Origin: Thermoanaerobaculia bacterium
Lineage (GTDB): Bacteria > Acidobacteriota > Thermoanaerobaculia > Gp7-AA8
Length of the DNA stretch: 64,000 nucleotides
Direction of reading: 5' to 3'
Assembly (NCBI GenBank): GCA_035996815.1
Contig: DASYJF010000134.1
Coordinates: forward strand, 34,096 to 98,095
Shown here: one piece after another, positions 1 to 64,000 of the stretch
Numbering within the stretch: the stretch's first letter is position 1
Layout of the letters: every line of letters begins with the position of its first letter
Translations under genes and position numbers: made by a program
Notes under the pieces: generated by a model
Told to the model about the DNA's origin: nothing
Databases searched by the model: none
What the model saw: only the letters and a program-made list of their open reading frames with translations

Positions 1-120
1 GAGTGGGGAGTAGGGGGTTGGGTGTGGGAGATGAGAACGCTCGGGCCGCGTGGAATTGCATCGTCGAATCGCATATTCGCATCGCGCCTTCGCTCCCAAT
101 CCCCACTCCCCACCCCCTAC
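1..120. repeat. G-rich heptad inverted-repeat element (GAGTGGG/GGGGAGT-type arms, about 65-nt spacer, C-rich complementary arm)
   Basis: Left arm gagtggggagtagggggttgggtgtgggag and right arm tcccaatccccactccccaccccctac are reverse complements with 7-nt periodicity. Confidence 0.8.
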
Positions 121-128
121 AATGACGC

Positions 129-368
129 ATGCCCTGCGACCACATCGGACCGGCTGAATTAATCGAGATGGCGGAGGCGAACCTCCGTGAGCGCAACGTC
201 GTACCGATCGACGGAATGCGGTTTCGCTGGAGCGAGAATCCGATCGACGGGATGTGGGCGTCGATCGTGACGGAGATCGAGCGGCGCGGCGAACAGTGGA
301 TCGTGACGCGGCTCGATCGCAATCGTGAGGCGCTGCCGGTCGGCGAGACGGGATTCCGCGCGCTGTGA
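129..368 (+). CDS. hypothetical small protein (79 aa)
   Basis: ORF with genome-typical codon usage. Its TGA overlaps the GTG start of the LOG gene (GTGA), implying translational coupling. No recognisable motif. Confidence 0.35.
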   Translation: MPCDHIGPAELIEMAEANLRERNVVPIDGMRFRWSENPIDGMWASIVTEIERRGEQWIVTRLDRNREALPVGETGFRAL

Positions 369-949
369 TCCGGAGTCTGTGCGTTTTCTGCGGCTCGAAT
401 TCGGGGAACGATCCAATCTACGCGAAGGTCGCGCGCGATTTCGGTGAGTTGCTGGCGAAGTCGAATGTCGCGCTCGTTTACGGCGGCGGACATGTCGGAC
501 TGATGGGAATCGTGGCGGACGCGGTGCTTGCCGGCGGCGGCAACGCGATCGGAGTGATTCCGCGGATGTTGTGGGATCGCGAGGTCGGTCATCGCAATCT
601 GACGGAGCTGCACATCGTCGAGACGATGCACGAACGGAAGGCGATGATGGCCTCGCTATCCGATGCCTTCGTGGCGCTACCGAGCGGACTCGGGACGCTC
701 GAAGAGATTTTCGAAGTGTGGACATGGGCGCAACTAGGGATTCATCGCAAGCCGCTCGGCTTCCTCGATGCGAACGGTTTCTACGCGCCGCTGCTGTCGT
801 TCCTCGATCGAACGGTCGATGCGGGATTCATCCGCGCGCAGCATCGGTCGATGGCGATCGTGGATGTTGATCCTGCTTCGCTGCTGCGGCGGATGTCGGA
901 GTACGAACCGCCGGTCGTGGAGAAGTGGATCAGCGCTGCGGAGTCGTGA
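365..949 (+). CDS. LOG family protein (cytokinin riboside 5'-monophosphate phosphoribohydrolase-like)
   Basis: VFCGSxxG, GGGxxGLMG and PGGxGTxEE motifs typical of the LOG (TIGR00730) family. GTG start. Confidence 0.85.
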   Translation: MIRSLCVFCGSNSGNDPIYAKVARDFGELLAKSNVALVYGGGHVGLMGIVADAVLAGGGNAIGVIPRMLWDREVGHRNLTELHIVETMHERKAMMASLSDAFVALPSGLGTLEEIFEVWTWAQLGIHRKPLGFLDANGFYAPLLSFLDRTVDAGFIRAQHRSMAIVDVDPASLLRRMSEYEPPVVEKWISAAES

Positions 950-1006
950 TTTCGTGGCGGCCGCCTCCGCGGCCGCGAATCGTTTCGCCGCCGTCCACCC
1001 CGCGCC

Positions 1007-1243
1007 GAGCGCGGGGCTGCATTGTTCCGGCGCGCCTCCGCGCGCTCCGACCGACGCGACGAAGCGTGGCGTCTGCTCGGCGCAGCCGCACGATGAAACG
1101 CACGACCGTAGCGCCGCCGGCTCGGCGGCTGGACCGCCAGCGGCTCGCTGGCGCGGTGCGTACGCGCGCATGTGGCGTCGTCCGCACCGACGGCGCTTCG
1201 CGCGCGGGACAATGCAGCCCCGCGCTCTGCGCGGGGTGCGCGT
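1007..1243. repeat. inverted pair of about 40-bp REP-like units (core GAGCGCGGGGCTGCATTGTYCC) flanking about 155 bp, with a GTAG-type REP (1107-1142) in the spacer
   Basis: 1007-1047 is the reverse complement of 1201-1243. The same family occurs at 8863-9028. Confidence 0.8.
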
Positions 1244-1317
1244 CGGGAAGCAGGATTGCGCGGTCGCGGAGGCGGCCGCTACAAAACGTCGCGCGCGCGC
1301 ACGGCGCGTCACGACCG

Positions 1318-2175
1318 CTACTGCGCGCGGGCGTCGCCGGCTTCGTATTTCCACGGCGTCATTGCATGCGCGCCTTCGGCGAATCTGGTGTCGACGAAGT
1401 CTTCGAACGGGATGGCGTGATCGAGGACTCCTGTCTGCACCATCAGGTTGACGATCGTTTCAAAGTCGGCGCGGCGCGGGGATAGCGGCTCGTATTTGAC
1501 GCGGTCGATTGGATTCGTGAGCGCCCAGCGGAGGAGCTTGGGATCCTGGTGGTAGTAGAAGCGGCCGACGAAATCGGCGGCGTGGAGGCGGTGGCGTTTG
1601 GCGCGTTCCTTTTCGTCGAGCCAGAGTCCCGATCGCGCGACGCCGTCGACCAGCGTCTGAATGGCTTCGGGATGTTTGTCGATGGCGTCCTGGCGGACGA
1701 CGAGGACGCAGGAGATGTAGTCCGGCCAGTACTGACGTGCGTGAAAGAGCACGCGGCCGAAACCGGCCATCTCGGCCTGCGAGGGATACGGCTCGCCCAT
1801 CGAGAAGGCGTCGATCGCGTTGGCGGCCAGGGCGCCGGCGACGTCGGGCGGGGCCATCTCTACCATCCGCACATCTTTTTTCGCATCCATCCCGTTCGCC
1901 TGCAGGGCGCGGAAGACGATGAGGCGTTCGTCGGAAAAGCGGCTGGGGATGGCGATGATGCGGCCGCGCAGATCGGATACACGATGCACAGGGCCGTCAC
2001 TGCGGACGACCACGGCCGAACCGTAGCGGTGGCCGAGGTAAACAATCTTCACCGGAACGCCCTGAGCCCGCAGGGCGATTGCCATCGGCGCGACCATGAA
2101 CGCCGCCTGCATCTTGTTGGACATCAGCGCTTCTTTGATTTCAGGGAAGCCCTGAAACATGCGCGGGATAAACAA
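1318..2175 (-). CDS. ABC transporter substrate-binding protein, NMT1/SsuA/TauA (NitT/TauT) family; 5' end disrupted or non-canonical
   Basis: Mature-domain similarity to aliphatic sulfonate/nitrate/taurine binding proteins. It is the last gene of the permease-ATPase-permease operon. The signal-peptide-like segment continues upstream to 2379 but is separated by an in-frame TGA (2230-2232) and has no ATG/GTG/TTG start. Confidence 0.7.
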   Translation of the reverse strand: MFIPRMFQGFPEIKEALMSNKMQAAFMVAPMAIALRAQGVPVKIVYLGHRYGSAVVVRSDGPVHRVSDLRGRIIAIPSRFSDERLIVFRALQANGMDAKKDVRMVEMAPPDVAGALAANAIDAFSMGEPYPSQAEMAGFGRVLFHARQYWPDYISCVLVVRQDAIDKHPEAIQTLVDGVARSGLWLDEKERAKRHRLHAADFVGRFYYHQDPKLLRWALTNPIDRVKYEPLSPRRADFETIVNLMVQTGVLDHAIPFEDFVDTRFAEGAHAMTPWKYEAGDARAQ

Positions 2176-2394
2176 ATGTCCGGACTGCGAGTAGGCGGAG
2201 ATGTAGTCGGTGACCGGGCAAGCGAGATGTCACGTTACGGGGATATACGCGACATTGAGCTTGCGGTCTGCTTCGGGCAACCGGTCGTTCATCAGCACCT
2301 GCCAGTTCACGTTGAGTGCAAAATGCGCGGCGGTGATGGCGAGTATCCAGGTGGTGATGGCGAGGGTTAGTTTTTTGATTTTGGGCCTCCTTTC

Positions 2395-2467
2395 TAGTGG
2401 TCAGGGCTACTAGTGGTCCGTGGTCAGTCTTTGTTTCTTGCCCACTGACCACTGGCCACTGACCACT
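2395..2467. repeat. GGTCAGT-heptamer inverted-repeat hairpin between the permease and SBP cistrons
   Basis: Arms agtggtcagggctactagtggtccgtggtcagt and ccactgaccactggccactgaccact flank a 13-nt loop. The left arm supplies the last about 18 codons of the permease ORF. Confidence 0.8.
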
Positions 2468-3252
2468 TGTTCAACAGCGCGAATCGCTGTATCCAGCAAC
2501 AATCCAATCAATCCAATCAACAGCATTCCGGCGACTACGAGGTCGTAGTGTTTGCCGGCGTTGCGGGCGTCGATGATGAGGTATCCGAGTCCGGAGTCGA
2601 CGGCGATCATTTCGGCGGCGACGAGGACGACCCAGGCGATGCCGAAGGCGAGGCGCAGGCCGACAATGATCCGCGGCAGTACGGCGGGGATCATGACGCG
2701 TCTCATCAATTGCGGCGTGGAGAGTCCGAAATTGCGGCCCGCCTGGAGGTACATCGGCGGAACGTTGCGGACGCCGTTCATGGCCGCGACGATGATCGGG
2801 AAGAGTGAGGCCAGAAAAATCAGGAAGATCGGCGCGGCATTGCTGACGCCGAACCAGATCACAGCTAGCGGCATCCAGGCCAGTGGCGAGATCGGTCGGA
2901 GCATCTGAATCAGCGGATTGATCGCTCTTGCCAGTGGCGCGCACCAGCCGAGGAGGAAGCCGAGTGGGATACCGATGACCATGGCGGCGGCGTAGCCTGC
3001 AAAGACGCGCGTGAGCGAGTCGGCGATGTAGTGCCAGAGTAGCGATTTTTCTGACAGAGTGGCGATGGCCTTGGCAACCGCTGTCGGCGTTGGAAAGATT
3101 TTTGTGCCTGACGCTCTTACGGCGATCGACCAGAGGACCAGGATGATCGCAGCCGTGGTGATCGGCAGCAAAAAGCGTTGAAACCACAGAGGCACAGAGG
3201 ACACAGAGATAGCTTTCTCTGTGCTCTCTGTGTCTCTGTGGTGAGTTCTCAT
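2410..3252 (-). CDS. ABC transporter permease (NitT/TauT family, SsuC-like)
   Basis: Multi-TM protein with the EAA-like motif region (MIAVDSGLGYLIIDA). Paralog of 3980-4735. Confidence 0.9.
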   Translation of the reverse strand: MRTHHRDTESTEKAISVSSVPLWFQRFLLPITTAAIILVLWSIAVRASGTKIFPTPTAVAKAIATLSEKSLLWHYIADSLTRVFAGYAAAMVIGIPLGFLLGWCAPLARAINPLIQMLRPISPLAWMPLAVIWFGVSNAAPIFLIFLASLFPIIVAAMNGVRNVPPMYLQAGRNFGLSTPQLMRRVMIPAVLPRIIVGLRLAFGIAWVVLVAAEMIAVDSGLGYLIIDARNAGKHYDLVVAGMLLIGLIGLLLDTAIRAVEQVVSGQWSVGKKQRLTTDH

Positions 3253-3983
3253 ACTTGGTGGGCGAGTCCAATCTCGCCAAAAATGAGATCGCGTAATTCG
3301 ATATACCGCCGCGATGAGAGATCGCGCGGATGAGGAATGTCGATATCCACCACGCGTCGAATTTTCCCCGGGCGCGCGCTCATGACTACAACGCGGTCAG
3401 CGAGCTGCACTGACTCCTCGATGTCGTGTGTGACGAAGAGGACGGTTTTGCGTTCGGCGCGCCAGATCCGCAACAGCTCGCTGCGCATCTGCAATCGCGT
3501 GATCGAATCGAGCGCGCCGAAGGGTTCGTCGAGGAAGAGGACGTCGGGATTCACGGCCAGCGCGCGCGCCACTTCCACGCGCTGCTTCATGCCGCCGGAG
3601 AGCTCGCGCGGATAGGACTTTTCGAATCCTTTGAGTCCGACGAGATCGATGTACTGCGCGACGCGAGTGCGGCGTTCATCTTCTGACATATCGAACAAAC
3701 CGAAGCCGATGTTGCCTTCGACGGTCAGCCAGGGAAAGACGCCGCGTTCCTGGAAGACGAAGATGCGGCGGCGGTCGGGGGCGGTGACCTGCTCGCCGTC
3801 GATCGTGACTGAGCCGCTGCCGGGCGCGAGGAATCCGCCGGCGATGTTGAGCAGCGTCGACTTGCCGCATCCGGACGGACCGACGATGCAGAGGAACTCC
3901 CCTTCTTCAGCGCCGAGGGTGATGTGCTGAAGGACTTCCATCGCGCCGAAGCGCATCGAGATGTCGCTGAACTGGACTTTCAC
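3249..3983 (-). CDS. ABC transporter ATP-binding protein (NitT/TauT family, SsuB-like)
   Basis: Walker A GPSGCGKST, ABC signature LSGGMKQR, Walker B LFLDEP. GTG start overlaps the TGA of the upstream permease. Confidence 0.9.
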   Translation of the reverse strand: MKVQFSDISMRFGAMEVLQHITLGAEEGEFLCIVGPSGCGKSTLLNIAGGFLAPGSGSVTIDGEQVTAPDRRRIFVFQERGVFPWLTVEGNIGFGLFDMSEDERRTRVAQYIDLVGLKGFEKSYPRELSGGMKQRVEVARALAVNPDVLFLDEPFGALDSITRLQMRSELLRIWRAERKTVLFVTHDIEESVQLADRVVVMSARPGKIRRVVDIDIPHPRDLSSRRYIELRDLIFGEIGLAHQV

Positions 3984-4735
3984 TCGGAGGCGTAACCCCA
4001 GCGGACGGAATCGAGCCGCTCCAGGCGGCGCATCAGGAGATCGAGCACGATGCCGACCAGACCGATGAGCACCATGCCCGCGATGACGAGGTCGTAGCGG
4101 TTGCCGGCGTTGCGGGCGTCGACGATCAGGAAGCCAAGACCGGAGTTGACGGCGATCATCTCCGCGGCCACGACCACGAGCCACGCCACGCCGAGCGTGA
4201 TGCGCATGGCCACGATGAGCTGCGGAAGGATGGCCGGGACCAGCACGTCGCGCATCCGCGCGCGCAACGGGATTCCGAAGTTGCGCGCGGCGGAGAGGTG
4301 GACCGGATCGATGTTGTGCATGGCGTTCATGGTCGCCACCGTCATTGGGAGCAGGCTGGCCAGGAAGATCAGGAAGATTGCGGAGATGTCGCCGACGCCG
4401 AACCAAAGGATGGCGATCGGAATCCACGCCAGCGGCGAGATCGGCCGGAGGATCTGCAGGATCGGATTCATGGCCATCTCGCCGAGCCTCATCATCCCCA
4501 GCATTAGTCCGAGCGGGACGGCGATGACGAGCGCGGCGAGGTATCCCCACGTGACGCGGAAGAGCGAGGCCACGACGTATTTGACGAGCAGTCCGCGCAC
4601 CGCCAGCTCGCCGATGCCTTGCGCGACAGCGATCGGTCCGGGAATGAGCGATGACGGGCGGAGCATCACCGCGATCTGCCATGCGGCGAGGGCGGCGACG
4701 ATGCCGGTAAAGGGAAGCAGACGCGAGCGCGACAC
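3980..4735 (-). CDS. ABC transporter permease (NitT/TauT family), second paralog
   Basis: About 55% identical to the 2410-3252 product. GTG start. Confidence 0.9.
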   Translation of the reverse strand: MSRSRLLPFTGIVAALAAWQIAVMLRPSSLIPGPIAVAQGIGELAVRGLLVKYVVASLFRVTWGYLAALVIAVPLGLMLGMMRLGEMAMNPILQILRPISPLAWIPIAILWFGVGDISAIFLIFLASLLPMTVATMNAMHNIDPVHLSAARNFGIPLRARMRDVLVPAILPQLIVAMRITLGVAWLVVVAAEMIAVNSGLGFLIVDARNAGNRYDLVIAGMVLIGLVGIVLDLLMRRLERLDSVRWGYASE

Positions 4736-4755
4736 GGTGGCGGAAGATAGCAGAA

Positions 4756-4860
4756 GCAGTGGAATGGGGATTAGTGGTCAGTGGTCAGTGGTCAGTGGTC
4801 AGTGGTCAGTGGTCCAATGTTCTCTCCTGATCGACTAATCCACTACTCTACTAATCTACC
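4756..4860. repeat. composite heptamer element: 5 tandem GGTCAGT (4776-4815) followed by an ACTAATC-type arm (4816-4860) in the divergent permease/msrA intergenic region
   Basis: Perfect 5x tandem heptamer. The right arm shares TCCTGATCGACTAATC with the element upstream of cysS (12274-12322). Confidence 0.85.
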
Positions 4861-4866
4861 AACGAA

Positions 4867-5454
4867 ATGAAACGCATCCTTCTCCTCCTCGCCGCGCTTT
4901 TGCTTCTCTCCGCCGCACCCCCGCTGCGCCGCGCCGTCGCTACGTTTGCGGGCGGATGCTTCTGGTGCATGGAGCCGCCGTTCGAGCGGTTGAAGGGCGT
5001 CGTCTCGGTCACGTCCGGCTACACCGGTGGGCGTGTCGACAAACCTACCTACGAGCAGGTTTCGGACGGATATACGGGACATCGGGAGTCCGTAGAGATC
5101 GTCTATGACCCAGCGCAGATTTCGTATCAGCAGCTGCTCGACGTCTTCTGGCACAACGTAGATCCGCTCGATAACTCAGGTCAGTTTTGTGATCACGGCG
5201 GGCAGTATCGGACGGCGATCTTCGTCCACGACGCCGAGCAGAAGCGGCTGGCCGAGGCGTCGAAACAGGCGGTGGGCGTGCGGTTTCATCACGACGTCTT
5301 CACCGACATCCTTCCCGCAGCGCGCTTTTATCGTGCCGAGGAGTATCATCAGGACTATTACAAAAAGAATCCGCTGCGGTACAAGTTCTACCGCTTCAAC
5401 TGCGGACGCGATCAGCGGCTGAAAGAGTTGTGGGGCGCGGCGCCGGCGCATTGA
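4867..5454 (+). CDS. msrA: peptide-methionine (S)-S-oxide reductase MsrA, with signal peptide
   Basis: GCFWC active-site motif and an MsrA-typical C-terminal region. Hydrophobic N-terminal signal. Confidence 0.9.
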   Translation: MKRILLLLAALLLLSAAPPLRRAVATFAGGCFWCMEPPFERLKGVVSVTSGYTGGRVDKPTYEQVSDGYTGHRESVEIVYDPAQISYQQLLDVFWHNVDPLDNSGQFCDHGGQYRTAIFVHDAEQKRLAEASKQAVGVRFHHDVFTDILPAARFYRAEEYHQDYYKKNPLRYKFYRFNCGRDQRLKELWGAAPAH

Positions 5455-5556
5455 GGCAGTGGACTAGTCGATTAGCGGATTCGTAGATCAGAGCGAACTC
5501 GCTTCACTCGCCCACGAATCTACTGATCTACTAGTCCACTAGTCTACTAATCACGG
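5455..5556. repeat. GATTAGT-family heptad hairpin immediately 3' of the msrA stop
   Basis: Arm gcagtggactagtcgattagcggattcgtagatcag and its imperfect reverse complement ...ctgatctactagtccactagtctactaatc. Homologous to 56289-56336 and 59553-59616. Confidence 0.8.
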
Positions 5557-6801
5557 CTCGAGTCTCACTACCGAGGTCGCGATTGCGTGTGATGCCGTCC
5601 TGACCGCCGGCGCGTACTGCACGAAGGCCACCTTCCCGTCGGCGCGGCTGGCGTCGGGATTCACGATCCGCGACGGCGTCGACGTGATGATCGACTCCAG
5701 CTCCTGCGGCGTCAGGTTCGGACGTTCGCCCAGCAGGCGCGCGGCAATCCCGGAGATGATCGGCGCCGCGAACGATGTCCCCGAGCGCAGATTCGGCTTC
5801 GTGCCGCGGTAGTGATTGGTCGCGGTGATCGAAGCGCTGAAAATGCCCTGCGACGGCGCCAGGATTTCGAGGCCGCCGTGGCAGGCTCCGGGCCACCAAC
5901 TGTTGTCCGAGGTCATGCCGCCGACGGTGATGAGGCCGTCGAGATCCTTGCCGAGCGTGGCGGGGAAACGATCGACGACTCCGGCGCGGCCACAGCCGTT
6001 GTCGACGTTGTTTCCGGCCACGACGAAGAGGAAGCGCTTGCCGTTCGCGTCCGGGTGGCCGAGGGCGTCGACGCCTCCGATCATGTCGCGGATCTTCCGC
6101 TCGACCGCGGCGAACGTCACCGGCGCATCGTCGCGATTCGCGTACAGATGCTCCAGCACCCAGCCGCTGATGTTCACGACGGCCGTATGAAATTGCGGCG
6201 TCGACGGATCCCAAGCGTGGCGAATGATGTCGTTGAGACCGTCGAGGTACGTGCGCGTCGTAGCCAGCGCGGACTCGTTCATCACGCGCACGCTGACGAT
6301 GAGCGCTTCCGGCGCGACGCCGACGTTCTGTCCGGCCACGAGCGAGGCCACGCTCGTTCCGTGCGACGCGCCGGTCAACTCAGTCATCGTCGCGAAGCAC
6401 GGCATCAGCGCTTTGTTCGGACTGGCGCAGGTTGATGCGCCGACGGTCACGCCCTGCGTGGCGTCGAATCCGGCGATGACGCGGCTGCCGGCCGGCGTCG
6501 CGAACTCGGAATGCGCGGCCATGACGCCGGTATCCATGATGTAGACCACGGCGCCTCGACCGGCGTCGTGGCGGCGATACTCGCCATCGAGAATTCCGTC
6601 GCGCTGGTCGATCCGGTCGAGGTGCCAGAGAAGATTCGCGGCGGCCGGATCGCCGCATCCATCGAGCTTCGCGGCGTTGTGCGTTGCGTCAATCACGACC
6701 TCGGATTCGCGGCAGCGGGTCGAGGCGAGGTCCTTCGCGGAAGCCGGATAGACGGCCAGCACAAATAGGACAGCAGCGAAAACGCTTCGCAGCGGGGTCA
6801 C
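5551..6801 (-). CDS. S8 family subtilisin-like serine peptidase (secreted)
   Basis: Asp/His/Ser triad motifs VYIMDTGV, HGTSVASLVAG and GTSFAAPIISG. Start chosen at the GTG preceding the signal peptide; the ORF extends upstream through a repeat. Confidence 0.8.
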   Translation of the reverse strand: MTPLRSVFAAVLFVLAVYPASAKDLASTRCRESEVVIDATHNAAKLDGCGDPAAANLLWHLDRIDQRDGILDGEYRRHDAGRGAVVYIMDTGVMAAHSEFATPAGSRVIAGFDATQGVTVGASTCASPNKALMPCFATMTELTGASHGTSVASLVAGQNVGVAPEALIVSVRVMNESALATTRTYLDGLNDIIRHAWDPSTPQFHTAVVNISGWVLEHLYANRDDAPVTFAAVERKIRDMIGGVDALGHPDANGKRFLFVVAGNNVDNGCGRAGVVDRFPATLGKDLDGLITVGGMTSDNSWWPGACHGGLEILAPSQGIFSASITATNHYRGTKPNLRSGTSFAAPIISGIAARLLGERPNLTPQELESIITSTPSRIVNPDASRADGKVAFVQYAPAVRTASHAIATSVVRLEP

Positions 6802-6857
6802 CTGATTTTTAGGACGCCTTGGACGACGCGAAATAAGATTGAGGCGTCGCGGGAAAA

Positions 6858-8636
6858 ATGGCAAGAGAAAAGAATGGGAGTGGGGTGTGGGGTGTGGGGA
6901 GTGGGAGCATCCTTTTTGCTTTTTCTCCGACACCCCACTCCCTACTCCCCACTCCCCTCCTCGGCATCGCGTTCTTCGTCCTCGCACTGGCCTGCCGGTT
7001 CCTCAACGCGCCGTACGCGTTCGAGGGAGGCAGGCCGCGCATCGCGCCGGTGGACGAGCTGTATCACTGGAAGCGGATGGCGTACTCGGCGGCGCACTTT
7101 CCGCGCGTCCTGGAGCTCGATCGCGACCGCGGAGTCCGCGGCGCGTTTTGTCCATGGCCGCCGTTGTATGACGTGGCTGGCGGCGGCGCGGCGCGATTGC
7201 TCGGCGGCACAACCTCGGGCGAAGTCCTCGCGCGCATCATCTGGTTCCCGCCGATCCTCTTCGCGCTCTTCACCGGGATCGCTGTCTTCATCCTGGCCCG
7301 ACGGAGCGGGACGATGGTGGCGACGATTACCGGCATCGCGCTGGCGACGTCGCCATTTCTCGTGACTACGTCATGGATCGGCAGCATCGATCACCACTAC
7401 CTCGAGCCAGTGCTGACGTTCGCCATCGTCGGAGCGACGTGTCTCGGCATTCGCGCGGTGACACGGCGAGAAAAAATCCGCGCCGGCATTCTCCTCGGCA
7501 TCGCGATTACGGCGGCGATGTTCGTCCAGACCGCACTCCTGATCGCCGCCGCGCTCGCCTTCGCGGTGCTGTTCTTTGCGACGGACGGCATCGCAGCCGC
7601 TTGCGGCTTCAGCATCGCCGCGGTCGCGGTCGCGATCTACCGCCTCACCCGCGATTCCGGCTTTCCCGACAATCAATGGTTCCTCGGCTGGACCCACGCG
7701 ACGCTCTTCGCCGCCGCCGCAATTGCGTGCGCGATCGTCGCCACCCGACGTAGCGCCGGCGCGTGGCGGCGCGTCGTCGCGCTCCTCGCCGGTGGATTGA
7801 TCGCAATCGCGATCCCGACCGTCCGCGCATCGCTCTTCACCGGCTCGCACTTTCTCGGCGGCGACCGATGGCTGCGCACAATTCAGGAGTTCCAGCCGCT
7901 CTTGCGCGCGCGCGGCGACGATCTCTTATCCGACGCCGTCGGCCTCTCCGGCGGCGCGATCCTGGTCTGGTTCCTCGCAATCCGCGCAATCAAAACGCGC
8001 GACAGCGTCCGGCTCACGTTAGCCATCTTCGCGATCACCTACTTCGCGCTGACGATCACCAGCCGCCGCTTCTGGATCGTAGCCATCCCGCTGCTCGCCC
8101 TCGCCGGCGCGATGTACGTTCCGCTGATCGCGCGCAAGCGCCTGGCGATCGTCGCCGCACTTGTCATCGCGCTCCCTCCCCCGCTGCAACTTGCGGGATG
8201 GCTGATGACGCCGCAGTCGATCCCGCCGAATCAGCAGCAGTGGATTCGCGCAACGTCGTTCATCCGCACTCTCCCGCCCGGACGCGTCCTCGGACCGTGG
8301 TCGATGGGGCATTCCATCGACGTCGAAGGAAACCATCCCGTCATCCTCGACAACTTCGGCACGATGCCGGACGCCGCGACGTTCGAACGCGCGCAACAGG
8401 TGTTGCTGTCAACCGATGAGGCGACTCTCGCGCGCTACTGCGACGCGGCAAACGTCCGCTACCTGATCCTCGAACAGCCGCGCTTCGGAATCGCGTCCGC
8501 GAACGCCATCCTCGGCACACGACGAGCAGCGGAGTCGACATGGTGGTGGCGGGTCTGGCGGAGGGAGAATCGGGGAATGTTTCGCCTGATCTGGAGCGAG
8601 CCCGAGCTGAGAATTTACGAGCGACGCGGCCTTTGA
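6858..8636 (+). CDS. GT-C fold membrane glycosyltransferase-like protein (ArnT/PMT/STT3-like); start uncertain (6858 or downstream)
   Basis: About 12 predicted TM helices. A DE motif (APVDELYHW) sits in the first extracytoplasmic loop, followed by a C-terminal soluble domain. The ORF 5' end runs through the G-rich heptad repeat. Confidence 0.55.
   Translation: MAREKNGSGVWGVGSGSILFAFSPTPHSLLPTPLLGIAFFVLALACRFLNAPYAFEGGRPRIAPVDELYHWKRMAYSAAHFPRVLELDRDRGVRGAFCPWPPLYDVAGGGAARLLGGTTSGEVLARIIWFPPILFALFTGIAVFILARRSGTMVATITGIALATSPFLVTTSWIGSIDHHYLEPVLTFAIVGATCLGIRAVTRREKIRAGILLGIAITAAMFVQTALLIAAALAFAVLFFATDGIAAACGFSIAAVAVAIYRLTRDSGFPDNQWFLGWTHATLFAAAAIACAIVATRRSAGAWRRVVALLAGGLIAIAIPTVRASLFTGSHFLGGDRWLRTIQEFQPLLRARGDDLLSDAVGLSGGAILVWFLAIRAIKTRDSVRLTLAIFAITYFALTITSRRFWIVAIPLLALAGAMYVPLIARKRLAIVAALVIALPPPLQLAGWLMTPQSIPPNQQQWIRATSFIRTLPPGRVLGPWSMGHSIDVEGNHPVILDNFGTMPDAATFERAQQVLLSTDEATLARYCDAANVRYLILEQPRFGIASANAILGTRRAAESTWWWRVWRRENRGMFRLIWSEPELRIYERRGL
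6886..6958. repeat. G-rich heptad inverted-repeat element (GGGGAGT/GGGGTGT x4, 25-nt spacer, CCCCACT-type arm)
   Basis: Same family as 1-120. Lies between divergent protease and GT-C genes. Confidence 0.8.
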
Positions 8637-8663
8637 TGCTCGCTCGACTCCAGGCACATCTCG

Positions 8664-8818
8664 CGAAGCTTTGGAGTGCGGTGGCGACCGAGCCACCGCT
8701 TTGGGAGGGAGGGGGCCGGTGACCATCGCGTCGGTGCAAGCATCACACGCCGCGAATCGCCACGATTCCACCGCCCTCCCAAAGCGGTGGCCTTACCACC
8801 GCACTCCAAAGTGCTTCG
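8664..8818. repeat. 155-bp element with about 45-bp near-perfect inverted arms (MITE-like or structured RNA)
   Basis: gaagctttggagtgcggtgg...ccaccgctttgggaggg is mirrored by ccctcccaaagcggtgg...ccaccgcactccaaagtgcttc. Confidence 0.8.
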
Positions 8819-8862
8819 CACGAAATGAACGAGACATTTCCTATGGACGTACGTCCGTTCGT

Positions 8863-9028
8863 GTCGCGCGCGAAGGCGCGCTTGACAATCTCAGCCCCGC
8901 ACTCTGCGCGGCGTTTTGGTCGTGTCAACGAATGAGCGGCCGCCGCCGTGGCCGCACAACCAGGGCGGCATCGGTGACCCCACTCTGAGCGCGGGGCTAA
9001 GATTGTTCCCCGCGCCTTCGCGCGCGTA
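8863..9028. repeat. inverted pair of about 48-bp REP-like units (GAGCGCGGGGCT...ATTGTYC...CGCGCCTTCGCGCGCG), same family as 1007-1243
   Basis: 8863-8911 is the reverse complement of 8981-9028. Confidence 0.8.
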
Positions 9029-9065
9029 CGAACAGCGCAGTCTCGCCGCGGCAAAGCCACACACC

Positions 9066-10562
9066 ATGTTCGAAGAATTCACATCCGAGCCGATGAAGGC
9101 GCCCATTCTGGAACGATGGTTCGCGCCATCGGTCGCGCCATCGTTCGTCCGTGCGCGATGGATTTGGCTGCGCTGTCTAGGCGTCATCTTCTTCTCCGTT
9201 TTCTACTCGCTCTACTTTCAGATCCACGGCCTGATCGGTCCGCACGGGATCCTGCCGGCAGGGCAATATCTCGACGCGGTTCATCGCGCACTCGGACTGA
9301 AAGCCTACTGGTATGCACCGACGCTGCTCTGGTTCAGCACGAGCGATGCGATGCTCACCGCCATCGTCTGGATCGGGTTCGCGGCGTCGGTCGCGATCAT
9401 CATCAATATCTGGCCGCGCGTTTCGATCACCATCGCCGGCATCTGCTTCCTCTCGTTCGTCGGCGCGGCGCAGGAGTTCGCGGGATATCAATCGGACGGC
9501 ATGCTGCTCGAGGCGGCCCTGCTGTCGATCTTTCTCGCCCCGCGTGGCATTCGTCCGCGGATGGGCATCGATCAGCCGCCGTCGCGCGCGGCCGTCTTCC
9601 TGCTGCAGTGGGAGTGGTTCCGCATCTACTTCGAGTCGGGACTGGTCAAGCTGCTCAGCGGCGAGGAGCAGTGGCGCAACTTCACGGCGATGGACAAGTA
9701 CTACGAGAATGGTCCGCTGCCGTCGTGGATCGGCTGGTACGTGCAGCAGTGGCCGCATTCGTTCCACGCTTTCTCGGCCGGACTGACGCTCTTCGTCGAG
9801 TTGATTGTGGTCTGGCTCCTCTTCGCGCCGCGCAAGAACTCGCTCTGCCGGCTCATCGCATTCGTCATCGTCACGCCGCTGCAGATCGGCATCATCCTTA
9901 CCGCCAACTACGCCTTCCTCAACTACCTGGTGCTGTGCATCGCCATCCTCCTGCTCGACGACTCGATCCTGCGCGGTCCTCTTCCCACGCCGGCGAGCAG
10001 AAAGCCGTCGATCGCTGCCGCGGTGGTCCTGACGACGATCTTTCTCACCTCGATCGCCGCGTTTTTGGTGCCGTCGTTTCCGACCGTCACGCTTCTCGAT
10101 CCGTTCCGAGTCGCGAACCGTTACGGCCTCTTTGCTGTGATGACGCGCAGCCGCTACGAGATCGAGTTTCAGGGGACGCGCGACGGCACGACGTGGATCG
10201 CGTACCCGTTCCGCTACAAGCCACAGGACATTAAGAAAGCGCCCGGACTCTACGCGCCGTACCAGCCGCGATTCGAATGGAACCTCTGGTTCGCGTCGCT
10301 CGGATCGATTCAGGAAAACCAGTGGGTGCTGAACACGGAAGGGCGATTGCTGGAGAACTCAGCTCCCGTCCTGAAACTCTTCGCCGCGAATCCATTCGAA
10401 GGCAAGCCGCCGATCGCGGTGCGTGCGGTCGCGTATCAATACTGGTTCTCAACGACAGCGGAACGCGCCCGCACAGGCGCGTGGTGGCGGCGCGAGCTCC
10501 TCGGAGCGTACGCGCCGGCGGCGACACGGGATGAAGCGGGCGCGATTCGTTTCGGCGATTAG
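9066..10562 (+). CDS. lipase maturation factor (LMF1/DUF1222) family membrane protein
   Basis: Polytopic membrane protein with an N-terminal GLIGPHGILPA-type motif and a C-terminal RYGLFAVMT...FEWNLWF region reminiscent of LMF1. Start chosen at the ATG (MFEEF). Confidence 0.55.
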   Translation: MFEEFTSEPMKAPILERWFAPSVAPSFVRARWIWLRCLGVIFFSVFYSLYFQIHGLIGPHGILPAGQYLDAVHRALGLKAYWYAPTLLWFSTSDAMLTAIVWIGFAASVAIIINIWPRVSITIAGICFLSFVGAAQEFAGYQSDGMLLEAALLSIFLAPRGIRPRMGIDQPPSRAAVFLLQWEWFRIYFESGLVKLLSGEEQWRNFTAMDKYYENGPLPSWIGWYVQQWPHSFHAFSAGLTLFVELIVVWLLFAPRKNSLCRLIAFVIVTPLQIGIILTANYAFLNYLVLCIAILLLDDSILRGPLPTPASRKPSIAAAVVLTTIFLTSIAAFLVPSFPTVTLLDPFRVANRYGLFAVMTRSRYEIEFQGTRDGTTWIAYPFRYKPQDIKKAPGLYAPYQPRFEWNLWFASLGSIQENQWVLNTEGRLLENSAPVLKLFAANPFEGKPPIAVRAVAYQYWFSTTAERARTGAWWRRELLGAYAPAATRDEAGAIRFGD

Positions 10563-10582
10563 TACTTGTCATCATAAAGTCC

Positions 10583-11233
10583 TTGCCGTATCGTGCGGCC
10601 ATGTCGATCTTCGATCTCCTGTTTCTGGCCTCCATGCTCGGCGTGGCTATCGTCGTCGTGCGAGTGCTCTATCTCCTGATCCGCTCGCGGTGGCGCGCCG
10701 CGGGAAGGGCGGCGGCGTGGCTGCTGATGTTCGTCGCGGCGTACATGCTCGTGCTGGCCGGATTCTCGATCGCTGAGCCGCGGCAAGAGGTGGCGATCGG
10801 AACACCGCAGTGCTTCGACGACTGGTGCATCACCGTGGAAACGGCTTCGCGCCAGGACGCCATCGGTACGACGCGCGCAACCGGCACGTTCTGCATTGCA
10901 ACGGTACGCGTGAGCAGCCGCGCCAAAGGACGGCCGCAGCGCGAAACGGATGTTCGCGTTTATCTCCTCGATGATCGCGGACACCGCTTCGACGTTTCCT
11001 CCGCCGGCCGGCGGGCGCTGGAACAACACGGGTTGGCTGGCCTGCCGCTGACGTCGTTCGTCGACGCCGGAGGGTCGTTCGAAAGCCGCCTGGCGTTCGA
11101 CGTGCCGCGGGACGTCGGGCACCTGAACCTGGTCAAGACGAGCTGGGGCTGGTTCCCTTTCCGCCTGATCATCGGCGATCCACAAAGCTGGCTGCACAGG
11201 CCGACGGTCGTGCCGCTGCCGTTTCCGGGATAA
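10583..11233 (+). CDS. hypothetical membrane protein (2 TM plus Cys-containing periplasmic domain)
   Basis: ORF with typical codon usage and two N-terminal hydrophobic helices. No family recognised. Confidence 0.5.
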   Translation: MPYRAAMSIFDLLFLASMLGVAIVVVRVLYLLIRSRWRAAGRAAAWLLMFVAAYMLVLAGFSIAEPRQEVAIGTPQCFDDWCITVETASRQDAIGTTRATGTFCIATVRVSSRAKGRPQRETDVRVYLLDDRGHRFDVSSAGRRALEQHGLAGLPLTSFVDAGGSFESRLAFDVPRDVGHLNLVKTSWGWFPFRLIIGDPQSWLHRPTVVPLPFPG

Positions 11234-11278
11234 CGCGCTCCCGTCCGGCTGGCACGCGAGTAGCTATTGCTGAGCCGC

Positions 11279-11434
11279 ATGGGAAACTTACTTTGGATCA
11301 TCATCGTCGTTCTCGTCATCCTCTGGCTGGCCGGTTTCGCGATGCACATCGGAGGTGGACTCATCCACCTTCTGATCGTGATCGCGGTAATCGTGCTGAT
11401 CATCCAGCTCGTCACTGGCAGACGCGCACTCTGA
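11279..11434 (+). CDS. small hydrophobic membrane protein (51 aa, lmo0937/DUF5670-like)
   Basis: MGNLLWIIIVVLVILWLAGFAMHIGGGLIHLLIVIAVIVLIIQLVTGRRAL; two-helix mini-protein pattern. Confidence 0.5.
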   Translation: MGNLLWIIIVVLVILWLAGFAMHIGGGLIHLLIVIAVIVLIIQLVTGRRAL

Positions 11435-12250
11435 TCAGCGGCGCTTGAACGCGGCGACGAGCCGCTTCACGCGATCGGGATCGACGGGCGCTTCCACGCG
11501 TCCGTCGATTTTGATCGACGTCCCGACGATCGCCCCGTCGGCATCGGCGAAGCTTCCCGCGTTCGTTTCCGTCAGTCCGCTGCCGATGAGGATCGGTACG
11601 TCGCTGAGCGCCTCGCGCACACGCGCGAAGCTGCCTCGATCGGGCGCCGCTCCCGTTTCCGCGCCGCTGATGATGACCGCGTCGGCGAGTCCGCGATGCC
11701 GCAGATCCCTCGCCGCCTGCACCTCATCGATCGCGACGAGCGGCGCTGCGTGCTTGACCATGTGGTCCGCGAAGATCAGCACATCGGACGCAAGCGCCGC
11801 CCGCTTTCGCAGCGTTTCCGCCGCGCGTCCTTCGACGATCCCCTGATCGGTGAGCATCGCGCCGGTGTGGACGTTCACCCGAATGAATACCGCGCCAGTC
11901 GCCGCCGCGATGGCAATCGCTGACGCCGCATCGTTTCGCAGCACGTTCACACCAAACGCCATCCCAACCTCGGCCACGACTTCGACGATCACCCGCGTCA
12001 ACGCCGCCACCGTCTCCGCGGGGACGTGATCCTTGAGAAACGGACGATCGCCGAAGTTCTCGAACGCGATCGCATCGCAGCCGCCGTCGCGCAACGCACT
12101 CGCATCGCGAAGTGCAGCATCGACGATCACCTGCATCGATCCGCCATACATCGGCGCACCCGGAAGCGCAGCGATATGCACCATCCCGATGACGGCATTG
12201 CCACCGAAGCGGCGGCGGAAATCCTCGCGAGTCAGCATGCCGCGAACCAT
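11435..12250 (-). CDS. BtpA/SgcQ family TIM-barrel protein
   Basis: Family-typical length, Gly-rich N-terminus and conserved IGSG...T motif near the C-terminus. Confidence 0.75.
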   Translation of the reverse strand: MVRGMLTREDFRRRFGGNAVIGMVHIAALPGAPMYGGSMQVIVDAALRDASALRDGGCDAIAFENFGDRPFLKDHVPAETVAALTRVIVEVVAEVGMAFGVNVLRNDAASAIAIAAATGAVFIRVNVHTGAMLTDQGIVEGRAAETLRKRAALASDVLIFADHMVKHAAPLVAIDEVQAARDLRHRGLADAVIISGAETGAAPDRGSFARVREALSDVPILIGSGLTETNAGSFADADGAIVGTSIKIDGRVEAPVDPDRVKRLVAAFKRR

Positions 12251-12273
12251 ACTGTGATGAGCGCGGCACTGTC

Positions 12274-12322
12274 ATCCTGATCGACTAATCTACTCATCTA
12301 CTGATCCACTGATTTACTATCC
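12274..12322. repeat. ACTAATC-type heptad arm immediately upstream of the cysS ATG
   Basis: tcctgatcgactaatctactcatctactgatccactgatttactatcc; shares a 16-nt core with 4823-4860 upstream of msrA. Confidence 0.75.
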
Positions 12323-12329
12323 CCCGCGC

Positions 12330-13736
12330 ATGTCCGATCTCAAGTTGTTCAACACCCTCACGCGGGAGAAAGAGACGTTCGAGCCGCTCATCCCGGGCGA
12401 AGTGCGCATGTATTCGTGCGGGCCGACTGTCTACAACCACCTCCACATCGGCAACATGCGCACCTTTCTGTGGGGCGACGTGCTGCGGCGTTACCTCGAG
12501 TGGCGCGGCCTGCGCGTGAAGCAGGTCATGAACGTCACCGACGTCGAGGACAAGATCATCCGCAACGCCGCGGCGGCGGGACAGGATCTGCAGACCTACA
12601 CCGCGCCGTACATCGAGTCGTTTCATGCGTCGCTGGCCAAACTGCGCGTGCGCAAGGCCGATGCGTATCCGCGCGCCACCGAGTACATCCCGCAGATGGT
12701 GGCGCTGGTACAGCAGCTCAACGATCGTGGCCACACGTACAACGTCGATGGCTCGACGTACTTCAAAGTCTCCACGCTGGACGGCTACGGCAAACTCTCG
12801 CGCGTCGAGATCGACGAGACGAGCGAGTACAGCCGCATCGAGTCGGACGAGTACGAGAAAGAATCGGCGCGCGACTTCGTGCTCTGGAAAGCGAAGAAGA
12901 ACAACGAGCCGGCATGGATGACGCCGATCGGTGAAGGGCGTCCCGGATGGCACCTCGAGTGCTCCGCGATGTCGATGGACCTGCTCGGCGAGACCTTCGA
13001 CATCCACACCGGCGCGGTCGATCTCATCTTTCCGCATCACGAAAACGAGATCGCGCAGAGCGAAGGGGCCACCGGAAAGCCGTTCGTCCGCTACTGGATT
13101 CACGGCGAGCACCTCAACATCGATCAGCAGAAGATGTCGAAGTCGCTCGGCAACATCTATACGGTGCCGGAGATCGAGAGCATGGGCTACGACCTGCTCG
13201 CCCTCCGCTACGCGCTGCTGTCCGTCCCCTACCGCACGAAGCTGAACTTCACCACGCAGTCGCTCGACGATGCGAAGAACGCTCTGTCGCGCATCGAGTC
13301 GTTCCTCCTTCGCGTCGATGAAGTCTCACGCTCGGCCGCGCACGATGCGAAGCATTCGGACGGAGCAGCGGATCAGTTGATCGGCAAGTTCCTCACCGAT
13401 TTCGAAACGGCGATGGACGACGACCTCAACACCGCCGGCGCCCTCGGCGCGCTCTTCACGCTGATCCGCGAAGGCAACGTTGCGTTCGACGACGGCCGCA
13501 TTCTGGCGGGCGACGCCGAGGGGCTGAAGACGGCGCTGATGAAAATTGATCCGGTGCTAGATATTTTTCCGAAGCGCGAAGAGAGCAACGCCGAAATCGA
13601 CGCGTTGATCGACGCGCGCAACGCCGCGCGGAAGGCGCGCAACTTCGCGGAGAGCGATCGCCTGCGCGATGAGCTGGTGAGCCGCGGGATCGTGCTCGAA
13701 GACACGCCGGGTGGGACTCGGTGGAGAAAGGCTTGA
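12330..13736 (+). CDS. cysS: cysteine--tRNA ligase
   Basis: HIGN (HIGH) and KMSKS motifs and a CysRS-specific zinc-binding region. Confidence 0.95.
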   Translation: MSDLKLFNTLTREKETFEPLIPGEVRMYSCGPTVYNHLHIGNMRTFLWGDVLRRYLEWRGLRVKQVMNVTDVEDKIIRNAAAAGQDLQTYTAPYIESFHASLAKLRVRKADAYPRATEYIPQMVALVQQLNDRGHTYNVDGSTYFKVSTLDGYGKLSRVEIDETSEYSRIESDEYEKESARDFVLWKAKKNNEPAWMTPIGEGRPGWHLECSAMSMDLLGETFDIHTGAVDLIFPHHENEIAQSEGATGKPFVRYWIHGEHLNIDQQKMSKSLGNIYTVPEIESMGYDLLALRYALLSVPYRTKLNFTTQSLDDAKNALSRIESFLLRVDEVSRSAAHDAKHSDGAADQLIGKFLTDFETAMDDDLNTAGALGALFTLIREGNVAFDDGRILAGDAEGLKTALMKIDPVLDIFPKREESNAEIDALIDARNAARKARNFAESDRLRDELVSRGIVLEDTPGGTRWRKA

Positions 13737-13863
13737 AGTCTTGATGTCTAGATCCTGCGCGGAGACGCAGGATCTCCGGTGATACCGCGCTGGTTTTTCA
13801 TTCAACGTCATGGGCGGCGCCACCGGAGACCCTACGTTACGCGCAGGGTAGACTCCTAAGAAA

Positions 13864-14460
13864 ATGATCGGCTACCTCGAAGGCACGCTCAAACAACTCG
13901 ACGCCACGCGCGCGCTCGTCGTCGCCGGCGGCGTCGGGTACGAGGTGCATATCTCGCTGCAGACGTACTACAAGCTCGAAGGGCAGCGCGACGTCGCGCT
14001 CACGATTTACACGCATGTTCGCGAGGATGCGCTTTCGCTTTACGGATTCGCGTCGGGCGAGGAGAAGTTCGCGTTCGAGAGGTTGATCTCGATCTCGGGG
14101 ATCGGGCCGACGCTCGCCCAGAAAATCCTTTCGGGCATCGACCCGTCGGACCTCGCCGAGGCTGTGGCCAGGGGCGATGTGAGGAAGCTGTCGTCGATAC
14201 CCGGCGTCGGGAAAAAGACGGCCGACCGCATCGTCCTCGAGCTGCGCGACAAGCTGCTCATTCCGGAGTCGGCGCGGGAGCAGCCGGCGCCGTCGACGCG
14301 CACCTCCGTCGACGACGACGTCCACTCCGCCCTCATCAACCTCGGCTACCGGCCGAAGGATGCCGAGTCGGCGCTCGACATCGCGCGGAAAGAGCTCGGC
14401 AACGAAGCCGAGCTCTCCGCGCTGCTCAAGGCCGCGCTGCGGCAACTCACGCGGTCGTGA
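13864..14460 (+). CDS. ruvA: Holliday junction branch migration protein RuvA
   Basis: N-terminal OB fold (MIGYLEGTL), HhH motifs (ISGIGPTLAQKIL, IPGVGKKTADRIV) and a C-terminal RuvB-interaction domain. Confidence 0.9.
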   Translation: MIGYLEGTLKQLDATRALVVAGGVGYEVHISLQTYYKLEGQRDVALTIYTHVREDALSLYGFASGEEKFAFERLISISGIGPTLAQKILSGIDPSDLAEAVARGDVRKLSSIPGVGKKTADRIVLELRDKLLIPESAREQPAPSTRTSVDDDVHSALINLGYRPKDAESALDIARKELGNEAELSALLKAALRQLTRS

Positions 14461-14862
14461 CCACCGGCGTCCGTCGGCGCATGACGTTGTCGATGCTCCA
14501 GATTCCGGCACCGTGCGCGGCGATGAAAAGGAAGACGAAGCAGTAGAGCACCGCCAGTTCGCCTTTGTTTTCGAGCGGCCAGAAGCCGTGCGACGCGTGG
14601 TTCATAAAGTACGCGACCGCCATCTCGCCGCTGGCGATGAATGCCGCGATGCCGGTGAAAAGGCCGATGGCGATCAGCAGTCCGCCCACCAGCTCAATAC
14701 CTCCCCCGACTTTCATCAACGGTGGCAACGGGCCGGACATCCCGGGCGGCATCGGTGGCCATCCCAGGAGTTTTTGCGTTCCATGCATCGCGAACATCAG
14801 GCCTGCGACGATGCGCAACAGCGCGAACGTGTGGGCCGAAAAGCGTCCGATAACCTCGGGCA
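14447..14862 (-). CDS. DoxX family membrane protein
   Basis: Four-TM DoxX pattern. 3' end overlaps ruvA convergently. Confidence 0.75.
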
Positions 14863-14946
14863 TACTGCACCTCCGGAAGGGACGGCGTTCACGTCGCGCG
14901 CCAACCGGGCGCGACGATTGCTCCATGTTCTGTTCGGAGGTTCCAA

Positions 14947-15183
14947 ATGCTTCGCAAGATCATCGGCATCGTCGCCATCGTCTCTCTTTGCAGCGCCTGC
15001 GGCGGCGGAAAGCCCGCGGAAAGCACGGCCGAATCATCCGAAACGGTGAAATCAACGGCTACAGGAACCACAGCCACGGAGACCGGCGCGGGCGCGCCTG
15101 TGACAAACACCGCCGCGACGACGAGCAGCGTCACAACCGCCACCGCCGCATCAGGGACGAGCGGTTCAACCAGCACCCACTAA
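14947..15183 (+). CDS. small secreted Thr/Ser-rich protein (putative lipoprotein)
   Basis: Signal peptide with a Cys-containing lipobox-like LCSAC, then a low-complexity T/S/A-rich region. Confidence 0.4.
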   Translation: MLRKIIGIVAIVSLCSACGGGKPAESTAESSETVKSTATGTTATETGAGAPVTNTAATTSSVTTATAASGTSGSTSTH

Positions 15184-15193
15184 TCGATTTCCA

Positions 15194-16138
15194 ATGTCTC
15201 GCTTCCTCCCGATGCTTTGCTTGCTGGTGGCGGTTCGCGCCACGGCGGTGGACAACAGCAGTCTCCGTCTGCTCGATCGCGCCTGGCCGGATGTCGCCTC
15301 ACGGCAGGTGAGCCAGATTGGACGTGGCGTCGGCGTCGTCTTCAGTCCCGATCTCTCCGTCGCCGGCAACTGCCGTTTCTACGAGTCGCTCGGCTTCGCT
15401 TGTTTTCAGGATGCGGACTGGGAAACGATTCTCGACGACGTTCATCGCTACAACGCGCTTTATCCGGAGCGGCGCATCTTCACGCTGATCCTCGAAACGC
15501 ATGGTACCAACGGCAATGGACTGAAGCTGCAGACGAGCTACGACCCCGACGCGAGCCGCTCGTACATCTCCGCCGGTGGGCTGCAGCAGCGGCTGGAGCC
15601 GGAGGGGATTTACTACGTGATCATCAGTGCCTGTAACTCGGGGCGGCTGCTGCGTCCTGCGATTTACAACCAGCTCGATCCGAACAACGGCGACAAGCTT
15701 TTTCTCCCGGCGACCAAGGGGATCGTCAACGCATCGCCTGATTTCGTGGCGTCGCGCAGCGCGGTCATGATCATCACGCCGGAGTCGAGCCACATCGAGA
15801 CGACGCTGGTCGGGAAGATCGCTGAGCTCTCCCTTTCCTCCCGCCGGGCCATCACCGACTCCGCCAAATCGCTCGGCATCACGCCTCCAACCGAGTTTGC
15901 CGTGTCGGACATGATGACGGCCATGCTGACGCGCGACGCGCAACTGCAACTCAGCTCCGGCAGCTATGTCGATGAGCTTTCGCGCGCGGCCGCTCCCGTC
16001 GATCGCAGCGAGCAGCTCTTCACGAAATTCGTCCGCTACGTCAACGCTGTGGCCGCCAAGCAGTACCCGCCGGCAGCGAAAAAGAAGCCCGTGGTCGCGC
16101 GCAAAGCTCCGAAGAAAAAGTCTGCCGTCCGCCCGTGA
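15194..16138 (+). CDS. secreted hypothetical protein with clan-CD (caspase/legumain-like) His-Gly...Ala-Cys dyad and Lys-rich C-terminal tail
   Basis: Signal peptide. Hydrophobic strand plus HG (TLILETHGTNG) and, 44 residues later, hydrophobic strand plus ACxSG (YYVIISACNSG), as in C13/C14 peptidases. Confidence 0.55.
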   Translation: MSRFLPMLCLLVAVRATAVDNSSLRLLDRAWPDVASRQVSQIGRGVGVVFSPDLSVAGNCRFYESLGFACFQDADWETILDDVHRYNALYPERRIFTLILETHGTNGNGLKLQTSYDPDASRSYISAGGLQQRLEPEGIYYVIISACNSGRLLRPAIYNQLDPNNGDKLFLPATKGIVNASPDFVASRSAVMIITPESSHIETTLVGKIAELSLSSRRAITDSAKSLGITPPTEFAVSDMMTAMLTRDAQLQLSSGSYVDELSRAAAPVDRSEQLFTKFVRYVNAVAAKQYPPAAKKKPVVARKAPKKKSAVRP

Positions 16139-16200
16139 CGCTGGAGCACTTTGTGCACATCAGCCGCCCGTACCGTGACACGAAAGGAGAGATTCGAAAA

Positions 16201-16839
16201 ATGAGGAAAATGAAAAACTACCCGTGGATTCTGGCGCTCGTCTGCGCACTGGCGGTGATGGCCTTCGCCTGCCATCACGAGAATAACGACAACAACGTCG
16301 CGACCGATACGTCGACCACAACCACCAGCGGCACCGATACGTCCGCGACGTCGACAGTCGCTGATACGTCGGGGACCGCCGCCACATCGACGATGGCCAC
16401 TACGCTCGATCCCGGCGATCAGGAGTTCATGAACAAGGCGGCGCAGGGCGGCATGGCCGAGGTGATGCTCGGGCAGACCGCGTCGACGAAGGGCACGAGC
16501 CCCGATGTGAAGAACTTCGGCAACCGCATGGTCAGCGATCACGGCAAAGCAAACGACGAGCTGAAACAGCTCGCGCAGACCAAAGGCGTGACCCTCCCCG
16601 CGGACATCGATGACGAGAGCAAGAAAATGTCGGACAAGCTCTCGACGCTGAGCGGCAAGGACTTCGACAAGGCGTACATCGGCGGCATGGTCGACGACCA
16701 CGAGAAGGACGTGAAGGAGTTCGAGAAGGCGTCGAAGGATGCGAAGGATCCGGACTTGAAAGCGTGGGCCACGAAGACGCTGCCGACGCTGCAGGATCAC
16801 CTGAAGATGGCCAAAGAGGCGAAGGCGAAACTGAAGTAG
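16201..16839 (+). CDS. DUF4142 domain lipoprotein
   Basis: Good RBS (aaaggagag), signal peptide, Thr-rich linker, then a DUF4142-like helical domain (DQEFMNKAAQGGMAEV...MVSDH...LP). Confidence 0.65.
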   Translation: MRKMKNYPWILALVCALAVMAFACHHENNDNNVATDTSTTTTSGTDTSATSTVADTSGTAATSTMATTLDPGDQEFMNKAAQGGMAEVMLGQTASTKGTSPDVKNFGNRMVSDHGKANDELKQLAQTKGVTLPADIDDESKKMSDKLSTLSGKDFDKAYIGGMVDDHEKDVKEFEKASKDAKDPDLKAWATKTLPTLQDHLKMAKEAKAKLK

Positions 16840-16867
16840 ACGTTTCGTTTTCGACAGTTGTTTACGA

Positions 16868-16900
16868 ACGCGCCGGTGCGAGCCGGCGCGTTTTTGTTTG
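16868..16900 (+). terminator. rho-independent terminator after the DUF4142 gene
   Basis: GC-rich hairpin gcgccggtgcgagccggcgc followed by TTTTTGTTTG. Confidence 0.7.
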
Positions 16901-16961
16901 CGCATCGATCGTCAACATCTTGACGTGCTCCGTCGTCTGATCTGAGAAGGAGCTAAACGCC

Positions 16962-17171
16962 ATGAAACGAATCATCTCAGCATCGATCATCGCGGCCAGT
17001 CTGATGACCGCCGCCTGCACCACCGTCATCGCCCGTCCACCGCGGCCGGGCCTCGTGCTCGTCGAAGGGCGCTGGGTGGAAGCGCCGCGCGCCGGCGCGG
17101 TGTGGATCGCGCCGCACTGGGAGCGCCGCGGGTTCCGCCGGGTCAAGATCGCCGGCTACTGGCGCTACTGA
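16962..17171 (+). CDS. small lipoprotein (69 aa) with W/R-rich C-terminus
   Basis: Signal peptide plus Cys (LMTAAC), RBS gaaggag upstream. Confidence 0.45.
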   Translation: MKRIISASIIAASLMTAACTTVIARPPRPGLVLVEGRWVEAPRAGAVWIAPHWERRGFRRVKIAGYWRY

Positions 17172-17557
17172 GCGATTTTCCAGCCGCTGCCGAGCAACGG
17201 CACGGTCGCGCAGGCGGGTCCTCCGTCGCGCGCCGTGCCGGCAATGCGGGCTTCGATCACGGAGCCCGCAGCGTTCCTGATGAGACTCCACGTGATGCCG
17301 CCCAGCGGAACCTTCGCGCGGCGGCCCTCGGAGTTCACGTAAACGAACCGGCCGCCAACGGGACCTTGCGCGAACGGGCCGAGAAAATTCGGAGCGCTAT
17401 CGGATCCGTCGTCGCGGGCTCGGACGGAGAACTCGAAGACCTGTTGCTTCGCACTCGCCGAGGTTGCGTGGAGCAGTTCCGCCTTGCCGCGCTGCACGGC
17501 AAAGTGAACCGGTGGATTCTCGACGATGATTCGGAGGAAGACGTTTTGATCAGTCAT
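17165..17557 (-). CDS. hypothetical protein (130 aa)
   Basis: ATG one nt after the stop of the upstream GT-C gene (coupled). No recognisable motif. Confidence 0.5.
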   Translation of the reverse strand: MTDQNVFLRIIVENPPVHFAVQRGKAELLHATSASAKQQVFEFSVRARDDGSDSAPNFLGPFAQGPVGGRFVYVNSEGRRAKVPLGGITWSLIRNAAGSVIEARIAGTARDGGPACATVPLLGSGWKIAQ

Positions 17558-17558
17558 A

Positions 17559-19331
17559 TCAGCCCGGTCCAAACGAAAGGCCGCGCACGGTCATCCCCAA
17601 CTCGCGCGGTTCGTGAATCGTTCGATCGATCGACAACTCCAGCACATTCGGCGCCGCATCCGCGGCAGGCGTGACGTGGTAGTCGCGAACATCCTCATCG
17701 GCGGCCGCGAAACGATCGATGACGCGGCCGTTCAGCGCGATCGTGATCGTGGTGCGCGCGGCGACTAACGCGTGGGGAACTCGAAATTGAATCCGCAGGA
17801 TCGTCTCGCCGCGCGACCCGGGAAGTCGCGTAACGGAGTGGCCGGTCATCGCTCGCATTTCGAATGGCGTCTCGCGGACGGGCGGATACCAACCGGCGAT
17901 GAATTGCGGCGGAGTCCGCAGCGGGATCACCTCCGCGTCGAAGTAGTGGCGCCGGGCGATGTTCCAGAGATGTCCGCGCTCGCGATGAAACACGAATGCG
18001 CCGCGATCCTTCGCCCCTGCCTCGGCGAGTACCCACGGCCGGCGGCTTCCGATCGACAGCGGCATGGCCCGCTTGTCGAGCACGTGCACGTAGGGATAGC
18101 CCGGCAAGAGATACAAGAGGAAGGGGTCGATGTCGCCCGCGACAAACAGCTCGTCGGTGGGGCGATCGAGGTGCTGCGCCACGGCTTCGACGGCGAGCAC
18201 CGAGGGAGCCTTCGTGTTGCGGACCACGGCCAGAGCGGGCAGCGTCCAGACGAAGAACGATGCGATGAGGGCCCCGCCGGCAAATGCCTCGGCTCGCGGC
18301 CAGGCGCGCGTTAGCCGGCGGATGCCGTCCGCGGCGAGGATCGCGAACAGCGGGCAGTAGCCGAGGGAGAAGCGGTTGATGCTGTAGCGGTCGAGCATCA
18401 GCCAAGCGAAAACTGCAAACGGCCCGAAGCTGAGCGCGAGCCAACCAATGGAGCGATCGCGCGACGCGAGAGCGCCACCGATGGAAACGAAAACCGGGAT
18501 CGAGGTAATGAAGCCGAGCGCGATCGACTGGTATTGCTTGATGAAGAAACGGTCGAAGAGGCGCCACAACGCCGGGCGGGAGGGGCTGCGGAAGGAGTCG
18601 ACGCGGGTGATGTACTGGCCGTGCTCCTTCGCCGATGCGAAGTACGGCTGCGGTCCGCCGGTCGCCGCGATCGCGCCTCCGAACGCGACGGCGACGATGA
18701 TCGCGCCGACCATCGCGGCGAAAACAACGTCCCGCCACGCGGCGCGAGCGCGATAAACGGTCGCCAGCACGCCCGGCGCAAGACCGATCAGAAAATTCTG
18801 CGGACGAATTCCGGCCGCAAGCGCCAGGAGCGCCGATCCAATCAGATAGGCGTTCGCATCGCGGCATCCGCGGAAGAGAAACGCGACCGCGAAAACGACA
18901 AGGACGAGGGAGGGAACGTCGCTGAATGCACCGCCGCCGAAAAACCAGACATTCGGAAAAAAGGCGCAGAGCGTAGCGGCGATCGTTGCGGTGACGAACG
19001 GAAGGCGCAACTCGCGCGCGAGAAAAAAGATCGCCGGAAAAACGAGAATCCCTGCGGCGAGGTTGACGGCCTGAAGGGCGCGAAACTCATTGGGAACGAC
19101 CGTCTGCACAATTCTGCCGAGCGCGATGTAGACAGGAAAACCGGGCGGATGCGGGTGGTGAAGCGTTACGTCATAAGAACGCATACCGAGGCACAACAGA
19201 GCCTCATCCCAATCCCAAAGAGTTCTGGCCATCGCCAGAAACCGAGTTCCCGCACAAAACAATGCGAGAAGCCAAAATGACAGGCGTTGATACGGCGTCA
19301 GCGAAGAAGGTGGTTGCGTAAAGTCCATCAC
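17559..19331 (-). CDS. GT-C fold membrane glycosyltransferase family protein (GT39/ArnT-like)
   Basis: Polytopic. DE motif (WDWDEALLCLGMRSYD) in the first loop, a Pro/His-rich motif, and a large C-terminal extracytoplasmic domain. Confidence 0.65.
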   Translation of the reverse strand: MMDFTQPPSSLTPYQRLSFWLLALFCAGTRFLAMARTLWDWDEALLCLGMRSYDVTLHHPHPPGFPVYIALGRIVQTVVPNEFRALQAVNLAAGILVFPAIFFLARELRLPFVTATIAATLCAFFPNVWFFGGGAFSDVPSLVLVVFAVAFLFRGCRDANAYLIGSALLALAAGIRPQNFLIGLAPGVLATVYRARAAWRDVVFAAMVGAIIVAVAFGGAIAATGGPQPYFASAKEHGQYITRVDSFRSPSRPALWRLFDRFFIKQYQSIALGFITSIPVFVSIGGALASRDRSIGWLALSFGPFAVFAWLMLDRYSINRFSLGYCPLFAILAADGIRRLTRAWPRAEAFAGGALIASFFVWTLPALAVVRNTKAPSVLAVEAVAQHLDRPTDELFVAGDIDPFLLYLLPGYPYVHVLDKRAMPLSIGSRRPWVLAEAGAKDRGAFVFHRERGHLWNIARRHYFDAEVIPLRTPPQFIAGWYPPVRETPFEMRAMTGHSVTRLPGSRGETILRIQFRVPHALVAARTTITIALNGRVIDRFAAADEDVRDYHVTPAADAAPNVLELSIDRTIHEPRELGMTVRGLSFGPG

Positions 19332-20116
19332 GCTTCCTTCGCCCGAGCAACGAAATAGAAGTTCTGCACCAAAGGTGCAAAGACACGCTCCAGGAAATGG
19401 TCGGCGATATTGACAGCCGAAGCCAGCCGCCGGCCGGAACGCAGAGAGGCCGGCAGTCGATTGAATGAATTGCGTGGCAGAAAACCGTACTGCCCAAATT
19501 CGGCCATTTGGAACCCGGCGCCTTCCACAAGAGCGGCGAGGTCGGATACGCCGAAACGGTATTTGTGAAACTTGACGCTCTCCGCCACATGGCGATACCG
19601 CCGGCCGTACGCGATCCGAGCAAGAGCTTCAATGTAGCTGCGCCGGTTCGGGATGTGGTACGCGATCAGTGTCCCTGCGGAAGACAATACCCTTCGCAAC
19701 TCCTTCAAACTCTCTGACTCAGTGCCGCCAACTTCTCGAACGTGCTCAAGAACACCGACGCTGAAAGCCGCATCGAACGAATTCGCAGGAAAAGGGAGAA
19801 ACATCGGAGCGTCGCCGCGGACGACTGTGAGCCTGCTGCGCTCTTCTGCATTTAATGCCATGAAGACCTGCGGAGCATCTTCCAGAGAGTACGCCGTAAC
19901 GCGGTAACCCCGTTTGAGCAGGTAGTAGGAGAAATGACCGCGACCGCAACCCCAGTCGAGCACAGCCGAGCCGGGCGCGATGTAGTTTTCGGTTAATTCG
20001 TAGAGCTTTCGATATTGATTCGCGGCGGGCAGACTTTGGAATTGGTCGATCGGTTCGCCGTAATGCGCGCTAATGTCGTCATAAATGTGCGCGACTTCTG
20101 CCTCGAACGCGAGCAT
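19328..20116 (-). CDS. class I SAM-dependent methyltransferase
   Basis: Motif I VLDWGCGRG and motif post-I. Stop overlaps the ATG of the GT-C gene (ATGA). Confidence 0.8.
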   Translation of the reverse strand: MLAFEAEVAHIYDDISAHYGEPIDQFQSLPAANQYRKLYELTENYIAPGSAVLDWGCGRGHFSYYLLKRGYRVTAYSLEDAPQVFMALNAEERSRLTVVRGDAPMFLPFPANSFDAAFSVGVLEHVREVGGTESESLKELRRVLSSAGTLIAYHIPNRRSYIEALARIAYGRRYRHVAESVKFHKYRFGVSDLAALVEGAGFQMAEFGQYGFLPRNSFNRLPASLRSGRRLASAVNIADHFLERVFAPLVQNFYFVARAKEA

Positions 20117-20180
20117 GAATGGAAGGCCTACTTCTGCAAGCAGGACAACTCCACGCGATCGTCACGTTCAATAGCTCGCA

Positions 20181-22316
20181 TCATCGATAGAACTTCCCAT
20201 CACGTTCCGCGAGTCTGCGCAGCGCGGCGGTGGCGAGGAAGCGTTTGCCGTGCTTCTGGAACAGATCGTCGAGCCGCGCCAGGATGTATGGCAAACCGAG
20301 TTTGTCGGCGTAGCGGAGCAGACCTCCGCGGAATGGGGGGAAGCCGGTGCCCATGATCATGGCCAGGTCGAGCTCCGCGGGCGAGGCCACGATCTTTTCG
20401 TCGAGGATCATCGCGGCTTCGTTCACCATCGCAAAGATCATCCGCTCCACGACCGCGGTCGCGTCGGCGGCATGTGTCGAACGGATGTTCAGGAGTTTGT
20501 AGACCGAGGGATCGGGACCCTGGCGCTTGCCGCCTTCGTAGAGATAGAGACCCTTGCCGTTTTTCTTGCCGTAGCGGCCGTCGGCGTAAAGCGTCTCGAC
20601 GACGTGCGACGGTTCCATGCGATCGCCGAATGCGCCGCCGAGGATCTTGGCGACTTTCGCGGCGACGTCGATGCCGACTTCGTCGAGCAACGCCATCGGT
20701 CCCATCGGCATCCCGAAGTCGACCATCGCTTTGTCGAGCGATTCAATCGAATTACCTCCTTCGAGCAGGAAGCCGGACTCGTTCATGTACGGGCCGAGAA
20801 TGCGATTGACGACGAACCCGGGCCCGTCGTTGCAATACACGACAGTCTTGCCGAGCTTGCGCGCGAAGTTGGCGACGGTGACCATCGCCACGTCGGAAGT
20901 CTTCGCGCCGCGGATGACTTCGACGAGCGGCATGCGGTCGACGGGATTGAAAAAGTGCATTCCGGCCACGTTCTCAGGACGTTTGGCCTGCGCGGCGATG
21001 TCGGTGATGGGAATCGTCGAGGTGTTGGTGGCGAAGATGGCGTTCGGACCGGCGATCGCTTCGAATTCGGCGAGCACCTGACGCTTGACGTCGACATTTT
21101 CGACGACGGCTTCGACGACGACCTGGCAACGATCGAACCCGCTCCAGTCGGTGGTGGAGGTGATGCGCGCCAGTTTTCGCTGCATCTCCCCTCGGGTCAT
21201 GCGGCGCCGATCGACTTTCTTCTTCCAGATTTTCGCGGCCGCTTTCATGCCGCCGGCGATCGCTTTCCAGTTGATGTCGCGCATGCGAACCGAGGCGTCC
21301 GTCTTATCGGCGATGAGCTGGGCGATGCCGCCGCCCATGATGCCGGCACCGAGCGCTCCGGCGTCGCGGACTTCGATCGGCGTCGCCGCTATGCGCTCCT
21401 TCTTCGAATCTTCCATCATGAAGAAGAGGCGGATGAGGTTCTGCGCAACTTCGCACTTCGGACCGACGATGAGCGGAACGACCGCTTCGACCTCGCGCGC
21501 GAGGCCGCGCTCGACGCCAGCGGACATGCCGTACTCCATGACGTCGATGGCGGTCAGCGGCGCGGGATAGTGGCCGTGCGTCTGCGCCATGACCGCTTTG
21601 CGTGCTTTGCCGAAGATGACGCGGCGCGCGAGCGGGTTGCCTTCGATGTAGAACTTGGTGCGGCCACTGCCGCGGCGTTTTGGTTTCGCCGAAAACTGTT
21701 TGGCGATATCGAGCAGGATCGCGGGGGGGACGACTTCGTCGACGAGTCTCATTCGTTTGGCTCTCTTCCCGTCGAGCGTTTTGCCGTTGAGGATGATGTC
21801 GAGCGCGGCCGGAAGGCCGATGAGGCGCGGCAACTTCGTTGTGCCGCCCCAGGCCGGGAAGATACCGAGTTTCGTCTCCGGCAATCCGATCTGCGCTTTC
21901 GGGCTGTCGGACATGACGCGGTAGTCGCAGGTGATGGCCAGCTCGCAGCCGCCGCCGAGCGCGGCGCCGTTGATGGCGGCGATGGTGACCTGCGGCAGCT
22001 TCGAGAAACGGTGAATGGTCTGCTGGCCGAAGCGGGTGTACTCCGCCGCCTGGTCTGCAGATGTTGCCTTAGAGAACTCGGTGACGTCCGCGCCGGCGAT
22101 GAAGATCGACGGCTTGCCCGAGGCGATGATGACGCGCTTGATATCGCGATCGTTTTCGAGCTCGTCGACCACGGCGGCGAACTCGGACATGACGGCGGTC
22201 GAGAATTTATTGACCTTTTCGCCGGGGAGATCGAACCAGACGATGGCGAGATCTTCGTCGCGTTCGATGCGGAACGCGGATCCGATTCGGGATGGAGTTT
22301 CCGCCACGCTGGTCAT
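20181..22316 (-). CDS. fatty acid oxidation complex alpha subunit (enoyl-CoA hydratase / 3-hydroxyacyl-CoA dehydrogenase, FadB/FadJ-like)
   Basis: N-terminal crotonase fold, central NAD-binding GAGIMGGGIA, C-terminal 3HCDH domains. Confidence 0.9.
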   Translation of the reverse strand: MTSVAETPSRIGSAFRIERDEDLAIVWFDLPGEKVNKFSTAVMSEFAAVVDELENDRDIKRVIIASGKPSIFIAGADVTEFSKATSADQAAEYTRFGQQTIHRFSKLPQVTIAAINGAALGGGCELAITCDYRVMSDSPKAQIGLPETKLGIFPAWGGTTKLPRLIGLPAALDIILNGKTLDGKRAKRMRLVDEVVPPAILLDIAKQFSAKPKRRGSGRTKFYIEGNPLARRVIFGKARKAVMAQTHGHYPAPLTAIDVMEYGMSAGVERGLAREVEAVVPLIVGPKCEVAQNLIRLFFMMEDSKKERIAATPIEVRDAGALGAGIMGGGIAQLIADKTDASVRMRDINWKAIAGGMKAAAKIWKKKVDRRRMTRGEMQRKLARITSTTDWSGFDRCQVVVEAVVENVDVKRQVLAEFEAIAGPNAIFATNTSTIPITDIAAQAKRPENVAGMHFFNPVDRMPLVEVIRGAKTSDVAMVTVANFARKLGKTVVYCNDGPGFVVNRILGPYMNESGFLLEGGNSIESLDKAMVDFGMPMGPMALLDEVGIDVAAKVAKILGGAFGDRMEPSHVVETLYADGRYGKKNGKGLYLYEGGKRQGPDPSVYKLLNIRSTHAADATAVVERMIFAMVNEAAMILDEKIVASPAELDLAMIMGTGFPPFRGGLLRYADKLGLPYILARLDDLFQKHGKRFLATAALRRLAERDGKFYR

Positions 22317-22319
22317 TGA

Positions 22320-24143
22320 TCAGGCCCGTTTTCCTTCGCGCTCATCGGCGTCTTCGTCGATGTACATGAGGTCGATGCTGTCTTTGTATTTCTTGTCGAT
22401 CATCTTCCGCTTCACCTTCAGCGAGGGCGTGATCTCGTCCTCCTCGATGCTGAAGTCGCGCGGCAGCAGAGCGAAGCGGCGGATCTTTTCCTGCCGGTCG
22501 AGGTTCGTGTTGAAGCGGTCGATCTCGGTCTGGTAAATCTGCCGGACTTTCTCGTTGCCGATCAATTCGTCGCGATTCGCAAACTGCACGCCCATGGCCG
22601 ATGCATCGCGCTCGAGCTTGTCGAAATTCGGGACGAGCAGCGCCACTAAGTACTTGCGGCGATCGCCGATGAGCACCGGCGTGCCTATGTACGGCGAGCT
22701 TTTCAGGAGCGCTTCCAGCGGCTGCGGGGCGATGTTCTTGCCGTAGGCGTTGATGATGATGTCTTTCTTGCGGTCGGTGATCTTGAGGAAGCCGTCCTTG
22801 TCGATCTCGCCGATGTCGCCGGTGTGGAACCAGCCGTCGTCGTCGATGGCCTGCTTCGTGGCGTCGTCGTTGTTCCAATACCCCTTCATGATGTGCGGGC
22901 CTCTGCTCAAAATCTCGCCATCTTCGGCGATCCGCACTTCGACGCCCGGGATGATCCGGCCAACGGTTCCGACGCGGCGCCATTCGGGAGTGTTGACGGC
23001 GATGACGGGCGAGGTTTCGGTGAGGCCGTAGCCTTCGTAGATGTCGAGCCCCGCGCCGATGAAGAACGCGGCCAGTTCTGCGGACAACGGCGCGCCGCCG
23101 GAGAGGACCATTTTCACGCGACCGCCGAGACGCGCCAGGATTTTGCCGAAGACGAGTTTGTCGGCGATGAACGATTTCATGCTCAGGCCGAGCGGCATCG
23201 GCTTGCGCGACACGCGATACGGCAGCCGCTGTTCGGCGATGCCGAGCGCCCATTTGAAGATTTTCTGCTTCGAGGCCGGCTGCACGGCCACGCTGTCGAG
23301 AATCGTGGTGCGCATCTTCTCGAAGAGACGCGGTACGGCCGCGAAGAGATCGGGGCGTATTTCGCGAAGGTTGTCGCCCACTTTCACGACACTCTCGGCG
23401 TACGCGATCGTGCAGCCGCGATAGAAGTAGGTGTAATCGCCCATCCGCTCGAGGATGTGCGAGAGCGGCAGGATGGAGAGGCCAACCATCCCCTTGCCGA
23501 TCGGAAGCACATTCGCCGTTGCAAGGACGTTGCTGGTGATGTTGCCGTGCGTGAGCATGGCGCCCTTCGGATTGCCGGTCGTCCCGGAGGTGTAGACGAG
23601 CGTGGCCAGATCATCCGGCTTCGGTTTGGCGCGCGTTTCGTCGAACCAGGTCTTAGCGGCGGCGTCATCGCCTTTGCGGCCGCTCTCGACGACGTCCGCG
23701 AAACTGAGGATGCCAGGTGGCAGCTTCGGCGGCAGATCGCAGACGATGACGTTGTGAATGTGCGGGCAGTGATCGCGAATCCCCGCAACCTTCTTCATCT
23801 GCTCTTCGTTCGAGCAGATCACGGCCACGGCGCCGGAGTCGTTGAGGATGTACTCGATCTGCCATCCGAGGAGCGTCGGGTAGACGGGAACAGTGACGGC
23901 GGCGCTGGCGAGGATGGCGAAATCGGCCATCGCCCATTCCGGCCGGTTCTCGGAGAGGATGGCCACACGGTCGCCGGCTTTGAGTCCGAGGAGGCGCAGG
24001 CCGGTGGCGAGGTAACGGACGGTGTCGCGGAATTCGTCGACGCTGGTGTCGACCCACTTGCCATCCCGTTTGTATTTCAGCGCCGCTGGACGATCCAGCG
24101 AGCAGGTGACGGTGTAGATGTCGTTGAGAGTCTTGATCTCCAT
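22320..24143 (-). CDS. long-chain fatty acid--CoA ligase (AMP-binding)
   Basis: AMP-binding motif YTSGTTGNPKG and GYGLTET; FACS-like length. Confidence 0.9.
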   Translation of the reverse strand: MEIKTLNDIYTVTCSLDRPAALKYKRDGKWVDTSVDEFRDTVRYLATGLRLLGLKAGDRVAILSENRPEWAMADFAILASAAVTVPVYPTLLGWQIEYILNDSGAVAVICSNEEQMKKVAGIRDHCPHIHNVIVCDLPPKLPPGILSFADVVESGRKGDDAAAKTWFDETRAKPKPDDLATLVYTSGTTGNPKGAMLTHGNITSNVLATANVLPIGKGMVGLSILPLSHILERMGDYTYFYRGCTIAYAESVVKVGDNLREIRPDLFAAVPRLFEKMRTTILDSVAVQPASKQKIFKWALGIAEQRLPYRVSRKPMPLGLSMKSFIADKLVFGKILARLGGRVKMVLSGGAPLSAELAAFFIGAGLDIYEGYGLTETSPVIAVNTPEWRRVGTVGRIIPGVEVRIAEDGEILSRGPHIMKGYWNNDDATKQAIDDDGWFHTGDIGEIDKDGFLKITDRKKDIIINAYGKNIAPQPLEALLKSSPYIGTPVLIGDRRKYLVALLVPNFDKLERDASAMGVQFANRDELIGNEKVRQIYQTEIDRFNTNLDRQEKIRRFALLPRDFSIEEDEITPSLKVKRKMIDKKYKDSIDLMYIDEDADEREGKRA

Positions 24144-24194
24144 CCGCGCAGCCCCCTGTGTTGTGTGGATTAGGCGCGGATCATACTTGATGCG

Positions 24195-25520
24195 TCAGGC
24201 CACCTTGAGCCAGCGCCACAGTTCGGGAATGGTCGGACGCTTTCCGTACGAAAGGATGCCGACGCGGAAGATCTTCGCGGTGACGTAGAAGAAGACGGCG
24301 ATCGTGACGATGGAGACGCCGATTGAAACGAGGATGTGCCACACAGGCGGTTCTGAGACGAGCGTCCGAACGAACATCGTGATCGGACCGTACACCGGCA
24401 TCAGCGAAAGGGCGACCGCGAAGGAGGAGTCGGGATTCGTGATGATGGCAAACATCACGAACCAGGGAACCATCATCAGCATCTGGATCGGCGCGACGAG
24501 CTGCTGCGCTTCTTTGTCGGTGTTGCATGCGGCGCCGGCGATTGCGTAGACGCAGACGAAGGTGAGATAGCCGAGGAGGAAGAAGAGGGCAAAATAGACG
24601 AAGACCATGGGCCGGAGGAACTGCTTGACGTCGAAGCCTGCGACCATCGCGCTGGCTGCCGCGAACGCGCCGCCGGCGGCGATGATCGTGAGCCAGGCTG
24701 CGACCTGTGTCAGTCCGACCGCGGCCACGCCGAGAATCTTGCCGGTCAGGAGCTCCCGCGGCGACATCGACGAAACAAGCACCTCGACGATGCGCTCGCT
24801 CTTTTCCTGCACGATTCCGCGCATCGTTTCGAGACCGTAGATAAAGGACGGGATGATCAGCAGCGCCGCAAAGATGAATCCGAAGATGAGCGTCGCTTCG
24901 CTCCCCTTCTTCTGTTCGCCGCTGCGCGAGAGTTGCACGCTTTCGATGGGAACTTCGCGCGTGAGAGTCTCGACTACGGTCGCATCGATGCCGCGTCCGG
25001 AAAGGCGCTGCCGCTGAATGGCACGATTGGCAACGGTGGCGAGCCGCTCCTGGGTAAAGACGTCGGTCGATGACCGGCTGTAGTAGGTCATCTTCGCGTC
25101 ATTCCCCTCGAACGCATTGCCGGGGATGACGAGGACGGCGTCGAGGTGCTGCCCGGAACTCTTGTCCGCGTTCATGCGATCGAAGTACGGCTTCGCGGCC
25201 GCAGTGGGGCTGGCTGTCCCGTTCGCCGGAACATACTCAACGTCGATTGACTGCGGCAGCTCTCCCCGTCTCTTTCCGGAGAGGGTCTGTTTCGGGTCGG
25301 GCGTGGCCGGTTCGAGATGGTGCGCGAACGCGTTTTTGAGCGCTCCGGATCCATCGACGACCGCCACTTTTTTTCCGCCCAGACCTTTGGCCACCATGAG
25401 CCCCGGCACGATGAAGAGCCCGGCCATGAGGACCGGGAAGAAGAGCGTCATGAAGATGAACATCTTCTTCCGGACGGCCTGCAGGTATTCGCGCTTGATG
25501 ACTGCGAACATTTTGTTCAT
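24195..25520 (-). CDS. ABC-2 type transporter permease (NatB-like)
   Basis: N-terminal TM helix, large extracytoplasmic loop, then five C-terminal TMs. Coupled to the ATPase. Confidence 0.8.
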   Translation of the reverse strand: MNKMFAVIKREYLQAVRKKMFIFMTLFFPVLMAGLFIVPGLMVAKGLGGKKVAVVDGSGALKNAFAHHLEPATPDPKQTLSGKRRGELPQSIDVEYVPANGTASPTAAAKPYFDRMNADKSSGQHLDAVLVIPGNAFEGNDAKMTYYSRSSTDVFTQERLATVANRAIQRQRLSGRGIDATVVETLTREVPIESVQLSRSGEQKKGSEATLIFGFIFAALLIIPSFIYGLETMRGIVQEKSERIVEVLVSSMSPRELLTGKILGVAAVGLTQVAAWLTIIAAGGAFAAASAMVAGFDVKQFLRPMVFVYFALFFLLGYLTFVCVYAIAGAACNTDKEAQQLVAPIQMLMMVPWFVMFAIITNPDSSFAVALSLMPVYGPITMFVRTLVSEPPVWHILVSIGVSIVTIAVFFYVTAKIFRVGILSYGKRPTIPELWRWLKVA

Positions 25521-26440
25521 CGGTTGGCCTCCATGGTCATGGTCTCGGCGCCGACCTGCTCGATGAAGATCTCTTCGAGCGACGGCGCGGCCAGCTCGAA
25601 TCTGCGGATGCGCAGCTTGCCGATGGTCGCCTCGAGGATCTGCTGCGGATCGGCTCCATCCGCAAGACTGATCTCGGCGCCGTTCGGAACGATCGTGGCC
25701 CGCTTGACCTGCGGAAGCTGTTCGAGAAATCCGCCGTCGCCTTCGTAGTCGATGTGCAGCGTGTTCTTGCCGAACGAGTCGCGGACGGCGTCGAGCGCAC
25801 CGGAGAGAACGACCTTCCCCTTGTGCACCAAAATGATCTCGTCCGCCATCCTCTCGGCCTCGGCCATCATGTGCGTGGAGAGCAGGATGGTCCGACCTTC
25901 TTCCTTCAACTCGCGAAGGAGGTTGCGAACGAGCAGCATGTTGACGGGATCGAGACCCGACTGCGGCTCGTCGAGAATGATGAGATCGGGATCGTGCAGC
26001 AGAGTTCCGATGAGCTGGACTTTCTGCTGGTTCCCCTTCGACAACTCCTCGACCTTGGCGTCACGCTTGTCCCAAAGCTCGAACCGTTTAAGCCAGCGCT
26101 CGGCAGAAGCCACGACGGAGCTGCCGCGCTTGCCCTTGATCTCGGCAAGAAACAGCAGATGCTCCTTGACCTTCATCTGCCGGTAGAGCCCGCGCTCTTC
26201 CGGCAGATAGCCGATACGGTCGCGCGCGTCACGATCACTGCCGAGCCACTCGATCGAGCCGGCGTCAGGAAAGAAGACCCCGGTAATCATCCGGATGGTG
26301 GTCGTCTTCCCCGCGCCGTTCCGGCCGAGCAGCCCAGTAATCGTGCCGCGCTGGACGGTGAACGAGACTCCGTCCACCGCCCGCACAGCCCCAAACGTCT
26401 TCACCACATCCCGAACCGCCAACACAACCGACATGAGCAC
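25517..26440 (-). CDS. ABC transporter ATP-binding protein (NatA-like)
   Basis: Walker A GRNGAGKTT, signature LSKGNQQK, Walker B ILDEP. Confidence 0.9.
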   Translation of the reverse strand: MLMSVVLAVRDVVKTFGAVRAVDGVSFTVQRGTITGLLGRNGAGKTTTIRMITGVFFPDAGSIEWLGSDRDARDRIGYLPEERGLYRQMKVKEHLLFLAEIKGKRGSSVVASAERWLKRFELWDKRDAKVEELSKGNQQKVQLIGTLLHDPDLIILDEPQSGLDPVNMLLVRNLLRELKEEGRTILLSTHMMAEAERMADEIILVHKGKVVLSGALDAVRDSFGKNTLHIDYEGDGGFLEQLPQVKRATIVPNGAEISLADGADPQQILEATIGKLRIRRFELAAPSLEEIFIEQVGAETMTMEANR

Positions 26441-26477
26441 GCTCCCCGATTAGCCGGCGTATTGTAAGGGTTGGGGG

Positions 26478-26669
26478 TCAGGGTTTGGGGAAAGACGGAT
26501 CGTCAAACGGCGTGGGGAGAAAAATCTTGCGAATATGGTTGACGATCTGCCCGAGTCGGCTGAAGAAGCCTGCCTGCGGGTCTTCGCGCTTAGGAGCAGC
26601 GGCAATCCCGCTGGTGAGGACGACGAGAAGTACGAACGTAGCAACTCTGGTTTTCGATCTTGTAGACAT
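26478..26669 (-). CDS. small secreted hypothetical protein
   Basis: Signal-peptide-like N-terminus; short ORF downstream of the anti-sigma gene. Confidence 0.3.
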   Translation of the reverse strand: MSTRSKTRVATFVLLVVLTSGIAAAPKREDPQAGFFSRLGQIVNHIRKIFLPTPFDDPSFPKP

Positions 26670-26773
26670 ACACCCTCCGTCGAGTTCGGATGAACTCGTT
26701 TGTTTGGAGGGCGCCCTCAACTAGGAGTGTCTGGCGCCGACTTTTCCCTACCCACGATGGTCGAGATTGCGGC

Positions 26774-28102
26774 TCAGCAGTATGCCTGCATCAACTCAGG
26801 GCGCTTTGCTTGAGCTACAAAAGCCATCCGCAAATCTGACACTAGTGAGCTGGTTGCTTTACCGGCCAAGGCGGCTTCGCACAGGTACGTAATTGCCATC
26901 CGAGCTGCCTCCGACGCGGTGAGTTGCGCGCTTTCGAAGTAGGCCATTGCCGGTCTGCAAGCGGCGGCTATCTCACTGTGCCGTTCGGTCGCAATCAGAA
27001 CTTCCGCGATATCGAGCGACACGATGGCCACGTCGTTGGCCATCCCAAGTTCGCCAAATTCTCCGCGTAGTTCGCTCAGCATGCGCAGCGCTGGCTCGTA
27101 CTGAGTCCGAGCGACGAAGATGCGGGCAAGCGTCCACCTCGCTTTCGCTCGGAAGGACATCATCCCCGCGGATTCAAACGCGCTTATTGCCTTGACGAAG
27201 TGTTCGGTTGCCGCGTCAAAATCGCCGAGTTCGCGGTAACACGTCGCGGCGTTCTGCTGAGCGGCTGCCCGCCAGCGGGCAGCGATCGTCTCTTCATTCG
27301 CGATTTCGAGATTCAGTCTCAAAGCTTCGCGGAAGCGGTGACTGCTATACAACGCCAGACCTTCCGCAAGTTTCGCCGCATAGGAACGGTCCTTGTCGCC
27401 ATACTCGCGGAAGATTGCGGCTGCGGACGCGATTACCGGTAGCGAATCACCGCTTCTTTCCAGAGCGCGGTAAACCATCGCGCGTACCAGATAAAGTCGT
27501 CCCAGTTCGTGGTTGGCGAATCGAACGCTGACGAAATGCGACTCCGACGTTGTGAGTGCACCGAGAGCTTCGCCGTACGCGCCTGTGTACAGAAGCGCGT
27601 ACCCGAACTCGTACCACGCGCTTCCGCGTAGTTGAGCGGCGCGATCCGAATCAGGCAAATTGTCCGCGATGGTGGACGCCATCCGCGTAATCTCCACCGC
27701 ATCCGACGGCATCACATCAATCGCGCGATCCGTCGCCGCGATCAACTTCCTCACCACGCCCGCCGTCCGCCATTCCGGGTGTTCGGCGAGGCGTCCCGCC
27801 CATGTGTCGCGTGATCCGGCCAGGAGTTGTTTGACGTAGCCCTCGGCGGCGGCGTCTTCGTCGGACATCGTTCGCTGCACGTTGCGGAGGAAAGCCAGCG
27901 TTTCGGGGCGAGGGGCGCTGGAAAATGATTCGCGGCTCCAGACGTCGGACTGCTTCAGCAGGCCGGCCGTGTCGCGGATCGAATTGAGCGTCTGTTTGCA
28001 GAGCGAGCAGCCGGCCAGGTGCCGGTCGCGCGCCGCGGAATCGATCGGCTCCGCGAGGAAACCGGCGAGCACTTCTTCGTCGTAATGCTGTTCGATCATC
28101 AT
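26774..28102 (-). CDS. putative anti-sigma factor (zf-HC2-type N-terminus plus TPR-like helical domain, no TM)
   Basis: N-terminal Hx3CxxC motif (HLAGCSLCKQ) typical of ChrR/RsrA-type anti-sigma factors. ATGA overlap with the upstream ECF sigma gene. Confidence 0.6.
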   Translation of the reverse strand: MMIEQHYDEEVLAGFLAEPIDSAARDRHLAGCSLCKQTLNSIRDTAGLLKQSDVWSRESFSSAPRPETLAFLRNVQRTMSDEDAAAEGYVKQLLAGSRDTWAGRLAEHPEWRTAGVVRKLIAATDRAIDVMPSDAVEITRMASTIADNLPDSDRAAQLRGSAWYEFGYALLYTGAYGEALGALTTSESHFVSVRFANHELGRLYLVRAMVYRALERSGDSLPVIASAAAIFREYGDKDRSYAAKLAEGLALYSSHRFREALRLNLEIANEETIAARWRAAAQQNAATCYRELGDFDAATEHFVKAISAFESAGMMSFRAKARWTLARIFVARTQYEPALRMLSELRGEFGELGMANDVAIVSLDIAEVLIATERHSEIAAACRPAMAYFESAQLTASEAARMAITYLCEAALAGKATSSLVSDLRMAFVAQAKRPELMQAYC

Positions 28103-28698
28103 CGCTTCACCGCCGTGATGCTGAGGTAGATCTCCCGAACCCGTTTCAGACAGTTGTGGATCAGCTTCTCCGCGTAGCGTGACGTCGTATCGAGCGACAC
28201 CGCAACATCATTTGCGGAACGGCCTTCGTAGTAATGGAGGTAAAGCGTTTCGCGGCAGCGCGGCTGGAGGTAGCCGAGCGCTTGCTGCATGGTGATGATC
28301 ATGGCCAGCTTGTCGGCGATTCCGTTCGACGACGGATCGGTGTGATCGTCAAAATCGTCGGGTAGCGGTTCGGTGCGTCCCTGGCCGCGCCAGTAGTGGC
28401 GGCTGGCGTTGCACATCGCCGCCACCAGCCAAGCCCGCGTGTTCTCGACCTTCGTCGTGGTCGTCATGAATGACACGAAGACTTCCTGGATCAGCCCTTC
28501 CGCGTCCTGCTCCGGGATGCGGAACTTGCGGCAGCCGACATGGAGAAGGAGCGGACGGTGACGAACGTAGAGCTCGCCGATCTCCTCAGGCTGCGGATCG
28601 GGCGCAGGCGCTGGCGGCGGCAGAACAGGTTCCACCTCCGGGGCAGGCATGGTCAGGGGGGCGCTTGTAAGCGTTTCCAGCACGTTTGGATCAAGCAC
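28099..28698 (-). CDS. RNA polymerase sigma-70 ECF-type factor
   Basis: Sigma-70 regions 2 and 4 with a Pro-rich N-terminal extension. GTG start. Confidence 0.85.
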   Translation of the reverse strand: MLDPNVLETLTSAPLTMPAPEVEPVLPPPAPAPDPQPEEIGELYVRHRPLLLHVGCRKFRIPEQDAEGLIQEVFVSFMTTTTKVENTRAWLVAAMCNASRHYWRGQGRTEPLPDDFDDHTDPSSNGIADKLAMIITMQQALGYLQPRCRETLYLHYYEGRSANDVAVSLDTTSRYAEKLIHNCLKRVREIYLSITAVKR

Positions 28699-28963
28699 GA
28701 CCGCGGTCCTCTCTCTCGGAAGCTGCGAGTCGATAATTATGGACGAGATGCGCAGACCATACCATGAAATCTGAAAAGTACAACTTTCCGTTGAGACGTC
28801 AATTTATGCGAACTGTCGATTGCTTGGAGTTCGCGCATCATAACCGATTAGTAGCGGAAAGGTGTCGCTGATTCTTGACGGACAGGATGGCGATTCCGCG
28901 AAGGGGCCGCCGCAGTGATGCTATCCTCCGCCGTCGCAAACGCCGCCCGCAGAAGGTAAGTCG

Positions 28964-30373
28964 ATGAATTCAGAACAGATCGCCCGTAGCGTCGATCAGA
29001 TTTGGGACGCTTCGATCGTTCCCACTCTCCAGCGGTACATCCGCATCCCCAACCAATCCCCTCTCTTCGATCCCGACTGGAAGCAGAACGGGCACATGCA
29101 CGAAGCGGTGGCCCTGGCGAAGGCATGGGTGGAAGAGCAGCGGATCGAAGGTCTACGCATCGAAGCCCACGAGCTGAAGGGACGCACGCCGCTCATCTTC
29201 ATCGAAGTCGATGGCGACGATTCGTCGACGGTGCTGATGTACGGTCATCTCGACAAGCAACCCGCCATGATTGGCTGGGACGCCGGCCTCGGGCCATGGA
29301 CTCCGGTCCTGCGCGACGGCAAACTCTTCGGACGCGGCGGCGCCGACGACGGCTACGCGATCTTCGCGGCCGCCTCCGCCATTCGGGCGGTAAAGGCGCA
29401 GAACGCGCCGCATTCGCGCATCGTGGTCATCATCGAATGCTGCGAAGAGAGCGGATCGCTCGATCTGCCCGCATACATCGATCTGCTCTCGGACAAAATC
29501 GGAACGCCGCGGCTCGTGATTTGTCTCGATAGCGGCTGCGGCAACTACGAGCAGCTCTGGATGACGACATCGCTGCGCGGCTCGATCGTCGGCAATCTCA
29601 CGGTCGAGGTACTCACCGAGGGCGTGCATTCCGGCGATGCCAGCGGAATCGTTCCGTCGAGCTTTCGCATCATTCGCATGCTCCTCGATCGCCTCGAAGA
29701 CGCGACGACGGGCCGCATCATCCCAGAGTGGCTGCACGCGGACGTTCCGCCGGATCGGATGGCCGAGGTGAGAGAGACCGCTCGGATCCTTGGCGACGAG
29801 ATCTACAACAAGTTCCCGTTCCTCCCCGGCATGACGCCGATGGCGACCGACCCTGTCGAACTTCTGCTGAACCGTACGTGGCGGCCGATGCTGTCGTATA
29901 CGGGCCAGGCCGGCCTTCCCGATCTCGTGCAGGGCGGCAACGTGCTGCGTCCCAAGACGTCGATCAAACTCTCTCTTCGCGTTCCGCCGACACTCGACGC
30001 CACCAATCTCGATGGAAAGTTGAAAGAGTTGCTGGAAAGCGATCCGCCGTACGGCGCGCGGGTCACGTTCGAGCCGGAGAAAGGCGCGGGCGGATGGGAA
30101 GTGCCGAAAGTGCAGCCGTGGCTGGAGAAATCGATCGACTCCGCGTCGCAGAACTTCTTCGGCAAGCCGGCCACGACGTGGGGCGAAGGCGGGTCGATTC
30201 CGTTCATGGGAATGCTCGGGCAGCGTTTCCCGAATGCGCAGTTCCTCATCACCGGCGTCCTCGGGCCGCACAGCAACGCGCACGGCCCGAACGAGTTCAT
30301 CGATATTCAGACGGGGAAAAATGTGACCGCCTGCGTGGCCCAGGTGCTCGCGGACGAACGGACGAACGCGTAG
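28964..30373 (+). CDS. M20 family metallopeptidase (dipeptidase/ArgE/DapE-like)
   Basis: M20 metal-binding motifs (YGHLDKQP, GRGGADDG, EESGS) and dimerisation domain. Confidence 0.85.
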   Translation: MNSEQIARSVDQIWDASIVPTLQRYIRIPNQSPLFDPDWKQNGHMHEAVALAKAWVEEQRIEGLRIEAHELKGRTPLIFIEVDGDDSSTVLMYGHLDKQPAMIGWDAGLGPWTPVLRDGKLFGRGGADDGYAIFAAASAIRAVKAQNAPHSRIVVIIECCEESGSLDLPAYIDLLSDKIGTPRLVICLDSGCGNYEQLWMTTSLRGSIVGNLTVEVLTEGVHSGDASGIVPSSFRIIRMLLDRLEDATTGRIIPEWLHADVPPDRMAEVRETARILGDEIYNKFPFLPGMTPMATDPVELLLNRTWRPMLSYTGQAGLPDLVQGGNVLRPKTSIKLSLRVPPTLDATNLDGKLKELLESDPPYGARVTFEPEKGAGGWEVPKVQPWLEKSIDSASQNFFGKPATTWGEGGSIPFMGMLGQRFPNAQFLITGVLGPHSNAHGPNEFIDIQTGKNVTACVAQVLADERTNA

Positions 30374-30377
30374 CGGC

Positions 30378-31271
30378 TTAGGCGTGGCCGCCCGCGTACT
30401 TTTTCTCTCCCGCTTCGATGCGGATCGGGAGCCGGTTCTGCGGAGGCGGGAGCGGACACGTCGCGTACGGGGTGAACGCGCACGGCGGGTTGTACGACTT
30501 GTTGAAGTCGACGATCGTCTTGCCGTTGGCGTCGGGCGGATGCGCGTAGAGGTAGCGCGCGGCTCCGTAGGTTTCTTTGCCGCTCGTCGCGTCCTTGAAG
30601 ATGATGAAGTAGTCCGTCTCGCCCTGCTCCAGAATCGGATCGATGCGGAACTCGCGGCCCTGCAGCGTGAAGACGAGCGCGCCCGGCGCGATCTCGTTGC
30701 TGGTCATTCCTAGGACGTTCGTGATCGGGATCTTCTTGGGCGGGTTGTACGGCTCGAAGCGCGCTTCCACGCTCGAGCTCGGATCGACCGGGAAATAGTC
30801 GAGCCCTTTGAAATGCGCGCGGGCATCGGCGTCCGTATCGCGAAGCCGAACTCCGAAGCGTGGTCCGTGCGCGGCGTCTTCGCGGCGAATCGCGACGAAT
30901 GACAACGTGCCGGTGCGGACCACCGTCGGCTTCGGCTGCAGGTCGTCTTGCAGCACGACCGGCGCGGTGACCGGCTTCCCCTCGATCGTCAGCGACGGAT
31001 TCGGCTGCAGCGTCACCTTCCCGTTCTGCAACACGAACTGCGCGGGCACTGGCGGCTTCGCGGGAAGCGAGACATCGTTGTTCCCGTCGCTGAGCCAGTA
31101 AAGCCCGGCCAGCGTCAGCCAGCCGTCCGGCGCCTTGAGCCGTTCGGCGCGATGCGCGCGCCAGGCATCCTCGTCCTTCTGAATCGATGATCCGTCGATC
31201 GTTCCGGCGGGAGGTTCGTAGCGGCAGGCGGCGGCGAGGAGGACGAGCAGGACGGCGAAAGCGGATTTCAT
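30378..31271 (-). CDS. DUF1684 domain-containing protein (secreted)
   Basis: Signal peptide. DUF1684-like region (WRAHRAERLKAPDGWLTLAGLYWL). Confidence 0.7.
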   Translation of the reverse strand: MKSAFAVLLVLLAAACRYEPPAGTIDGSSIQKDEDAWRAHRAERLKAPDGWLTLAGLYWLSDGNNDVSLPAKPPVPAQFVLQNGKVTLQPNPSLTIEGKPVTAPVVLQDDLQPKPTVVRTGTLSFVAIRREDAAHGPRFGVRLRDTDADARAHFKGLDYFPVDPSSSVEARFEPYNPPKKIPITNVLGMTSNEIAPGALVFTLQGREFRIDPILEQGETDYFIIFKDATSGKETYGAARYLYAHPPDANGKTIVDFNKSYNPPCAFTPYATCPLPPPQNRLPIRIEAGEKKYAGGHA

Positions 31272-31331
31272 CGGTCGGATAGGATACTCAAACCGTGGTT
31301 TCGAAATGTCGCAGAACCGTGTCCTATCGGG

Positions 31332-31946
31332 GTGAGCAATGTGGCCCCCTTTCCGGCGATGCGGCCGGAGCATGATGCGGTGATCCCCTCCTGGAATGAG
31401 GAACATCGACTGCTCGCCGCAATCCGCGGAGGCGATCGCAGCGCCGCGGAGGAGTTGGTCGATCGCACCTACTCATCGGTTTTCGCATCGATGTGCCGGC
31501 TCTGCGGCGACCGCGAGCTCGCGGCTGACCTCACGCAGGACACGTACCGCAAAGCGTGGGAAGCGCTGCCGGGATTCAACGGCCAGTCGCAGTTTTTCAC
31601 GTGGCTCTACCGCATCGGATACACGACATTTCTGAATCACATCCGCCGTCCGCGGCTGATGAAATCGCTCGACGACGAAAACATGCCGGAGACGCCGGAC
31701 AAAACGCCCGGCGCGGAGGAACTGCTCGGCAATGCCGAGGAAGCCGAACAGTTGAGGGAGGCAGTGCTGCGGCTGCCCGAAGATCTCCGTTTTACCGTCA
31801 CCGCACATTTTTGGGGCGGCCTCGCGGTGAAGGAGATTGCCGTAATCGAAGAGATCACAACCGTAGCCATCCGCAAGCGGCTACACAAGGCGTTTTCCCT
31901 GCTGGAACAAGCCCTCGGCCGGAACGTTGAGGAAGAAAGACAATGA
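31332..31946 (+). CDS. RNA polymerase sigma-70 ECF-type factor
   Basis: Sigma-70 regions 2 and 4. Confidence 0.85.
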   Translation: MSNVAPFPAMRPEHDAVIPSWNEEHRLLAAIRGGDRSAAEELVDRTYSSVFASMCRLCGDRELAADLTQDTYRKAWEALPGFNGQSQFFTWLYRIGYTTFLNHIRRPRLMKSLDDENMPETPDKTPGAEELLGNAEEAEQLREAVLRLPEDLRFTVTAHFWGGLAVKEIAVIEEITTVAIRKRLHKAFSLLEQALGRNVEEERQ

Positions 31947-33175
31947 CCCGTAACCGCAAAGCTGATCTGCAGCGGAAGCTGACCATGGCGCCGGTGGCGA
32001 AGCCGCCCGCGGGTCTGGCAGACCGCATCAAGAGCGAGATCCCGCGGCACTTCGCGTTTCAGCCCGAAAAAGAGCGCGCGCAGTTGCGCAAGTCGGCGAT
32101 GTTCAACTTGCGCATTGCTGCGTCGATCATCCTGCTCGTCTCGTCGCTGTATCTTGCGCTGCACCTCGTTTCACGAAACGGAGCGAACCTCGACACGCAC
32201 TCGATGATGGCGAGCAAGGACGCCGCCGCGCCGGCGCGCGTCGCCGTCGCACTCCCCAACACGCCGCCCGCCCCCGGCAGCGCGCGTGTGCAGGAGCCCA
32301 CGGATTTGCCGCCGCTTCCGCGCGTGCCGCCGCCGCCGAGCATCGCCGCGCAGCCGACGCACGAGCGCATCGCGGAAGTGAAACACGAGGAATCGGTCGC
32401 GATGTCCAAGGGGACTCCCGTTTACGTCGCCGATGCGGGCCAAACGCCGCCAATCACCGAGAGCACTTCGATCGTCAATGCCGTTCCTGCTGCGCCGACG
32501 GCTGCGCCGGCAGCGGAAGCACCGGCAATCACCGCCGAGGGCGGCGCGCCGTGGCGCGAGCGGACGTTCGCGAAATCGTCGGCGGCGTCACCGTCAGAGG
32601 CTCGCGACGCGGCTGCGCCTCAGGCCCGTAACTTCTACGCGATCCAGCAGGCGATCTCGCACGGCGAAACGCCGCGCGATGCGGACGCCTACGCGTTCGT
32701 GCAGCACTTCGCCGCGCCGGAGCGCAAGCCTGCCGATCTGCGCGTCGAGCTCGAAGCGTCAGCGACGCCGCTCGACGCAAACAGGTGGCTGCTGCGCGTT
32801 TCCGTCGACGCTCCTGGCAAAACATCCGCGCCAATCGATCTCGCATTCGGCGATGCCATCGCCACACACCGTGCGTTGACCGGATCGGTTGCGGCGAATG
32901 AAACGGCGTTGTACGAGATCGAGTTCAAGCCGAATGCGAAAACGGATGAGACCATCGCTACCATTCGTGCGGGCGACGCGAAAAATACGTTGCGGGTCGC
33001 CGATCTCCGTCACTGGAACGACGCTTCGCCGCGGATGAAGCGGGCTTCTCTTGCCGCTGCGTGGGCGCGCGTGCCGCAGTCGCGGAAGCAGACCGAGGAG
33101 ATCGTCGCAAAAGCGCGCGAAGCGCACATCGACGACCTGGCGGATATCGCCGAACAGTCCTTCAGGATCCGTTAG
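31943..33175 (+). CDS. putative membrane-anchored anti-sigma factor (one TM, Pro/Ala-rich linker, C-terminal domain)
   Basis: ATGA overlap with the preceding ECF sigma gene; N-terminal cytoplasmic segment followed by a single TM. Confidence 0.5.
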   Translation: MTRNRKADLQRKLTMAPVAKPPAGLADRIKSEIPRHFAFQPEKERAQLRKSAMFNLRIAASIILLVSSLYLALHLVSRNGANLDTHSMMASKDAAAPARVAVALPNTPPAPGSARVQEPTDLPPLPRVPPPPSIAAQPTHERIAEVKHEESVAMSKGTPVYVADAGQTPPITESTSIVNAVPAAPTAAPAAEAPAITAEGGAPWRERTFAKSSAASPSEARDAAAPQARNFYAIQQAISHGETPRDADAYAFVQHFAAPERKPADLRVELEASATPLDANRWLLRVSVDAPGKTSAPIDLAFGDAIATHRALTGSVAANETALYEIEFKPNAKTDETIATIRAGDAKNTLRVADLRHWNDASPRMKRASLAAAWARVPQSRKQTEEIVAKAREAHIDDLADIAEQSFRIR

Positions 33176-33429
33176 TTACGTGGGCGTCCGCCGCCGAAGT
33201 TCCGCACCGACTGAAAATGCACATCGAAGTAGCGGGCCGCCGCGCGCACGGCGCGCGAAACGGTCCACGCATCTTTCGACGGGATCCGCTCCAGCGCCTG
33301 CCGCATATTTTCGGGAAGCTTCGCGCGGCAACTGCGGCAAAGGGCATTGCCAATCGTCTTGTTGAGGTCGCAACGAGGGCAGCGCGGTGTTTTGGCCAGT
33401 CCGGAAACCTGTTCCTTCGTCAGCGTCAT
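33172..33429 (-). CDS. small zinc-ribbon protein (CxxC...CxxC)
   Basis: CPRCD...CRSC motif; 85 aa; good codon usage. Confidence 0.4.
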   Translation of the reverse strand: MTLTKEQVSGLAKTPRCPRCDLNKTIGNALCRSCRAKLPENMRQALERIPSKDAWTVSRAVRAAARYFDVHFQSVRNFGGGRPRN

Positions 33430-33536
33430 TTTTAGAATCCCTCTCTCCGAGCGCGGTTATTCTGCCATGAATACGCGCCACGCACGGCATCGGTTCCGCG
33501 CTGCATTAGAATTCCCGCGATTTCCAGGAGGATCCG

Positions 33537-34199
33537 ATGGGAGAACGCGTCGAATTTCCGTCGAACGGGCACACGTGCCAGGGCTACTTCGCAGGTAAAG
33601 GTCCCGGCATCGTCGTGATTCAGGAGTGGTGGGGTCTCGTACCGCACATCGAAGAGATCGTGGACCGCTTCGCCGGCGAAGGCTTCTCCGCGATTGCGCC
33701 CGATCTCTTTCACGGCAAAACGACCACGTCGCCCGACGAAGCCGGCCGGCTGCTGATGGAGCTCGACGCCGAGCGCGCCGAGAAGGAAATTGCCGGCGCC
33801 GGCGCTTACCTTCTCAGCCGGCCCGAATGCACCTCGAAATCGTACGGCGTGATTGGATTCTGCATGGGCGGCGCGCTCGCGCAGTACGCGGCGACGAAAG
33901 AAGCGAACGTCAGCGCCGCCGTCAGTTTCTACGGCGGCTTCAAGAAAGTCGCGTCGCATTGGTCCGATCTCACGGCTCCGATCATGCTCATCTACGCCGA
34001 GGCCGACCAAGGCGTACCGATCGAACAAGGCCGCGCGCTCGCGAAGCAACTCGAAGAGCTGGGCAAAGATGTTCGCCTTCTCGTCTACCCGAAGGTCGGG
34101 CATGCCTTCTTCAACAACACCGGCGGTAACTACAACCGCGAAGCCGCGGAAGACGCGTGGCAGCAGACGATCGCGTTCTTCAAAGCGCACCTCACGTAG
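33537..34199 (+). CDS. dienelactone hydrolase family protein
   Basis: Alpha/beta-hydrolase nucleophile elbow GFCMGG and DLH-typical layout. Confidence 0.85.
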   Translation: MGERVEFPSNGHTCQGYFAGKGPGIVVIQEWWGLVPHIEEIVDRFAGEGFSAIAPDLFHGKTTTSPDEAGRLLMELDAERAEKEIAGAGAYLLSRPECTSKSYGVIGFCMGGALAQYAATKEANVSAAVSFYGGFKKVASHWSDLTAPIMLIYAEADQGVPIEQGRALAKQLEELGKDVRLLVYPKVGHAFFNNTGGNYNREAAEDAWQQTIAFFKAHLT

Positions 34200-35122
34200 T
34201 GCAAGCGCTTCGCGTCGCTGTCTTCGCCGCGCTGCTGATTTTCTGCGTCACGCCGTGGGCGTCGCCGCCGATTGCGCTCGCCCTCGGCCTCGCGCTCGCG
34301 CTGACGCTCGGCCATCCATTCGCGTCGCGCAATTCGAAAGCGACGAAGCTCCTGCTGCAAACCTCCGTCATTCTCCTCGGCTTCGGGATGAATCTGCAGA
34401 AGGTCGTCGAAGCCGGGCGCACCGGCTTCATCTTCACCATCGTCACGATCGTCGGGACGTTGCTCCTCGGCTTCCTACTCGGCCGCGCGATGAACATCAG
34501 CCGCACCATCTCGCACCTCATTTCGTCGGGGACGGCAATCTGCGGCGGCAGCGCAATCGCAGCGGTCGGCCCGGTCGTCAACGCCACGGATGAAGAGATG
34601 TCGGTTGCCCTCGGCACGGTCTTCATCCTCAATTCGATCGCACTCTTCGTCTTTCCGATGATCGGCCACCGCCTCGGCATGACGCAGCCGCAGTTCGGCG
34701 TCTGGGCCGCGATCGCGATTCACGACACCAGCTCCGTCGTCGGCGCCGCCGCGAAATACGGAGCCGACGCGTTGCAGATCGCTACGACCGTGAAGCTGAC
34801 GCGCGCGCTGTGGATCGTTCCCGTCACGCTCGCCACCGCCTTCTTCTTCAAACGGAAATCAGCGAAGTTGACGATTCCCTGGTTCATCCTCTGGTTCGTC
34901 GTCGCCTCGGTGCTCCGAACCTACATCGCCGCGCCGTCCGAAGTCTGGTCGACGCTGACGATGCTCGCGCGCATCGGATTGACCATCACGCTCTTCCTGA
35001 TCGGTGCCGGCCTCTCGCGCAAATCGATCGCTGCCGTCGGCGCGCGTCCGCTCATCCTCGGCATTCTGCTGTGGATTGCGATCTCGTCGGTCTCCCTATT
35101 CGCCGTGCTGCGCACCGTGTGA
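34199..35122 (+). CDS. YeiH/UPF0324 family putative sulfate exporter membrane protein
   Basis: About 10 TM helices. GTG start overlaps the TAG of the upstream gene. Confidence 0.75.
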   Translation: MQALRVAVFAALLIFCVTPWASPPIALALGLALALTLGHPFASRNSKATKLLLQTSVILLGFGMNLQKVVEAGRTGFIFTIVTIVGTLLLGFLLGRAMNISRTISHLISSGTAICGGSAIAAVGPVVNATDEEMSVALGTVFILNSIALFVFPMIGHRLGMTQPQFGVWAAIAIHDTSSVVGAAAKYGADALQIATTVKLTRALWIVPVTLATAFFFKRKSAKLTIPWFILWFVVASVLRTYIAAPSEVWSTLTMLARIGLTITLFLIGAGLSRKSIAAVGARPLILGILLWIAISSVSLFAVLRTV

Positions 35123-36775
35123 GTACGTACGCAACCGCGTGCGGAGGATGTCGGCCGGACTGATGAATCCCGCTACGCGGCCTTCATCATCCGTGACTGC
35201 ACAGCGATCGACATTTGCGTGGGCGAGGCGGCGAATCAGGTCGAGCATGTCGTCCGCCGCATTGGCGACGATGACGTTCGGCTGCACGTGCGCGGCGATC
35301 GGCTCGTCCATCGTTCCCGATTGTGCGGCGATGTCGATGGCCGAGGATGGAAGGACGCCGAGGAGTTTGCCGTCCTCGTTGACGACCGGATAGGCGCGGT
35401 GGCGACTGCCGGACATGCGCCGCGCCGCGTCGAGCATCGACAGGTCCGCGCGAACGGTCACGATAGCCGTGCTCATGACGTCCGCGGCGGTCAGGCCGGC
35501 CAGTGGATCATTTGCTTCAACCGGCTCGCGGAAGCCTTCCTCGTGCATCTGCAACTCGGTCAGGCTGTGCGGCGCGATGCGTCGCGAGAGGCTTGTGGCG
35601 ATGGCGACGGCCAGCATTACCGGCAGAACGAGGCCGTAGTCGCCGGTAGTTTCGAAGACGATCAGCACCGCCGAGACCGGACAGCGCAGGAACGCCGCGA
35701 AGAAGGCGCCCATGCCGATGAGCGCATAGGCGCCGGGGTCGACATGCGCGTGCGGCAGAACGAGCGCGGCGGCGTGACCGATGCTTCCGCCGAGCGCCGA
35801 GCCGATGAACAGCGACGGCGCAAACGTACCGCCGATGACGCCACACGATAGCGCCGCCACGAACGCAGCGATCTTTCCGCCGAAGGCGACCGCCGACTCG
35901 CGCAACGTCGCGCCGCCGTGCAGGAAGAGCGACGTGGTTTCGTAACCCACACTGAGAACGTGCGGGACGAAAACGCCGATGCCGCCCACGATCGCGCCTC
36001 CTACTGCCGCCCGGATCGCGATGTGCGGAATGACGCCCACCATGACGCGCCGCAATCTCCAAATGGCGACGATGGCGATGCCGCCGGCGATTCCGGCGAC
36101 GACGCCCGCCGCAGCGAATCCGATCAGCTCGCGCAGATCGCTCCACGATGCCGGCGAGACTGCCAGGATCGGTTTGCCGCCGAGCATGAGCCGCTCCACG
36201 ACGGCCGCGGCCACGGCCGCGATAATCGTGCCGCCCAGAACATCGCGGCTGGCGGTGCCCATCACTTCTTCCATCGCGAAGACGACTCCGGTGATCGGCG
36301 TATTGAAAATCGCGGCGATGCCGGCGGCGGTGCCGACCGGGATCATGCTGCGCACGATGCTCTTCGGCGCGCGGGCGATCCGCGCAATCCACATCGCCGC
36401 GCCGCTCGCAATGACCACCGTCGGACCCTCGGGACCGAGCGGAGCACCGGCGCCGAGGGAGATCGGCGTCAATGCGAGGGTGGCCAGAATGCTGCGGTCG
36501 TCGAGGATCGCGACATCGTCCTCGTACGCGCGGCGAACGCGCGCCAGATTCGCTCCCGATGCAAACGGCGCCACGCGTCGAATCACCAGCGCGATCAGGA
36601 ACGACGCCACCGCCGGCACGGCGATCACCAGTACGAATCGTAGCGGCGGGTGCTGATCGAGCGCCGCGCCGATGAGGAGCGTGCGCATCGTATCGACCAG
36701 TTTGTGAAATCCGACCGCGACGATGCCGCACGCGGCACCGGCAACGATCAGAAGGAGTAGTGGAAAACGGCGCAC
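35096..36775 (-). CDS. ClC family voltage-gated chloride channel with C-terminal CBS pair
   Basis: ClC selectivity motifs GxEGP (GPEGP) and GIxxP, followed by two CBS domains. Confidence 0.85.
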   Translation of the reverse strand: MRRFPLLLLIVAGAACGIVAVGFHKLVDTMRTLLIGAALDQHPPLRFVLVIAVPAVASFLIALVIRRVAPFASGANLARVRRAYEDDVAILDDRSILATLALTPISLGAGAPLGPEGPTVVIASGAAMWIARIARAPKSIVRSMIPVGTAAGIAAIFNTPITGVVFAMEEVMGTASRDVLGGTIIAAVAAAVVERLMLGGKPILAVSPASWSDLRELIGFAAAGVVAGIAGGIAIVAIWRLRRVMVGVIPHIAIRAAVGGAIVGGIGVFVPHVLSVGYETTSLFLHGGATLRESAVAFGGKIAAFVAALSCGVIGGTFAPSLFIGSALGGSIGHAAALVLPHAHVDPGAYALIGMGAFFAAFLRCPVSAVLIVFETTGDYGLVLPVMLAVAIATSLSRRIAPHSLTELQMHEEGFREPVEANDPLAGLTAADVMSTAIVTVRADLSMLDAARRMSGSRHRAYPVVNEDGKLLGVLPSSAIDIAAQSGTMDEPIAAHVQPNVIVANAADDMLDLIRRLAHANVDRCAVTDDEGRVAGFISPADILRTRLRTYSHGAQHGE

Positions 36776-36776
36776 T

Positions 36777-38177
36777 TTAAAAGTAGCGAAGTGTCAGGTC
36801 GATCAGTTTCTTTTTGAACTTCGTGTACGGCGGATACAGAAGCTGGATGGCGCTGAAGCGCGTCGGCTGCTCGAAGACGCCGCGCGCATTCGAGAATGCT
36901 TCGAATCCGAACTGGCCATGCGCTTTGCCGACGCCGCTCTCCCCCACTCCGCCGAACGGCAGATTGAGTTGGTAGAACTGCACGAGCGTGTCGTTGATGG
37001 CCGTGCCGCCCGCTGTCGTGCGCCGCAACACATCGTCGATCACTTTCCGGCTACGGCTGAAGAGGTAAAGAACGAGCGGTTTTTCACGCGCGGCGATGAT
37101 GCGCAACGCGTCGTCCAGCGTGCGGTACGTAATCATCGGCAGCAGCGGTCCGAAGATCTCCTGCTGCATCACGGGCGACTCCGGATCGACATTGGCCAGC
37201 AGCGTCGGCGTGATTGCGCGTTGATCGAAGCCGCCGCCGGCGACGACTTCCGCGCCGCCTGCAACGGCGTCATCGAACAGATGCTTGACACGCGCGGCGT
37301 GGCGGTCGTTGACGATGAGTCCCGTCTCCGGCGCGATCGCGGCGCGCAGTTTTTCGACGAACGGCGCCCGGATCGCTTCATCGATGAGCAGGTAGTCAGG
37401 CGCGATGCAGATCTGTCCGCAGTTGAGGAACTTGCCCCACGCGATCTTCTTCGCCGCCTCGTCGAGATTCGCGGTGCGGTCGACGATGACCGGCGACTTG
37501 CCTCCCAGCTCGAGCGTGACCGGCGTCAGATGCTCGGCCGCCGATTTCATGACTACTCGGCCGACGGCCGGACTGCCGGTGAAGAAGATGTGGTCCCACT
37601 TCTTGCGCAACAGCGCCTCGGCTACACCGGCATCACCTTCGACGACGGCTGCTTCGCTTTCGTCGAACAGCTCGCCGATGATTCGCTTCATCAGAGCGCT
37701 CGTGTTCGGCGTCATCTCCGACGGCTTCATCACGACGCAGTTGCCCGCGGCGATCGCCGAAACGAACGGTCCGAGCGTGAGATTTACCGGGAAGTTCCAG
37801 GGCGAAAGGATCAGCACAACGCCTTTGGCCTCGTGCACGATGCGCGAGCGCGATCCGAGGAGCGCGAGCGGCGTGGCCACGCGCCGTGGGCGCATCCAGC
37901 GGCGGAGGTGCCAAATCGCGTGCCGCGCCTCGGACACGACCGGGTAAATCTCCGACATGTCCACTTCCGGCGCGGGCTTCTCGTAGTCCGCCCAGAGCGC
38001 GCCATAAAACTCTTCGCGGTGCGCGAACATCGCCGCGTGGAAGCGGCGGAGTTTTTCGATGCGCTCGGAAGCTGACGTCGCTGCTACGACGTCGCGGTTC
38101 GCGCGCTGCTTCGCGTAGATGCGTTCGATGTCGTCGGACGCGGCGGCAAGGGCAAAGCGCGGATCGATGCTGACCAC
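36777..38177 (-). CDS. aldehyde dehydrogenase family protein (ALDH3/coniferyl-aldehyde DH-like)
   Basis: ALDH catalytic Cys region (FLNCGQICIAPDY) and Glu motif (LELGGKSP). Confidence 0.9.
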   Translation of the reverse strand: MVSIDPRFALAAASDDIERIYAKQRANRDVVAATSASERIEKLRRFHAAMFAHREEFYGALWADYEKPAPEVDMSEIYPVVSEARHAIWHLRRWMRPRRVATPLALLGSRSRIVHEAKGVVLILSPWNFPVNLTLGPFVSAIAAGNCVVMKPSEMTPNTSALMKRIIGELFDESEAAVVEGDAGVAEALLRKKWDHIFFTGSPAVGRVVMKSAAEHLTPVTLELGGKSPVIVDRTANLDEAAKKIAWGKFLNCGQICIAPDYLLIDEAIRAPFVEKLRAAIAPETGLIVNDRHAARVKHLFDDAVAGGAEVVAGGGFDQRAITPTLLANVDPESPVMQQEIFGPLLPMITYRTLDDALRIIAAREKPLVLYLFSRSRKVIDDVLRRTTAGGTAINDTLVQFYQLNLPFGGVGESGVGKAHGQFGFEAFSNARGVFEQPTRFSAIQLLYPPYTKFKKKLIDLTLRYF

Positions 38178-38219
38178 AATTTCAGTCTACCGCGCCATGC
38201 CCGATTGCCCGATGCGTGC

Positions 38220-38954
38220 CTACGGAAAATCGATCTCCGCGATGTCGGTGAAGCGGTAGTACTGAAACAGCCCGGTCGATTTTTCGCGGCCGGCGAAATC
38301 GACTTCATTGCCGGAGCAACTGTCCTTGAAGTACACCTTGAATTTGGCGCCCGACTTCATCTCAACATTCGCTGTCATCGCCGCGTTACCGAACTGACAG
38401 CATTGAGGCGCCGCTTCGGGGACGGCGGGACCGATGATGCGCACGAACTCAGTCTTGTCGGGCGTGAAATCGGAGCCATCGTCTTTGCAGAAGTTTCCGG
38501 TATCCGACCGGTTCGGATTGCTCAAGACCGCCGCGTTCGCGAACTGCGCCGTACCAATATCGACGATGTGCGTTTCATTCGTCTTCGTCTTGATCGTAAC
38601 GGACGCCTTCCCGATCAGGTTCAGCTCGTACGTGCCGTCAACCTGCGCCGTAATCGTTTGCGAAAAAGGCGCGAAAGCAAGGTGCGTGACCGTGACCACG
38701 GCCGGTTTTCCGATCGGCAGATTGAGGGAAGCCTGTCCGCTACCGTTTGTGGTCTGGGTCTGAGCGGCGTAGGTGATCGTCGCTGCGGCGACGGGGATTC
38801 CGTTCGACGCGTCCTTCACGGTGAAGATCGCCTTGGCCGTAGGTCCGCTCGCGAGCGCCGGCGAAACGGCGCGGCGCCGCGTCGTCTGCGCCACGGTGGG
38901 AATCGCTGCCGCCGCGATCAGGATGCAGATGGAAATGCGGGAAACGAGAGTCAT
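38220..38954 (-). CDS. secreted hypothetical protein
   Basis: Signal peptide; beta-rich; C-terminal Cys cluster. No family recognised. Confidence 0.55.
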   Translation of the reverse strand: MTLVSRISICILIAAAAIPTVAQTTRRRAVSPALASGPTAKAIFTVKDASNGIPVAAATITYAAQTQTTNGSGQASLNLPIGKPAVVTVTHLAFAPFSQTITAQVDGTYELNLIGKASVTIKTKTNETHIVDIGTAQFANAAVLSNPNRSDTGNFCKDDGSDFTPDKTEFVRIIGPAVPEAAPQCCQFGNAAMTANVEMKSGAKFKVYFKDSCSGNEVDFAGREKSTGLFQYYRFTDIAEIDFP

Positions 38955-39085
38955 GAAATCTCCTTTAATCGGTCACGCCACATCGGGCCGTGGCGAAGTG
39001 GCATGGTAGCCGAACGGTATACGAGCGGCACGCGTCAAACGTCCCCTGACGGCCACGGCTATACTCCGGCGGCTTCGCGAAAATC

Positions 39086-40147
39086 ATGCGCCTTTTCGAC
39101 AGCTTCACGATCCGCGCCGTCACCTTCCGCAACCGCATTTTCGTCTCGCCGATGTGCCAGTACTCAAGCGATGACGGCCTCCCGAACGACTGGCATCTGG
39201 TCCACCTCGGCAGCCGAGCGGTCGGCGGAGCGGGACTGGTCATGGTCGAGGCGAGCGGCGTTTCACCCGAAGGCCGCATCACGGCGTGGGACAGCGGCAT
39301 CTGGTCGCAGCAACATGCCGAAGCGTTCCGGCCGATTGTTGCGTTCATCGAACGCAACGGCGCCGTCGCTGGAATTCAGCTCGCGCATGCGGGACGGAAG
39401 GCGTCCACCGACGTGCCGTGGCGCGGAGGCCGCGTTATCCGCGAAGGTCCGCATTCGTGGCAGACGGTGGCACCGAGCCCGATTCCGTTTCGCGACGGCG
39501 AGCCGGTGCCGCACGAGCTGACCGCCGGAGAGATCGACGAAATCGTCGAGCAATTCGTCCGGTCGACCGAGCTGGCACTCGATGCAGGATTTCGCGTCGT
39601 CGAACTGCACATGGCGCACGGCTATCTCCTGCACGAGTTCTTATCGCCGCTCAGCAACGCGAGGACGGACGACTACGGCGGAGCGTTGGAAAACCGGATG
39701 CGCTTTCCGCTTCGCGTCGCGGAACGCGTCCGGCAGACGTGGCCCGATCACCTGCCGCTCTTCGTGCGCATCTCCGCATCCGATTGGGCCGAAGGCGGTT
39801 GGGATCTGCGGGACTCAATCGAATTCGCGAAACGCCTGCATGACCTCGGCGTCGACCTCGTCGACTGCTCCAGCGGCGGCGCGGCTCCCGCCGCGAAGAT
39901 CGAAATCGGCCCCGGCTATCAGGTGCCATTCGCACGCGCGATTCGCGCCGAGGCCGGCGTCGCGACGGGAGCGGTGGGGCTGATCACGGATGCGCATCAA
40001 GCCGACGAAATCATTCGCAGCGGTTCCGCGGATGCCGTCCTGCTGGCGCGGGAACTGCTGCGCGATCCCTACTGGCCACTCCACGCCGCACACATCCTCG
40101 GCGTCGATGTTCCGTGGCCGGATCAATACCTGCGAGCGAAGCCGTAA
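39086..40147 (+). CDS. NADH:flavin oxidoreductase / NADPH dehydrogenase (Old Yellow Enzyme family)
   Basis: OYE FMN-binding TIM-barrel motifs (SPMCQYS, HxAHGYL). Confidence 0.9.
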
Positions 40148-40157
40148 GGAGCCTTTC

Positions 40158-41060
40158 ATGACCACCGCAACTCGCAACGCCGCAGCAAGTGGCACGTTCC
40201 TCCTCGGCGGCGACCTTCCTGTACACCGCCTCGGCTTCGGCGCAATGCGCATCACCGGCAAGGGCATCTGGGGTCCGCCCGCCGATCACGCCGAATCGCT
40301 GGCTGTACTCCACCGCGCCATCAACCTCGGCGTGAATCTCATCGACACCGCCGAAGCGTACGGACCGCATACCAGCGAAGAGCTGATCGCCGAGGCGCTG
40401 CATCCCTATCCGCAAGATCTCGTCATCGCCACGAAAGGCGGACTCGAACGGACCGGCCCGAATCAGTGGCCGGTCAACGGCCGCCCCGAGCGGCTGCGCG
40501 AGGGCGTCGAAGGCAGCCTGCGGCGTCTGCGGCTCGATCGCATCGACCTCTGGCAGTTGCATCGCATCGATCCCGACGTCCCCGAGGACGATCAATTCGG
40601 CGCGATCCGCGAGTTCCAGCGCGAAGGGAAAATTCGCCACGTCGGGTTGTCCGAAGTGACCGTCGAGCAAATCGAACGCGCGCGAAAATTCTTCGACGTC
40701 GTCTCCGTCCAGAACCGCTACAACCTCGCGGACGTCGAATGGGAGAACGTCCTCGACTACTGCGACGAGAAGAACATCGCCTTCATCCCGTGGTTCCCGC
40801 TGCAAACCGGCAAGCTCGCCGAAAACGGCGGCCCGCTTGTGCGCATCGCGGAACGCCATCACGTCACGCCCGCCCAAATAGCGCTGGCCTGGCTGCTGAA
40901 GCGGTCCAACGTGATGCTGCCGATTCCGGGCACGTCGAAGGTGACGCACCTCGAGGAAAACATCGGCGGCGCGGCGATTTCGTTGACGCACGACGAGTTC
41001 ATGGAGATCGGCGGGTCGTCGGACGGGAAACAGTTTCACGCGGAAACCACCGCGTCGTGA
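40158..41060 (+). CDS. aldo/keto reductase
   Basis: AKR fold with catalytic D/Y/K/H positions ([16 protein letters not shown]). Confidence 0.9.
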
Positions 41061-41171
41061 GACGACGATCCGTGCCGGACGATCATCGGTCTTGGTTGAC
41101 TGAATCCAGAACTCGGGCCGTTATGCCAAACTTCTGTCCTCAAGATGTCAACCAGAAACCACGGGGAAGGA

Positions 41172-41519
41172 ATGACAATGAAAAGAATCGGTTGGTTGCT
41201 ACTCCTCTTCGCAACTGCTTGCATTACGACGCAACTGACTCCGGAAGGCATGAAGGTGCGAGTTACGTCGAATCCCGAGGCCGTACATGGATGCACACTG
41301 ATCGGCGAGGTAAAGGGCGCCGACCACCTTAACGGCGGGATTATGGGGCAGGGCGCAGCTCAGGAAACCGCGATGCGTGAGCTGAAGAATCGCGCGGCGG
41401 CCGCAGGCGCAAACGTCGTACTGATGGTCACGTCAACCACGAACACATCAGGATCTGTGCAGCTCGGCGAAGGGTATCGGTGCACTGCCGACCAACTTCA
41501 ACCGCCGTCATCTCACTGA
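41172..41519 (+). CDS. DUF4156-like lipoprotein
   Basis: Signal peptide with lipobox LFATAC; about 100-aa mature domain. Confidence 0.55.
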   Translation: MTMKRIGWLLLLFATACITTQLTPEGMKVRVTSNPEAVHGCTLIGEVKGADHLNGGIMGQGAAQETAMRELKNRAAAAGANVVLMVTSTTNTSGSVQLGEGYRCTADQLQPPSSH

Positions 41520-41532
41520 TGAGGGTTGAACT

Positions 41533-42147
41533 TCACTGACCGATGGGCACGCCGTCGAAAAAATCGACGGTTCCGGTTTCCAGCGAATACTCGGCGCCCA
41601 CGACGAGCAAGCCCCCATCGCGAATGAGCCGTTCGAGGATTTCGGATCCGTGCCGCAGGTGATCGGCGGAGGCGCGAACGTTTGCGCGAACGGCTTCACG
41701 GACCAGCGTCGCCGGATCAAGGTTGCCGCCGGCGGCGATCACGCTTTCGACCGAAGGGCGCACGCGGTCGACGATCGATTGAAGATTCCGGGATTGGGTC
41801 GCCTGTCCGGCTAGCTCCTCGAGCGTGGCGGTAATCGCGCCGCATTGAGTGTGTCCCATGACGACGACCAGCGGCGTTCCAAACCGCGCCGCAGCGAATT
41901 CGACGCTTCCGACCTGCGACGGCGCCACGATGTTGCCGGCCACACGAATGACGAACAGATCGCCGAACCCAAGGTCGAAGACCAGCTCCGCAGGGACGCG
42001 CGAATCCGAGCATCCCAACACGATCGCAAACGGCTCCTGCCCCGCCGCCAGCGAAGCACGATGCCCATGATGTCCGACCGCCTCGGCCTCGACAAATCGC
42101 CGGTTGCCGTCGCGAAGACGGGTGAGTGCTTCGGTTGCCGCGATCAT
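41533..42147 (-). CDS. beta-class carbonic anhydrase
   Basis: Zn-ligand motifs CSDSR and HTQCG. Confidence 0.9.
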   Translation of the reverse strand: MIAATEALTRLRDGNRRFVEAEAVGHHGHRASLAAGQEPFAIVLGCSDSRVPAELVFDLGFGDLFVIRVAGNIVAPSQVGSVEFAAARFGTPLVVVMGHTQCGAITATLEELAGQATQSRNLQSIVDRVRPSVESVIAAGGNLDPATLVREAVRANVRASADHLRHGSEILERLIRDGGLLVVGAEYSLETGTVDFFDGVPIGQ

Positions 42148-42769
42148 TCGATCACCTCTGTGCGACCGCCATTGTCCAACGCGCTCTTGATGTATGACAA
42201 CGCGTGAGCGAAATCATTCAGGACATCGCATTGGTCGACTGAAAGCTCAGCAGACTCTTTGCATTTACGCGCGAAGTTCCGATCTTTCGTTACGAAACAC
42301 TTCCGCCCAGCGCGCGTTTCCGAATGTGATTTGACAGAAGCGAGTACGAGCGCGTCCTGTGGCGAGAGCGAATGCGCATCTTCGTGGAGACCAACCATCA
42401 GCATGGTCGACGTCGTCACCGGAATCATTTCACCGTCGGCTCCGACACTCGCGATTGCAGCAAGAAGCCGATCCCGAGACTCGTCGCTGCCGGCGATCAA
42501 CGCGGCCATCGCCTCTCGATACTGATCCGCGAGGCCGCGGTTCGGCGCCGAGCGCGAGAGCTCCGCAAGATACGCTTGGAGTTGCGTATGGAATTGCTGC
42601 CGTTCCGTATTCTTGCGATGCCAGGTTAAATACGATTCGGTAATGCAGCATGCAGGCAATACGAGAGAGATCGATCGGCTCCCAGCCAATCGCAAAATCT
42701 CTTGGCAGCTCTCGTAACTCTCCTGCATGTAGGCAAGCTCAAGGAGGAAGTTGGTTTCGACGTAGACGA
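42144..42769 (-). CDS. PIN-like domain protein (hypothetical)
   Basis: N-terminal beta-strand VIVYVETNFLLE and C-terminal FVTKDRNF resemble PIN motifs 1 and 4. GTG start overlaps the TGA of the upstream gene; its stop overlaps the ATG of the CA gene. Confidence 0.45.
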
Positions 42770-43216
42770 TCACGCTGCGATATTTGTGCGGATGTAGCCG
42801 TCGCGCACTGCTGCGGCCAGACCCGAGTCTACGAGCCACTTCCGATCGCCGGCGTCGGGCAGGACGCCCATCACCAGCTCGCCAACCCACGATTGGATGA
42901 GCATTTCAAAACCGCTCTGGCTCAGCTTATCGAGAGGTCTACGGAGGCGCGCCAGGTACGGCTGCAACGCATCAGAGGTGTCGCCTTCGTACTCCGGCAG
43001 TGAGACAGGCGGCGTCGGATCGCGCCAGAGATACAGGTGGTTGCGCAATCCAAGGAGGAAGTAGTCCGTTTTCGGGATGTCGCCGTGCGCCAGAATGTTT
43101 CGAAGAAACTCCGCGGCATATTCGGCGGAAGGGGCTTCAACGTTCCTTGCTTCCACCGCAAGAATCGCAATTCCGCGCTTCTCGATCACAAAGTCGACTG
43201 TCTGCCCGTTGCTCAT
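42770..43216 (-). CDS. HsdR_N-like PD-(D/E)XK nuclease-fold protein (hypothetical)
   Basis: N-terminal DFVI...IAILAVEAR matches the D...(E)xK core of restriction-endonuclease-like folds, with Lys replaced by Arg. Confidence 0.4.
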   Translation of the reverse strand: MSNGQTVDFVIEKRGIAILAVEARNVEAPSAEYAAEFLRNILAHGDIPKTDYFLLGLRNHLYLWRDPTPPVSLPEYEGDTSDALQPYLARLRRPLDKLSQSGFEMLIQSWVGELVMGVLPDAGDRKWLVDSGLAAAVRDGYIRTNIAA

Positions 43217-43228
43217 AACCCACGCATT

Positions 43229-43765
43229 CTACTCGCGTCCCCACTCCCCCCTCACCGCCCCGTAGTAGTCCACATCCACGTGTTCGCCCCATTTCACGAT
43301 GTGCTGGCGCATGGTGCCTTCGCGTTTCATGCCGATCTTTTGCAGGACGCGGCCGGACGCGGGATTTGCGGTGAAGTGGAACGCGAAGACGCGGTTCAGG
43401 TTGAGCGTGTTGAAGACGTAATCGACGATCGCGTTCGCGGCCTCGGTCACATAGCCGCGGTTCCAGTACGGGACGCCGATCCAGTAGCCGATCTCGGCGC
43501 GATCGTGATTGCTGTCGACGTGCAAACCGATCGCGCCCATCGCTTCGCCGCCTTCGCGCGGGGTGATCGCGAAGATGTGATTGTGGGACGTGTCGTCGTG
43601 ACCTTCGATCCATTCCGCCGCGGCTCCCTCGGGATATGGATGCGGGATCAGCAGCGTGCTCGCCGCGATCTCGCGATCCGAGGCCAGTCGCTGGATCGCA
43701 GGCGCATCGGCGGGAGTGAATGGGCGCAGCACGAGGCGCTCGGTCGTAATGGTGGGGCGAGGCAT
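43229..43765 (-). CDS. GNAT family N-acetyltransferase (RimJ/RimL-like)
   Basis: GNAT motifs A/B (RGYVTEAANAIVDY; VLQKIGMKREG). Confidence 0.85.
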   Translation of the reverse strand: MPRPTITTERLVLRPFTPADAPAIQRLASDREIAASTLLIPHPYPEGAAAEWIEGHDDTSHNHIFAITPREGGEAMGAIGLHVDSNHDRAEIGYWIGVPYWNRGYVTEAANAIVDYVFNTLNLNRVFAFHFTANPASGRVLQKIGMKREGTMRQHIVKWGEHVDVDYYGAVRGEWGRE

Positions 43766-43801
43766 TCGAAATGGGCCGGGGAGTGCCCGGCCCCACGAAC
43801 T

Positions 43802-44560
43802 TTACTGCGGTTTCTTCTCTTCCGTTTTCGGTGCCGCGGCTACCGCGGGCATCTTGAACATCGCCGCGTCAACCTTCGGATTCAGCTCGATCTTTTCCAG
43901 GGTAATGGCCTGTCCACCCTCTTTGCCTTTCACGTGGCTTTCCATCGAGTAGGGCATCGTCAGTCCGTCGACGGTCTTGTAGTCGCCGATCGACGTCTCC
44001 ATCTCCAGATCCTGTCCCTGGACGTTGCGCGTGGCCTCGGTGCGGATGACCAGGTAGGTTTCCGCGTCGAGGTAGATGTTGGACTCTTTGCCTTCCTTGG
44101 TCGTGACGTGCAGTTTGTACGTCGGCGTTCCCTCGGTATCGACTTTCCCGACGTACTCGACCTTGTTGCCCTTGGCCTTGTAGTCGAACGTTGGACCGTC
44201 GAAGTCCGCCTCGACTCGGATGTCTTTCAACTGCTCTTCCGTCATCTTCTGCGGGTCTTTGTTGCCCATGAACGGCATCAGGTTCCAGCCGGTCGTGCCG
44301 TCGTACGCGGACGTTCCTGTCATGCCCTGGATCGTGAAATCGACGCGCATGTCCGCGGGGCGCGCTTTGACGATCGTGATCGGCGCCTCCATCGGGCCCA
44401 TCTTCATCTTTCCGGTCAGGCGCATCGACTGGACGGCTTTGAGTTTGTCCTTGCCGCCCATCGCTTTGAGGTTTTTCTCCAGCAGCTCATCGGCGGTCTG
44501 GCCGAACGCGGAGACCGTGAGCAGCACGGCGCAAAGGGACAGCAGTAGTTTCTTCGACAT
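43802..44560 (-). CDS. outer-membrane lipoprotein-sorting (LolA-like) family protein
   Basis: Strong RBS aggagg, signal peptide, Lys-rich beta-rich domain. Confidence 0.65.
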   Translation of the reverse strand: MSKKLLLSLCAVLLTVSAFGQTADELLEKNLKAMGGKDKLKAVQSMRLTGKMKMGPMEAPITIVKARPADMRVDFTIQGMTGTSAYDGTTGWNLMPFMGNKDPQKMTEEQLKDIRVEADFDGPTFDYKAKGNKVEYVGKVDTEGTPTYKLHVTTKEGKESNIYLDAETYLVIRTEATRNVQGQDLEMETSIGDYKTVDGLTMPYSMESHVKGKEGGQAITLEKIELNPKVDAAMFKMPAVAAAPKTEEKKPQ

Positions 44561-44631
44561 GAATCCTCCTGGTTGTGTTTGGGACGTTTCGTCGATTGTG
44601 ACATACGTCCGACGGGCCTCGGAGGTTGCGT

Positions 44632-46185
44632 TCAGACGCTGGCGACAAGGTCGCGCACTCTGCCGCGGATGTCCTCCGGCTCGGCGATAAGGCGGTCGCG
44701 CTCGGCGGCATCGAGGAGGGAACGAAGGGCGCGATACGCGTCGCCGCGATCGGACGTTTCGCGAAGAATGGCGATGGGATCGAGGCCGCGGATCGAGAAC
44801 CATTCGTCGACAGCGATGCGCGTTTCTGCCGGCGTCTCGCGCACGAGCGCGCGTGTGTCGCGCCTGATGGCTCGCGCGCGTGAAATGCGAGGCCAGGCGA
44901 ATGCGAGCAGGATGAGGAGCGCCGCCGCGATGCCGATGAATGGAAGCGACTGGCGGGCGGCTTCGACGGGCGCGTTGCCCGGCGCGGGCGGTGGGTGCGA
45001 CTGCAGCAACGCCGCGTCGGCCGCCTGAACCATCAGCGCTCGCTGTTCGCAACGAAGCTCGCGCCGCACACCGGCCGGCGTCAAGATCTGCGCCGTCAGC
45101 GGCGGGATGACGAACATGCCGGTGCTGTTTGGGAAAATCAGAAACCGCCAGCGCCGCGTCATCACCGCTTCATCGCGCCTCTGCACGCTCACCGCCCCCT
45201 CGGCGATTTGCACGCTTCCGTCGATCGCTTGCGCAAACGATGGCGGCGGCGCGGCGCGAAGGTTCGCGGCGCCGGTCATGATCACGCCGACTGCCACCGG
45301 TCCGCCGTTCTTCTGCACCGGCGCCTCGCATTGCAGCGAGATGTCGCCGACCGCGGCGACGGGCGGCCCGGCCGGAATCGGACGCGCGTCGATTGGTAGC
45401 GGCGACGAGCGGCGCTGCACATCGACGACGCTTCCCTCGAACAGACGCAACGGATTGCCGAAGCCGAGCGGCTTCATGATCTGCGCCTCGATCGCGAGCG
45501 GATCGACGGTCAGCGTGCCGTTGCGCAGTGGAAAAAGCGCCACGCGGCGGATGATCAGCTTCTGCAGCGCCACACCGCCGAGGAAAACCTGCTGCGGCGT
45601 CTGACCGCGAGTGTCCAGTTCCTCGACCCAGAAGTCGGCCAGCTTCGGCATCCGCGCGATCCCGTGTTGCTGCACGTTCGCGGCGTTGTAAATCGTCCAC
45701 GTGACGATGACCTGTTCGCCGGTGAAGACGCTGCTCTTGTCCGCCTCGGCGACGACGAGAATCGGATCGCGTCCGGTGGCTATGAGCTCGTGAAGGATGC
45801 GGATCGGATCATTCGTCCCGGCGGCGAGATCGGGAAGCACCTGAATCGACAGCGGCGCGAGCGTCTCGACGTCTCCGTCCGCACCGTGCAACGTCAACGG
45901 TCCGACGAGGGCTGCGCCGGGATGGATCGGACGCGCGACGTAGCGCAGCACTTTGCGCCGCGACGACTGCCCGTTGATCCACGAGAACTCCGACGACACG
46001 GACGGCGATCCGTCGATGACGAGGTTCTGCAGTGGGAGCTGGAGATTTTCCGCCGAGGCGAAGGCGTCCGTGAGGGTGAGCGTGATGGTGAGGGCGTCGT
46101 CGGTGGAGAGGGTTCGTTTATCGACCTGAAGGTCGCTTGCCATCGCGGGTAGCGCGATTATCAAAAGGAGAAAGGCAATGTTGAA
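44632..46185 (-). CDS. BatD-like protein (Bat operon); 5' end uncertain, ORF continues into a heptamer repeat
   Basis: Last gene of the Bat cluster; BatD-like length with a C-terminal TM. Confidence 0.65.
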   Translation of the reverse strand, partial: FNIAFLLLIIALPAMASDLQVDKRTLSTDDALTITLTLTDAFASAENLQLPLQNLVIDGSPSVSSEFSWINGQSSRRKVLRYVARPIHPGAALVGPLTLHGADGDVETLAPLSIQVLPDLAAGTNDPIRILHELIATGRDPILVVAEADKSSVFTGEQVIVTWTIYNAANVQQHGIARMPKLADFWVEELDTRGQTPQQVFLGGVALQKLIIRRVALFPLRNGTLTVDPLAIEAQIMKPLGFGNPLRLFEGSVVDVQRRSSPLPIDARPIPAGPPVAAVGDISLQCEAPVQKNGGPVAVGVIMTGAANLRAAPPPSFAQAIDGSVQIAEGAVSVQRRDEAVMTRRWRFLIFPNSTGMFVIPPLTAQILTPAGVRRELRCEQRALMVQAADAALLQSHPPPAPGNAPVEAARQSLPFIGIAAALLILLAFAWPRISRARAIRRDTRALVRETPAETRIAVDEWFSIRGLDPIAILRETSDRGDAYRALRSLLDAAERDRLIAEPEDIRGRVRDLVASV

Positions 46186-46288
46186 TGTTGAATGTTGAAT
46201 GTTCAATGTTGAATGAGGAGGCCGAGGGCGTTTCCGCCGTCCCCTCCATCCAACATTCACCATTGAACATTCAACATTCAACATTCGC
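46177..46288. repeat. AATGTTG-heptamer inverted-repeat hairpin between batC and batD
   Basis: (aatgttg)x5 ... loop ... (caacatt)x5 with minor variants. Confidence 0.85.
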
Positions 46289-46296
46289 TTTCCCGC

Positions 46297-46932
46297 CTAC
46301 CACCCCACATGCAACCGCTCGCGAGTCGGCCGGTGCATCCGCGACAACTCTTCCTGCTCCTGCTGCTGCACTGACCGCAACAATCCGTCGACATTCGGTT
46401 CATTCTTCGGCTGCTGCGCTCCGCCCGCCTGCGGCGACGGTTGCGGCTTCTGCTGCGGCTCCGGTCCGTGATCCTGCTGCGATCCGCTTCCGCCGCCCTG
46501 CTGTTTCTGCATGGCCTGTTTGCGGCGAAGGGCGATCTCCAGATTTCGCTTGGCGTCTACGTCGGATGGCCGAATTCGCAGCGCGTCGGTGTAGTCGCGG
46601 ATGGCGTAGTCGAACGCGTTCGCGGAGAGCGCGCTGTTTCCGCGATTGAAAAGCGCGTCGGCGCGCAGCGACGGATCGCCGAGCGCTTTGGCGATCGTCG
46701 ATGATCCCGCCTCGCGATTTCCCGCGGCGATTTGCGATGTGCCGAGGTTGAAGGCGCGGGCGGGAGTGGACGCGATCGAGGTGGCGGTGGCGAATGACTT
46801 CTGCGCCTCGACGTACTTTTTCTGCTTGAACTGCTCCACTCCGCGCGCAGTGGCGGCGTGTGAGTTGGTTTCTCTGGTAATCCGGCCGGCGAACGGCAGC
46901 GTGATGAGGAGCAAAATGGCGGCTAGTTTCAT
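46297..46932 (-). CDS. TPR-repeat protein, BatC-like
   Basis: Signal/TM, TPR repeats, Gln/Pro-rich C-terminus. GGGAGG RBS. Confidence 0.7.
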   Translation of the reverse strand: MKLAAILLLITLPFAGRITRETNSHAATARGVEQFKQKKYVEAQKSFATATSIASTPARAFNLGTSQIAAGNREAGSSTIAKALGDPSLRADALFNRGNSALSANAFDYAIRDYTDALRIRPSDVDAKRNLEIALRRKQAMQKQQGGGSGSQQDHGPEPQQKPQPSPQAGGAQQPKNEPNVDGLLRSVQQQEQEELSRMHRPTRERLHVGW

Positions 46933-46947
46933 CTCCGCCTCCCGCCC

Positions 46948-46974
46948 GCACAGACAAGAGTGTCTGTGCCACAC
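46948..46974. repeat. REP-like palindromic unit GCACAGACAAGAGTGTCTGTGCCACAC (left terminal copy)
   Basis: 8-bp stem CACAGACA/TGTCTGTG with loop AGAG; inverted copy at 47551-47577. Family also at 56499-56525 and 57789-57815. Confidence 0.85.
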
Positions 46975-47194
46975 TCACTTTCGCCTGCGTCACAGGTGCT
47001 GCTCGGACGGCACAAACAATGTGGCACAGACCACAGCTGTCCTAATTGGGTTGAGAAAATGTCGGTTCTCCTGAGTGTCCGAGCCATGTTTGACAGAAAA
47101 GTACGATCGACCTCCTCAGATGCTGTCAGATTGAGTGAGAGTTGAGCGGCTGGAGGGAGTGGTGGTGGACTGAATGGGCCGTAACGCACTGCAA

Positions 47195-47515
47195 GACGGC
47201 GGGTTACACGGTGCGGGACGTCGCGTCCCACGGTGCGGACGTCGCGTCCCACGGTGTGTGACGTCGCGTCCCGCGGTGCGGGCGTCGCGTCCCACGGTGT
47301 GTGACGTCGCGTCCCGCGGTGCGGACGTCGCGTCCCGCGGTGTGTGACGTCGCGTCCCGCGGTGCGGGCGTCGCGTCCCGCGGTGTGTGACGGCGCGTCC
47401 CACGGTGCGGACGTCGCGTCCCGCGGTGCGGACGTCGCGTCCCGCGGTGTGTGACGTCGCATCCCGCGGTGCGGACGTCGCGTCCCACCGTGCGGAGGCC
47501 ACGTCACACGGTGCA
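47195..47515. repeat. tandem array of 13-14 direct repeats of 21/22 bp, each containing the palindrome GGGACGTCGCGTCCC; two alternating subtypes give a 43-bp higher-order period
   Basis: Units cggtgcgg(g)acgtcgcgtccc and cggtgtgtgacgtcgcgtccc alternate. No spacers, so not CRISPR. Confidence 0.9.
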
Positions 47516-47550
47516 AGGATTTAGACCCTGTGCCGCTAATTTGGACAACT

Positions 47551-47577
47551 GTGGGCACAGACACTCTTGTCTGTGCG
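47551..47577. repeat. REP-like palindromic unit (right terminal copy, inverted relative to 46948-46974)
   Basis: Reverse complement equals cgcacagacaagagtgtctgtgcccac. Confidence 0.85.
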
Positions 47578-47590
47578 GGTCCTCGCGCAG

Positions 47591-48550
47591 TCATTCCGCA
47601 CCTCGATTCGCGAGCGACCCGAGGAACATCGCCACGCACGCGAACGCCAGCGGCCATTGGTAGCGCTCGATCGGGACGCGCACGTTGCGCTGCTTCATCG
47701 TCCCGCCGGACGCCGCCAGCGAGTCGAGCGCGTGCTCACCGAACGGATTCGCGTAGAACTTCCCGCCTGTTGCCGACGCGATCTTCTGCAGCGCCTCGGG
47801 GCGCGCGTACGTCGTCACCACCTGGCCGTTGTCGTCGACCAGATCGCCGCCGCCCTCCGGCCGCGGAATCGTGCTGCCGGCCGCCGTGCCGATCAGGATC
47901 GTCGACACCGGCACGCCGCGTTGGGCGAGTTTGGCGACGGTGTCGTCGAGCCGCGTGCTCTGATCCTCGCCGTCGCTGATGACGACGATGTCGCCGCGCT
48001 GCGCGGTGTCGCCCGCCAGCCGCAGCGCGGCCATCAGCGCGACGGAGAGATCGGAGCCGGGATTCGAAACTTCGCCAGCCTGAATCGAATCGAGCAGCGC
48101 CTCGACCGCTTCGTCATCACTCGTCAGCGGCGACACGACCTCGGCGGCCGACTCGAAGACGACCAGGCCGACACGTCCTTGTTGCGCATCGATGATTCGC
48201 TTCGCGATTGCTTTCGCCGCATCGAGCCGCGACGTGCCGACGTCCTGCGCGGCCATGCTCAGTGAGACGTCGATGGCGATCACGCGATTCGATTCGCGCT
48301 GCTCGATCGGAACAATTCGAAACCCAGCCTCGGGACCAGCAAGCGCGATGACGCATCCGAGAAGTGCGATCGCTGCAAGCCACGGCCGCACGGAGCGTAG
48401 CGGATTGGCCACTCCGCGAAGCCGCTCTGAAACGAAACGGCGCGCGATACGGATTCGCTGACGCTCGCGCGCGATGAAGAAGATCAGCGCAACTGGAACG
48501 GCGAGCGCCAGCCAAAGCATCTGCGGGAAACGGAAGGAAATCGCGTTCAC
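47591..48550 (-). CDS. VWA domain protein BatB
   Basis: N-terminal TM pair plus VWA with MIDAS motif DVSLSM. Confidence 0.85.
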   Translation of the reverse strand: MNAISFRFPQMLWLALAVPVALIFFIARERQRIRIARRFVSERLRGVANPLRSVRPWLAAIALLGCVIALAGPEAGFRIVPIEQRESNRVIAIDVSLSMAAQDVGTSRLDAAKAIAKRIIDAQQGRVGLVVFESAAEVVSPLTSDDEAVEALLDSIQAGEVSNPGSDLSVALMAALRLAGDTAQRGDIVVISDGEDQSTRLDDTVAKLAQRGVPVSTILIGTAAGSTIPRPEGGGDLVDDNGQVVTTYARPEALQKIASATGGKFYANPFGEHALDSLAASGGTMKQRNVRVPIERYQWPLAFACVAMFLGSLANRGAE

Positions 48551-48587
48551 GCGAGCCTCCGCAGGCGTAGCGCCGGCGCTACGAGCC

Positions 48588-49597
48588 TCACGCTGTCACC
48601 TTCTGCCACACCGTTTCTCCCGACAACAGCGCCAGCGCCAGCGCGATCACGCCGAGCGCGAGCGGCAATCCGTACAGCTCCTCGATCTTTTCGCTTTTCG
48701 GCGCAGTCAGCCGCGTCTTCTCGAGGTGATCGATGCGGTCGAGCACATCGCTCATCGTCCGCGCGTCCGTGGCGCGGAAATACTCGCCGTTGGTCGTCTT
48801 CGCGATCGCCGCGAGCGCTTCTTCGTCGATGTCCGCGCGAACGAGTTGATACGTGGTCACGATCTCGCCGGTGAATGGGTCTTGCCGCTTGATCGGAATC
48901 GGAACCGGCCCGCGACTGCCCACGCCGATCGTGTAGATCTTGATTCCGTATCGCGCGGCCAGCTGCGCGGCAACCAGTGGATCGATCGAGCCGGCGTTGT
49001 TCACGCCGTCGGTAACGAGGATGATGATCCGGCTGCGCGTCTTCGAGGTGCGCAAGCGGTTCACCGAGGTGGCGATGGCGTGGCCGATGGCCGTGCCGTC
49101 GCCGTTCTCGCCGACCTGCGCGCGCTCCAGAATCGCGCCGGCGATATCGCGGTCGTACGTGATCGGAACACGCGTCGCGGCGCGGACTCCGAATGTCACG
49201 ATGCCGATGCGGTCGTCCTGCCGTTTGCTGATGAAATCGCCGATCAACTCCTTGGCCACGGCGAACCGATTGCGCGGCTTGAAATCCTCGGCGGCCATGC
49301 TCCCCGAGGCATCGAGAGCGACGACGATGTCGATGCCGAAACGGTCGTTGGAGGCCATCTTCGTCACGCGCTGCGGGCGAGCCAGCGCGACGATCATCGC
49401 CAGCGCCGCGATCGATTCGAGAAGGAACGGAATTCCCGCGAGCTGCGCGCGAAGACTTGGTTTTGGTGAAGTCAGCGACAACGTTGAAATCGCGAACGCG
49501 CCGAAGCGCCGCCGCCGGTCGCGGATGAGGAGCGCGATTCGCCCGATGATCGCGAGGATCAGCAGCAGCCAGAGCGGATTCGCGAAGCGGATCACGC
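48588..49597 (-). CDS. VWA domain protein BatA
   Basis: TM pair plus VWA with MIDAS motif DASGSM. GTG start. Confidence 0.85.
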
Positions 49598-50314
49598 TGC
49601 CTCCTCGGCCTGAACGGTCGGCGGCTCTGCCCACGCCGGAATCGCCAATGCCTGATTCGCGATCGCGTCGAAATCCGCCGGCGCCGCGTCCCACGGTGAA
49701 AACTTTTCGAGATCGCCCTGACGAAGGATTTGTGCGATCGGTGGGTGATCGATGCGCGCCAGCAACTCCGAGGTCGTCAACTCCGCGCCGAGGTCGGCGC
49801 GGACGGCGGCGAGGTAGGCGCGGACGATGTCGGCGAGGACCGCCCATCGCTTCAGCGCGTCGGGACGAAGAGTCCGAAGACGCCGCCGGAATTCGTCAGC
49901 AGGCGCGATCACGATGATCGGCTTCGGAACGCGGCGCTTCGCGAGCAACACCACCGCGACCCACGCCGCGGCCGCGGCCAGTGCCGCGACTCCGATGGCG
50001 ACGAACGGCAGCCGCGGCCAAGGCTCCGGGTTGGGAGGTTTCAGCGGCGCCGGCTCCAGCTTGTCGTCCGGCTTCAGCACCGAGTGAATCGGAATCATTA
50101 CGCTGACCGGACCTTCCGCCGAATGCGCGTTGACCGTGATCGTATGCGGGACGAACGTGCGGATCACGACCGAGTTGCCGTTGCGCGAAATCACTTCGTA
50201 GTCGGCGGACGGATCGACCGTCGTCGGCGACGCGAACGTGATCGTGACCGGATCGCCGATCGCCGGCCTCGGCGGCTGGAATGTCGTGATCAGCAGAAAG
50301 AGGAGGGCGCCCAT
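49592..50314 (-). CDS. DUF4381 domain protein (Bat operon member)
   Basis: Position between the DUF58 and BatA genes; single TM; Pro-rich. Confidence 0.7.
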   Translation of the reverse strand: MGALLFLLITTFQPPRPAIGDPVTITFASPTTVDPSADYEVISRNGNSVVIRTFVPHTITVNAHSAEGPVSVMIPIHSVLKPDDKLEPAPLKPPNPEPWPRLPFVAIGVAALAAAAAWVAVVLLAKRRVPKPIIVIAPADEFRRRLRTLRPDALKRWAVLADIVRAYLAAVRADLGAELTTSELLARIDHPPIAQILRQGDLEKFSPWDAAPADFDAIANQALAIPAWAEPPTVQAEEAA

Positions 50315-50318
50315 GACG

Positions 50319-51215
50319 TTATCGCCTTCTCACGGCGCGCTCGCGGAAGAAACGCAGCAGCTCCCGATCGTACGGAATGGCCGTCGAAACGTTGAGGTGA
50401 TCGACGCCGGCCGCGCGGAACCGACGCGTATTTTGCTCGCCGCGCGTCGCCGCGCGTCGCGCAACGTCCGCACGGCGCAGATCGATGAGGCGCAACGCGC
50501 CGGTCTCCGCGTCCGCGACCTGTGCCAGTCCACGCTCCGGGAATCGCTCCTCGCGCGGATCGCCGACCGTGATCGCGACTACATCGTGCCGCCGGTTCAA
50601 TCGCCGCATCGTTCGTTCAAAGTTCTGATCGAGAAAATCGCTGATGACGATGACCACCGCGCGCCGCGTGCTGACCTGCTCGAGGTAACGCGCGGCGCCT
50701 TCCAGATCGGCCACGCCTTTCGGCCCACGCATGGCCGCATAGACGGCCGCGCGGACGATGACCTGCGCGTGCATCCTCCCCCGCCGCGGCGCGATGTATC
50801 CCTGAATTTTGTTTGTGAACAACAGCAGCCCGATGCGATCCGAATTCTGTACCGCCGAAAATGCGAACACCGCGGCCAACTCCGCCGCCACGTCGCATTT
50901 GCGCCAGTCGACCGATCCGAATCCCATCGATCCCGAAACATCGATCGCCACGAGCACGGTCAGGTCGCGCTCTTCCACGAACTCCTTCACGTGCGGCGTG
51001 CCGCTGCGCGCGGTCACGTTCCAGTCGATCGTCCGCACGTCATCGCCCGGCTGATACTCACGCACCTGCGAAAATTCGATTCCTCGGCCATGAAACGCGG
51101 AGTGATAGTCGCCCGCGAATCCGGCGCGAATCAGCCGCGCCGAAAGGATTTCGAGATCGCGCACACGCCGCGTGAGCGGAGCGCGGAAGCGCGGTTTTCG
51201 GGGGCGGAAGAACAT
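50319..51215 (-). CDS. DUF58 domain protein
   Basis: DUF58 core (EFSQVREYQPGDDVRTIDW). Confidence 0.85.
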   Translation of the reverse strand: MFFRPRKPRFRAPLTRRVRDLEILSARLIRAGFAGDYHSAFHGRGIEFSQVREYQPGDDVRTIDWNVTARSGTPHVKEFVEERDLTVLVAIDVSGSMGFGSVDWRKCDVAAELAAVFAFSAVQNSDRIGLLLFTNKIQGYIAPRRGRMHAQVIVRAAVYAAMRGPKGVADLEGAARYLEQVSTRRAVVIVISDFLDQNFERTMRRLNRRHDVVAITVGDPREERFPERGLAQVADAETGALRLIDLRRADVARRAATRGEQNTRRFRAAGVDHLNVSTAIPYDRELLRFFRERAVRRR

Positions 51216-51217
51216 GG

Positions 51218-52207
51218 CTACGGAACCGCGACCGCTCCCAGGATCTGCGCGACGATCGCGTCCGCCGTCACGTTTTCGGCCGCTGCTTCGTAACTGAGCA
51301 CCAGCCGGTGCCGCAACACCTCCGGCGCGATCGCTTTCACATCCTCCGGGATCACAAACGCCCGCCCCTGAATGAACGCGTAACCCTTCGCCACATGCGC
51401 GAGCGCCAGCGTGGCGCGCGGCGAGGCGCCGAATGCGATGTGCGAAACGAGCGACGGCAGCTTGAACTCAGCCGGCCGCCGCGTGGCCGCGACGAGCTGC
51501 ACGATGTAGCGTCCAATCCGTTCGTCGACATGAACGCCGGCCGCAAGATGGGCGATCTGCTCGATGTCGGCGATGCGCAGAATGCGTCGCATCGCAATCT
51601 GCGGCGTCGTCGGATCGAGGTAGATTGCGAGCATCCGAATCTCTTCATCAGGAGTCGGATAGTCAACGCGCAGCTTCATCACAAAACGATCGACCTGCGC
51701 CTCGGGCAATGCGTACGTCCCCTCATGCTCGATCGGATTCTGCGTCGCGATGACGACGAACGGCTGCGGCAGTTTGTACGACGTATCGCCGATCGTGACT
51801 TGCCGCTCCTGCATCGCCTCCAGCAGCGCCGACTGCACCTTGGCCGGCGCGCGATTGATCTCGTCGGCCAGCACCAGGTTCGCAAAGATCGGCCCCTGCC
51901 TCGGCGTGAACACGCGATCGGCAGGATTGAAAATCAGCGTGCCGGTGATATCGGCCGGCAGCAGGTCGGGCGTGAACTGAATGCGATGAAATGACGCGTC
52001 AATCGCGCCCGCGAGCGTCTTCACGAGCAGCGTTTTGGCGAGTCCCGGAACGCCTTCGAGCAGCACATGCCCGCGAATCAGCAGCGCGATGACGAGCCGG
52101 TCGACGATCGCTTCCTGCCCGATCACCGCTCTTCCCACCTCGGCGCGCAGTTTGGCGATCACCTCATGTGCCGCGGCGATGTCGGTATTGATAGTGGCCT
52201 GGTCCAT
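51218..52207 (-). CDS. MoxR family AAA+ ATPase
   Basis: Walker A GVPGLAKT, Walker B, MoxR-specific C-terminal region. Confidence 0.9.
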   Translation of the reverse strand: MDQATINTDIAAAHEVIAKLRAEVGRAVIGQEAIVDRLVIALLIRGHVLLEGVPGLAKTLLVKTLAGAIDASFHRIQFTPDLLPADITGTLIFNPADRVFTPRQGPIFANLVLADEINRAPAKVQSALLEAMQERQVTIGDTSYKLPQPFVVIATQNPIEHEGTYALPEAQVDRFVMKLRVDYPTPDEEIRMLAIYLDPTTPQIAMRRILRIADIEQIAHLAAGVHVDERIGRYIVQLVAATRRPAEFKLPSLVSHIAFGASPRATLALAHVAKGYAFIQGRAFVIPEDVKAIAPEVLRHRLVLSYEAAAENVTADAIVAQILGAVAVP

Positions 52208-52244
52208 GGCGGCGGAGTTTATCGTGCGAACATCTGCGTCGAAC

Positions 52245-53009
52245 ATGAGCCATCCAAAGAAAAAGTGGGGCCAGCACTTTCTCCGCAATCGCGGCGCGGT
52301 GGCGCGCATTGTCGAGGCGGTTGAAGCGGCGCCGGATGACGTCGTCGTCGAGATCGGCCCCGGCGAGGGAGTGCTCACCGAGAAACTGGCCGCGCTGCCG
52401 AATGAGCTGATCGCCGTCGAGATCGATCCCGAACTGTCGGAGCGGCTGCAAAAACAGTACGGCGATCGCATCACCCTCATCAACGAGGACGCCATCGACG
52501 CGCCGTTGCCGACGCGGCCGTATCGCGCGGTCGGCAATCTCCCCTACAACGCCGGAACGCCGATTCTTCGCCGCGTCGTAGCGGACCCGAATTGCCGCCG
52601 CGCCGTCTTCATGCTGCAGAAGGAAGTCGCAGACCGCCTCGTGGCCGCGCCCGGCGATGAAGCCTACGGCTACCTCACCCTCTTCGTCCGCCTCTACGCC
52701 TCGGCGCGCATTATCCTCACGCTCGAACCGAAGTCGTTCTATCCGCCGCCGAAGGTGCGCAGCGCCGTCGTCGTGCTCGATCCCGATCCGAAGCCGTTCG
52801 CCTCGGAAACGCTCATCCATCTCATCAGCGCCTCGTTCCGGATGCGGCGCAAGAAACTGGTCAACAACTTGGCGGAGTTCGGAACGAAGGAAGCGATCGT
52901 CGCCGCAATGGAGCGCGCCGGCATCGATGCCGATATTCGCGCGGAACGGCTGTCGCTCGAGGACTTCGCGCGGCTAAGCTCCGCTCTTGCGGCGGCGAAG
53001 CCGTCGTAA
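52245..53009 (+). CDS. rsmA: 16S rRNA (adenine1518-N6/adenine1519-N6)-dimethyltransferase RsmA/KsgA
   Basis: KWGQHFL, SAM-binding VVEIGPGEG, and NLPYN motifs. Confidence 0.9.
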   Translation: MSHPKKKWGQHFLRNRGAVARIVEAVEAAPDDVVVEIGPGEGVLTEKLAALPNELIAVEIDPELSERLQKQYGDRITLINEDAIDAPLPTRPYRAVGNLPYNAGTPILRRVVADPNCRRAVFMLQKEVADRLVAAPGDEAYGYLTLFVRLYASARIILTLEPKSFYPPPKVRSAVVVLDPDPKPFASETLIHLISASFRMRRKKLVNNLAEFGTKEAIVAAMERAGIDADIRAERLSLEDFARLSSALAAAKPS

Positions 53010-53012
53010 GAA

Positions 53013-53165
53013 CCGTAGCCACGGCTTTGAGCCGTGGGTTAAGGGATCGTCGTGCAGTTGTGAGCCTGCCTCGGCGGGCGATAGAAAGCTTTCTTTCGCC
53101 CGCTAAAGCAGGCTCACAGGAATCAGACCCACCGGACACCCACGGCTCAAAGCCGTAGGCTACGA
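53013..53165. repeat. about 150-bp nested near-perfect palindrome (26-bp outer arms CGTAGCCACGGCTTTGAGCCGTGGGT, inner arms TGTGAGCCTGC, central 26-bp palindrome)
   Basis: Outer arm 53014-53039 is the reverse complement of 53138-53164. Confidence 0.8.
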
Positions 53166-53200
53166 TTCTTACGCCGGCTACGCCGACGAAACACATACTC

Positions 53201-53446
53201 ATGTCCCGCTACATCAAGAAGTTCCGATCGACGACCGCGCTCGGGCCGACCGAAGAGCGCGGCGTGCCGCTTTGGGTCGGCTACGACGTCGAAGGCGTGG
53301 ACGATGATCTGTCCGACGCTGGACTCACGAAAGCGAACGATTTGACCGACGAGGAGTTGCGCGAGCGCGGTGTCATCAGCTTCACGCGCGTGGCGGCTGG
53401 CGATCAGGCGACGTACGAGAAACTCGGGATTGCGAGGAAGGACTAA
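53201..53446 (+). CDS. hypothetical small protein (81 aa); paralog of the N-terminus of the convergent neighbour
   Basis: MSRYIKKF...WVGYDVEGV...DLTDEELRERGVISF parallels MARYIQRI...WIGWEIDGV...DLPEEDLRSRGVKEF. Typical codon usage. Confidence 0.4.
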   Translation: MSRYIKKFRSTTALGPTEERGVPLWVGYDVEGVDDDLSDAGLTKANDLTDEELRERGVISFTRVAAGDQATYEKLGIARKD

Positions 53447-53892
53447 AGCGGTCCCAAAATCCGCAGATAGCACTCGTCCTGCCCGACGAACTCCACTGCC
53501 CCGCGCGCTTCCCACGCCATGAGGCGCTCGATCACTCGCGGGTGATTGAGCTGCACCGCATCGCCGAACATGTGCATCAGCACTGCACGCGGGACAGTGT
53601 TGCTGCCTCGGCTACGCAGACGTTCCAGTCCGACCTGCAGCGCGTCGAGGCGGAACTCGACATCCTCGTCGAGCAACTTCCCTTCGTACGGCTCCTCGGA
53701 ACGCGGATTCATCTCCAGGAACGTCTCGAACGGCAGCGGACGGAACTCCTTCACGCCGCGGCTGCGCAGGTCTTCCTCCGGCAGATCGTCCGCGAGCACG
53801 AGGCCCGGAATCTCCGTCCCGACGCCATCGATCTCCCATCCGATCCAACGTTGCCTGCCGAGGAGCGTGATCCGCTGGATGTAGCGCGCCAT
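53443..53892 (-). CDS. hypothetical protein (149 aa)
   Basis: Paralogous N-terminal about 55 aa to 53201-53446; 4-bp 3' overlap. Confidence 0.5.
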   Translation of the reverse strand: MARYIQRITLLGRQRWIGWEIDGVGTEIPGLVLADDLPEEDLRSRGVKEFRPLPFETFLEMNPRSEEPYEGKLLDEDVEFRLDALQVGLERLRSRGSNTVPRAVLMHMFGDAVQLNHPRVIERLMAWEARGAVEFVGQDECYLRILGPL

Positions 53893-54017
53893 CTCTCTGT
53901 CGTTCCCTCGAAAAACGAACGCGATGATGGCATGGACGGAGCTCGATCGCCATCTGCCGCACAGAAGTTTGACGTGAGGGTGCCGAAAGTGGTGCTACGC
54001 TTTCGACCTTCCTTTCC

Positions 54018-54809
54018 ATGTTTGAGTCCGTCGCGCCCGAAGTGTTCGTACCGCGCACCCGCCGCGTTTTCTACGAGACGCTCCCGATCTCGATCGCGGT
54101 GCACGTGGTCGCCGCCGGCGCCGCGCTGGCCAGCATGATCTGGAACGTCGTGCTGCCGACGCAATCGCCGAAGATGATCGTCGCCTACAGCCTGACGCAG
54201 GTTCCCGATCCGCCGCCGCCGCCTCCCTCGCCGCCAAAAGCGGAGCCACCCAAGCCGTTCCTGACGCTGCCCAAACTCCCGTCGCCTCCGGCGCCGACGC
54301 AGATCGTGGCCCCGACGGTCATCCCCGATACCATCCCCGAGGTCGTGCCGCCACCGCCGGTGGTCCCGCCGCCGCCCGCGCCTGCCACGGTCGCCGCTCC
54401 CGCTGTTGCTGATGCAGCAGGCTCACCGAACGGAATGACCGGCGGACAGATCGGCGGCACCAGCAAGACCCTCGGCACAGCCGGCGGCATCACCTTCGGC
54501 GAGGATGGACGCGTCTACGTCGACCGCAGCGTCAAGCTGCCGCTCAAAGAGGTCGACCACGAGTTTCCGCATTATCCCGACGGGGCAAAAAAGAACCGCC
54601 TCGAGGGGACGTGCGTGGTGCGCTACACGGTCGGCAAGAACGGCCGCATCATCGACGTCGCCATCCTCAATCACGCCCCCGATCCGATGTTCGACGAAGA
54701 AACGCTGAACACGATCCGAAGCTGGCGCTACCGCCCGATGATGATGAACGGCAAGCCGGTCGAGGTCGTTCACGAAGTGGAAGTGAATTTCCAGTACATC
54801 GTTCGGTAG
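54018..54809 (+). CDS. energy transducer TonB family protein
   Basis: N-terminal TM, Pro-rich spacer, C-terminal TonB domain (YPxxA...GxVxV). Confidence 0.8.
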   Translation: MFESVAPEVFVPRTRRVFYETLPISIAVHVVAAGAALASMIWNVVLPTQSPKMIVAYSLTQVPDPPPPPPSPPKAEPPKPFLTLPKLPSPPAPTQIVAPTVIPDTIPEVVPPPPVVPPPPAPATVAAPAVADAAGSPNGMTGGQIGGTSKTLGTAGGITFGEDGRVYVDRSVKLPLKEVDHEFPHYPDGAKKNRLEGTCVVRYTVGKNGRIIDVAILNHAPDPMFDEETLNTIRSWRYRPMMMNGKPVEVVHEVEVNFQYIVR

Positions 54810-54914
54810 CCCTGCGACCGCGGGCGTCCCGCCCGCTTCACGGAGACGGCGGGCAAGATGCCCGCGTTCCCGGCGCGGCACCTCAATTGCTGATTACCTG
54901 CCGCAGACCGCGGC

Positions 54915-56285
54915 ATGGCGACGTACGACGAGAGGTTCCCCTACACCAGTGAATTGGCGATGCCGGTCATCGGGCTGGAGGCCGAGTTCAAAGTCTTCGT
55001 CGATGACGCGGAGCGCACACCCGAGGAGGTGTGGCGGACGCCGGCGGCATTCATCGACCGGCCGCTGGTGAAGCGCACGAACAAATCGCTGCAACTTCCC
55101 ACCGGCGGCGCGCTCTACTTCGATGGCGGCGTGATCGAGGTGGTGACGCCGGTGATCGAGATTGCGCCGCAGTGCACGGCTCGCGTCGTGCGCAGCCTTT
55201 GGGAGCAGATCGGATTCGTCCGCGATCAGCTCGACAAATGGGAAGCGAAGAACGGCACGCGCGTCCGACTCCAGGCGTACAGCCTTCACGTCAACATTTC
55301 GTTCGAGCTCGCGCGCGAGGAGAGAAGTCATCATCGGAATGTTCAGAAGCTGGCCATGATGCTGATCAATCTTCTTCCCGTGCCGATCATCGTGGCCGGC
55401 GCGAATCGAAAGTCGACCGGCATCGGCGTTCGTCCGCGGCGCGAGCGGATCGAGCTGACGATGGATTTCACGCCCGATCCGGGACTGATGGCGGCCATGG
55501 TGGCGCTGATCGTCGGCATCGTGCGCGAAGCGATCAGCTGGCCGTCGTATCGCGTCGAGGTGCTGCGCGAACACGGCATCCCGGCGCTGACCGGCGTGAC
55601 GCCGGGCAAGCATCCGACGCGCAACGGCTGGATCCTGCGCGATTTTCACTTCCCGCGCAGTCCGTTCACGTCCGACATCGACGACGAGTGCTGGTCGACC
55701 TCCGACCGCGCGTTGCTGTCACTGCGGCAGATCGCATACGACACGGTGATGTCCTTCCGCGATGCCATCCGCCGCGTCTCCGATCCGTTCAGCTATCGAT
55801 TGCTGCTGTCGGTGATGCGCGGCGAGACGCCGTCGCTGCTCGATCTCGACGATCGTCCTGCCGCATACGACGACGTCGGCCGCTCGACGCGGTGGGGCTC
55901 GGTGCTGCCGGAGCTGGAGAATTTCGCGGCGCTCATGCATGACGATGATGGCGCAATGTCCACTCCGAGGCGACGCAGTGCCGACGTCGACGAGAAGCTC
56001 GCGCCGCCCTGGTCGGGCGAGAAACCGGAACGCCGCGGCCGTTCGCGCCGGTCGACGGAACGACGCGGTTCACCGCCGCCCGCGCCGTCGCAACGGCTGA
56101 CCCGCTCCGCGTACGAGAAGGTCTTCCTCAAACTCGGCGAAGGCCGCCAGCTCCGCATCGGCGAAGACCTCCTCACGCCGGTGAAAGTGAAGGGTTGGTA
56201 TCACTCGATCTTTCGCGACGTACGCGGCGACGAACGGATGTTGTCGATCGATCAGTTGCTGGACTACATGGGATCGTGGGAGTGA
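54915..56285 (+). CDS. carboxylate-amine ligase superfamily protein (GCS2/YbdK- or PafA/Dop-like fold) with Arg-rich C-terminal region
   Basis: N-terminal IGLEAEFKV (cf. GIETEYG/GIELEM), GGALYFDGGVIEVVTP (cf. PafA NGARLYLDVGSHPEYATPE), SLHVNISFE (cf. HVHVG/CHENY). Confidence 0.55.
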   Translation: MATYDERFPYTSELAMPVIGLEAEFKVFVDDAERTPEEVWRTPAAFIDRPLVKRTNKSLQLPTGGALYFDGGVIEVVTPVIEIAPQCTARVVRSLWEQIGFVRDQLDKWEAKNGTRVRLQAYSLHVNISFELAREERSHHRNVQKLAMMLINLLPVPIIVAGANRKSTGIGVRPRRERIELTMDFTPDPGLMAAMVALIVGIVREAISWPSYRVEVLREHGIPALTGVTPGKHPTRNGWILRDFHFPRSPFTSDIDDECWSTSDRALLSLRQIAYDTVMSFRDAIRRVSDPFSYRLLLSVMRGETPSLLDLDDRPAAYDDVGRSTRWGSVLPELENFAALMHDDDGAMSTPRRRSADVDEKLAPPWSGEKPERRGRSRRSTERRGSPPPAPSQRLTRSAYEKVFLKLGEGRQLRIGEDLLTPVKVKGWYHSIFRDVRGDERMLSIDQLLDYMGSWE

Positions 56286-56288
56286 TGA

Positions 56289-56336
56289 AGCAGTGGATTA
56301 GTCGATTAGTAGATTAGTCGATTAGGGTGAACCGCT
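56289..56336. repeat. GATTAGT-family heptad arm directly after the stop of the ligase-like gene
   Basis: gcagtggattagtcgattagtagattagtcgattagg; near-identical to 5455-5490 after msrA. Confidence 0.8.
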
Positions 56337-56498
56337 TCCCCCGAGATCACTGTCTGGCACGATTCGAGCTCTTGCCACAATCGGCCCGAGAGCATCCGGG
56401 AGACGCTGGCGAAATTGAAGCGCGCCGATAATCCCCAAGGGGTCGGCGCGCTTCGTGTTTTTGCGGCAAGCCGCGCAGCGGCGCGTTCGCGCGCGAGG

Positions 56499-56525
56499 CA
56501 CAGACATGAGTGTCTGCGCCACACA
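56499..56525. repeat. REP-like palindromic unit GCACAGACATGAGTGTCTGCGCCACAC (3' of metK)
   Basis: Same family as 46948-46974. Confidence 0.8.
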
Positions 56526-56558
56526 AAAAAAGGCACAGACCGAAGCCTGTGCCTTTCG
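56522..56558 (-). terminator. rho-independent terminator of metK
   Basis: On the minus strand: AAAGGCACAG-gcttcggt-CTGTGCCTTT followed by TTTTTTTGTG. Confidence 0.75.
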
Positions 56559-56578
56559 AATGAATCGATCGCGAGCTG

Positions 56579-57748
56579 CTAAACCGTGACTGCCTCCGCC
56601 TCCACGCCCGCGGCGCTGCGCAGGGTTTCGGCTTTGTCGGTTGCTTCCCAGGTGAACTCCGGCTCGGTGCGGCCGAAGTGGCCGTACGCCGCGGTCTTCT
56701 TGAAGATCGGACGGCGGAGTTTCAGCGAGTCGATGATGCCGCGCGGCGTCATCATGAAATTCTCGCGGACGAGATCGACGATCCGTCCCTGCGAGATGCG
56801 CTCTGTCCCGAACGTGTCGACGTACACCGACACCGGATCGGCCACGCCGATCGCGTACGCCAGCTGCACTTCCACTTCGTCTGCGAGTCCCGAGGCCACG
56901 ATGTTCTTGGCGATGTAGCGGGCCATGTAGCACGCCGAACGGTCGACCTTTGTCGGGTCTTTGCCCGAGAACGCCCCGCCCCCGTGACGGCCGCGGCCGC
57001 CGTAGGTATCGACGATGATCTTGCGTCCGGTCAGGCCGGTGTCGCCCTGCGGTCCGCCGGTGACGAAGCGGCCGGTCGGATTGATGTGGAACTTCGTATT
57101 GGAATCGAGCAGCTCCGCCGGAACGACCGGCTTGATGATCTTCTCGATGATCGCGTCACTCAGATCGCCGTGGCTCACGCTCGGCGAATGCTGGGTCGAG
57201 ATGACGATGGCCGCGGCGCGAATCGGACGCTTCCCCTCGTACTCGATCGTCACCTGTGACTTGCCGTCGGGACGGAGGAAGTCCAGATCGTTCGCTTTGC
57301 GCACTTCCGCGAGGCGGCGGGCCAGCTTGTGCGCGAGCATGATCGGCAGCGGCATCAGCTCCGGTGTTTCGCGGCAGGCGAAGCCGAACATCAGCCCCTG
57401 ATCGCCCGCGCCGCCGGTATCGACGCCCTGCGCGATGTCGGGCGATTGCGGATCGATCGACGACACGACCGCGCACGTCTCGCTGTCGAAGCCGTACTTG
57501 GCGCGGGTGTAGCCGATCTCCTTGATGGTGCTGCGCACGATCGACGGAAAATCGACGTACGTCTTGGTGGTGATCTCGCCCGAGATCATGGCCAGACCGG
57601 TCGTGACGAGCGTTTCGCACGCCACGCGCCCGATCGGATCCTCGGCCAGCACCGCGTCGAGAATCGCATCCGAAATCTGGTCGGCAACCTTATCCGGATG
57701 CCCCTCGGTGACAGACTCCGAGGTGAAGAGAGTTCTATGGATTGACAT
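56579..57748 (-). CDS. metK: S-adenosylmethionine synthase
   Basis: MetK motifs GHPDK, GAGDQG, DTYGG. RBS aggagc. Confidence 0.95.
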
Positions 57749-57788
57749 CGTTAAAAGCTCCTGATTGGAATTGGCGAATCCTAACATG

Positions 57789-57815
57789 GTGTGGCACAGG
57801 CACTCCTGTCTGTGG
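57789..57815. repeat. REP-like palindromic unit (inverted copy) in the metK 5' leader / ubiB-like upstream region
   Basis: Reverse complement equals cacagacaggagtgcctgtgccacac. Confidence 0.8.
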
Positions 57816-57850
57816 AGACTCGGCAAGCGCCGTGCAGACTCATCCAAAGA

Positions 57851-59548
57851 ATGCTGAAGACACGCAACATCGGCGCGTATCGTGACCTGCTCGTCCTGTT
57901 TACAAAATACGGCCGCAAAGACTTCCGCCTCTCGCTCGATCCGGAGAGTGTCATCGCCTCCGACGACTCCTCGGCAGAGATCGAGCCCGACGTCGCCAAG
58001 CGCGCGCAAGCGTTCGCGAACACGCTGAAAGGCATGGGCCCGACCTACGTCAAGTTCGGGCAGGTCCTTTCGACGCGTCCCGACATCGTGCCACCCGAAT
58101 ACATCGCCGCACTCGAATCGCTGCAGGACGACGTCGAGCCGTTCTCGTTCGCCGAGGTGGAGAAGATCGTCGAGGAGGAGTTGAAGGTTCGCATTTCCAA
58201 AGCCTTCGAATCCTTCGAATCGACGCCGCTCGCCGCCGCATCCCTCGGCCAGGTTCATCGCGCCGTGCTGCGCGACGGCCGCGAGGTCGTCGTCAAAGTG
58301 CAGCGTCCGAATGTGCGCGAGCAGGTTCGCCACGATCTCGAAGTCTTCGCCGAGATCGCCTCAACGATCGAGCAGCACAGCGACATCGGCCGCAAGATGA
58401 ACCTGACCGGCGCCATCGAGCAGGCCCGCGTCACGCTGCTCAACGAGCTCAATTACGAGCAGGAGGCGCGGAACACGGAGATCCTTCGCCGCAACCTCGC
58501 CGAGTTTCCGCAGATATCGATCCCGACTGTGATCGACGACATGACCACCTCGCGCGTGCTGACGACGGAGCTGGTGCGCGGCCGCAAAGTGTCGAAGCTG
58601 ACGCCGCTGCAGATCATCGATCACGACTACGCCGAGCTTGCCGCGACGCTGACGCGCGCCTACCTGAAGCAGATCTGCGTCGACGGCATCTGGCACTCCG
58701 ATCCGCATCCGGGCAACGTCTTCGTGCGCGATCTCGAAGACAACCAGGCCGAGGTGGTGCTGCTCGACTTCGGGATGGTGAGCCGGATCAGCCGCGAGTT
58801 TCAGGACGAGATCATCAAGATGCTGCTGGGGATGTCGTCGAATCGCGGCGCCGAGGTCGCGGATGCCTGCGTACGCGTGTCCGAAGTGCAGGACGGATTC
58901 GATGCGCCGAAGTTTGTGCGCGAGATCTCCACGGTCGTCGCCACCTTCCACGACGTCGACGTACGGCAGATCAACGTCGGACAACTGATCTTCAACGTCA
59001 TCTCCATCGCCAACAACAACGAGCTGAAGGCGCCGGCGGAGCTGGCCATGCTGGCCAAGACGCTGCTGCACCTCGACAGCGTTACGCGGCGGCTCGATCC
59101 GGAGTTCGACCCACATACGGTGATCCGCGACTACGCGGAACGGTTGATGGGGCAGAAGCTGGCGCAGAAGTTCGCGCCGCGCAATTTCTATCCGGCGCTG
59201 CTCGACCTGAACCAGCTCGTGCTCGACCTCCCCCACCGTGCGCGCGAAATCATCGACCAGACCGCAGCCGGCAAACTGTCGTTCAGTCTGAAGTTGATGC
59301 AGGCGGAGCAGTTTCTGGCCGGCATGCATAAGATCGCCAACCGCATCACGGTCGGCGTGGTGATCGCGGCGCTGCTGATCGCGTCATCGATGATGATGCG
59401 CGTCCCCACGCGCGTGCAGCTCTTCGGCTATCCCGCGATGGCAATGATCGGCTTCCTTCTCGCGGCCGCCGCGGCGCTGTACCTGATCGTGACGACGTTC
59501 CTGCGCGACCGCGCGGATGAGGAGAGGACGAAGTTGAAGGGAAAGTGA
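57851..59548 (+). CDS. ABC1/UbiB/AarF family atypical protein kinase
   Basis: ABC1 kinase-like motifs ([30 protein letters not shown]). Two C-terminal TMs. Confidence 0.85.
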
Positions 59549-59552
59549 GAGA

Positions 59553-59616
59553 CAGTGGATTAGTGGATTAGTAGATTCGTGCTTGGCCGCGCCCGAATCT
59601 ACTAATTCACTGCTTC
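59553..59616. repeat. GATTAGT-family heptad hairpin between convergent ubiB-like and lptE genes
   Basis: Arms cagtggattagtggattagtagattcg and cgaatctactaattcactg flank a 15-nt GC loop. Confidence 0.8.
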
Positions 59617-60129
59617 TCAGAACCCCTCGAGCAAATTCGTCACCAACGACTCCGCGAACCGCACTGCGATCTCGTTGATCGCGCGCGTCTCCTGGTCAAA
59701 CGCATCGGTCGACTCGGTGTTGACCTGATAGTTCTCGGTGAACCGGTACTGATCGTTCTTCCAGAGCACTTTGTCGTCGGCGCGGTGATCGAGCAGCTCG
59801 ATCTTGGCGGTGATCGAAATCTGATACTGCGTCGCGCGTCCTTGCTGATTGAAGGCGACCGGGAAGATGCCGAAGGAGTCGATGGAGCCGCGCAGGATGA
59901 CGTCCGCGGCCGGCGCGGAGTTCACCAGTTTCAGCCGCCCGCGCGACACGAACTCCGCCGCCACCGCCTGCGTGACGCGCTGTTCTAGCTCGACGCGCGT
60001 AGTGCGGTTCACGAACGCGGGCACCTCGATCGTATGCACCGTTGGCGCAAGCAGGTTGTTGGCGTTGCCGACGAGGCCGTAGCCGCACGAGGCGAGCATC
60101 GGCAGAAGGAAGAGGACGAGGCGTTTCAT
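59617..60129 (-). CDS. lptE: LPS-assembly lipoprotein LptE-like
   Basis: Lipoprotein signal (LASCG). Position immediately downstream of leuS, as in the conserved leuS-lptE arrangement. Confidence 0.6.
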   Translation of the reverse strand: MKRLVLFLLPMLASCGYGLVGNANNLLAPTVHTIEVPAFVNRTTRVELEQRVTQAVAAEFVSRGRLKLVNSAPAADVILRGSIDSFGIFPVAFNQQGRATQYQISITAKIELLDHRADDKVLWKNDQYRFTENYQVNTESTDAFDQETRAINEIAVRFAESLVTNLLEGF

Positions 60130-60156
60130 CGCGGTGAAAGGTAACACGTGACGCGT

Positions 60157-60189
60157 CGTAGCGCCGCCGGCTCGGCGGCTGGCGCTACG
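60157..60189. repeat. GTAG-type REP-like palindrome CGTAGCGCCGCCGGCTCGGCGGCTGGCGCTACG (leuS-lptE intercistronic)
   Basis: Perfect 8-bp outer stem GTAGCGCC/GGCGCTAC with an inner GCCG/CGGC stem. Copies at 1107-1142 and 62732-62768; short version at 48566-48583. Confidence 0.8.
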
Positions 60190-60192
60190 TCG

Positions 60193-62709
60193 CTACGCTT
60201 TCACCACGATGTTCACGAGCTTCCCGGGAACGTAAATCTCTTTCACGACTTCCTTCCCCGAGATCCACTGCTGAACTTTCGCGTTGCCACGAATCGCGGC
60301 CAGGACGACATCCTTCTCCGGCGGATTCGGCACTTCCACCTGTCCGCGCAACTTCCCGTTGACCTGCACGACGATCGTGACGACATCCTCGATCATCAGC
60401 GCAGGATCGGCTTTCGGCCAGGTCGACGTAAGGATGAATCCGGCGTTTCCGAACATCGCCCACAACTCCTCGGTGATGTGCGGCGCGAAGGGATGCAGAA
60501 GTTTGAGCAGCGCCGTGTACGAAACGCGCGCATCCGCCTTCTCGGCCAGCGCATCGCCGATTGCGTTCGACAACTCCATCAGTCCCGAGATGGCGGTGTT
60601 GAATTCGAAGCGGTCGAAACGGCGTGTGACGGCATCGATGGTCTGGTGCGTTTTGCGTGTTAGCACGGCGGATGAAGAGCCAGCATCGCTCATCGTCAGA
60701 ATCTGCTCGCCCATGTTCCACACGCGGTTCAGAAAGCGCGACGCGCCGACCACGCCTTCGTCCGACCACGCCGCTTCCTTCTCCGGCGGCGCGATGAAGA
60801 GCGTGTAGACGCGCTCCGTGTCGGCGCCGTAGCGGTCGATCAGCTCGTCCGGCGGCACGACGTTGTAGCGCGACTTCGACATCTTTCCGACCTCGGCAAT
60901 GACCGGCGTGCCCGTCGGCTTGTGTACTCCGTTCTCGACCTCAGACGGCGAAACCCAATTGCCACTCGCCGTGCGGAAACCTTCCTTAGTGATCATCCCC
61001 TGATTGAAAAGCCGCGTGAACGGCTCTTCGTAATTGGTCAGTCCCATGTCGTGCAGCGTGCGGCAGATGAAGCGCGCGTAGAGCAGGTGCAGGATGGCGT
61101 GCTCGATGCCGCCGATGTACTGATCGACCGGCAGCCAGCGATTCACCAGCGACGGATCGAAGATCTTCGTGTTATCGCCGGCGGAAATGAAGCGCGCGTA
61201 GTACCACGACGAATCGACGAACGTATCCATCGTGTCGGTTTCGCGCTTCGCCGCACCGCCGCAGACCGGACAGGTGGTGTTGACGAATCGCTCGTCCTTC
61301 GCCAGCGGATTTCCCTCGCGTCCCGTGAACGGAACATCGAGTGGCAACTCCACCGGCAGCTCTTCCTCAGGCACCGGAACGATGCCGTCGCGATCGCAGT
61401 ACACCATCGGGATCGGCGTGCCCCAGTAACGCTGGCGCGAGATCAGCCAGTCGCGCAGACGATAGCGAGCCATCTTCTTGCCGATGCCGAGGCGTTCGAT
61501 TTCTTCGATGATCCGTTCGATCGCTTTGGGAGTTGGGAGTCCGGTGATTTCGCCGGAGTCGATTGCGACCGCCGAGTCATCCTTCGCCGAATACGCCTCC
61601 TCAGCGCTCGGCACCTCGCCATTCGCCGGCTTCACCACGACGCGGACCGGCAGCCCGTACTGGCCCGCGAATTCGAAGTCGCGCTGATCGTGTCCAGGCA
61701 CGGCCATGATCGCGCCGGTCCCGTACTGCATCAGCACGAAGTTGCCGAGCCAGATCGGAATCTGCTCGTTCGTGAACGGATTCGTGGCCGTCTTGCCGGT
61801 GAAGCGTCCTTCCTTCCCCGCCTCCTGCCGCTCCAGGTTCGATTGATTGCGCACGCCGGCGATCCACTGCTCGATCTCCGCGCGATCCGGGTTGTCGGCG
61901 ATCAGCGTCGCGACCTCGGGATGCTCCGGCGCGAGAACCATGAACGTCGCGCCGTAGATCGTGTCGGGACGCGTGGTGAAGATTCGGATCGACTTCGCCA
62001 GCGACGGCACCGCGAACTCGACATCGGCGCCAACCGAGCGTCCGATCCAGTTGCGCTGCATCAGCTTTACTTTTTCCGGCCAGTGCTCGAGCGTGTCCAG
62101 CCCTTCGTCGAGCCGGTCGGCGTAGTCGGTAATTCGCAAAAACCACTGCTCGAGGTCGCGCTGCACGACGACGGTGCTGCATCGCTCGCAGCGGCCGTCG
62201 ATGACCTGTTCATTCGCGAGTACCGTCTGATCGGACGGGCACCAGTTCACCGGCGCCTTGGCGCGATACGCCAATCCTCGGCGATACAACTGCAGGAACA
62301 GCCACTGGTTCCAGCGGTAGTACTCCGGCTCGCACGAGGCCAGCTCTTTCGACCAGTCGTAGAGAATCCCCCATCGCAGAAACTGCTTCTTCTCCCGCTC
62401 AATGTTCGACAGCGTCCACTGACGCGGATGGATGCCGCGCTTGATGGCCGCGTTCTCGGCCGGCAGTCCGAAGGCATCCCACCCCATCGGATTGAGCGCC
62501 GCGCGCCCCTGCATCCGAAAATATCGATAGAGGGCATCGCCGAGGATGTAGTTCCGGCCGTGGCCGACATGGAGATCGCCGGACGGATACGGAAACATAT
62601 TCAGCATGTAGAACTTGTCGCCGGGCGCGGCCACATCGACCTCGGCCACCTTCGCATCCGCCCACGCGCGCTGCCACTTCTCTTCGATCAGTTTGGGTTC
62701 GTAAGGCAT
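60193..62709 (-). CDS. leuS: leucine--tRNA ligase
   Basis: HIGH-type motif (HVGHGRNY), KMSKS, and editing/CP1 domain. Confidence 0.95.
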
Positions 62710-62731
62710 AGGCGGCGGAGTATAGCGAGGG

Positions 62732-62768
62732 CGTAGCGCCGACGGCTCGTCGGCTGGGACCGCCAGCG
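62732..62768. repeat. GTAG-type REP-like palindrome upstream of leuS
   Basis: cgtagcgccgacggctcgtcggctgggaccgccagcg. Confidence 0.75.
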
Positions 62769-62855
62769 AAGGCTTTCGAACCGCAGAGGCCGTCAAGAAA
62801 TCCCCAGGGAATGGGCTACGGACGGAAGTATACTTTGCCTACCAAGGAGGAAGTT

Positions 62856-63428
62856 ATGCACAAGATTCGCAAGGCAGTCCTGGCCATTTCGTTCGCCGCC
62901 CTCTTCATCCTGGCCGGCACCGCAGCGCATGCAAGTTGTCCCACGATCACGACCCTCTATTCCTACCCATCCACCTATTACCAGTTCGCCGTCGATTCGA
63001 CTTGCCTTACCAGCTCAGGGGTTACGCCGGTCTCCGTGTCGTGGTGCTATCCCATGTACGTACCGGGCTACTCGTACGGAATGGGCTATGACAACAACAC
63101 CACGTGGTCGTTCACCGTGCCTGCTGATGATGCGAACTACACGAGAAAGGCAAACTGGAGCGCCAGCACGCAGGTGACCTTCTCCTCTCCGACCTCGAGC
63201 TCCTACGACGCTATCCGTGGCTATGTGTACGTCACACACAATGGCTACACGTCGGTTTACAACTGGTTCTCCCTCTACGGGGGCGGCTCGTCGACCCAGT
63301 ACTGCAATAACCAGAGTGTGTCGTTCAGCGCTACGACCGGCGACACAATCACGCTCGTCATCGAGAACACGCGGTGGGACTCCAACGCCGTCACGGAGGC
63401 TGGGACGCCGTACATCCTCAACTACTAG
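62856..63428 (+). CDS. secreted Ser/Thr/Tyr-rich hypothetical protein, lower GC than surroundings
   Basis: Strong RBS aaggagg, signal peptide ending AHASC, four Cys; distinct composition. Confidence 0.5.
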   Translation: MHKIRKAVLAISFAALFILAGTAAHASCPTITTLYSYPSTYYQFAVDSTCLTSSGVTPVSVSWCYPMYVPGYSYGMGYDNNTTWSFTVPADDANYTRKANWSASTQVTFSSPTSSSYDAIRGYVYVTHNGYTSVYNWFSLYGGGSSTQYCNNQSVSFSATTGDTITLVIENTRWDSNAVTEAGTPYILNY

Positions 63429-63474
63429 CCCAGCTTGGTTGCTTGCGCTAAGCGACGGCTCGGGGATTCCTTCG

Positions 63475-63912
63475 TTACGAGTTCCAAACGAAGGTGACCG
63501 GGCCGTCGTTCTCCAACGACACGATCATCATTTCGCGGAAGCGTCCCGTCTTCACCTCGATGCCGGTCGAGGCCAACTCGCTGACGAACAGCTCGAACAT
63601 CACCCTCGCGCGCTCCGGCTCCTCGGCGTTGTCGAAACTCGGACGGCGTCCGCGTGCGATCGATCCCGCCAGAGTGAACTGCGACACCGCGAGGATCGAG
63701 CCGCCGGCTTCGGTGACATCGCGATTCATCTTGCCCGCGTCGTCGCTGAAGATGCGCAGCTCGCGGATCTTCTTCGCGGCGTCGTGCATGACCTGCTCGG
63801 CGTCGCCTTTCTCGACTGCGGCAAGGACGAGCAACCCGATTCCGATCTCCGACACGGTCTCGTCGCCGACGGTCACCGAAGCTCGGCGAACGCGCTGAAT
63901 GACGCACTTCAT
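63475..63912 (-). CDS. dtd: D-aminoacyl-tRNA deacylase
   Basis: Dtd motifs (MKCVIQRV, SQFTL, GPVT). Confidence 0.9.
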   Translation of the reverse strand: MKCVIQRVRRASVTVGDETVSEIGIGLLVLAAVEKGDAEQVMHDAAKKIRELRIFSDDAGKMNRDVTEAGGSILAVSQFTLAGSIARGRRPSFDNAEEPERARVMFELFVSELASTGIEVKTGRFREMMIVSLENDGPVTFVWNS

Positions 63913-64000
63913 GGGCGAATTCTACCCACGGTAGAAAAACGCACGGCATCGCGCCGCTCGCATAAAATGCGCGGACCCGCACGACTTCCGGAGACCCTCG

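What the first reader, a model, noticed from the sequence alone, without database searches (positions are those of the whole stretch)
1318..2379. Substrate-binding gene of the ABC importer has an in-frame TGA and no canonical start codon
The SBP reading frame is intact for 285 codons (1318-2175) and continues upstream with a plausible signal peptide (IKKLTLAITTWILAITAAHFALNV...LNVAYIPVT). It is interrupted by an in-frame TGA at 2230-2232, which aligns with the position of the conserved Asp of the IPxTDH motif of NMT1/SsuA proteins. Upstream, the only in-frame codon with good Shine-Dalgarno spacing (GGAGG-6nt) is ATC at 2379; there is no ATG/GTG/TTG before the preceding stop. The gene is therefore a young pseudogene with two lesions but no frameshifts, a sequencing or assembly error, or a gene relying on stop-codon recoding plus a non-canonical AUC start. 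The rest of the operon is intact.
Basis: seen in the sequence. Interest (0 to 1): 0.6.

Follow-up and report, generated by a model that had tools for sequence, protein, structure and literature searches.

The report
Selenocysteine-type ABC transporter binding protein gene
The apparent stop codon inside this transporter gene is conserved in over a hundred related soil-bacterial sequences, at a position that is cysteine in the remaining homologues. It therefore most likely encodes selenocysteine in a previously unlisted selenoprotein family, and in this lineage the gene also starts at a rare AUC codon.

Summary
On the minus strand, a 353-codon NMT1_2/NitT-TauT substrate-binding gene (2379→1318) has an in-frame TGA at 2232-2230. 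Its only Shine-Dalgarno-served start is ATC at 2379-2377.

It is neither a pseudogene nor an assembly error:
- Across 123 orthologous sequences from Thermoanaerobaculia/Acidobacteriota MAGs and soil metagenomes, this codon is TGA in 104 and TGC/TGT in 19.
- The flanks (IPVT-U/C-HLACPVTDY) are conserved, and pN/pS is about 0.1-0.4 on both sides.
- Sec and Cys forms have switched repeatedly; one pair is 96% identical.

The ATC is invariant in 13 diverged relatives (88-93% nt identity). It sits exactly where the other orthologues have ATG, GTG or TTG, and the 23 codons after it are under purifying selection.

In the wider family this position is Asp, His or Cys. Together with His51, His117 and Cys222/223 it looks like a metal site, as in the Zn-bound structure 3UN6.

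Best reading: a new selenoprotein family, a membrane-anchored binding protein with Sec as a probable metal ligand.

Caveats:
- No canonical SECIS hairpin was found. The downstream RNA is less structured than synonymous controls.
- The Sec machinery could not be checked in the source genome.

The parts
1318..2379 (-). Full substrate-binding protein gene: 353 codons including UGA at codon 50, then stop TAG at 1320-1318.
   Evidence: Translation. Pfam NMT1_2 at 7e-31. Full-length Cys homologues at 70-77% identity cover 100% of it.
2377..2379 (-). ATC, the inferred non-canonical start codon.
   Evidence: It aligns with the ATG/GTG/TTG start of the orthologues. It is invariant in 13 relatives at 88-93% nt identity.
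2386..2390 (-). Shine-Dalgarno GGAGG (within GAAAGGAGG), 6 nt upstream of the ATC.
   Evidence: Sequence. The same SD at the same spacing precedes the start codon in the orthologues.
2401..2403 (-). In-frame TGA that closes the frame upstream. No canonical start lies between it and the ATC.
2311..2376 (-). Codons 2-23: a KK motif plus a hydrophobic helix, read as an N-terminal membrane anchor rather than a cleaved signal peptide.
   Evidence: AF2 helix at residues 2-23 with pLDDT above 90. W11, H19 and N23 are invariant in 64 homologues. pN/pS is 0.30 in the ATC clade.
2230..2232 (-). UGA codon 50, inferred to encode selenocysteine.
   Evidence: TGA in 104 of 123 orthologues and TGC/TGT in 19. 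Cys in all full-length database homologues. Repeated Sec/Cys switches.
2218..2220 (-). Cys54 codon (TGC), completing the U-x3-C motif.
   Evidence: Invariant in homologues. TGC in 98 of 98 TGA-type sequences.
2191..2220 (-). Codons +4 to +13 after the UGA: a C-rich, G-poor stretch with suppressed synonymous change. It is a possible recoding signal but not a hairpin.
   Evidence: Mean synonymous entropy is 0.42 against a gene mean of 0.98, ranking 8th of 208 windows. It is less structured than synonymous recodings.
2029..2031 (-). His117 codon in the GHR motif, a probable metal ligand.
   Evidence: His in 27 of 32 distant homologues, with R118 invariant. It aligns with the GHH motif of Zn-bound 3UN6.
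1708..1710 (-). Cys224 codon (Cys223 in homologue numbering), a probable metal ligand.
   Evidence: Cys in 24 of 32 distant homologues. It aligns with the CC motif of 3UN6.
2410..3252 (-). Permease 2 (BPD_transp_1) of the same operon.
3249..3983 (-). ATPase (ABC_tran) of the same operon.
3980..4735 (-). Permease 1 (BPD_transp_1), the first gene of the operon.
   Evidence: The order permease-ATPase-permease-SBP is conserved in nearly every locus with enough flank, in both Sec and Cys forms.

Best explanation
The gene is intact. It encodes the substrate-binding subunit of a four-gene NitT/TauT-type ABC importer (permease, ATPase, permease, SBP). The UGA at codon 50 is read as selenocysteine, giving the motif IPVT-U-HLAC at the loop after the first beta-strand. 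In the wider family that position holds Asp, His or Cys. Together with His51, His117 and Cys222/223 it most likely forms a metal centre in the binding cleft, so Sec would be a metal ligand. An N-terminal transmembrane helix would hold the protein on the periplasmic face of the membrane. In this lineage translation begins at AUC, served by a perfect Shine-Dalgarno sequence, which probably sets a low initiation rate.

Shown here:
- conservation of the TGA and the ATC across many assemblies;
- the Cys alignment;
- purifying selection on both sides of the TGA;
- operon conservation.

Inferred, not shown:
- that Sec, rather than another residue, is inserted;
- the metal-ligand role;
- the topology;
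- the low initiation rate.
For: 1. Codon 50 is TGA in 104 of 123 orthologues and TGC/TGT in 19. Among species-representative genomes it is TGA in 34 of 42.
2. All full-length database homologues have Cys there, within an invariant IPVTCHL[AT]CPVTD.
3. The closest database proteins are all called truncated, at 280 or 297 aa, starting after the TGA. This includes an NCBI annotation.
4. pN/pS upstream of the TGA is 0.15-0.40, against 0.10-0.27 downstream.
5. Sec and Cys forms are interspersed. L108 (TGA) and L034 (TGT) are 96% identical, and L041/L084 (TGT) nest inside a TGA clade.
6. TGA is the ordinary stop codon of 37 of 70 coding-like ORFs in the window, so there is no genome-wide reassignment.
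7. Wobble positions of codons +4 to +13 are nearly frozen in TGA forms only.
8. The ATC is invariant in 13 sequences at 88-93% nt identity, with pS about 0.2 around it. It lies at the position of the orthologues' start codon, and codons 2-24 have pN/pS 0.30. A second, independent ATC start occurs in L068.
9. AUC initiates with Met at roughly 0.02-3% of AUG in E. coli (bioRxiv 10.1101/063800).
10. The closest structure is Zn-bound 3UN6. Related SBPs are modelled with a metal held by two Cys and one or two His (PMC13592312).
11. Position 50 is D, C or H in distant homologues, and the C50-type sequences have Ser in place of Cys at position 222.
Against: - No canonical SECIS hairpin was found. RNAalifold gives no consensus helix in the 75 nt after the UGA, and mean base-pair probabilities do not exceed 0.4.
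- The window's own sequence folds no better than shuffles (z = +0.91).
- TGA-type sequences are on average less structured than synonymous recodings (mean z +0.9).
- No selA, selD or tRNA-Sec was found in the window or in any fetched flank. The rest of the genome could not be searched.
- The AF2 model is of low confidence (pLDDT 54-66) around the U/CxxxC loop, and no coordinates were available, so the clustering of the proposed ligands was not measured.
- The substrate is unknown.
Confidence: 0.72

Rival explanations
1. The UGA is decoded without the SelB/SECIS route. Possible mechanisms are near-cognate read-through in the leaky UGA-C context, or a UGA-reading suppressor or allo-type tRNA. 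The inserted residue would then be Cys, Trp or Ser rather than Sec.
For: - No SECIS hairpin was found, and the downstream RNA is selected to be unstructured.
- The base after the UGA is C in all TGA forms.
- Allo-tRNAs have been reported in Acidobacteria. This is from memory (Mukai et al. 2017) and was not checked here.
Against: - A TGA held for this long at a Cys position is the standard Sec signature. If plain Cys were the product, TGC/TGT would be a one-step, more efficient solution, and it does arise repeatedly.
- Trp or Ser would be a poor fit at a D/H/C ligand position.
- No suppressor tRNA was found in the fetched DNA.
Confidence: 0.17
2. The gene is a young pseudogene with two lesions: a nonsense mutation and loss of the start codon.
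For: Only the single-sequence view: an in-frame stop and no canonical start.
Against: - Both features are conserved across lineages that differ at 7-12% of nucleotides, and the TGA much further.
- pN/pS is far below 1 on both sides.
- There are no frameshifts, and the operon partners are intact in nearly every locus with enough flank.
Confidence: 0.02
3. The TGA or the ATC is a sequencing or assembly error.
For: None beyond prior plausibility.
Against: The same TGA occurs in 104 independent sequences and the same ATC in 13, from different studies and assemblers.
Confidence: 0.01
4. The locus makes two products or a shortened one. Either translation stops at the UGA and a separate soluble protein starts downstream, as gene callers annotate, or initiation is at GTG codon 24 rather than AUC.
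For: Gene callers produce 280- and 297-aa products. GTG codon 24 is conserved in the ATC clade.
Against: - No start codon or SD is conserved after the UGA. The Met at 'PRMFQ' is Leu in 41 of 98 TGA-type sequences.
- Residues 41-49 form strand beta-1 of the fold.
- Codons 2-24 are under purifying selection and carry invariant W11, H19 and N23.
- The SD sits in front of the ATC, not in front of codon 24.
Confidence: 0.06

Closest known systems
SaoB and SaoX, the selenoprotein substrate-binding proteins of the SAO (selenocysteine-assisted organometallic) system (Haft & Gwadz; bioRxiv 10.1101/2022.07.06.499078)
   Same: These are ABC-transporter substrate-binding proteins in which Sec or Cys lines the binding cleft and is thought to touch a metal. 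SaoX has the same NMT1/SsuA-like fold (it resembles 4NMY and 2X26). Databases also truncate these proteins at the TGA.
   Different: - SaoX matches at only 58 bits against a cut-off of 300.
- The Sec sits at a different place in the fold: here U-x3-C after strand 1, against CU/CC motifs elsewhere.
- There is no SAO nine-gene neighbourhood; this is a stand-alone four-gene operon.
- The hosts are soil Thermoanaerobaculia/Acidobacteriota rather than strict anaerobes such as Clostridia.
- This protein has a TM anchor rather than a lipoprotein signal.
3UN6-type NitT/TauT binding proteins: the Zn-bound S. aureus SBP and the SBPs encoded next to clade B CO dehydrogenases (PMC6344411, PMC13592312)
   Same: 3UN6 is the best sequence and fold match (E 1e-25; TM 0.71/0.85). 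The GH(R/H), EP and (C)C motifs are shared. A metal held by Cys and His in the cleft has been proposed for this group.
   Different: 3UN6 has His where this protein has Sec/Cys, and it lacks Cys54. None of these relatives is reported to contain Sec. No CODH gene lies nearby. The substrate is unknown for all of them.
SsuA/TauA sulfonate-binding proteins and NrtA/CmpA
   Same: Same Pfam families (NMT1_2, NMT1), the same fold and the same operon type.
   Different: The protein scores below the SsuA_fam cut-off (118 against 163.5 bits). Identity is only 17-22%. The Cys/His constellation is not a feature I know of in those anion binders; that last point is from general knowledge and was not tested.
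Natural non-canonical starts such as AUU of E. coli infC and pcnB
   Same: A near-cognate AUN start behind a good SD, conserved in evolution, and expected to give low, IF3-sensitive initiation (for the E. coli data).
   Different: The codon here is AUC, not AUU. It is confined to one clade of an otherwise ATG/TTG/GTG-starting gene family. No autoregulatory logic is known.

Membership tests
Bacterial selenoprotein (UGA read as Sec) | In-frame UGA aligned with Cys in homologues | tested here: met
   Cys in all full-length homologues. The split is 104 TGA against 19 TGC/TGT.
Bacterial selenoprotein (UGA read as Sec) | Coding conservation on both sides of the UGA | tested here: met
   pN/pS is 0.15-0.40 upstream and 0.10-0.27 downstream.
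Bacterial selenoprotein (UGA read as Sec) | SECIS hairpin immediately 3' of the UGA, with its apical loop about 16-37 nt away | tested here: not met
   There is no consensus helix. The window's z-score is +0.91 and the mean z against synonymous recodings is +0.9. Only a sequence-level constraint at +12 to +42 was found.
Bacterial selenoprotein (UGA read as Sec) | selA, selB, selD and tRNA-Sec present in the same genome | not testable with these tools
   None was found in the 64-kb window or in about 700 kb of fetched flanks. The phylum does contain Sec users (Occallatibacter).
Bacterial selenoprotein (UGA read as Sec) | Selenium actually present in the protein | not testable with these tools
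   This needs 75Se labelling or mass spectrometry.
NMT1_2 / NitT-TauT ABC substrate-binding protein | Pfam NMT1_2 match above the gathering score | tested here: met
   108 bits against a cut-off of 24.7.
NMT1_2 / NitT-TauT ABC substrate-binding protein | Encoded with cognate permease and ATPase genes | tested here: met
   The order permease-ATPase-permease-SBP is conserved in nearly every locus with enough flank.
SsuA family (TIGR01728) | Score at or above the curated cut-off | tested here: not met
   118.4 bits against 163.5.
SaoX (NF040735) | Score at or above the curated cut-off, and an SAO gene neighbourhood | tested here: not met
   58.5 bits against 300. No Sao genes are nearby.
3UN6-like metal-site SBP | Fold and sequence similarity to 3UN6 | tested here: met
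   E 1.2e-25. Foldseek E 1e-23, TM 0.71/0.85.
3UN6-like metal-site SBP | Cys/His ligands clustered around a metal in the cleft | tested here: inconclusive
   The ligand-like residues are conserved and co-vary. No model coordinates were available, and the loop has low pLDDT.

The most novel reading that the evidence does not exclude
This is a previously unlisted selenoprotein family in which Sec is a ligand of an intrinsic metal centre of an ABC-importer binding protein. Its UGA would be recoded without a canonical SECIS hairpin. Instead the 3' sequence is kept fixed, C-rich and unstructured, which would point to a new kind of bacterial recoding signal or a SECIS-independent decoding route. In one clade the gene is additionally tuned by a conserved AUC start codon.
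Probability: 0.18. Interest if true: 0.85.

Novelty: new member of a known kind. Interest (0 to 1): 0.6.

Why it matters
- **Annotation.** If confirmed, this adds a selenoprotein family that current annotation misses. NCBI and JGI both call it truncated, NCBIfam 20.0 has no model for it, and it is absent from the 2026 review table of prokaryotic selenoproteins.
- **Reach of Sec-containing transporter proteins.** It extends Sec-containing transporter binding proteins beyond the anaerobe SAO system, into abundant soil and rhizosphere Acidobacteriota.
- **A handle on an uncharacterised group.** The 3UN6-like, metal-site binding proteins have no known substrate. Here the Sec/Cys/His/Asp alternation marks the ligand position.
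- **Two translation questions.**
  - How is this UGA recoded, given that no SECIS hairpin can be found?
  - Why does one clade keep an AUC start codon behind a perfect Shine-Dalgarno sequence?

Tried and rejected
- **SECIS search.** All of the following gave no conserved or stable hairpin in the canonical window:
  - single-sequence MFE;
  - RNAalifold on several windows;
  - an all-pairs conserved-helix scan;
  - averaged base-pair probabilities;
  - synonymous-recoding z-scores.
- **Helix spanning the UGA.** A helix between the upstream GUNAC and the downstream GGUNACC fails in about a quarter of TGA sequences (GTG/GTG) and also occurs in Cys forms. Rejected.
- **Hairpin at +122 to +163.** RNAalifold suggested it, but the structures vary between sequences, there is no covariation, and it is too far from the UGA.
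- **UUUCAGGG/CCCUGAAA hairpin at +75 to +93.** It is present in Cys forms too and follows from the FQGFPE codons.
- **Rfam.** Nothing at the gathering threshold in the window, and nothing relevant at E ≤ 10 around the gene.
- **tRNA-Sec or suppressor tRNA.** None in the window or loci.
- **selA/selD.** This is weak evidence, because the queries came from memory and the target DNA is small.
- **A second in-frame-TGA gene at 20181-24194.** It turned out to be two adjacent genes, an acyl-CoA synthetase and a FadB/J-like protein.
- **The downstream motif elsewhere.** TGCCCGGTNACCGACTAC does not recur in the window.
- **Literature.** Searches for a Sec-containing NMT1/SsuA/NitT-TauT binding protein found nothing.

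Full report
**Observation**

On the minus strand the frame that ends at TAG 1320-1318 is open back to 2400.
- It holds one in-frame TGA, at 2232-2230.
- The canonical ORF listed mechanically is 1318-2175 (285 aa, TTG).
- Upstream of the TGA lie 49 sense codons. They begin with ATC at 2379-2377, which sits 6 nt after GGAGG (2390-2386).
- The frame is closed by TGA at 2403-2401. None of the seven codons between that stop and the ATC is ATG, GTG or TTG.
- The first canonical in-frame start is GTG at codon 24 (2310-2308).

Every coordinate in the finding is correct.

**What the protein is**

With X at the stop, the 353-residue product matches Pfam NMT1_2 (108 bits, cut-off 24.7), plus NMT1 and Phosphonate-bd. 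In NCBIfam it falls below the SsuA_fam cut-off (118 against 163.5) and far below SaoX (58 against 300).

It is the last gene of a four-gene operon: permease 4735-3980, ATPase 3983-3249, permease 3252-2410, then the binding protein. This order is conserved in nearly every orthologous locus that has enough flank, in both TGA and Cys forms.

**The TGA is conserved and aligns with Cys**

A protein search returned two kinds of hit:
- Full-length proteins of about 352 aa at 70-77% identity.
- Closer proteins at 83-99% identity that were all called at 280 or 297 aa, starting just after the position of the TGA.

All full-length proteins have Cys at the TGA position, inside an invariant IPVTCHL[AT]CPVTD.

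I then fetched the DNA of 43 loci from species-representative genomes, 80 metagenome loci and one further contig. They come from Thermoanaerobaculia, other Acidobacteriota and Bryobacteraceae MAGs, and from soil and rhizosphere metagenomes.
- The codon is TGA in 104 sequences, TGC in 13 and TGT in 6.
- Among the species representatives it is TGA in 34 of 42.
- pN/pS for the codons upstream of the TGA is 0.20-0.40 across all TGA sequences and 0.15 in the closest clade. Downstream it is 0.18 and 0.10.
- Cys forms are not one clade. L034 (TGT) is 96% identical in protein to L108 (TGA), and L041/L084 (TGT) nest inside TGA sequences.
- TGA ends 37 of the 70 coding-like ORFs in the window, so the code is not reassigned.

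These results exclude a pseudogene and an assembly error. They give the standard comparative signature of a Sec/Cys family.

**The start codon**

In the orthologues the start codon lies at the position of the window's ATC, or three codons further upstream in an 'MxD' variant. An AAAGGAGG-type SD precedes it by 4-9 nt. Counts over 119 assessable sequences:

| Start codon | Sequences |
|---|---|
| ATG | 76 |
| ATC | 14 |
| TTG | 12 |
| GTG | 12 |
| CTG | 1 |
| Not assigned by the heuristic | 4 |

- The ATC form is found in the window and 12 relatives: L001, L003, L004, L044-46, L048, L049, L052, L087, L088 and L124.
- These differ from each other at 7-12% of nucleotides in the gene, yet the ATC is invariant.
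- The 23 codons between the ATC and the first canonical start show pN/pS 0.30. They encode residues that are invariant across the family: W11, H19 and N23.
- Sister sequences in the same clade use ATG (L047, L050, L095) or TTG (L002, L051).
- L068 carries an independent ATC at the MxD-type start.

In E. coli reporters, AUC initiates with Met at about 1-2% of AUG, with a range of 0.02-3% (bioRxiv 10.1101/063800).

I therefore read AUC as the real start in this clade, probably setting a low initiation rate. That last step is inference.

**SECIS: tested and not found**

- The 63 nt from the UGA fold to -8.4 kcal/mol, no better than dinucleotide shuffles (z = +0.91).
- RNAalifold finds no consensus helix in the 75 nt after the UGA in 33-35 distinct species-representative TGA sequences, nor near the UGA in 98 sequences over +0 to +200.
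- Mean base-pair probabilities never exceed 0.4.
- A scan for conserved helices finds nothing in the canonical window.
- Against sequences recoded synonymously with the gene's own codon usage, the native 60 nt after the UGA are less structured in TGA forms (mean z +0.9; 2% below -1). In Cys forms they are neutral (z about 0.1).

There is a sequence-level constraint instead.
- In TGA forms the wobble positions of codons +4 to +13 are nearly frozen (UGC CCG GUN ACC GAC UAC AUC UCC GCC UAC).
- TGC, CCG and GAC are each 98 of 98.
- Mean synonymous entropy is 0.42 against a gene mean of 0.98, and against 0.94 for the same window in Cys forms.
- The stretch is C-rich and G-poor, and uses ACC and GCC where the rest of the gene mostly uses ACG and GCG.

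This could be an unusual SelB-binding element or some other recoding signal. I could not decide which. It is the main weakness of the Sec reading.

Sec machinery genes and tRNA-Sec are absent from the window and from all fetched flanks. The rest of the genomes was out of reach. The phylum is known to include Sec users.

**Likely role of the residue**

- *Model.* An AF2 model of the Cys homologue P0001 has mean pLDDT 79. It shows an N-terminal helix at residues 2-23 (pLDDT above 90) followed by a class II binding-protein fold. The loop carrying CxxxC is modelled with low confidence, 54-66.
- *Closest solved structure.* The best match by sequence profile (E 1e-25) and by fold (TM 0.71/0.85) is 3UN6, a S. 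aureus binding protein crystallised with zinc. Next come SsuA, TauA, the CmpC/NrtC regulatory domains, Thi5 and DszB.
- *Alignment to 3UN6.* U/C50 faces a His (LPITHS), His117 faces the GHH motif and Cys223 faces a CC pair.
- *Literature on this group.* Two papers on clade B CO dehydrogenases describe neighbouring NitT/TauT binding proteins as 3UN6-like. One reports an AF3 model with a metal held by two Cys and one or two His (PMC6344411, PMC13592312).
- *Wider family.* In 32 diverse relatives at 26-47% identity:

| Position | Residues |
|---|---|
| 50 | Asp 16, Cys 7, His 7, Ser 2 |
| 51 | His 23 |
| 117 | His 27 |
| 118 | Arg, invariant |
| 222 | Cys 16 |
| 223 | Cys 24 |

Six of the seven sequences with Cys at position 50 have Ser at 222. 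In other words, a Cys appears to move from one place to another.

This pattern is what a metal site would give, and it places the Sec among the ligands. Whether the metal is the cargo or a cofactor for binding a small ligand is unknown.

**Comparison with what is known**

- Sec-containing ABC binding proteins have been described: SaoB, rare SaoX, and a BtuF-like protein.
- The 2026 review table of prokaryotic selenoproteins lists no NMT1/SsuA/NitT-TauT member.
- NCBIfam 20.0 has no model for this family, and NCBI annotates a member as a 297-aa truncated protein.
- Five further literature searches found nothing (and for BSepDB).

I therefore file it as a new member, a new family, of a known kind. 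It has two unusual translation features: no recognisable SECIS hairpin, and a conserved AUC start in one clade.

**Verdict**

| Question | Result |
|---|---|
| Observation | Confirmed |
| Pseudogene or assembly error | Rejected |
| Recoding plus AUC start | Supported by comparative evidence |
| Sec as the inserted residue | About 0.7, held down by the missing SECIS and the untested Sec machinery |

Noticed in passing
window 2050-2139 (codons +31 to +60 after the UGA): A second, even stronger cold spot of synonymous change occurs in TGA-type sequences (entropy 0.37-0.55 against a gene mean of 0.98, and 0.8-1.5 in Cys forms). RNAalifold suggested a hairpin at +122 to +163, but the structures are inconsistent and show no covariation. 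Unexplained.
   Followed up: partly
window 4773-4814, 2442-2467, 46177-46215, 46247-46286, 6876-6957, 12277-12318, 56292-56325, 59554-59581; also the spacers upstream of the SBP gene in L004, L005, L051, L060, L087: Short tandem repeats of 7-8 nt sit in intergenic spacers, for example AGTGGTC x6. The repeat unit differs between lineages at the same orthologous spacer (TTTCTGG, CAGCAAC, GACAGCC, TCTCTGA, GACACCC). They recall the cyanobacterial STRR heptamers; that comparison is from memory.
   Followed up: no
window 47207-47513: An intergenic array of about 14 units of roughly 21.5 nt (TRF periods 43 and 64, 88-89% matches). Each unit holds a small GGACG-TCG-CGTCC hairpin.
   Followed up: no
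L065 (start region about 2500) and L068 (about 130): Other non-canonical starts occur in the same gene family. L065 has CTG behind AAAGGAGGTGATCCCG. L068 has an independent ATC at the 'MxD'-type start.
   Followed up: partly
L108 versus L034: Two Bryobacteraceae-like orthologues are 96% identical in protein but differ by TGA versus TGT at the Sec/Cys codon. This natural pair could be used to test which genomic features travel with the TGA.
   Followed up: partly
window 4867-5454 (+): msrA (peptide methionine sulfoxide reductase) is transcribed divergently from the transporter operon. This neighbourhood is kept only in the closer clade, in L001-L003, L006-L008, L010 and L011.
   Followed up: partly
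window 2137-2155: There is a near-perfect 8-9 bp hairpin, UUUCAGGG-CUU-CCCUGAAA, over the FQGFPE codons. Its two registers co-vary (TTT with CCT, TTC with CCG). It is also present in Cys forms, so it is probably a by-product of the peptide sequence.
   Followed up: partly
window 20181-24194 (-): Two coding ORFs lie in the same frame, separated only by a TGA. They proved to be adjacent genes, a long-chain acyl-CoA synthetase and a FadB/FadJ-like enzyme, not a second selenoprotein.
   Followed up: yes

What the first reader, a model, noticed from the sequence alone, without database searches (positions are those of the whole stretch)
2395..2467. Repeat element encodes the C-terminal tail of an ABC permease and forms an intercistronic hairpin
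The left arm of the GGTCAGT hairpin is in frame with permease 2410-3252 and supplies its last about 18 codons (...VVSGQWSVGKKQRLTTDH). The paralogous permease 3980-4735 ends about 18 residues earlier, at the conserved position. The repeat has thus extended a coding sequence, and it lies exactly between two cistrons of one operon, where a stable hairpin could set differential mRNA decay or attenuate downstream expression.
Basis: seen in the sequence. Interest (0 to 1): 0.55.

Follow-up and report, generated by a model that had tools for sequence, protein, structure and literature searches.

The report
Heptamer-repeat hairpin overwriting a permease tail
A 72-base hairpin made of tandem 7-base units sits between two genes of an ABC transporter operon in a soil acidobacterium and has overwritten the end of the upstream permease gene; it is one copy of a very abundant, fast-changing class of repeat hairpins that sit next to stop codons, not a device special to this operon.

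Summary
Window 2396-2467 (- strand) folds into a stem-loop of -41 kcal/mol (z = -4.1). Its arms are tandem GTGGTCA / TGACCAC units. The permease ORF 2410-3252 reads through the 5' arm and loop and stops at a TAG in the 3' arm, so its last 18 codons are repeat-encoded. The nearest repeat-free orthologues end ...EQWISD*, so the repeat replaced 4 codons and added 14 net. The comparison with the paralogue is wrong in number: P1 is 7 residues longer than P2, not 18.

The host is a Thermoanaerobaculia (Acidobacteriota) soil bacterium. The same junction is a hot spot: relatives with 87-93% identical coding DNA carry other hairpins (GGGAGTC, GGGTGTC, GGCTGTC and others) or none. In about 848 kb of related DNA, 77% of heptamer arrays are paired as hairpins, with 80 different units. 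Away from this operon, 32 of 42 hairpins abut or overlap a stop codon. There is no U tract, no REP tag and no G·U over A·C bias.

My best reading is a REP-like palindrome built from simple-sequence repeats at the DNA level. The coding extension is a tolerated by-product, and any regulatory role is unproven. In passing: the downstream binding-protein gene has a conserved in-frame TGA (62 TGA against 16 Cys codons), so it is a likely selenoprotein.

The parts
2442..2467 (-). 5' arm of the hairpin on the mRNA: GTGGTCA GTGGCCA GTGGTCA GTGGG. It encodes P1 residues V263 to about G271 (VVSGQWSVG).
   Evidence: TRF period 7, 3.7 copies. Fold. Translation.
2424..2441 (-). Loop region of the hairpin (GCAAGAAACAAAGACTGA). 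It is translated as part of the P1 tail (…KKQRL).
   Evidence: Fold. Sequence.
2396..2423 (-). 3' arm: CCACGGACCACTAGTAGCCCTGACCACT. It holds the P1 stop codon TAG at 2412-2410 and ends 3 nt before the Shine-Dalgarno sequence.
2410..3252 (-). Permease P1 (NitT/TauT-type, BPD_transp_1), 280 aa. Its ATG overlaps the ATPase stop (ATGA). Both termini are repeat-encoded.
3183..3242 (-). Second hairpin, built of 8-nt units (CACAGAGA x3 / TCTCTGTG x3, -47.6 kcal/mol). It is inserted in frame after codon 4 of P1 and encodes about 20 N-terminal residues. It is shared with L001 and L002 and absent in L005.
2386..2392 (-). Shine-Dalgarno sequence AAGGAGG of the binding-protein gene, directly 3' of the hairpin.
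   Evidence: conserved in all orthologues.
1318..2379 (-). Substrate-binding protein gene (NMT1_2 / SsuA-like, N-terminal membrane anchor). Apparent ATC start at 2379-2377. In-frame TGA at 2232-2230, a candidate selenocysteine codon.
3249..3983 (-). ABC ATPase. Its GTG start overlaps the P2 stop (GTGA).
3980..4735 (-). Permease P2, the paralogue of P1 (52% identity). It keeps the family-typical C terminus ...RRLERLDSVRWGYASE.
4773..4859 (-). Operon leader. It holds six perfect copies of the same heptamer (TGACCAC on the mRNA strand, 4773-4814) next to an 8-nt array (4830-4859). Together they form an imperfect hairpin (-34 kcal/mol).

Best explanation
The feature is one copy of an abundant class of palindromic simple-sequence-repeat elements found in Thermoanaerobaculia and other Acidobacteriota. 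Each element is two inverted arrays of a 7- or 8-nt unit, with a median length of 93 nt. They occupy the space right after stop codons.

At the P1-SBP junction, which is a recurrent hot spot, the GTGGTCA version has overwritten the last four codons (WISD) and the stop of the permease gene. Translation therefore runs through the 5' arm and the loop and ends at a TAG in the 3' arm. This adds a net 14 residues to a poorly conserved tail, which I expect to be cytoplasmic.

Origin (inferred): slippage of 7-8-nt units, together with intrastrand template switching of the quasipalindrome-correction type. That process keeps the two arms complementary at the DNA level.

Consequence (inferred): the mRNA carries a stem-loop of -41 kcal/mol without a U tract. 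It does not terminate transcription. P1-translating ribosomes have to melt it, and they then terminate 17 nt before the SBP Shine-Dalgarno sequence, about the same stop-to-start spacing as in hairpin-free relatives. Translational coupling is thus kept. When the hairpin is not being translated, it could slow 3'-exonucleases or be cut by RNase III.

The coding extension is a tolerated by-product, not an adaptation. Any effect on expression is generic to the class, not tailored to this operon.
For: Shown:
- Hairpin and coding overlap.
- Repeat-free nearest orthologues end EQWISD*.
- The DNA alignment shows that the ancestral 3' end CAGTGGATTAGTGATTAATCCACT is itself a one-unit AGTGGATT mini-hairpin.
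- 18 of 46 orthologous junctions carry a hairpin of -30 kcal/mol or stronger. 17 of these are built of repeat units, with many different units among them, and they always lie between the stop and the SD.
- Relatives with 87-93% identical coding DNA have GGGAGTC/GACCCCC hairpins, GGGTGTC/GACACCC hairpins, or none.
- The homologous hairpin in L082 has GCGGTCA paired with TGACCGC, a change on both arms.
- Class statistics: 157 of 205 period-7 arrays and 32 of 61 period-8 arrays have an inverted partner, against 1 of 91 (period 6) and 7 of 46 (period 9). There are 80 different units among 189 paired arrays.
- Away from this operon, 32 of 42 hairpins start 0-10 nt after a stop codon or overlap one.
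- Only 8 of 88 have a T-rich tail.
- There is no G·U against A·C asymmetry.
- The ATPase-P1 junction behaves the same way. The hairpin is kept in frame in three genomes.
- The GTGGTCA/GTGGCCA hairpin unit occurs on at least 120 metagenome contigs in unrelated contexts.

Background: heptameric SSRs are over-represented in many bacteria and sit close behind ORFs in Xanthomonas (PMC4692102, PMC4679880).
Against: - No expression data exist, so an operon-specific regulatory role is not excluded.
- The locus sample is centred on one operon, so part of the statistics is not independent. The gene calls used for stop-codon distances are crude (GC3-based ORFs).
- The mismatch test used ungapped diagonals and may be noisy.
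- Recurrence of a hairpin at the same junction in many lineages could also mean selection for a structure there.
- A +1 or -2 unit change in the 5' arm would give a run-on tail of about 90 aa across the SBP start. The overlap is therefore not entirely free of constraint.
- The template-switch origin is inferred from the pattern, not demonstrated.
Confidence: 0.6

Rival explanations
1. The hairpin is a selected post-transcriptional regulator of this operon. As an intercistronic stem-loop, it sets the ratio of binding protein to membrane components. It could do this by blocking 3'-exonucleases, by RNase III processing that leaves a 5'-hairpin-protected SBP mRNA, or by making SBP translation strictly dependent on P1 translation.
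For: - The stem is stable and sits directly next to the SD.
- Hairpins recur at exactly this junction in 18 of 46 orthologous operons, always between the stop and the SD.
- The arms co-vary between L082 and the window.
- REP hairpins in E. coli act this way in malEFG, and they affect translation when within 15 nt of a stop codon. This rests on my own knowledge (Newbury 1987; Liang, Rudd and Deutscher 2015) and was not retrieved here.
Against: - 28 of 46 orthologous junctions, including the nearest relatives L001, L002 and L005, work with a 4-40 nt spacer and no hairpin.
- The same class of hairpin sits at convergent, divergent and unrelated junctions.
- There is no G·U over A·C bias on the sense strand.
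- Arm co-variation is equally explained by DNA template switching.
Confidence: 0.25
2. The element is a contingency (phase-variable) locus. Gain or loss of 7-nt units shifts the P1 reading frame at its 3' end and switches between a short tail and a long run-on that reads across the SBP ribosome-binding site. This would turn SBP synthesis up or down in a heritable and reversible way.
For: - 7 is not a multiple of 3.
- The simulation gives three outcomes: the wild-type tail, a shorter tail (…ARNKD*), or a run-on of about 90 aa over the SBP start.
- Orthologous tails differ in length, from 15 to 20 aa.
Against: - There are only 3.7 imperfect copies (89% matches), well below the tract lengths that give high slippage rates.
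- Variation is seen between species, not shown within a population.
- Most elements of the class are fully intergenic.
Confidence: 0.07
3. It is a mobile element of the MITE or REP/RAYT type, inserted by a transposase that targets gene ends.
For: - The same hairpin sequence appears at two sites of one genome. CACAGAG occurs at two sites in L204. GTGGTCA occurs at 2396-2467 and 4773-4814 in the window.
- The GTGGTCA/GTGGCCA hairpin is on at least 120 metagenome contigs.
Against: - There is no conserved consensus: 80 units among 189 arrays.
- The REP GTAG/CGTC tag is not enriched (25 of 88 against 41% at random positions).
- No target-site duplication or non-repeat terminal inverted repeat was seen in the junction alignments.
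- No transposase was looked for.
Confidence: 0.08

Closest known systems
REP / BIME (repetitive extragenic palindromes) of Enterobacteria and Pseudomonas
   Same: Both are short imperfect palindromes, very abundant, extragenic, and concentrated just after stop codons and between cistrons of operons. Both form mRNA stem-loops without acting as full terminators. PMC3733652 describes REPs as 20-40 bp palindromes with proposed roles in termination and mRNA stabilisation.
   Different: The arms here are tandem 7-8-nt repeats, and the elements are longer (55-214 nt). There is no genome-wide consensus (80 units). The GTAG/CGTC tag is not enriched. The elements regularly run into coding sequence at both gene ends. 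The host phylum is Acidobacteriota.
Heptameric simple sequence repeats (LSSRs): cyanobacterial STRR heptamers, Nostoc GGGGA(C/T)T, Xanthomonas GGGAATC, Beggiatoaceae TAACTGA
   Same: Both have tandem 7-nt units, an intergenic location and a preference for the region just behind the upstream ORF. Length and sequence vary between close species (PMC4692102, PMC4679880).
   Different: Those repeats are mostly direct arrays of one or a few units per genome. Some form G-quadruplexes or lie just upstream of start codons. Here 77% of heptamer arrays are inverted pairs that form hairpins, and the units are extremely diverse.
Intrinsic (Rho-independent) terminators
   Same: Both are G+C-rich stem-loops right after a stop codon.
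   Different: There is no U tract at this element, and only 8 of 88 in the class have one. The element lies inside a translationally coupled operon, and the stem is far longer than a typical terminator.
Quasipalindrome correction by intrastrand template switching (described in E. coli; from my own knowledge)
   Same: It would explain why the two arms stay complementary while the unit sequence changes, and why mismatches show no strand bias.
   Different: It is a mutational mechanism, not an element family. Its action here is inferred only.

Membership tests
REP/BIME | Imperfect palindrome in extragenic DNA, close to the 3' ends of genes | tested here: met
   The hairpin is -41 kcal/mol with z = -4.1. 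Away from this operon, 32 of 42 class members abut or overlap a stop codon.
REP/BIME | One conserved consensus sequence repeated many times in the genome | tested here: not met
   There are 80 distinct canonical units among 189 paired arrays. At least five unrelated units occur in this window alone.
REP/BIME | GTAG or CGTC tetranucleotide at one end (PMC3733652) | tested here: not met
   Found within 8 nt of an end in 25 of 88 elements, against 41% at random positions.
REP/BIME | Association with a RAYT (IS200/IS605-like) transposase | not tested
   No whole genome was available, and the window ORFs were not scanned for Y1 transposases.
Heptameric SSR / LSSR | Head-to-tail iteration of a 7-nt unit, longer than chance | tested here: met
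   TRF gives 3.7 copies at 89% matches at 2442-2467 and 6.0 perfect copies at 4773-4814. The motif occurs 9 times against 0.64 expected.
Heptameric SSR / LSSR | Mainly intergenic, variable between close relatives | tested here: met
Cyanobacterial STRR | Cyanobacterial host and the canonical units (CCCCAGT, TTGGTCA, CAACAGT; recalled from memory) | tested here: not met
   The host is Thermoanaerobaculia / Acidobacteriota. The unit GTGGTCA differs, and many other units occur.
Intrinsic terminator | Stem-loop followed by a U tract | tested here: not met
   The terminator scan does not report it, and the sequence after the stem is AGAAAGGAGG. The class figure is 8 of 88.
MITE | Terminal inverted repeats flanking a unique core, with a target-site duplication | tested here: inconclusive
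   The junction alignments with empty sites show no duplication, but the boundaries are blurred by the repeats.
Any Rfam RNA family | Covariance-model match at or above the gathering score | tested here: not met
   There are 0 matches in the whole window. Only chance miRNA-like hits appear at E = 0.5-7.
Bacterial selenoprotein (side finding, SBP gene) | In-frame TGA aligned with Cys codons in orthologues | tested here: met
   62 TGA, 15 TGC and 1 TGT at the same codon in 78 orthologous genes. Database homologues are truncated after the TGA.
Bacterial selenoprotein (side finding, SBP gene) | SECIS stem-loop just downstream of the UGA, and Sec machinery in the genome | tested here: inconclusive
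   There is no significant or Sec-specific fold and no Rfam SECIS hit. selA, selB, selD and tRNA-Sec could not be searched, and the window holds no tRNA.

The most novel reading that the evidence does not exclude
Acidobacteriota may carry an undescribed class of self-expanding palindromes made of 7-8-nt repeats. In this reading they are generated by a specific mechanism: template-switch-driven growth, or an unknown enzyme. They colonise the first nucleotides after stop codons, turn over faster than 10% coding divergence, and routinely rewrite the N- and C-termini of proteins. They would also act as general punctuation of polycistronic mRNAs (processing or coupling signals). The permease tail would then be a visible example of a phylum-wide way of creating new protein termini.
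Probability: 0.3. Interest if true: 0.7.

Novelty: new variant of a known kind. Interest (0 to 1): 0.45.

Why it matters
For annotation: in these soil genomes many gene starts and ends lie inside repeat hairpins, so called protein termini are often repeat-derived. Here both ends of P1 are. In related genomes the P1 start codon lies in a hairpin loop.

For biology: the elements offer a natural series of very different hairpins at one conserved intercistronic site. That series could be used to test how stem-loops next to stop codons affect coupling, processing and decay in a poorly studied phylum, and how inverted tandem arrays arise.

The side finding may matter more. This is an ABC-transporter binding protein with a conserved U-x-x-x-C motif that is truncated in public annotation. 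The only selenocysteine-containing binding protein I found described is SaoB of the SAO system (bioRxiv 10.1101/2022.07.06.499078), which belongs to a different family.

Tried and rejected
- Rfam found nothing: at gathering thresholds on the whole window, or in permissive mode on 2100-2500, where only chance miRNA-like hits appeared.
- The sigma-70 promoter and terminator scan of 1200-5000 found no promoter and did not call the hairpin a terminator.
- The REP tag test (GTAG/CGTC) showed no enrichment.
- The RNA-level selection test (G·U against A·C mismatches in sense orientation) showed no asymmetry.
- I first thought the 3' arm stops all three frames. This is wrong for this copy, because one frame runs on about 90 aa.
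- A single origin of the VVSGQ tail was rejected, because the tail is scattered on the orthologue tree (an NJ tree of limited robustness).
- The DNA for P0004 could not be retrieved.
It therefore gave context but no extra homologous junctions.
- The SECIS search for the side finding found no convincing structure.
- Literature searches for these hairpins in Acidobacteriota or Thermoanaerobaculia returned nothing.

Full report
**1. What is at 2395-2467.**

The operon is on the - strand. Read as mRNA, the sequence is ...GAACAA GTGGTCA GTGGCCA GTGGTCA GTGGG CAAGAAACAAAGA CTGACCAC GGACCAC TAG TAGCC CTGACCAC TAG AAAGGAGG....

- It folds into a stem-loop of -41.1 kcal/mol. Dinucleotide shuffles give -27.2 ± 3.4, so z = -4.1, and 0 of 200 shuffles fold as well.
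- TRF reports a period-7 array of 3.7 copies at 2442-2467.
- The inverted-repeat finder gives arms 2412-2428 / 2444-2460.
- The motif GTGGTCAGTGG occurs 9 times in the window against 0.64 expected.
- The ORF 2410-3252 is a BPD_transp_1 permease. It ends ...AVEQVVSGQWSVGKKQRLTTDH*. The last 18 codons start exactly where the first heptamer starts, and the TAG stop (2412-2410) lies in the 3' arm.

**2. The surroundings.**

The gene order on the - strand is as follows.

- A leader with six perfect copies of the same heptamer (4773-4814), followed by an 8-nt array.
- Permease P2 (4735-3980).
- The ATPase (3983-3249). Its GTG start overlaps the P2 stop.
- Permease P1 (3252-2410). Its ATG overlaps the ATPase stop as ATGA.
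- The hairpin.
- AAGGAGG, and then an NMT1_2 / SsuA-like binding protein (2379-1318).

NCBIfam places all four proteins in the nitrate/sulfonate/taurine group. The best hits are sub-threshold matches to the SAO transporter models. No sigma-70-like promoter and no terminator is predicted inside the operon, and the hairpin is followed by AGAAAGGAGG, not by a U tract. The same synteny, flanked by msrA and an S8 peptidase, is seen on long metagenome contigs. The element is therefore truly intercistronic.

**3. Did the repeat extend the gene?**

A scan of one genome per species returned 80 loci, all from Acidobacteriota and almost all from Thermoanaerobaculia MAGs.

- The closest orthologues match P1 only up to residue 265.
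- L001, L002 and L005 have no large hairpin. They end ...IRKIEQWISD*, with 26-40 nt before the binding-protein start.
- In the DNA alignment the window differs from them exactly from the first heptamer onward. The downstream GAAAGGAGGCCCAAAATC is shared.
- So the repeat replaced the last four codons plus the stop, and 18 new codons are read. The net gain is 14 residues.
- The ancestral end CAGTGGATTAGTGATTAATCCACT is itself a one-unit mini-hairpin of the octamer AGTGGATT, a unit that is common elsewhere in the window.
P1 and P2 align without gaps, and P1 is 7 residues longer at the C terminus and 22 longer at the N terminus.
- The wider family consensus is ...RR.ERlrfVRWaF.e, as in P2.

**4. 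The tail is not unique, and it always comes with the repeat.**

- Among metagenomic orthologues (76-87% identity), P0002, P0004, P0005 and P0011 end VVSGQ[WR]S...(T)DH or ...SDR. Most of the others end WIS[DE].
- DNA could be fetched for two of them. L081 lies on a 793-kb contig with the same synteny and has GTGGTCA/GTGGCCA arms at the same junction.
- L082 has GCGGTCA/GCGGCCA arms, with TGACCGC in the opposite arm. This is a change on both sides that keeps the pairing.
- On a neighbour-joining tree of the conserved core, these tails are scattered among WIS[DE] sequences.

**5. The junction is a hot spot with very fast turnover.**

- Of 46 loci where the downstream binding-protein gene was located, 18 have a hairpin of -30 kcal/mol or stronger between the stop and the SD. 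The strongest reaches -147 kcal/mol.
- 17 of these 18 are built of 7-8-nt units, and the units differ: GGCTGTC, AAACCAG, CAGAGAT, TGAATGA, GGCTGAA, TAACGGT, GGGCCGA, GGTTGTC, GTTGCTG and others. The remaining 28 loci have 2-52 nt and no such hairpin.
- The nearest relatives are L203-L207 (binding protein 97-99% identical in protein, coding DNA 87-93% identical). They have WISD* or WVSD*, followed by GGGAGTC/GACCCCC or GGGTGTC/GACACCC hairpins.
- The ATPase-P1 junction behaves the same way. L005 has the plain ATGA overlap and MKTRVVKVVFPIITA.
- The window, L001 and L002 have a 60-nt octamer hairpin (3183-3242, -47.6 kcal/mol) inserted in frame after codon 4.
- L004, L006 and L007 have an AATGTTG hairpin there instead. 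Its right arm is translated (IQHSTFNIEHSTL) from an ATG in the loop.
- P1 in the window is thus repeat-encoded at both ends.

**6. The class.**

- The window holds about nine such elements: 2396-2467, 3183-3242, 4773-4859, 5458-5552, 6871-6961, 12277-12318, 46177-46286, 56292-56325 and 59554-59611.
- I surveyed 848 kb (the window plus 82 related loci). Period-7 arrays dominate (205), and 77% of them have an inverted partner within 160 nt.
- For period 8 the figure is 32 of 61. For periods 6 and 9, which are typical of coding repeats, it is 1 of 91 and 7 of 46.
- There are 80 different canonical units among 189 paired arrays.
- With crude GC3-based gene calls, and away from the ABC operon, 22 of 42 hairpins start 0-10 nt after a stop codon and 10 overlap one.
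- Median length is 93 nt. Only 8 of 88 have a T-rich tail, and the REP tags GTAG/CGTC are not enriched.
Most show the complementary TGACCAC arm, and many lie right after a stop codon.
- The same hairpin sequence can occur at two sites of one genome.

**7. RNA device or DNA palindrome?**

I oriented 63 hairpins by the gene whose stop they abut and counted mismatches in the arms. There were 95 G·U-type against 81 A·C-type mismatches (p = 0.33), and 19 elements leaned each way.

Selection on the sense-strand RNA fold should favour G·U. Symmetry is what a DNA-level process predicts. Three further points fit this: the presence or absence among close relatives, the diversity of units, and the occurrence at convergent and divergent junctions.

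I therefore favour a DNA-level origin, which is inferred: slippage of 7-8-nt units plus intrastrand template switching that keeps the arms complementary. The idea that heptamer slippage relates to the polymerase footprint is discussed in PMC4679880 and PMC4692102. Elements would survive where they do least harm, between a stop codon and the next ribosome-binding site.

The RNA consequences are real but generic, and they too are inferred.

- There is no termination, because there is no U tract.
- The stem must be melted by ribosomes finishing P1.
- Because the stop now lies in the 3' arm, termination occurs 17 nt before the SD and 30 nt before the start. That is about the same spacing as in hairpin-free relatives (26-29 nt), so coupling is preserved.
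- An untranslated hairpin could slow exonucleases or be cut by RNase III.

**8. Constraint on the overlap.**

I simulated unit gain and loss in the 5' arm.

- -1 or +2 units give a shorter tail (...ARNKD*).
- +3 units restore the frame.
- +1 or -2 units give a run-on of about 90 aa across the binding-protein start.

A phase-variation reading is therefore possible in principle. With only 3.7 imperfect copies it is unlikely.

**9. Comparison with known systems.**

In position and likely effect the closest systems are REP/BIME elements. In composition the closest are the heptameric SSRs of cyanobacteria, Xanthomonas and Beggiatoaceae (PMC3733652, PMC4692102, PMC4679880). This element is not a member of REP, because there is no consensus and no tag. 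It is not an intrinsic terminator. It matches no Rfam family.

I found no description of such hairpins in Acidobacteriota in the searchable library. That is absence of evidence within that library only. I rate it a new variant of a known kind.

**10. Side finding.**

The binding-protein gene has an in-frame TGA at 2232-2230 (IPVT*HLACPVTDY).

- In 78 orthologous genes the codon is TGA 62 times and TGC or TGT 16 times, in an otherwise invariant motif.
- The closest database homologues (90-99% identity) are 280- or 297-aa calls that begin after the TGA. Homologues covering the whole query (69-78% identity) are 349-375 aa long, as expected if they carry Cys at this codon; I did not read their sequences.
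- This is the classic Sec/Cys signature, so the protein is very likely a selenoprotein with a U-x-x-x-C motif.
- I could not find a convincing SECIS and could not check for the Sec machinery.
- It scores below the NCBIfam cut-offs for SsuA_fam and SaoX. It is not the CU-motif SaoB described by Haft (bioRxiv 10.1101/2022.07.06.499078).
- Its start codon appears to be ATC in the window, L001, L003 and L005. The same position is TTG in L002 and ATG in more distant relatives.

**11. Verdict.**

Interest is moderate, and most of it lies in the class of elements and in the neighbouring selenoprotein gene, not in this single tail.

Noticed in passing
window 2230-2232 (- strand), within the binding-protein gene 1318-2379: There is an in-frame TGA in the NMT1_2/SsuA-like binding protein (IPVT*HLACPVTDY). 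62 of 78 orthologues have TGA and 16 have TGC or TGT at this codon. Public gene calls are truncated to 280 or 297 aa. This is a likely selenocysteine (U-x-x-x-C) in an ABC-transporter binding protein that reaches no NCBIfam cut-off. No SECIS was found, and the Sec machinery was not checked.
   Followed up: partly
window 2377-2379 (- strand): The binding-protein gene seems to start at ATC, 6 nt after GGAGG. An in-frame stop lies just upstream, and there is no ATG, GTG or TTG before the signal anchor. The same position is ATC in L001, L003 and L005, TTG in L002 and ATG in more distant orthologues.
   Followed up: partly
window 3183-3242: An octamer-repeat hairpin (CACAGAGA x3 / TCTCTGTG x3, -47.6 kcal/mol) is inserted in frame after codon 4 of permease P1. 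It encodes about 20 extra N-terminal residues. It is kept in frame in L001 and L002 and is absent in L005.
   Followed up: yes
window 4773-4859: The operon leader carries six perfect copies of the same heptamer as the finding (TGACCAC on the mRNA strand). This is the same orientation as the 3' arm at 2396-2423 and is complementary to the 5' arm 2.3 kb downstream. An AATCCACT-type octamer array follows. Long-range pairing was not examined.
   Followed up: partly
window 5458-5552, 6871-6961, 12277-12318, 46177-46286, 56292-56325, 59554-59611, 95-117: These are further 7/8-nt repeat hairpins or arrays at gene ends: AGTGGATT-type octamers, GGGGAGT, and AATGTTG at -68 kcal/mol. That is about one per 7 kb. 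ORFs on both strands run into the 6871-6961 element.
   Followed up: partly
L004, L006, L007 (ATPase-P1 junction, just upstream of locus position 6001) and proteins P0003, P0006, P0008 and others: In these orthologues an AATGTTG hairpin separates the ATPase stop from P1. The called P1 start (ATG, preceded by GGGGGAG in L006 and L007) lies in the hairpin loop, and the right arm is translated as IQHSTFNIEHSTL.
   Followed up: partly
L204 1239-1298 and 2810-2882: The CACAGAG octamer hairpin of window 3183-3244 occurs at two different intergenic sites of one related genome (95% and 85% identity). This hints at spread or conversion between sites.
   Followed up: no
window 47207-47513: This is an intergenic tandem array of about 14 units of 21-22 nt. 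Each unit contains the small palindrome GGGACGTCGCGTCCC. TRF calls periods of 43 and 64 with scores of 444-458. It is unrelated to the heptamer hairpins.
   Followed up: no

What the first reader, a model, noticed from the sequence alone, without database searches (positions are those of the whole stretch)
42144..43216. Translationally coupled HsdR_N-like nuclease-fold gene plus PIN-like gene: candidate uncharacterised two-gene toxin/defence-type module
Two hypothetical genes of 148 and 208 aa are chained by GTGA and ATGA start/stop overlaps at the 3' end of the long same-strand transcription unit. That unit also carries the Bat operon, a LolA-like gene and a GNAT gene, and runs on into a beta-carbonic anhydrase. 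The first protein opens with D-F-V-I...(9)...I-L-A-V-E-A-R, which fits the PD-(D/E)XK core of HsdR_N/restriction-endonuclease-like folds except that the Lys is replaced by Arg. The second has PIN-like motifs: N-terminal VYVETNFLLE and C-terminal FVTKDRNF. Nuclease-fold plus PIN pairings with tight coupling are the hallmark of toxin-antitoxin and anti-phage modules, but this pairing and context (fused to a housekeeping CA gene) is not a described system.
Basis: inference. Interest (0 to 1): 0.65.

Follow-up and report, generated by a model that had tools for sequence, protein, structure and literature searches.

The report
Unreported nuclease-fold partner of PIN toxin
Two overlapping small genes, one a VapC-like PIN RNase and the other an unnamed protein with a restriction-nuclease-like motif, form a mobile cassette that behaves like a toxin-antitoxin or defence module; I found no description of the pairing, and it recurs in soil Acidobacteriota and on cyanobacterial plasmids.

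Summary
On the minus strand, gene A (42770-43216, 148 aa) and gene B (42144-42773, 209 aa, not 208) overlap by GTGA. B overlaps the beta-carbonic anhydrase gene by ATGA.

B is a true PIN domain. It passes Pfam PIN_12 (formerly DUF4935), its AlphaFold model matches VapC toxins, and four acidic residues are conserved.

A has no Pfam, NCBIfam or PADLOC family, but it belongs to a large family (1143 clusters at 50% identity). That family has a near-invariant D...E-x-K/R motif and only weak, partial similarity to HSDR_N_2 and PD-(D/E)xK domains.

The pairing is almost absolute:
- B follows A in all 15 loci found through A.
- A precedes B in 77 of 78 loci found through B.
- All 81 intact pairs share the 4-nt NTGA overlap.

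The cassette sits in dozens of unrelated contexts. These include a cyanobacterial plasmid, next to its partition genes, and two copies in one genome. A related genome has GNAT and the carbonic anhydrase gene directly overlapping with no cassette.

At the shared site the flanks are 86-97% identical, but A is 61-84% and B 48-59%. B alone is broken in 12 loci, A alone in none.

Best reading: a toxin-antitoxin or abortive-infection type module with PIN as the toxic effector. No function has been tested.

The parts
42770..43216 (-). Gene A, 148 aa. Unnamed family of about 150-aa proteins, proposed cognate partner (neutraliser or regulator) of the PIN protein.
   Evidence: ORF. No Pfam, NCBIfam or PADLOC hit. 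53 close clusters and 1143 cluster representatives at E<=1e-3. AlphaFold2 pLDDT 90.3.
43145..43195 (-). Codons for the D8 ... E22-A-R24 motif of A (beta-hairpin 9-13 / 16-24). It resembles the PD-(D/E)xK motif with Arg in place of Lys.
   Evidence: Codons checked. In 70 non-identical homologues, D8 is kept in 68/70 and E22 in 70/70; position 24 is K in 40, R in 22, T in 3 and S in 3. The consensus of 115 representatives is VEVK. HSDR_N_2 aligns only to this hairpin.
42144..42773 (-). Gene B, 209 aa, GTG start. VapC-like PIN domain of Pfam family PIN_12 with a long helical hairpin insert (about residues 41-113). Proposed toxic RNase effector.
   Evidence: PIN_12 scores 40.3 bits against a cutoff of 32, and PIN scores 30.3 against 23.6. 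All 36 aligned homologues hit both families. Model pLDDT is 91.8. The top PDB matches are all VapC toxins, probability 1.0. Conserved acidic residues are E6, E46 and D140 (invariant) and D164 (at least 90%), with codons at 42756-42758, 42636-42638, 42354-42356 and 42282-42284.
42770..42773 (-). GTGA overlap of the A stop and B start (translational coupling).
   Evidence: The same NTGA overlap occurs in 81 of 81 intact pairs elsewhere (GTG 51, ATG 23, TTG 7).
42144..42147 (-). ATGA overlap of the B stop with the start of the beta-carbonic anhydrase gene. This is the downstream boundary of the inserted cassette.
   Evidence: In the cassette-free relative L116 the same ATGA joins GNAT directly to the carbonic anhydrase gene.
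43229..43765 (-). GNAT acetyltransferase gene. Upstream flank of the insertion site; context, not part of the module.
   Evidence: Pfam Acetyltransf_3, E 5e-37. It is 86-97% identical across loci where A and B are only 48-84% identical.
41533..42147 (-). Beta-carbonic anhydrase gene. Downstream flank of the insertion site; context, not part of the module.
   Evidence: Pfam Pro_CA, E 5e-39. Homologues up to 98% identical.

Best explanation
A and B form a self-contained, horizontally mobile two-gene cassette of the toxin-antitoxin (addiction or abortive-infection) type.

Shown here:
- B is a VapC-like PIN_12 domain with a conserved acidic tetrad (E6, E46, D140, D164).
- A and B are always adjacent, in the same order, with a 4-nt NTGA overlap, so they are very probably made together by coupled translation.
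- In this genome the cassette is an insertion between a GNAT gene and a beta-carbonic anhydrase gene at the end of the Bat operon, and it has no demonstrated link to those genes.

Inferred:
- B is a metal-dependent RNase whose free form is harmful to the cell.
- A, a folded 148-aa protein built around a PD-(D/E)xK-like D...E-x-K/R hairpin, binds and neutralises or gates B.
- Loss of the cassette, or a trigger such as phage infection or stress, frees B to cleave RNA and arrest growth.
For: Identity of B:
- It passes the Pfam PIN_12 and PIN gathering scores.
- Its AlphaFold2 model (pLDDT 91.8) has only VapC toxins as its best PDB matches (2fe1, 5ecw, 3zvk, 7vwo and others; probability 1.0, TM-score on the target 0.6-0.7).
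- E6, E46 and D140 are invariant and D164 is at least 90% conserved in 36 homologues.

Obligate pairing:
- B lies directly after A in all 15 genome loci found with A alone, and in the lookups made through A or B.
- A lies directly upstream of B in 77 of the 78 metagenome loci found with B alone that have room upstream.
- 81 of 81 intact pairs share the NTGA overlap.
- A and B co-diverge: r = 0.89 over 2415 pairwise comparisons.

Mobility:
- 261 flanking ORFs fall into 172 clusters, and 150 cluster representatives match 120 Pfam families, mostly housekeeping.
- One MAG carries two copies (L011 and L019).
- The pair is on cyanobacterial and Hymenobacter plasmids. On a 29.6-kb mobilizable Tolypothrix plasmid it lies about 900 bp downstream of the ParA-like and CopG genes.
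- One locus sits beside VapBC-like and RelE/HTH modules.

Insertion:
- L116 has the same Bat-GNAT-CA-AKR-OYE synteny, with GNAT and the carbonic anhydrase gene overlapping by ATGA and no cassette.

Conflict-like evolution:
- At the shared site, GNAT and the carbonic anhydrase are 86-97% identical to the window, but A is 61-84% and B 48-59%.
- Loci with more distant flanks (72-79%) carry a closer cassette (A 73%, B 69-70%).

Asymmetric decay:
- B alone is disrupted in 12 independent loci, A alone in none, and both in one (L024). The lesions are nonsense codons, frameshifts, an internal deletion, a 2-kb insertion, an IS200/IS605 insertion and replacement by an ISH3 element.
- Under a gene-length null this gives 0.585^12 = 0.0016, or 0.023 for the 7 cases from the B-anchored set alone.
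Against: - No toxicity, neutralisation or A-B binding has been shown, and no complex model could be run.
- A does not look like a classical type II antitoxin. It has no AbrB, RHH, Phd or HTH domain, it is fully folded (pLDDT 90), and it evolves no faster than B (mean identity 0.43 against 0.44).
- A keeps nuclease-like catalytic residues, which a passive inhibitor would not need.
- Both proteins are acidic (pI about 4.9 and 5.6).
- In the window the cassette has no promoter of its own that I could detect and lies 12 nt after GNAT.
- One intact B (L101) has no A in the 370 nt upstream.
- No PADLOC model matches, and there are no homologues in phage records or viral contigs.
- Some B frameshifts could be assembly errors, and the loci found through A are biased towards an intact A.
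Confidence: 0.6

Rival explanations
1. A two-component anti-phage defence system rather than a plain addiction module. A is an active or ligand-binding PD-(D/E)xK-type sensor or second nuclease that recognises an infection cue (foreign DNA or RNA ends) and releases or activates the PIN RNase to abort infection.
For: - D8, E22 and K/R24 of A are conserved across 1143 clusters, which suggests a working active or binding site.
- A single-gene PIN_12 protein (Cosus/Brc24) gives phage resistance that depends on its PIN residues (bioRxiv 10.1101/2024.07.02.601719).
- The cassette is hypervariable relative to its flanks, and its relationships are decoupled from theirs.
- B alone decays, as expected for a costly effector.
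Against: - No PADLOC family hit for either protein or their relatives.
- Flanking genes are mostly housekeeping, with no recurrent defence families among 150 neighbour representatives.
- Nothing shows that A is catalytically active. Only a 28-residue hairpin aligns to HSDR_N_2.
Confidence: 0.25
2. A housekeeping heteromeric RNase: A and B together process or degrade a cellular RNA as a normal part of physiology in Thermoanaerobaculia, co-expressed with the Bat/GNAT/carbonic anhydrase operon.
For: - Tight operon integration in the window: a 12-nt gap after GNAT and an ATGA overlap with the carbonic anhydrase gene.
- Neighbours are mostly housekeeping genes.
- The GNAT-A-B-CA arrangement is stable in about 10 sampled loci.
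Against: - A close relative has the same operon without the pair (L116).
- Dozens of unrelated contexts, plasmid copies and a two-copy genome.
- 12 loci have B inactivated.
- The pair evolves far faster than its flanks.
Confidence: 0.08
3. Coincidental adjacency of two unrelated hypothetical genes, or spurious ORFs in high-GC DNA.
For: High-GC DNA produces many long spurious ORFs in this window.
Against: - Both proteins have hundreds of conserved homologues.
- Both have confident structure models.
- Adjacency with an identical overlap is conserved across phyla.
Confidence: 0.01

Closest known systems
VapBC type II toxin-antitoxin systems (PIN toxin VapC plus upstream DNA-binding antitoxin VapB)
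   Same: - The downstream gene is a VapC-like PIN domain with four conserved acidic residues.
- The upstream partner overlaps it by 4 nt.
- The cassette is mobile, patchy in distribution, sometimes plasmid-borne and sometimes multi-copy.
- The toxin gene decays preferentially.
   Different: - The upstream protein is about 150 aa and fully folded, with no AbrB, RHH, Phd or HTH domain and a PD-(D/E)xK-like motif instead.
- It evolves no faster than the toxin.
- The first PIN acidic residue is Glu, not Asp.
- The PIN carries a helical hairpin insert of about 70 residues.
- No autoregulatory promoter is evident in the window.
PIN_12 / DUF4935 proteins, including the single-gene phage-defence protein Cosus (Brc24)
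   Same: B passes the Pfam PIN_12 gathering score. Cosus shows that a PIN_12 domain can mediate phage resistance through its acidic residues.
   Different: - The DUF4935 proteins described by Matelska et al. 2017 are about 350 aa, carry an extra C-terminal alpha/beta region, and are reported as 'usually mono-cistrons'.
- Here the PIN is about 200 aa and is almost always paired with A.
- I could not test whether A is related to that C-terminal region.
DUF1308 / human C7orf25 (N-terminal PD-(D/E)XK-like domain fused to a C-terminal PIN-like domain)
   Same: Same two fold types in the same N-to-C order as the A-then-B gene order. Also found in some cyanobacteria, and its function is unknown.
   Different: - It is a single polypeptide, mostly eukaryotic, and its PIN often lacks the acidic residues.
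- No DUF1308 hit was found for A, B or their relatives at E<=0.1.
- The resemblance is in architecture only. Homology was not shown.
HSDR_N_2 / HsdR_N and the N-terminal PD-(D/E)xK nuclease domains of type IIG/IIL restriction enzymes (BpuSI, DrdV)
   Same: - The D...E-x-K motif sits on a beta-hairpin followed by helix-strand.
- There are weak HSDR_N_2 hits in relatives.
- BpuSI and DrdV are the top Foldseek hits.
   Different: - All matches are below threshold: 18.5 bits against a cutoff of 25, Foldseek E about 0.05, TM-score about 0.3.
- A has only 7 residues before the Asp, so the first helix and strand of the canonical core are missing.
- A has a C-terminal helical half (residues 80-137) of its own.
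- No methyltransferase, helicase or specificity partner is present.

Membership tests
Pfam PIN_12 (PF16289, formerly DUF4935) | Score above the family's gathering threshold over the whole profile | tested here: met
   40.3 bits against a cutoff of 32; residues 3-167 match profile positions 1-172 of 172. 36 of 36 homologues match.
Pfam PIN_12 (PF16289, formerly DUF4935) | Architecture described in the literature: about 350 aa with a C-terminal alpha/beta region, monocistronic | tested here: not met
   B and its 397 relatives are about 200 aa and are paired with A in 77 of 78 loci.
VapC-type PIN toxin | PIN fold with four conserved acidic residues | tested here: met
   The top Foldseek matches are all VapC, probability 1.0. 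E6, E46 and D140 are invariant and D164 is at least 90% conserved. The first residue is Glu rather than Asp.
VapBC type II toxin-antitoxin system | Upstream antitoxin with a DNA-binding domain (AbrB, RHH, Phd/YefM or HTH) and a toxin-binding tail | tested here: not met
   A has no Pfam or NCBIfam hit at E<=1. Its model is globular with pLDDT 90 and no disordered tail.
VapBC type II toxin-antitoxin system | Toxicity of the PIN protein and its neutralisation by the partner | not testable with these tools
   There is only indirect support: B-only lesions in 12 loci against 0 A-only lesions.
Toxin-antitoxin modules in general | Compact two-gene operon that is horizontally mobile, patchy in distribution and found on plasmids | tested here: met
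   NTGA overlap in 81 of 81 pairs. 172 neighbour clusters. Plasmid copies. Empty site in L116. Two copies in one MAG.
PD-(D/E)xK nuclease superfamily / HSDR_N_2 (PF13588) | Conserved D ... (D/E)-x-K motif on adjacent strands | tested here: met
   D8 is kept in 68/70 and E22 in 70/70; position 24 is K or R in 62/70. The consensus is VEVK. The strands are 9-13 and 16-24. The window protein has Arg at position 24.
PD-(D/E)xK nuclease superfamily / HSDR_N_2 (PF13588) | Significant profile or structural match to the whole domain (alpha-beta-beta-beta-alpha-beta core) | tested here: inconclusive
   - The window protein has no hit.
- 16 of 115 relatives hit HSDR_N_2 below the cutoff (best E 5e-4).
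- The one match inspected (P0229) covers residues 2-29 against profile positions 38-65 of 110.
- Foldseek gives BpuSI and DrdV at E about 0.05 and TM-score about 0.3.
- There is no PDB sequence hit.
Known anti-phage defence systems (PADLOC-DB v2) | Match to a model of a known or candidate defence protein | tested here: not met
   No hit for A or B at E<=1. Among 36 B relatives and 115 A relatives there were only stray hits, with E between 6e-4 and 0.01.
DUF1308 (PF07000; fused PD-(D/E)XK-like plus PIN-like) | Sequence match to the family profile | tested here: not met
   No DUF1308 hit for A or B at E<=1, nor for 115 A relatives or 36 B relatives at E<=0.1. No profile-profile test was possible.

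The most novel reading that the evidence does not exclude
A is a catalytically active, minimal PD-(D/E)xK nuclease rather than a passive inhibitor. The cassette would then work in one of two ways:
- a toxin-antitoxin system with an enzymatic antitoxin, for example one that cleaves a nucleic acid needed for PIN expression or activity; or
- a dual-nuclease defence module in which A senses or cuts invading nucleic acid and licenses the PIN RNase.

It could also be the prokaryotic split counterpart of the uncharacterised eukaryotic PD-(D/E)XK-PIN fusion DUF1308 (C7orf25).
Probability: 0.18. Interest if true: 0.75.

Novelty: new variant of a known kind. Interest (0 to 1): 0.55.

Why it matters
PIN-domain toxin-antitoxin systems are among the most abundant mobile modules in prokaryotes. 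The PIN_12/DUF4935 branch has been listed as 'function unknown, usually monocistronic'. Here its short form turns out to be almost always coupled to one unnamed protein family of at least 1143 clusters at 50% identity. That family has no database model and keeps nuclease-like catalytic residues.

If the pair is a toxin-antitoxin or defence system, it adds a new class of partner for VapC-like toxins: a folded, PD-(D/E)xK-like protein. It would also give a function to two 'hypothetical' families that are common in soil Acidobacteriota and cyanobacteria, and it offers a tractable two-gene system for experiments.

For annotating this window, it shows that the pair is an inserted selfish or defence cassette and not part of Bat operon or carbonic anhydrase physiology.

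Tried and rejected
- Profile searches of A against PDB sequences found nothing meaningful. The gelsolin matches are chance.
- PADLOC, NCBIfam and Pfam gave nothing for A.
- PADLOC on 36 B relatives and 115 A relatives gave only stray weak hits.
- Phage records (tblastn with A) and viral contigs (scan with the B alignment) contained no homologue. The A alignment was too divergent to seed a viral scan.
- Literature searches for DUF4935/PIN_12, for HSDR_N_2, and for PIN together with restriction-endonuclease-like antitoxins found no description of this pair. One search was rejected for its syntax.
- Promoter and terminator scan: no terminator, and one promoter-like site, which is no more than chance predicts.
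- GC content of the cassette (0.57-0.60) is a little lower than that of most neighbours (0.62-0.69). Similar dips occur elsewhere, so this is not used as evidence.
- Charge: both proteins are acidic, so pI does not help to tell toxin from antitoxin.
- I considered that A might be the detached C-terminal domain of long DUF4935 proteins. None of the 150 best A-profile hits is a long protein with a C-terminal match, but no long DUF4935 sequence was available for a direct test.
- I considered a DUF1308 relationship. No HMMER signal was found.
- The housekeeping-RNase reading is rejected on the empty site, the mobility and the B pseudogenes.
Full report
**1. What is in the sequence**

All four genes lie on the minus strand.
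- A GNAT acetyltransferase gene occupies 43229-43765.
- Gene A follows 12 nt later (43216 down to 42770, 148 aa, ATG start).
- Gene B runs from 42773 down to 42144 (GTG start).
- The A stop and B start share GTGA.
- The beta-carbonic anhydrase gene (42147 down to 41533) starts inside the B stop, sharing ATGA.

The only slip is spacing: DFVI and ILAVEAR in A are separated by 6 residues, not 9. Pfam confirms GNAT (Acetyltransf_3, E 5e-37) and Pro_CA (E 5e-39).

**2. Gene B is a VapC-like PIN domain**

- B passes the gathering scores of Pfam PIN_12 (PF16289, formerly DUF4935; 40.3 bits against 32, covering the whole 172-position profile) and of PIN (PF01850; 30.3 against 23.6).
- All 36 aligned homologues do the same.
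- In that alignment E6, N8, E12, E46 and D140 are invariant and D164 is at least 90% conserved. This gives the four acidic positions of a PIN active site, with Glu rather than Asp in the first strand.
- An AlphaFold2 model built with the alignment has pLDDT 91.8.
- The model's best PDB matches are all VapC toxins (PAE0151, Shigella VapC, Rickettsia VapC2, several M. tuberculosis VapCs) at probability 1.0 and TM-score on the target of 0.6-0.7.
- Two long helices (about residues 41-113) form an insertion after the second strand.

**3. Gene A is an unnamed family with a nuclease-like motif**

A has no hit in Pfam, NCBIfam or PADLOC, even at E<=1. RefSeq calls its plasmid homologues 'hypothetical protein'. 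The word-indexed search found 53 close clusters, all hypothetical. An exhaustive profile search found 1143 cluster representatives at E<=1e-3 and 663 at E<=1e-10. Almost all of the 150 listed are stand-alone proteins of about 150 aa.

The consensus of 115 representatives reads D..VY....L.L.VEVK....S..WAA..RRNLL.HG..P...YFLLA.PD.FYLW. Among 70 non-identical homologues taken from loci:
- D8 is kept in 68;
- E22 is kept in 70;
- position 24 is K in 40, R in 22, T in 3 and S in 3.

The AlphaFold2 model is confident (pLDDT 90.3). It places D8 at the start of strand 9-13 and E22/R24 at the end of strand 16-24. A helix (31-44) and two more strands follow, and then a helical C-terminal half.

Evidence that this is a true PD-(D/E)xK domain is suggestive only.
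- 16 of 115 relatives give sub-threshold HSDR_N_2 hits (best E 5e-4).
- The one inspected aligns only residues 2-29 to profile positions 38-65 of 110.
- The best Foldseek PDB hits are BpuSI and DrdV, which carry N-terminal PD-(D/E)xK nuclease domains, at E about 0.05 and TM-score about 0.3.
- BFVD hits are equally weak, although several carry nuclease or HsdR_N annotations.
- PDB sequence searches found nothing.
- Only seven residues precede D8, so the first helix and strand of the canonical core are absent or supplied from elsewhere.

**4. The pairing is conserved**

- Starting from A: every one of 15 loci in species-representative genomes has B immediately downstream. Most are Thermoanaerobaculia, with also Holophagales, an Acidobacteria gp7 genome and one MAG labelled Nitrospiraceae.
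- Starting from B: of 80 metagenome loci, 77 have A directly upstream, two have no room, and one (L101) has an intact B with 370 nt of unrelated upstream sequence.
- Remote A relatives (about 30% identity) are also followed by a PIN_12 gene with a 4-nt overlap. One is in a cyanobacterial-type context and one sits beside VapBC-like and RelE/HTH modules.
- In all 81 loci where both genes are intact and complete, the B start (GTG 51, ATG 23, TTG 7) overlaps the A TGA stop by 4 nt.
- Pairwise identities of A and B across 70 pairs correlate at r = 0.89, with similar means of 0.43 and 0.44.

Matelska et al. 2017 (PMC5499597) listed DUF4935 as function unknown and 'usually mono-cistrons'. My literature searches found no description of this partner.

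**5. The pair behaves as a mobile accessory cassette**

- The 261 flanking ORFs of 102 loci fall into 172 clusters.
- 150 cluster representatives match 120 different Pfam families, mostly metabolic or housekeeping, with no recurrent defence or transposase family.
- Only two contexts recur about ten times each: GNAT...carbonic anhydrase, as in the window, and DEAD helicase...GGDEF.
- One MAG has two copies (L011 and L019).
- Eight plasmids carry A (cyanobacteria and Hymenobacter), and seven of them also carry B.
- On a 29.6-kb mobilizable Tolypothrix plasmid the pair lies about 900 bp downstream of a ParA-like ATPase and a CopG gene.
- No homologue occurs in phage records or viral contigs.

*Empty site.* Contig JBBRTE010000008.1 (L116) has the same order: Bat genes, BatD, LolA-like gene, GNAT, carbonic anhydrase, aldo-keto reductase, OYE, aldehyde dehydrogenase. 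There GNAT and the carbonic anhydrase gene overlap directly by ATGA and there is no A or B. Another relative (L115) has two different genes at that position.

**6. Evolution at the shared site**

The table gives percent identity to the window proteins for loci that share the GNAT-A-B-CA arrangement.

| Locus | GNAT | CA | A | B |
|---|---|---|---|---|
| L012 | 96.6 | 97.5 | 62.7 | 58.3 |
| L001 | 93.8 | 92.6 | 61.5 | 48.3 |
| L042 | 90.4 | 87.1 | 83.8 | 54.7 |
| L011 | 77.5 | 72.0 | 73.2 | 70.0 |

L034 resembles L011: more distant flanks but a closer cassette. The cassette therefore either evolves much faster than its neighbours or is exchanged between genomes at a fixed site. Both patterns are typical of conflict systems. 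The A/B discordance in L042 hints at exchange within the cassette.

**7. Asymmetric decay**

B alone is disrupted in 12 loci:

| Locus | Lesion in B |
|---|---|
| L021 | frameshift |
| L023 | C-terminal frameshifts |
| L025 | in-frame loss of about residues 14-130 |
| L031 (Chroococcidiopsis pCHRO.01) | IS200/IS605 tnpA-tnpB insertion |
| L032 (Nostoc plasmid) | replaced by an ISH3 transposase; a sister plasmid with an identical A keeps B |
| L047 | insertion of about 2 kb |
| L056 | stop at codon 181 |
| L060 | frameshift |
| L088 | stop at codon 79 |
| L095 | stop at codon 101 |
| L106 | frameshift |
| L108 | stop near codon 24 |

A is intact wherever it is fully on the contig. Only L024 has both genes damaged, and no locus has a broken A with an intact B.

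If lesions fell in proportion to gene length, 12 to 0 has probability 0.0016. The 7 to 0 split in the set found through B, where A was not a selection criterion, has probability 0.023.

Caveats: some frameshifts may be assembly errors, and the loci found through A are biased towards an intact A. The pattern is what is expected if B is the harmful component and A is needed while B is active.

**8. Interpretation**

The best-supported reading (confidence about 0.6) is a toxin-antitoxin or abortive-infection type cassette. The PIN_12 RNase B is the toxic effector. A is its co-translated partner that neutralises or gates it. What is shown is the identity of B, the obligate coupling, the mobility, the insertion and the decay asymmetry. 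Toxicity, binding and the trigger are inferred.

A is not a classical antitoxin. It has no DNA-binding domain and no disordered tail, it does not evolve faster than B, and it keeps nuclease-like residues. This leaves open a defence-system reading in which A senses or cuts nucleic acid (about 0.25). A single-gene PIN_12 defence protein, Cosus, is known.

A housekeeping RNase role (about 0.08) is contradicted by the empty site, the plasmid and multi-copy occurrences, and the B pseudogenes.

**9. Comparison with known systems**

- The module works like VapBC but fails the VapB criterion.
- B is a member of Pfam PIN_12 but not of the 350-aa monocistronic DUF4935 architecture.
- A shares the motif of PD-(D/E)xK/HSDR_N_2 domains but not a significant full-domain match.
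- The eukaryotic DUF1308/C7orf25 family fuses a PD-(D/E)XK-like domain to a PIN-like domain in the same order, but HMMER shows no relationship.
- No PADLOC system matches.

I therefore class it as a new variant of a known kind: a PIN toxin module with a partner family that my searches found undescribed.

**10. Verdict**

- B is 209 aa.
- B belongs to a named Pfam family.
- The nuclease-fold call for A is weak and partial.
- The Bat/carbonic anhydrase context is incidental.

Interest is 0.55. The partner family is widespread, I found no description of it, and it is directly testable. It extends a familiar class rather than defining a new one.

Noticed in passing
window 46177-46287: A palindromic element: about five tandem AATGTTG heptamers, a spacer of about 33 nt, then about five inverted CAACATT heptamers. 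An 18-mer built from the repeat matches 8 times against 0.04 expected by chance. It lies at the 5' end of the BatD-like ORF, next to the upstream TPR gene, and occurs only at this site in the window.
   Followed up: partly
L116 4456-5630 (GCA_038244715.1, JBBRTE010000008.1): A cassette-free version of the window's operon. GNAT and the beta-carbonic anhydrase gene overlap directly by ATGA, and the Bat genes upstream and the AKR/OYE/aldehyde dehydrogenase genes downstream are the same.
   Followed up: yes
L115 3024-4994 and L114 3759-4881: The position just upstream of carbonic anhydrase homologues holds other cargo in other genomes. L115 has an unknown 452-aa gene plus a glyoxalase gene between GNAT and the carbonic anhydrase gene. 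L114 has an Xre-RES (ParST/MbcTA-like) toxin-antitoxin pair directly upstream of the carbonic anhydrase gene.
   Followed up: no
window 42720-42770 (B residues 2-18), and the same region in L030, L031 and L034-L113: The N-terminus of B, IVYVE[TS]NF[LV]LE..QE, is invariant or nearly so from Acidobacteriota to cyanobacterial plasmids, although whole-protein identity falls to 25-35%. It might be the interface with A, part of the active site, or a recombination anchor at the A/B junction. In L042 A is 84% identical to the window but B only 55%.
   Followed up: partly
L031 5441-7709 (Chroococcidiopsis thermalis pCHRO.01) and L032 (Nostoc sp. UHCC 0302 plasmid unnamed5): IS elements sit exactly in or in place of the PIN gene while A stays intact. 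In pCHRO.01 it is an IS200/IS605 tnpA plus a TnpB gene. In the Nostoc plasmid it is an ISH3 transposase, and the sister plasmid unnamed4 keeps the PIN.
   Followed up: yes
L101 1-1038: The only intact B homologue found with room upstream but no A there (370 nt of unrelated sequence). It is either a true orphan or is served by an A gene elsewhere in that genome.
   Followed up: partly
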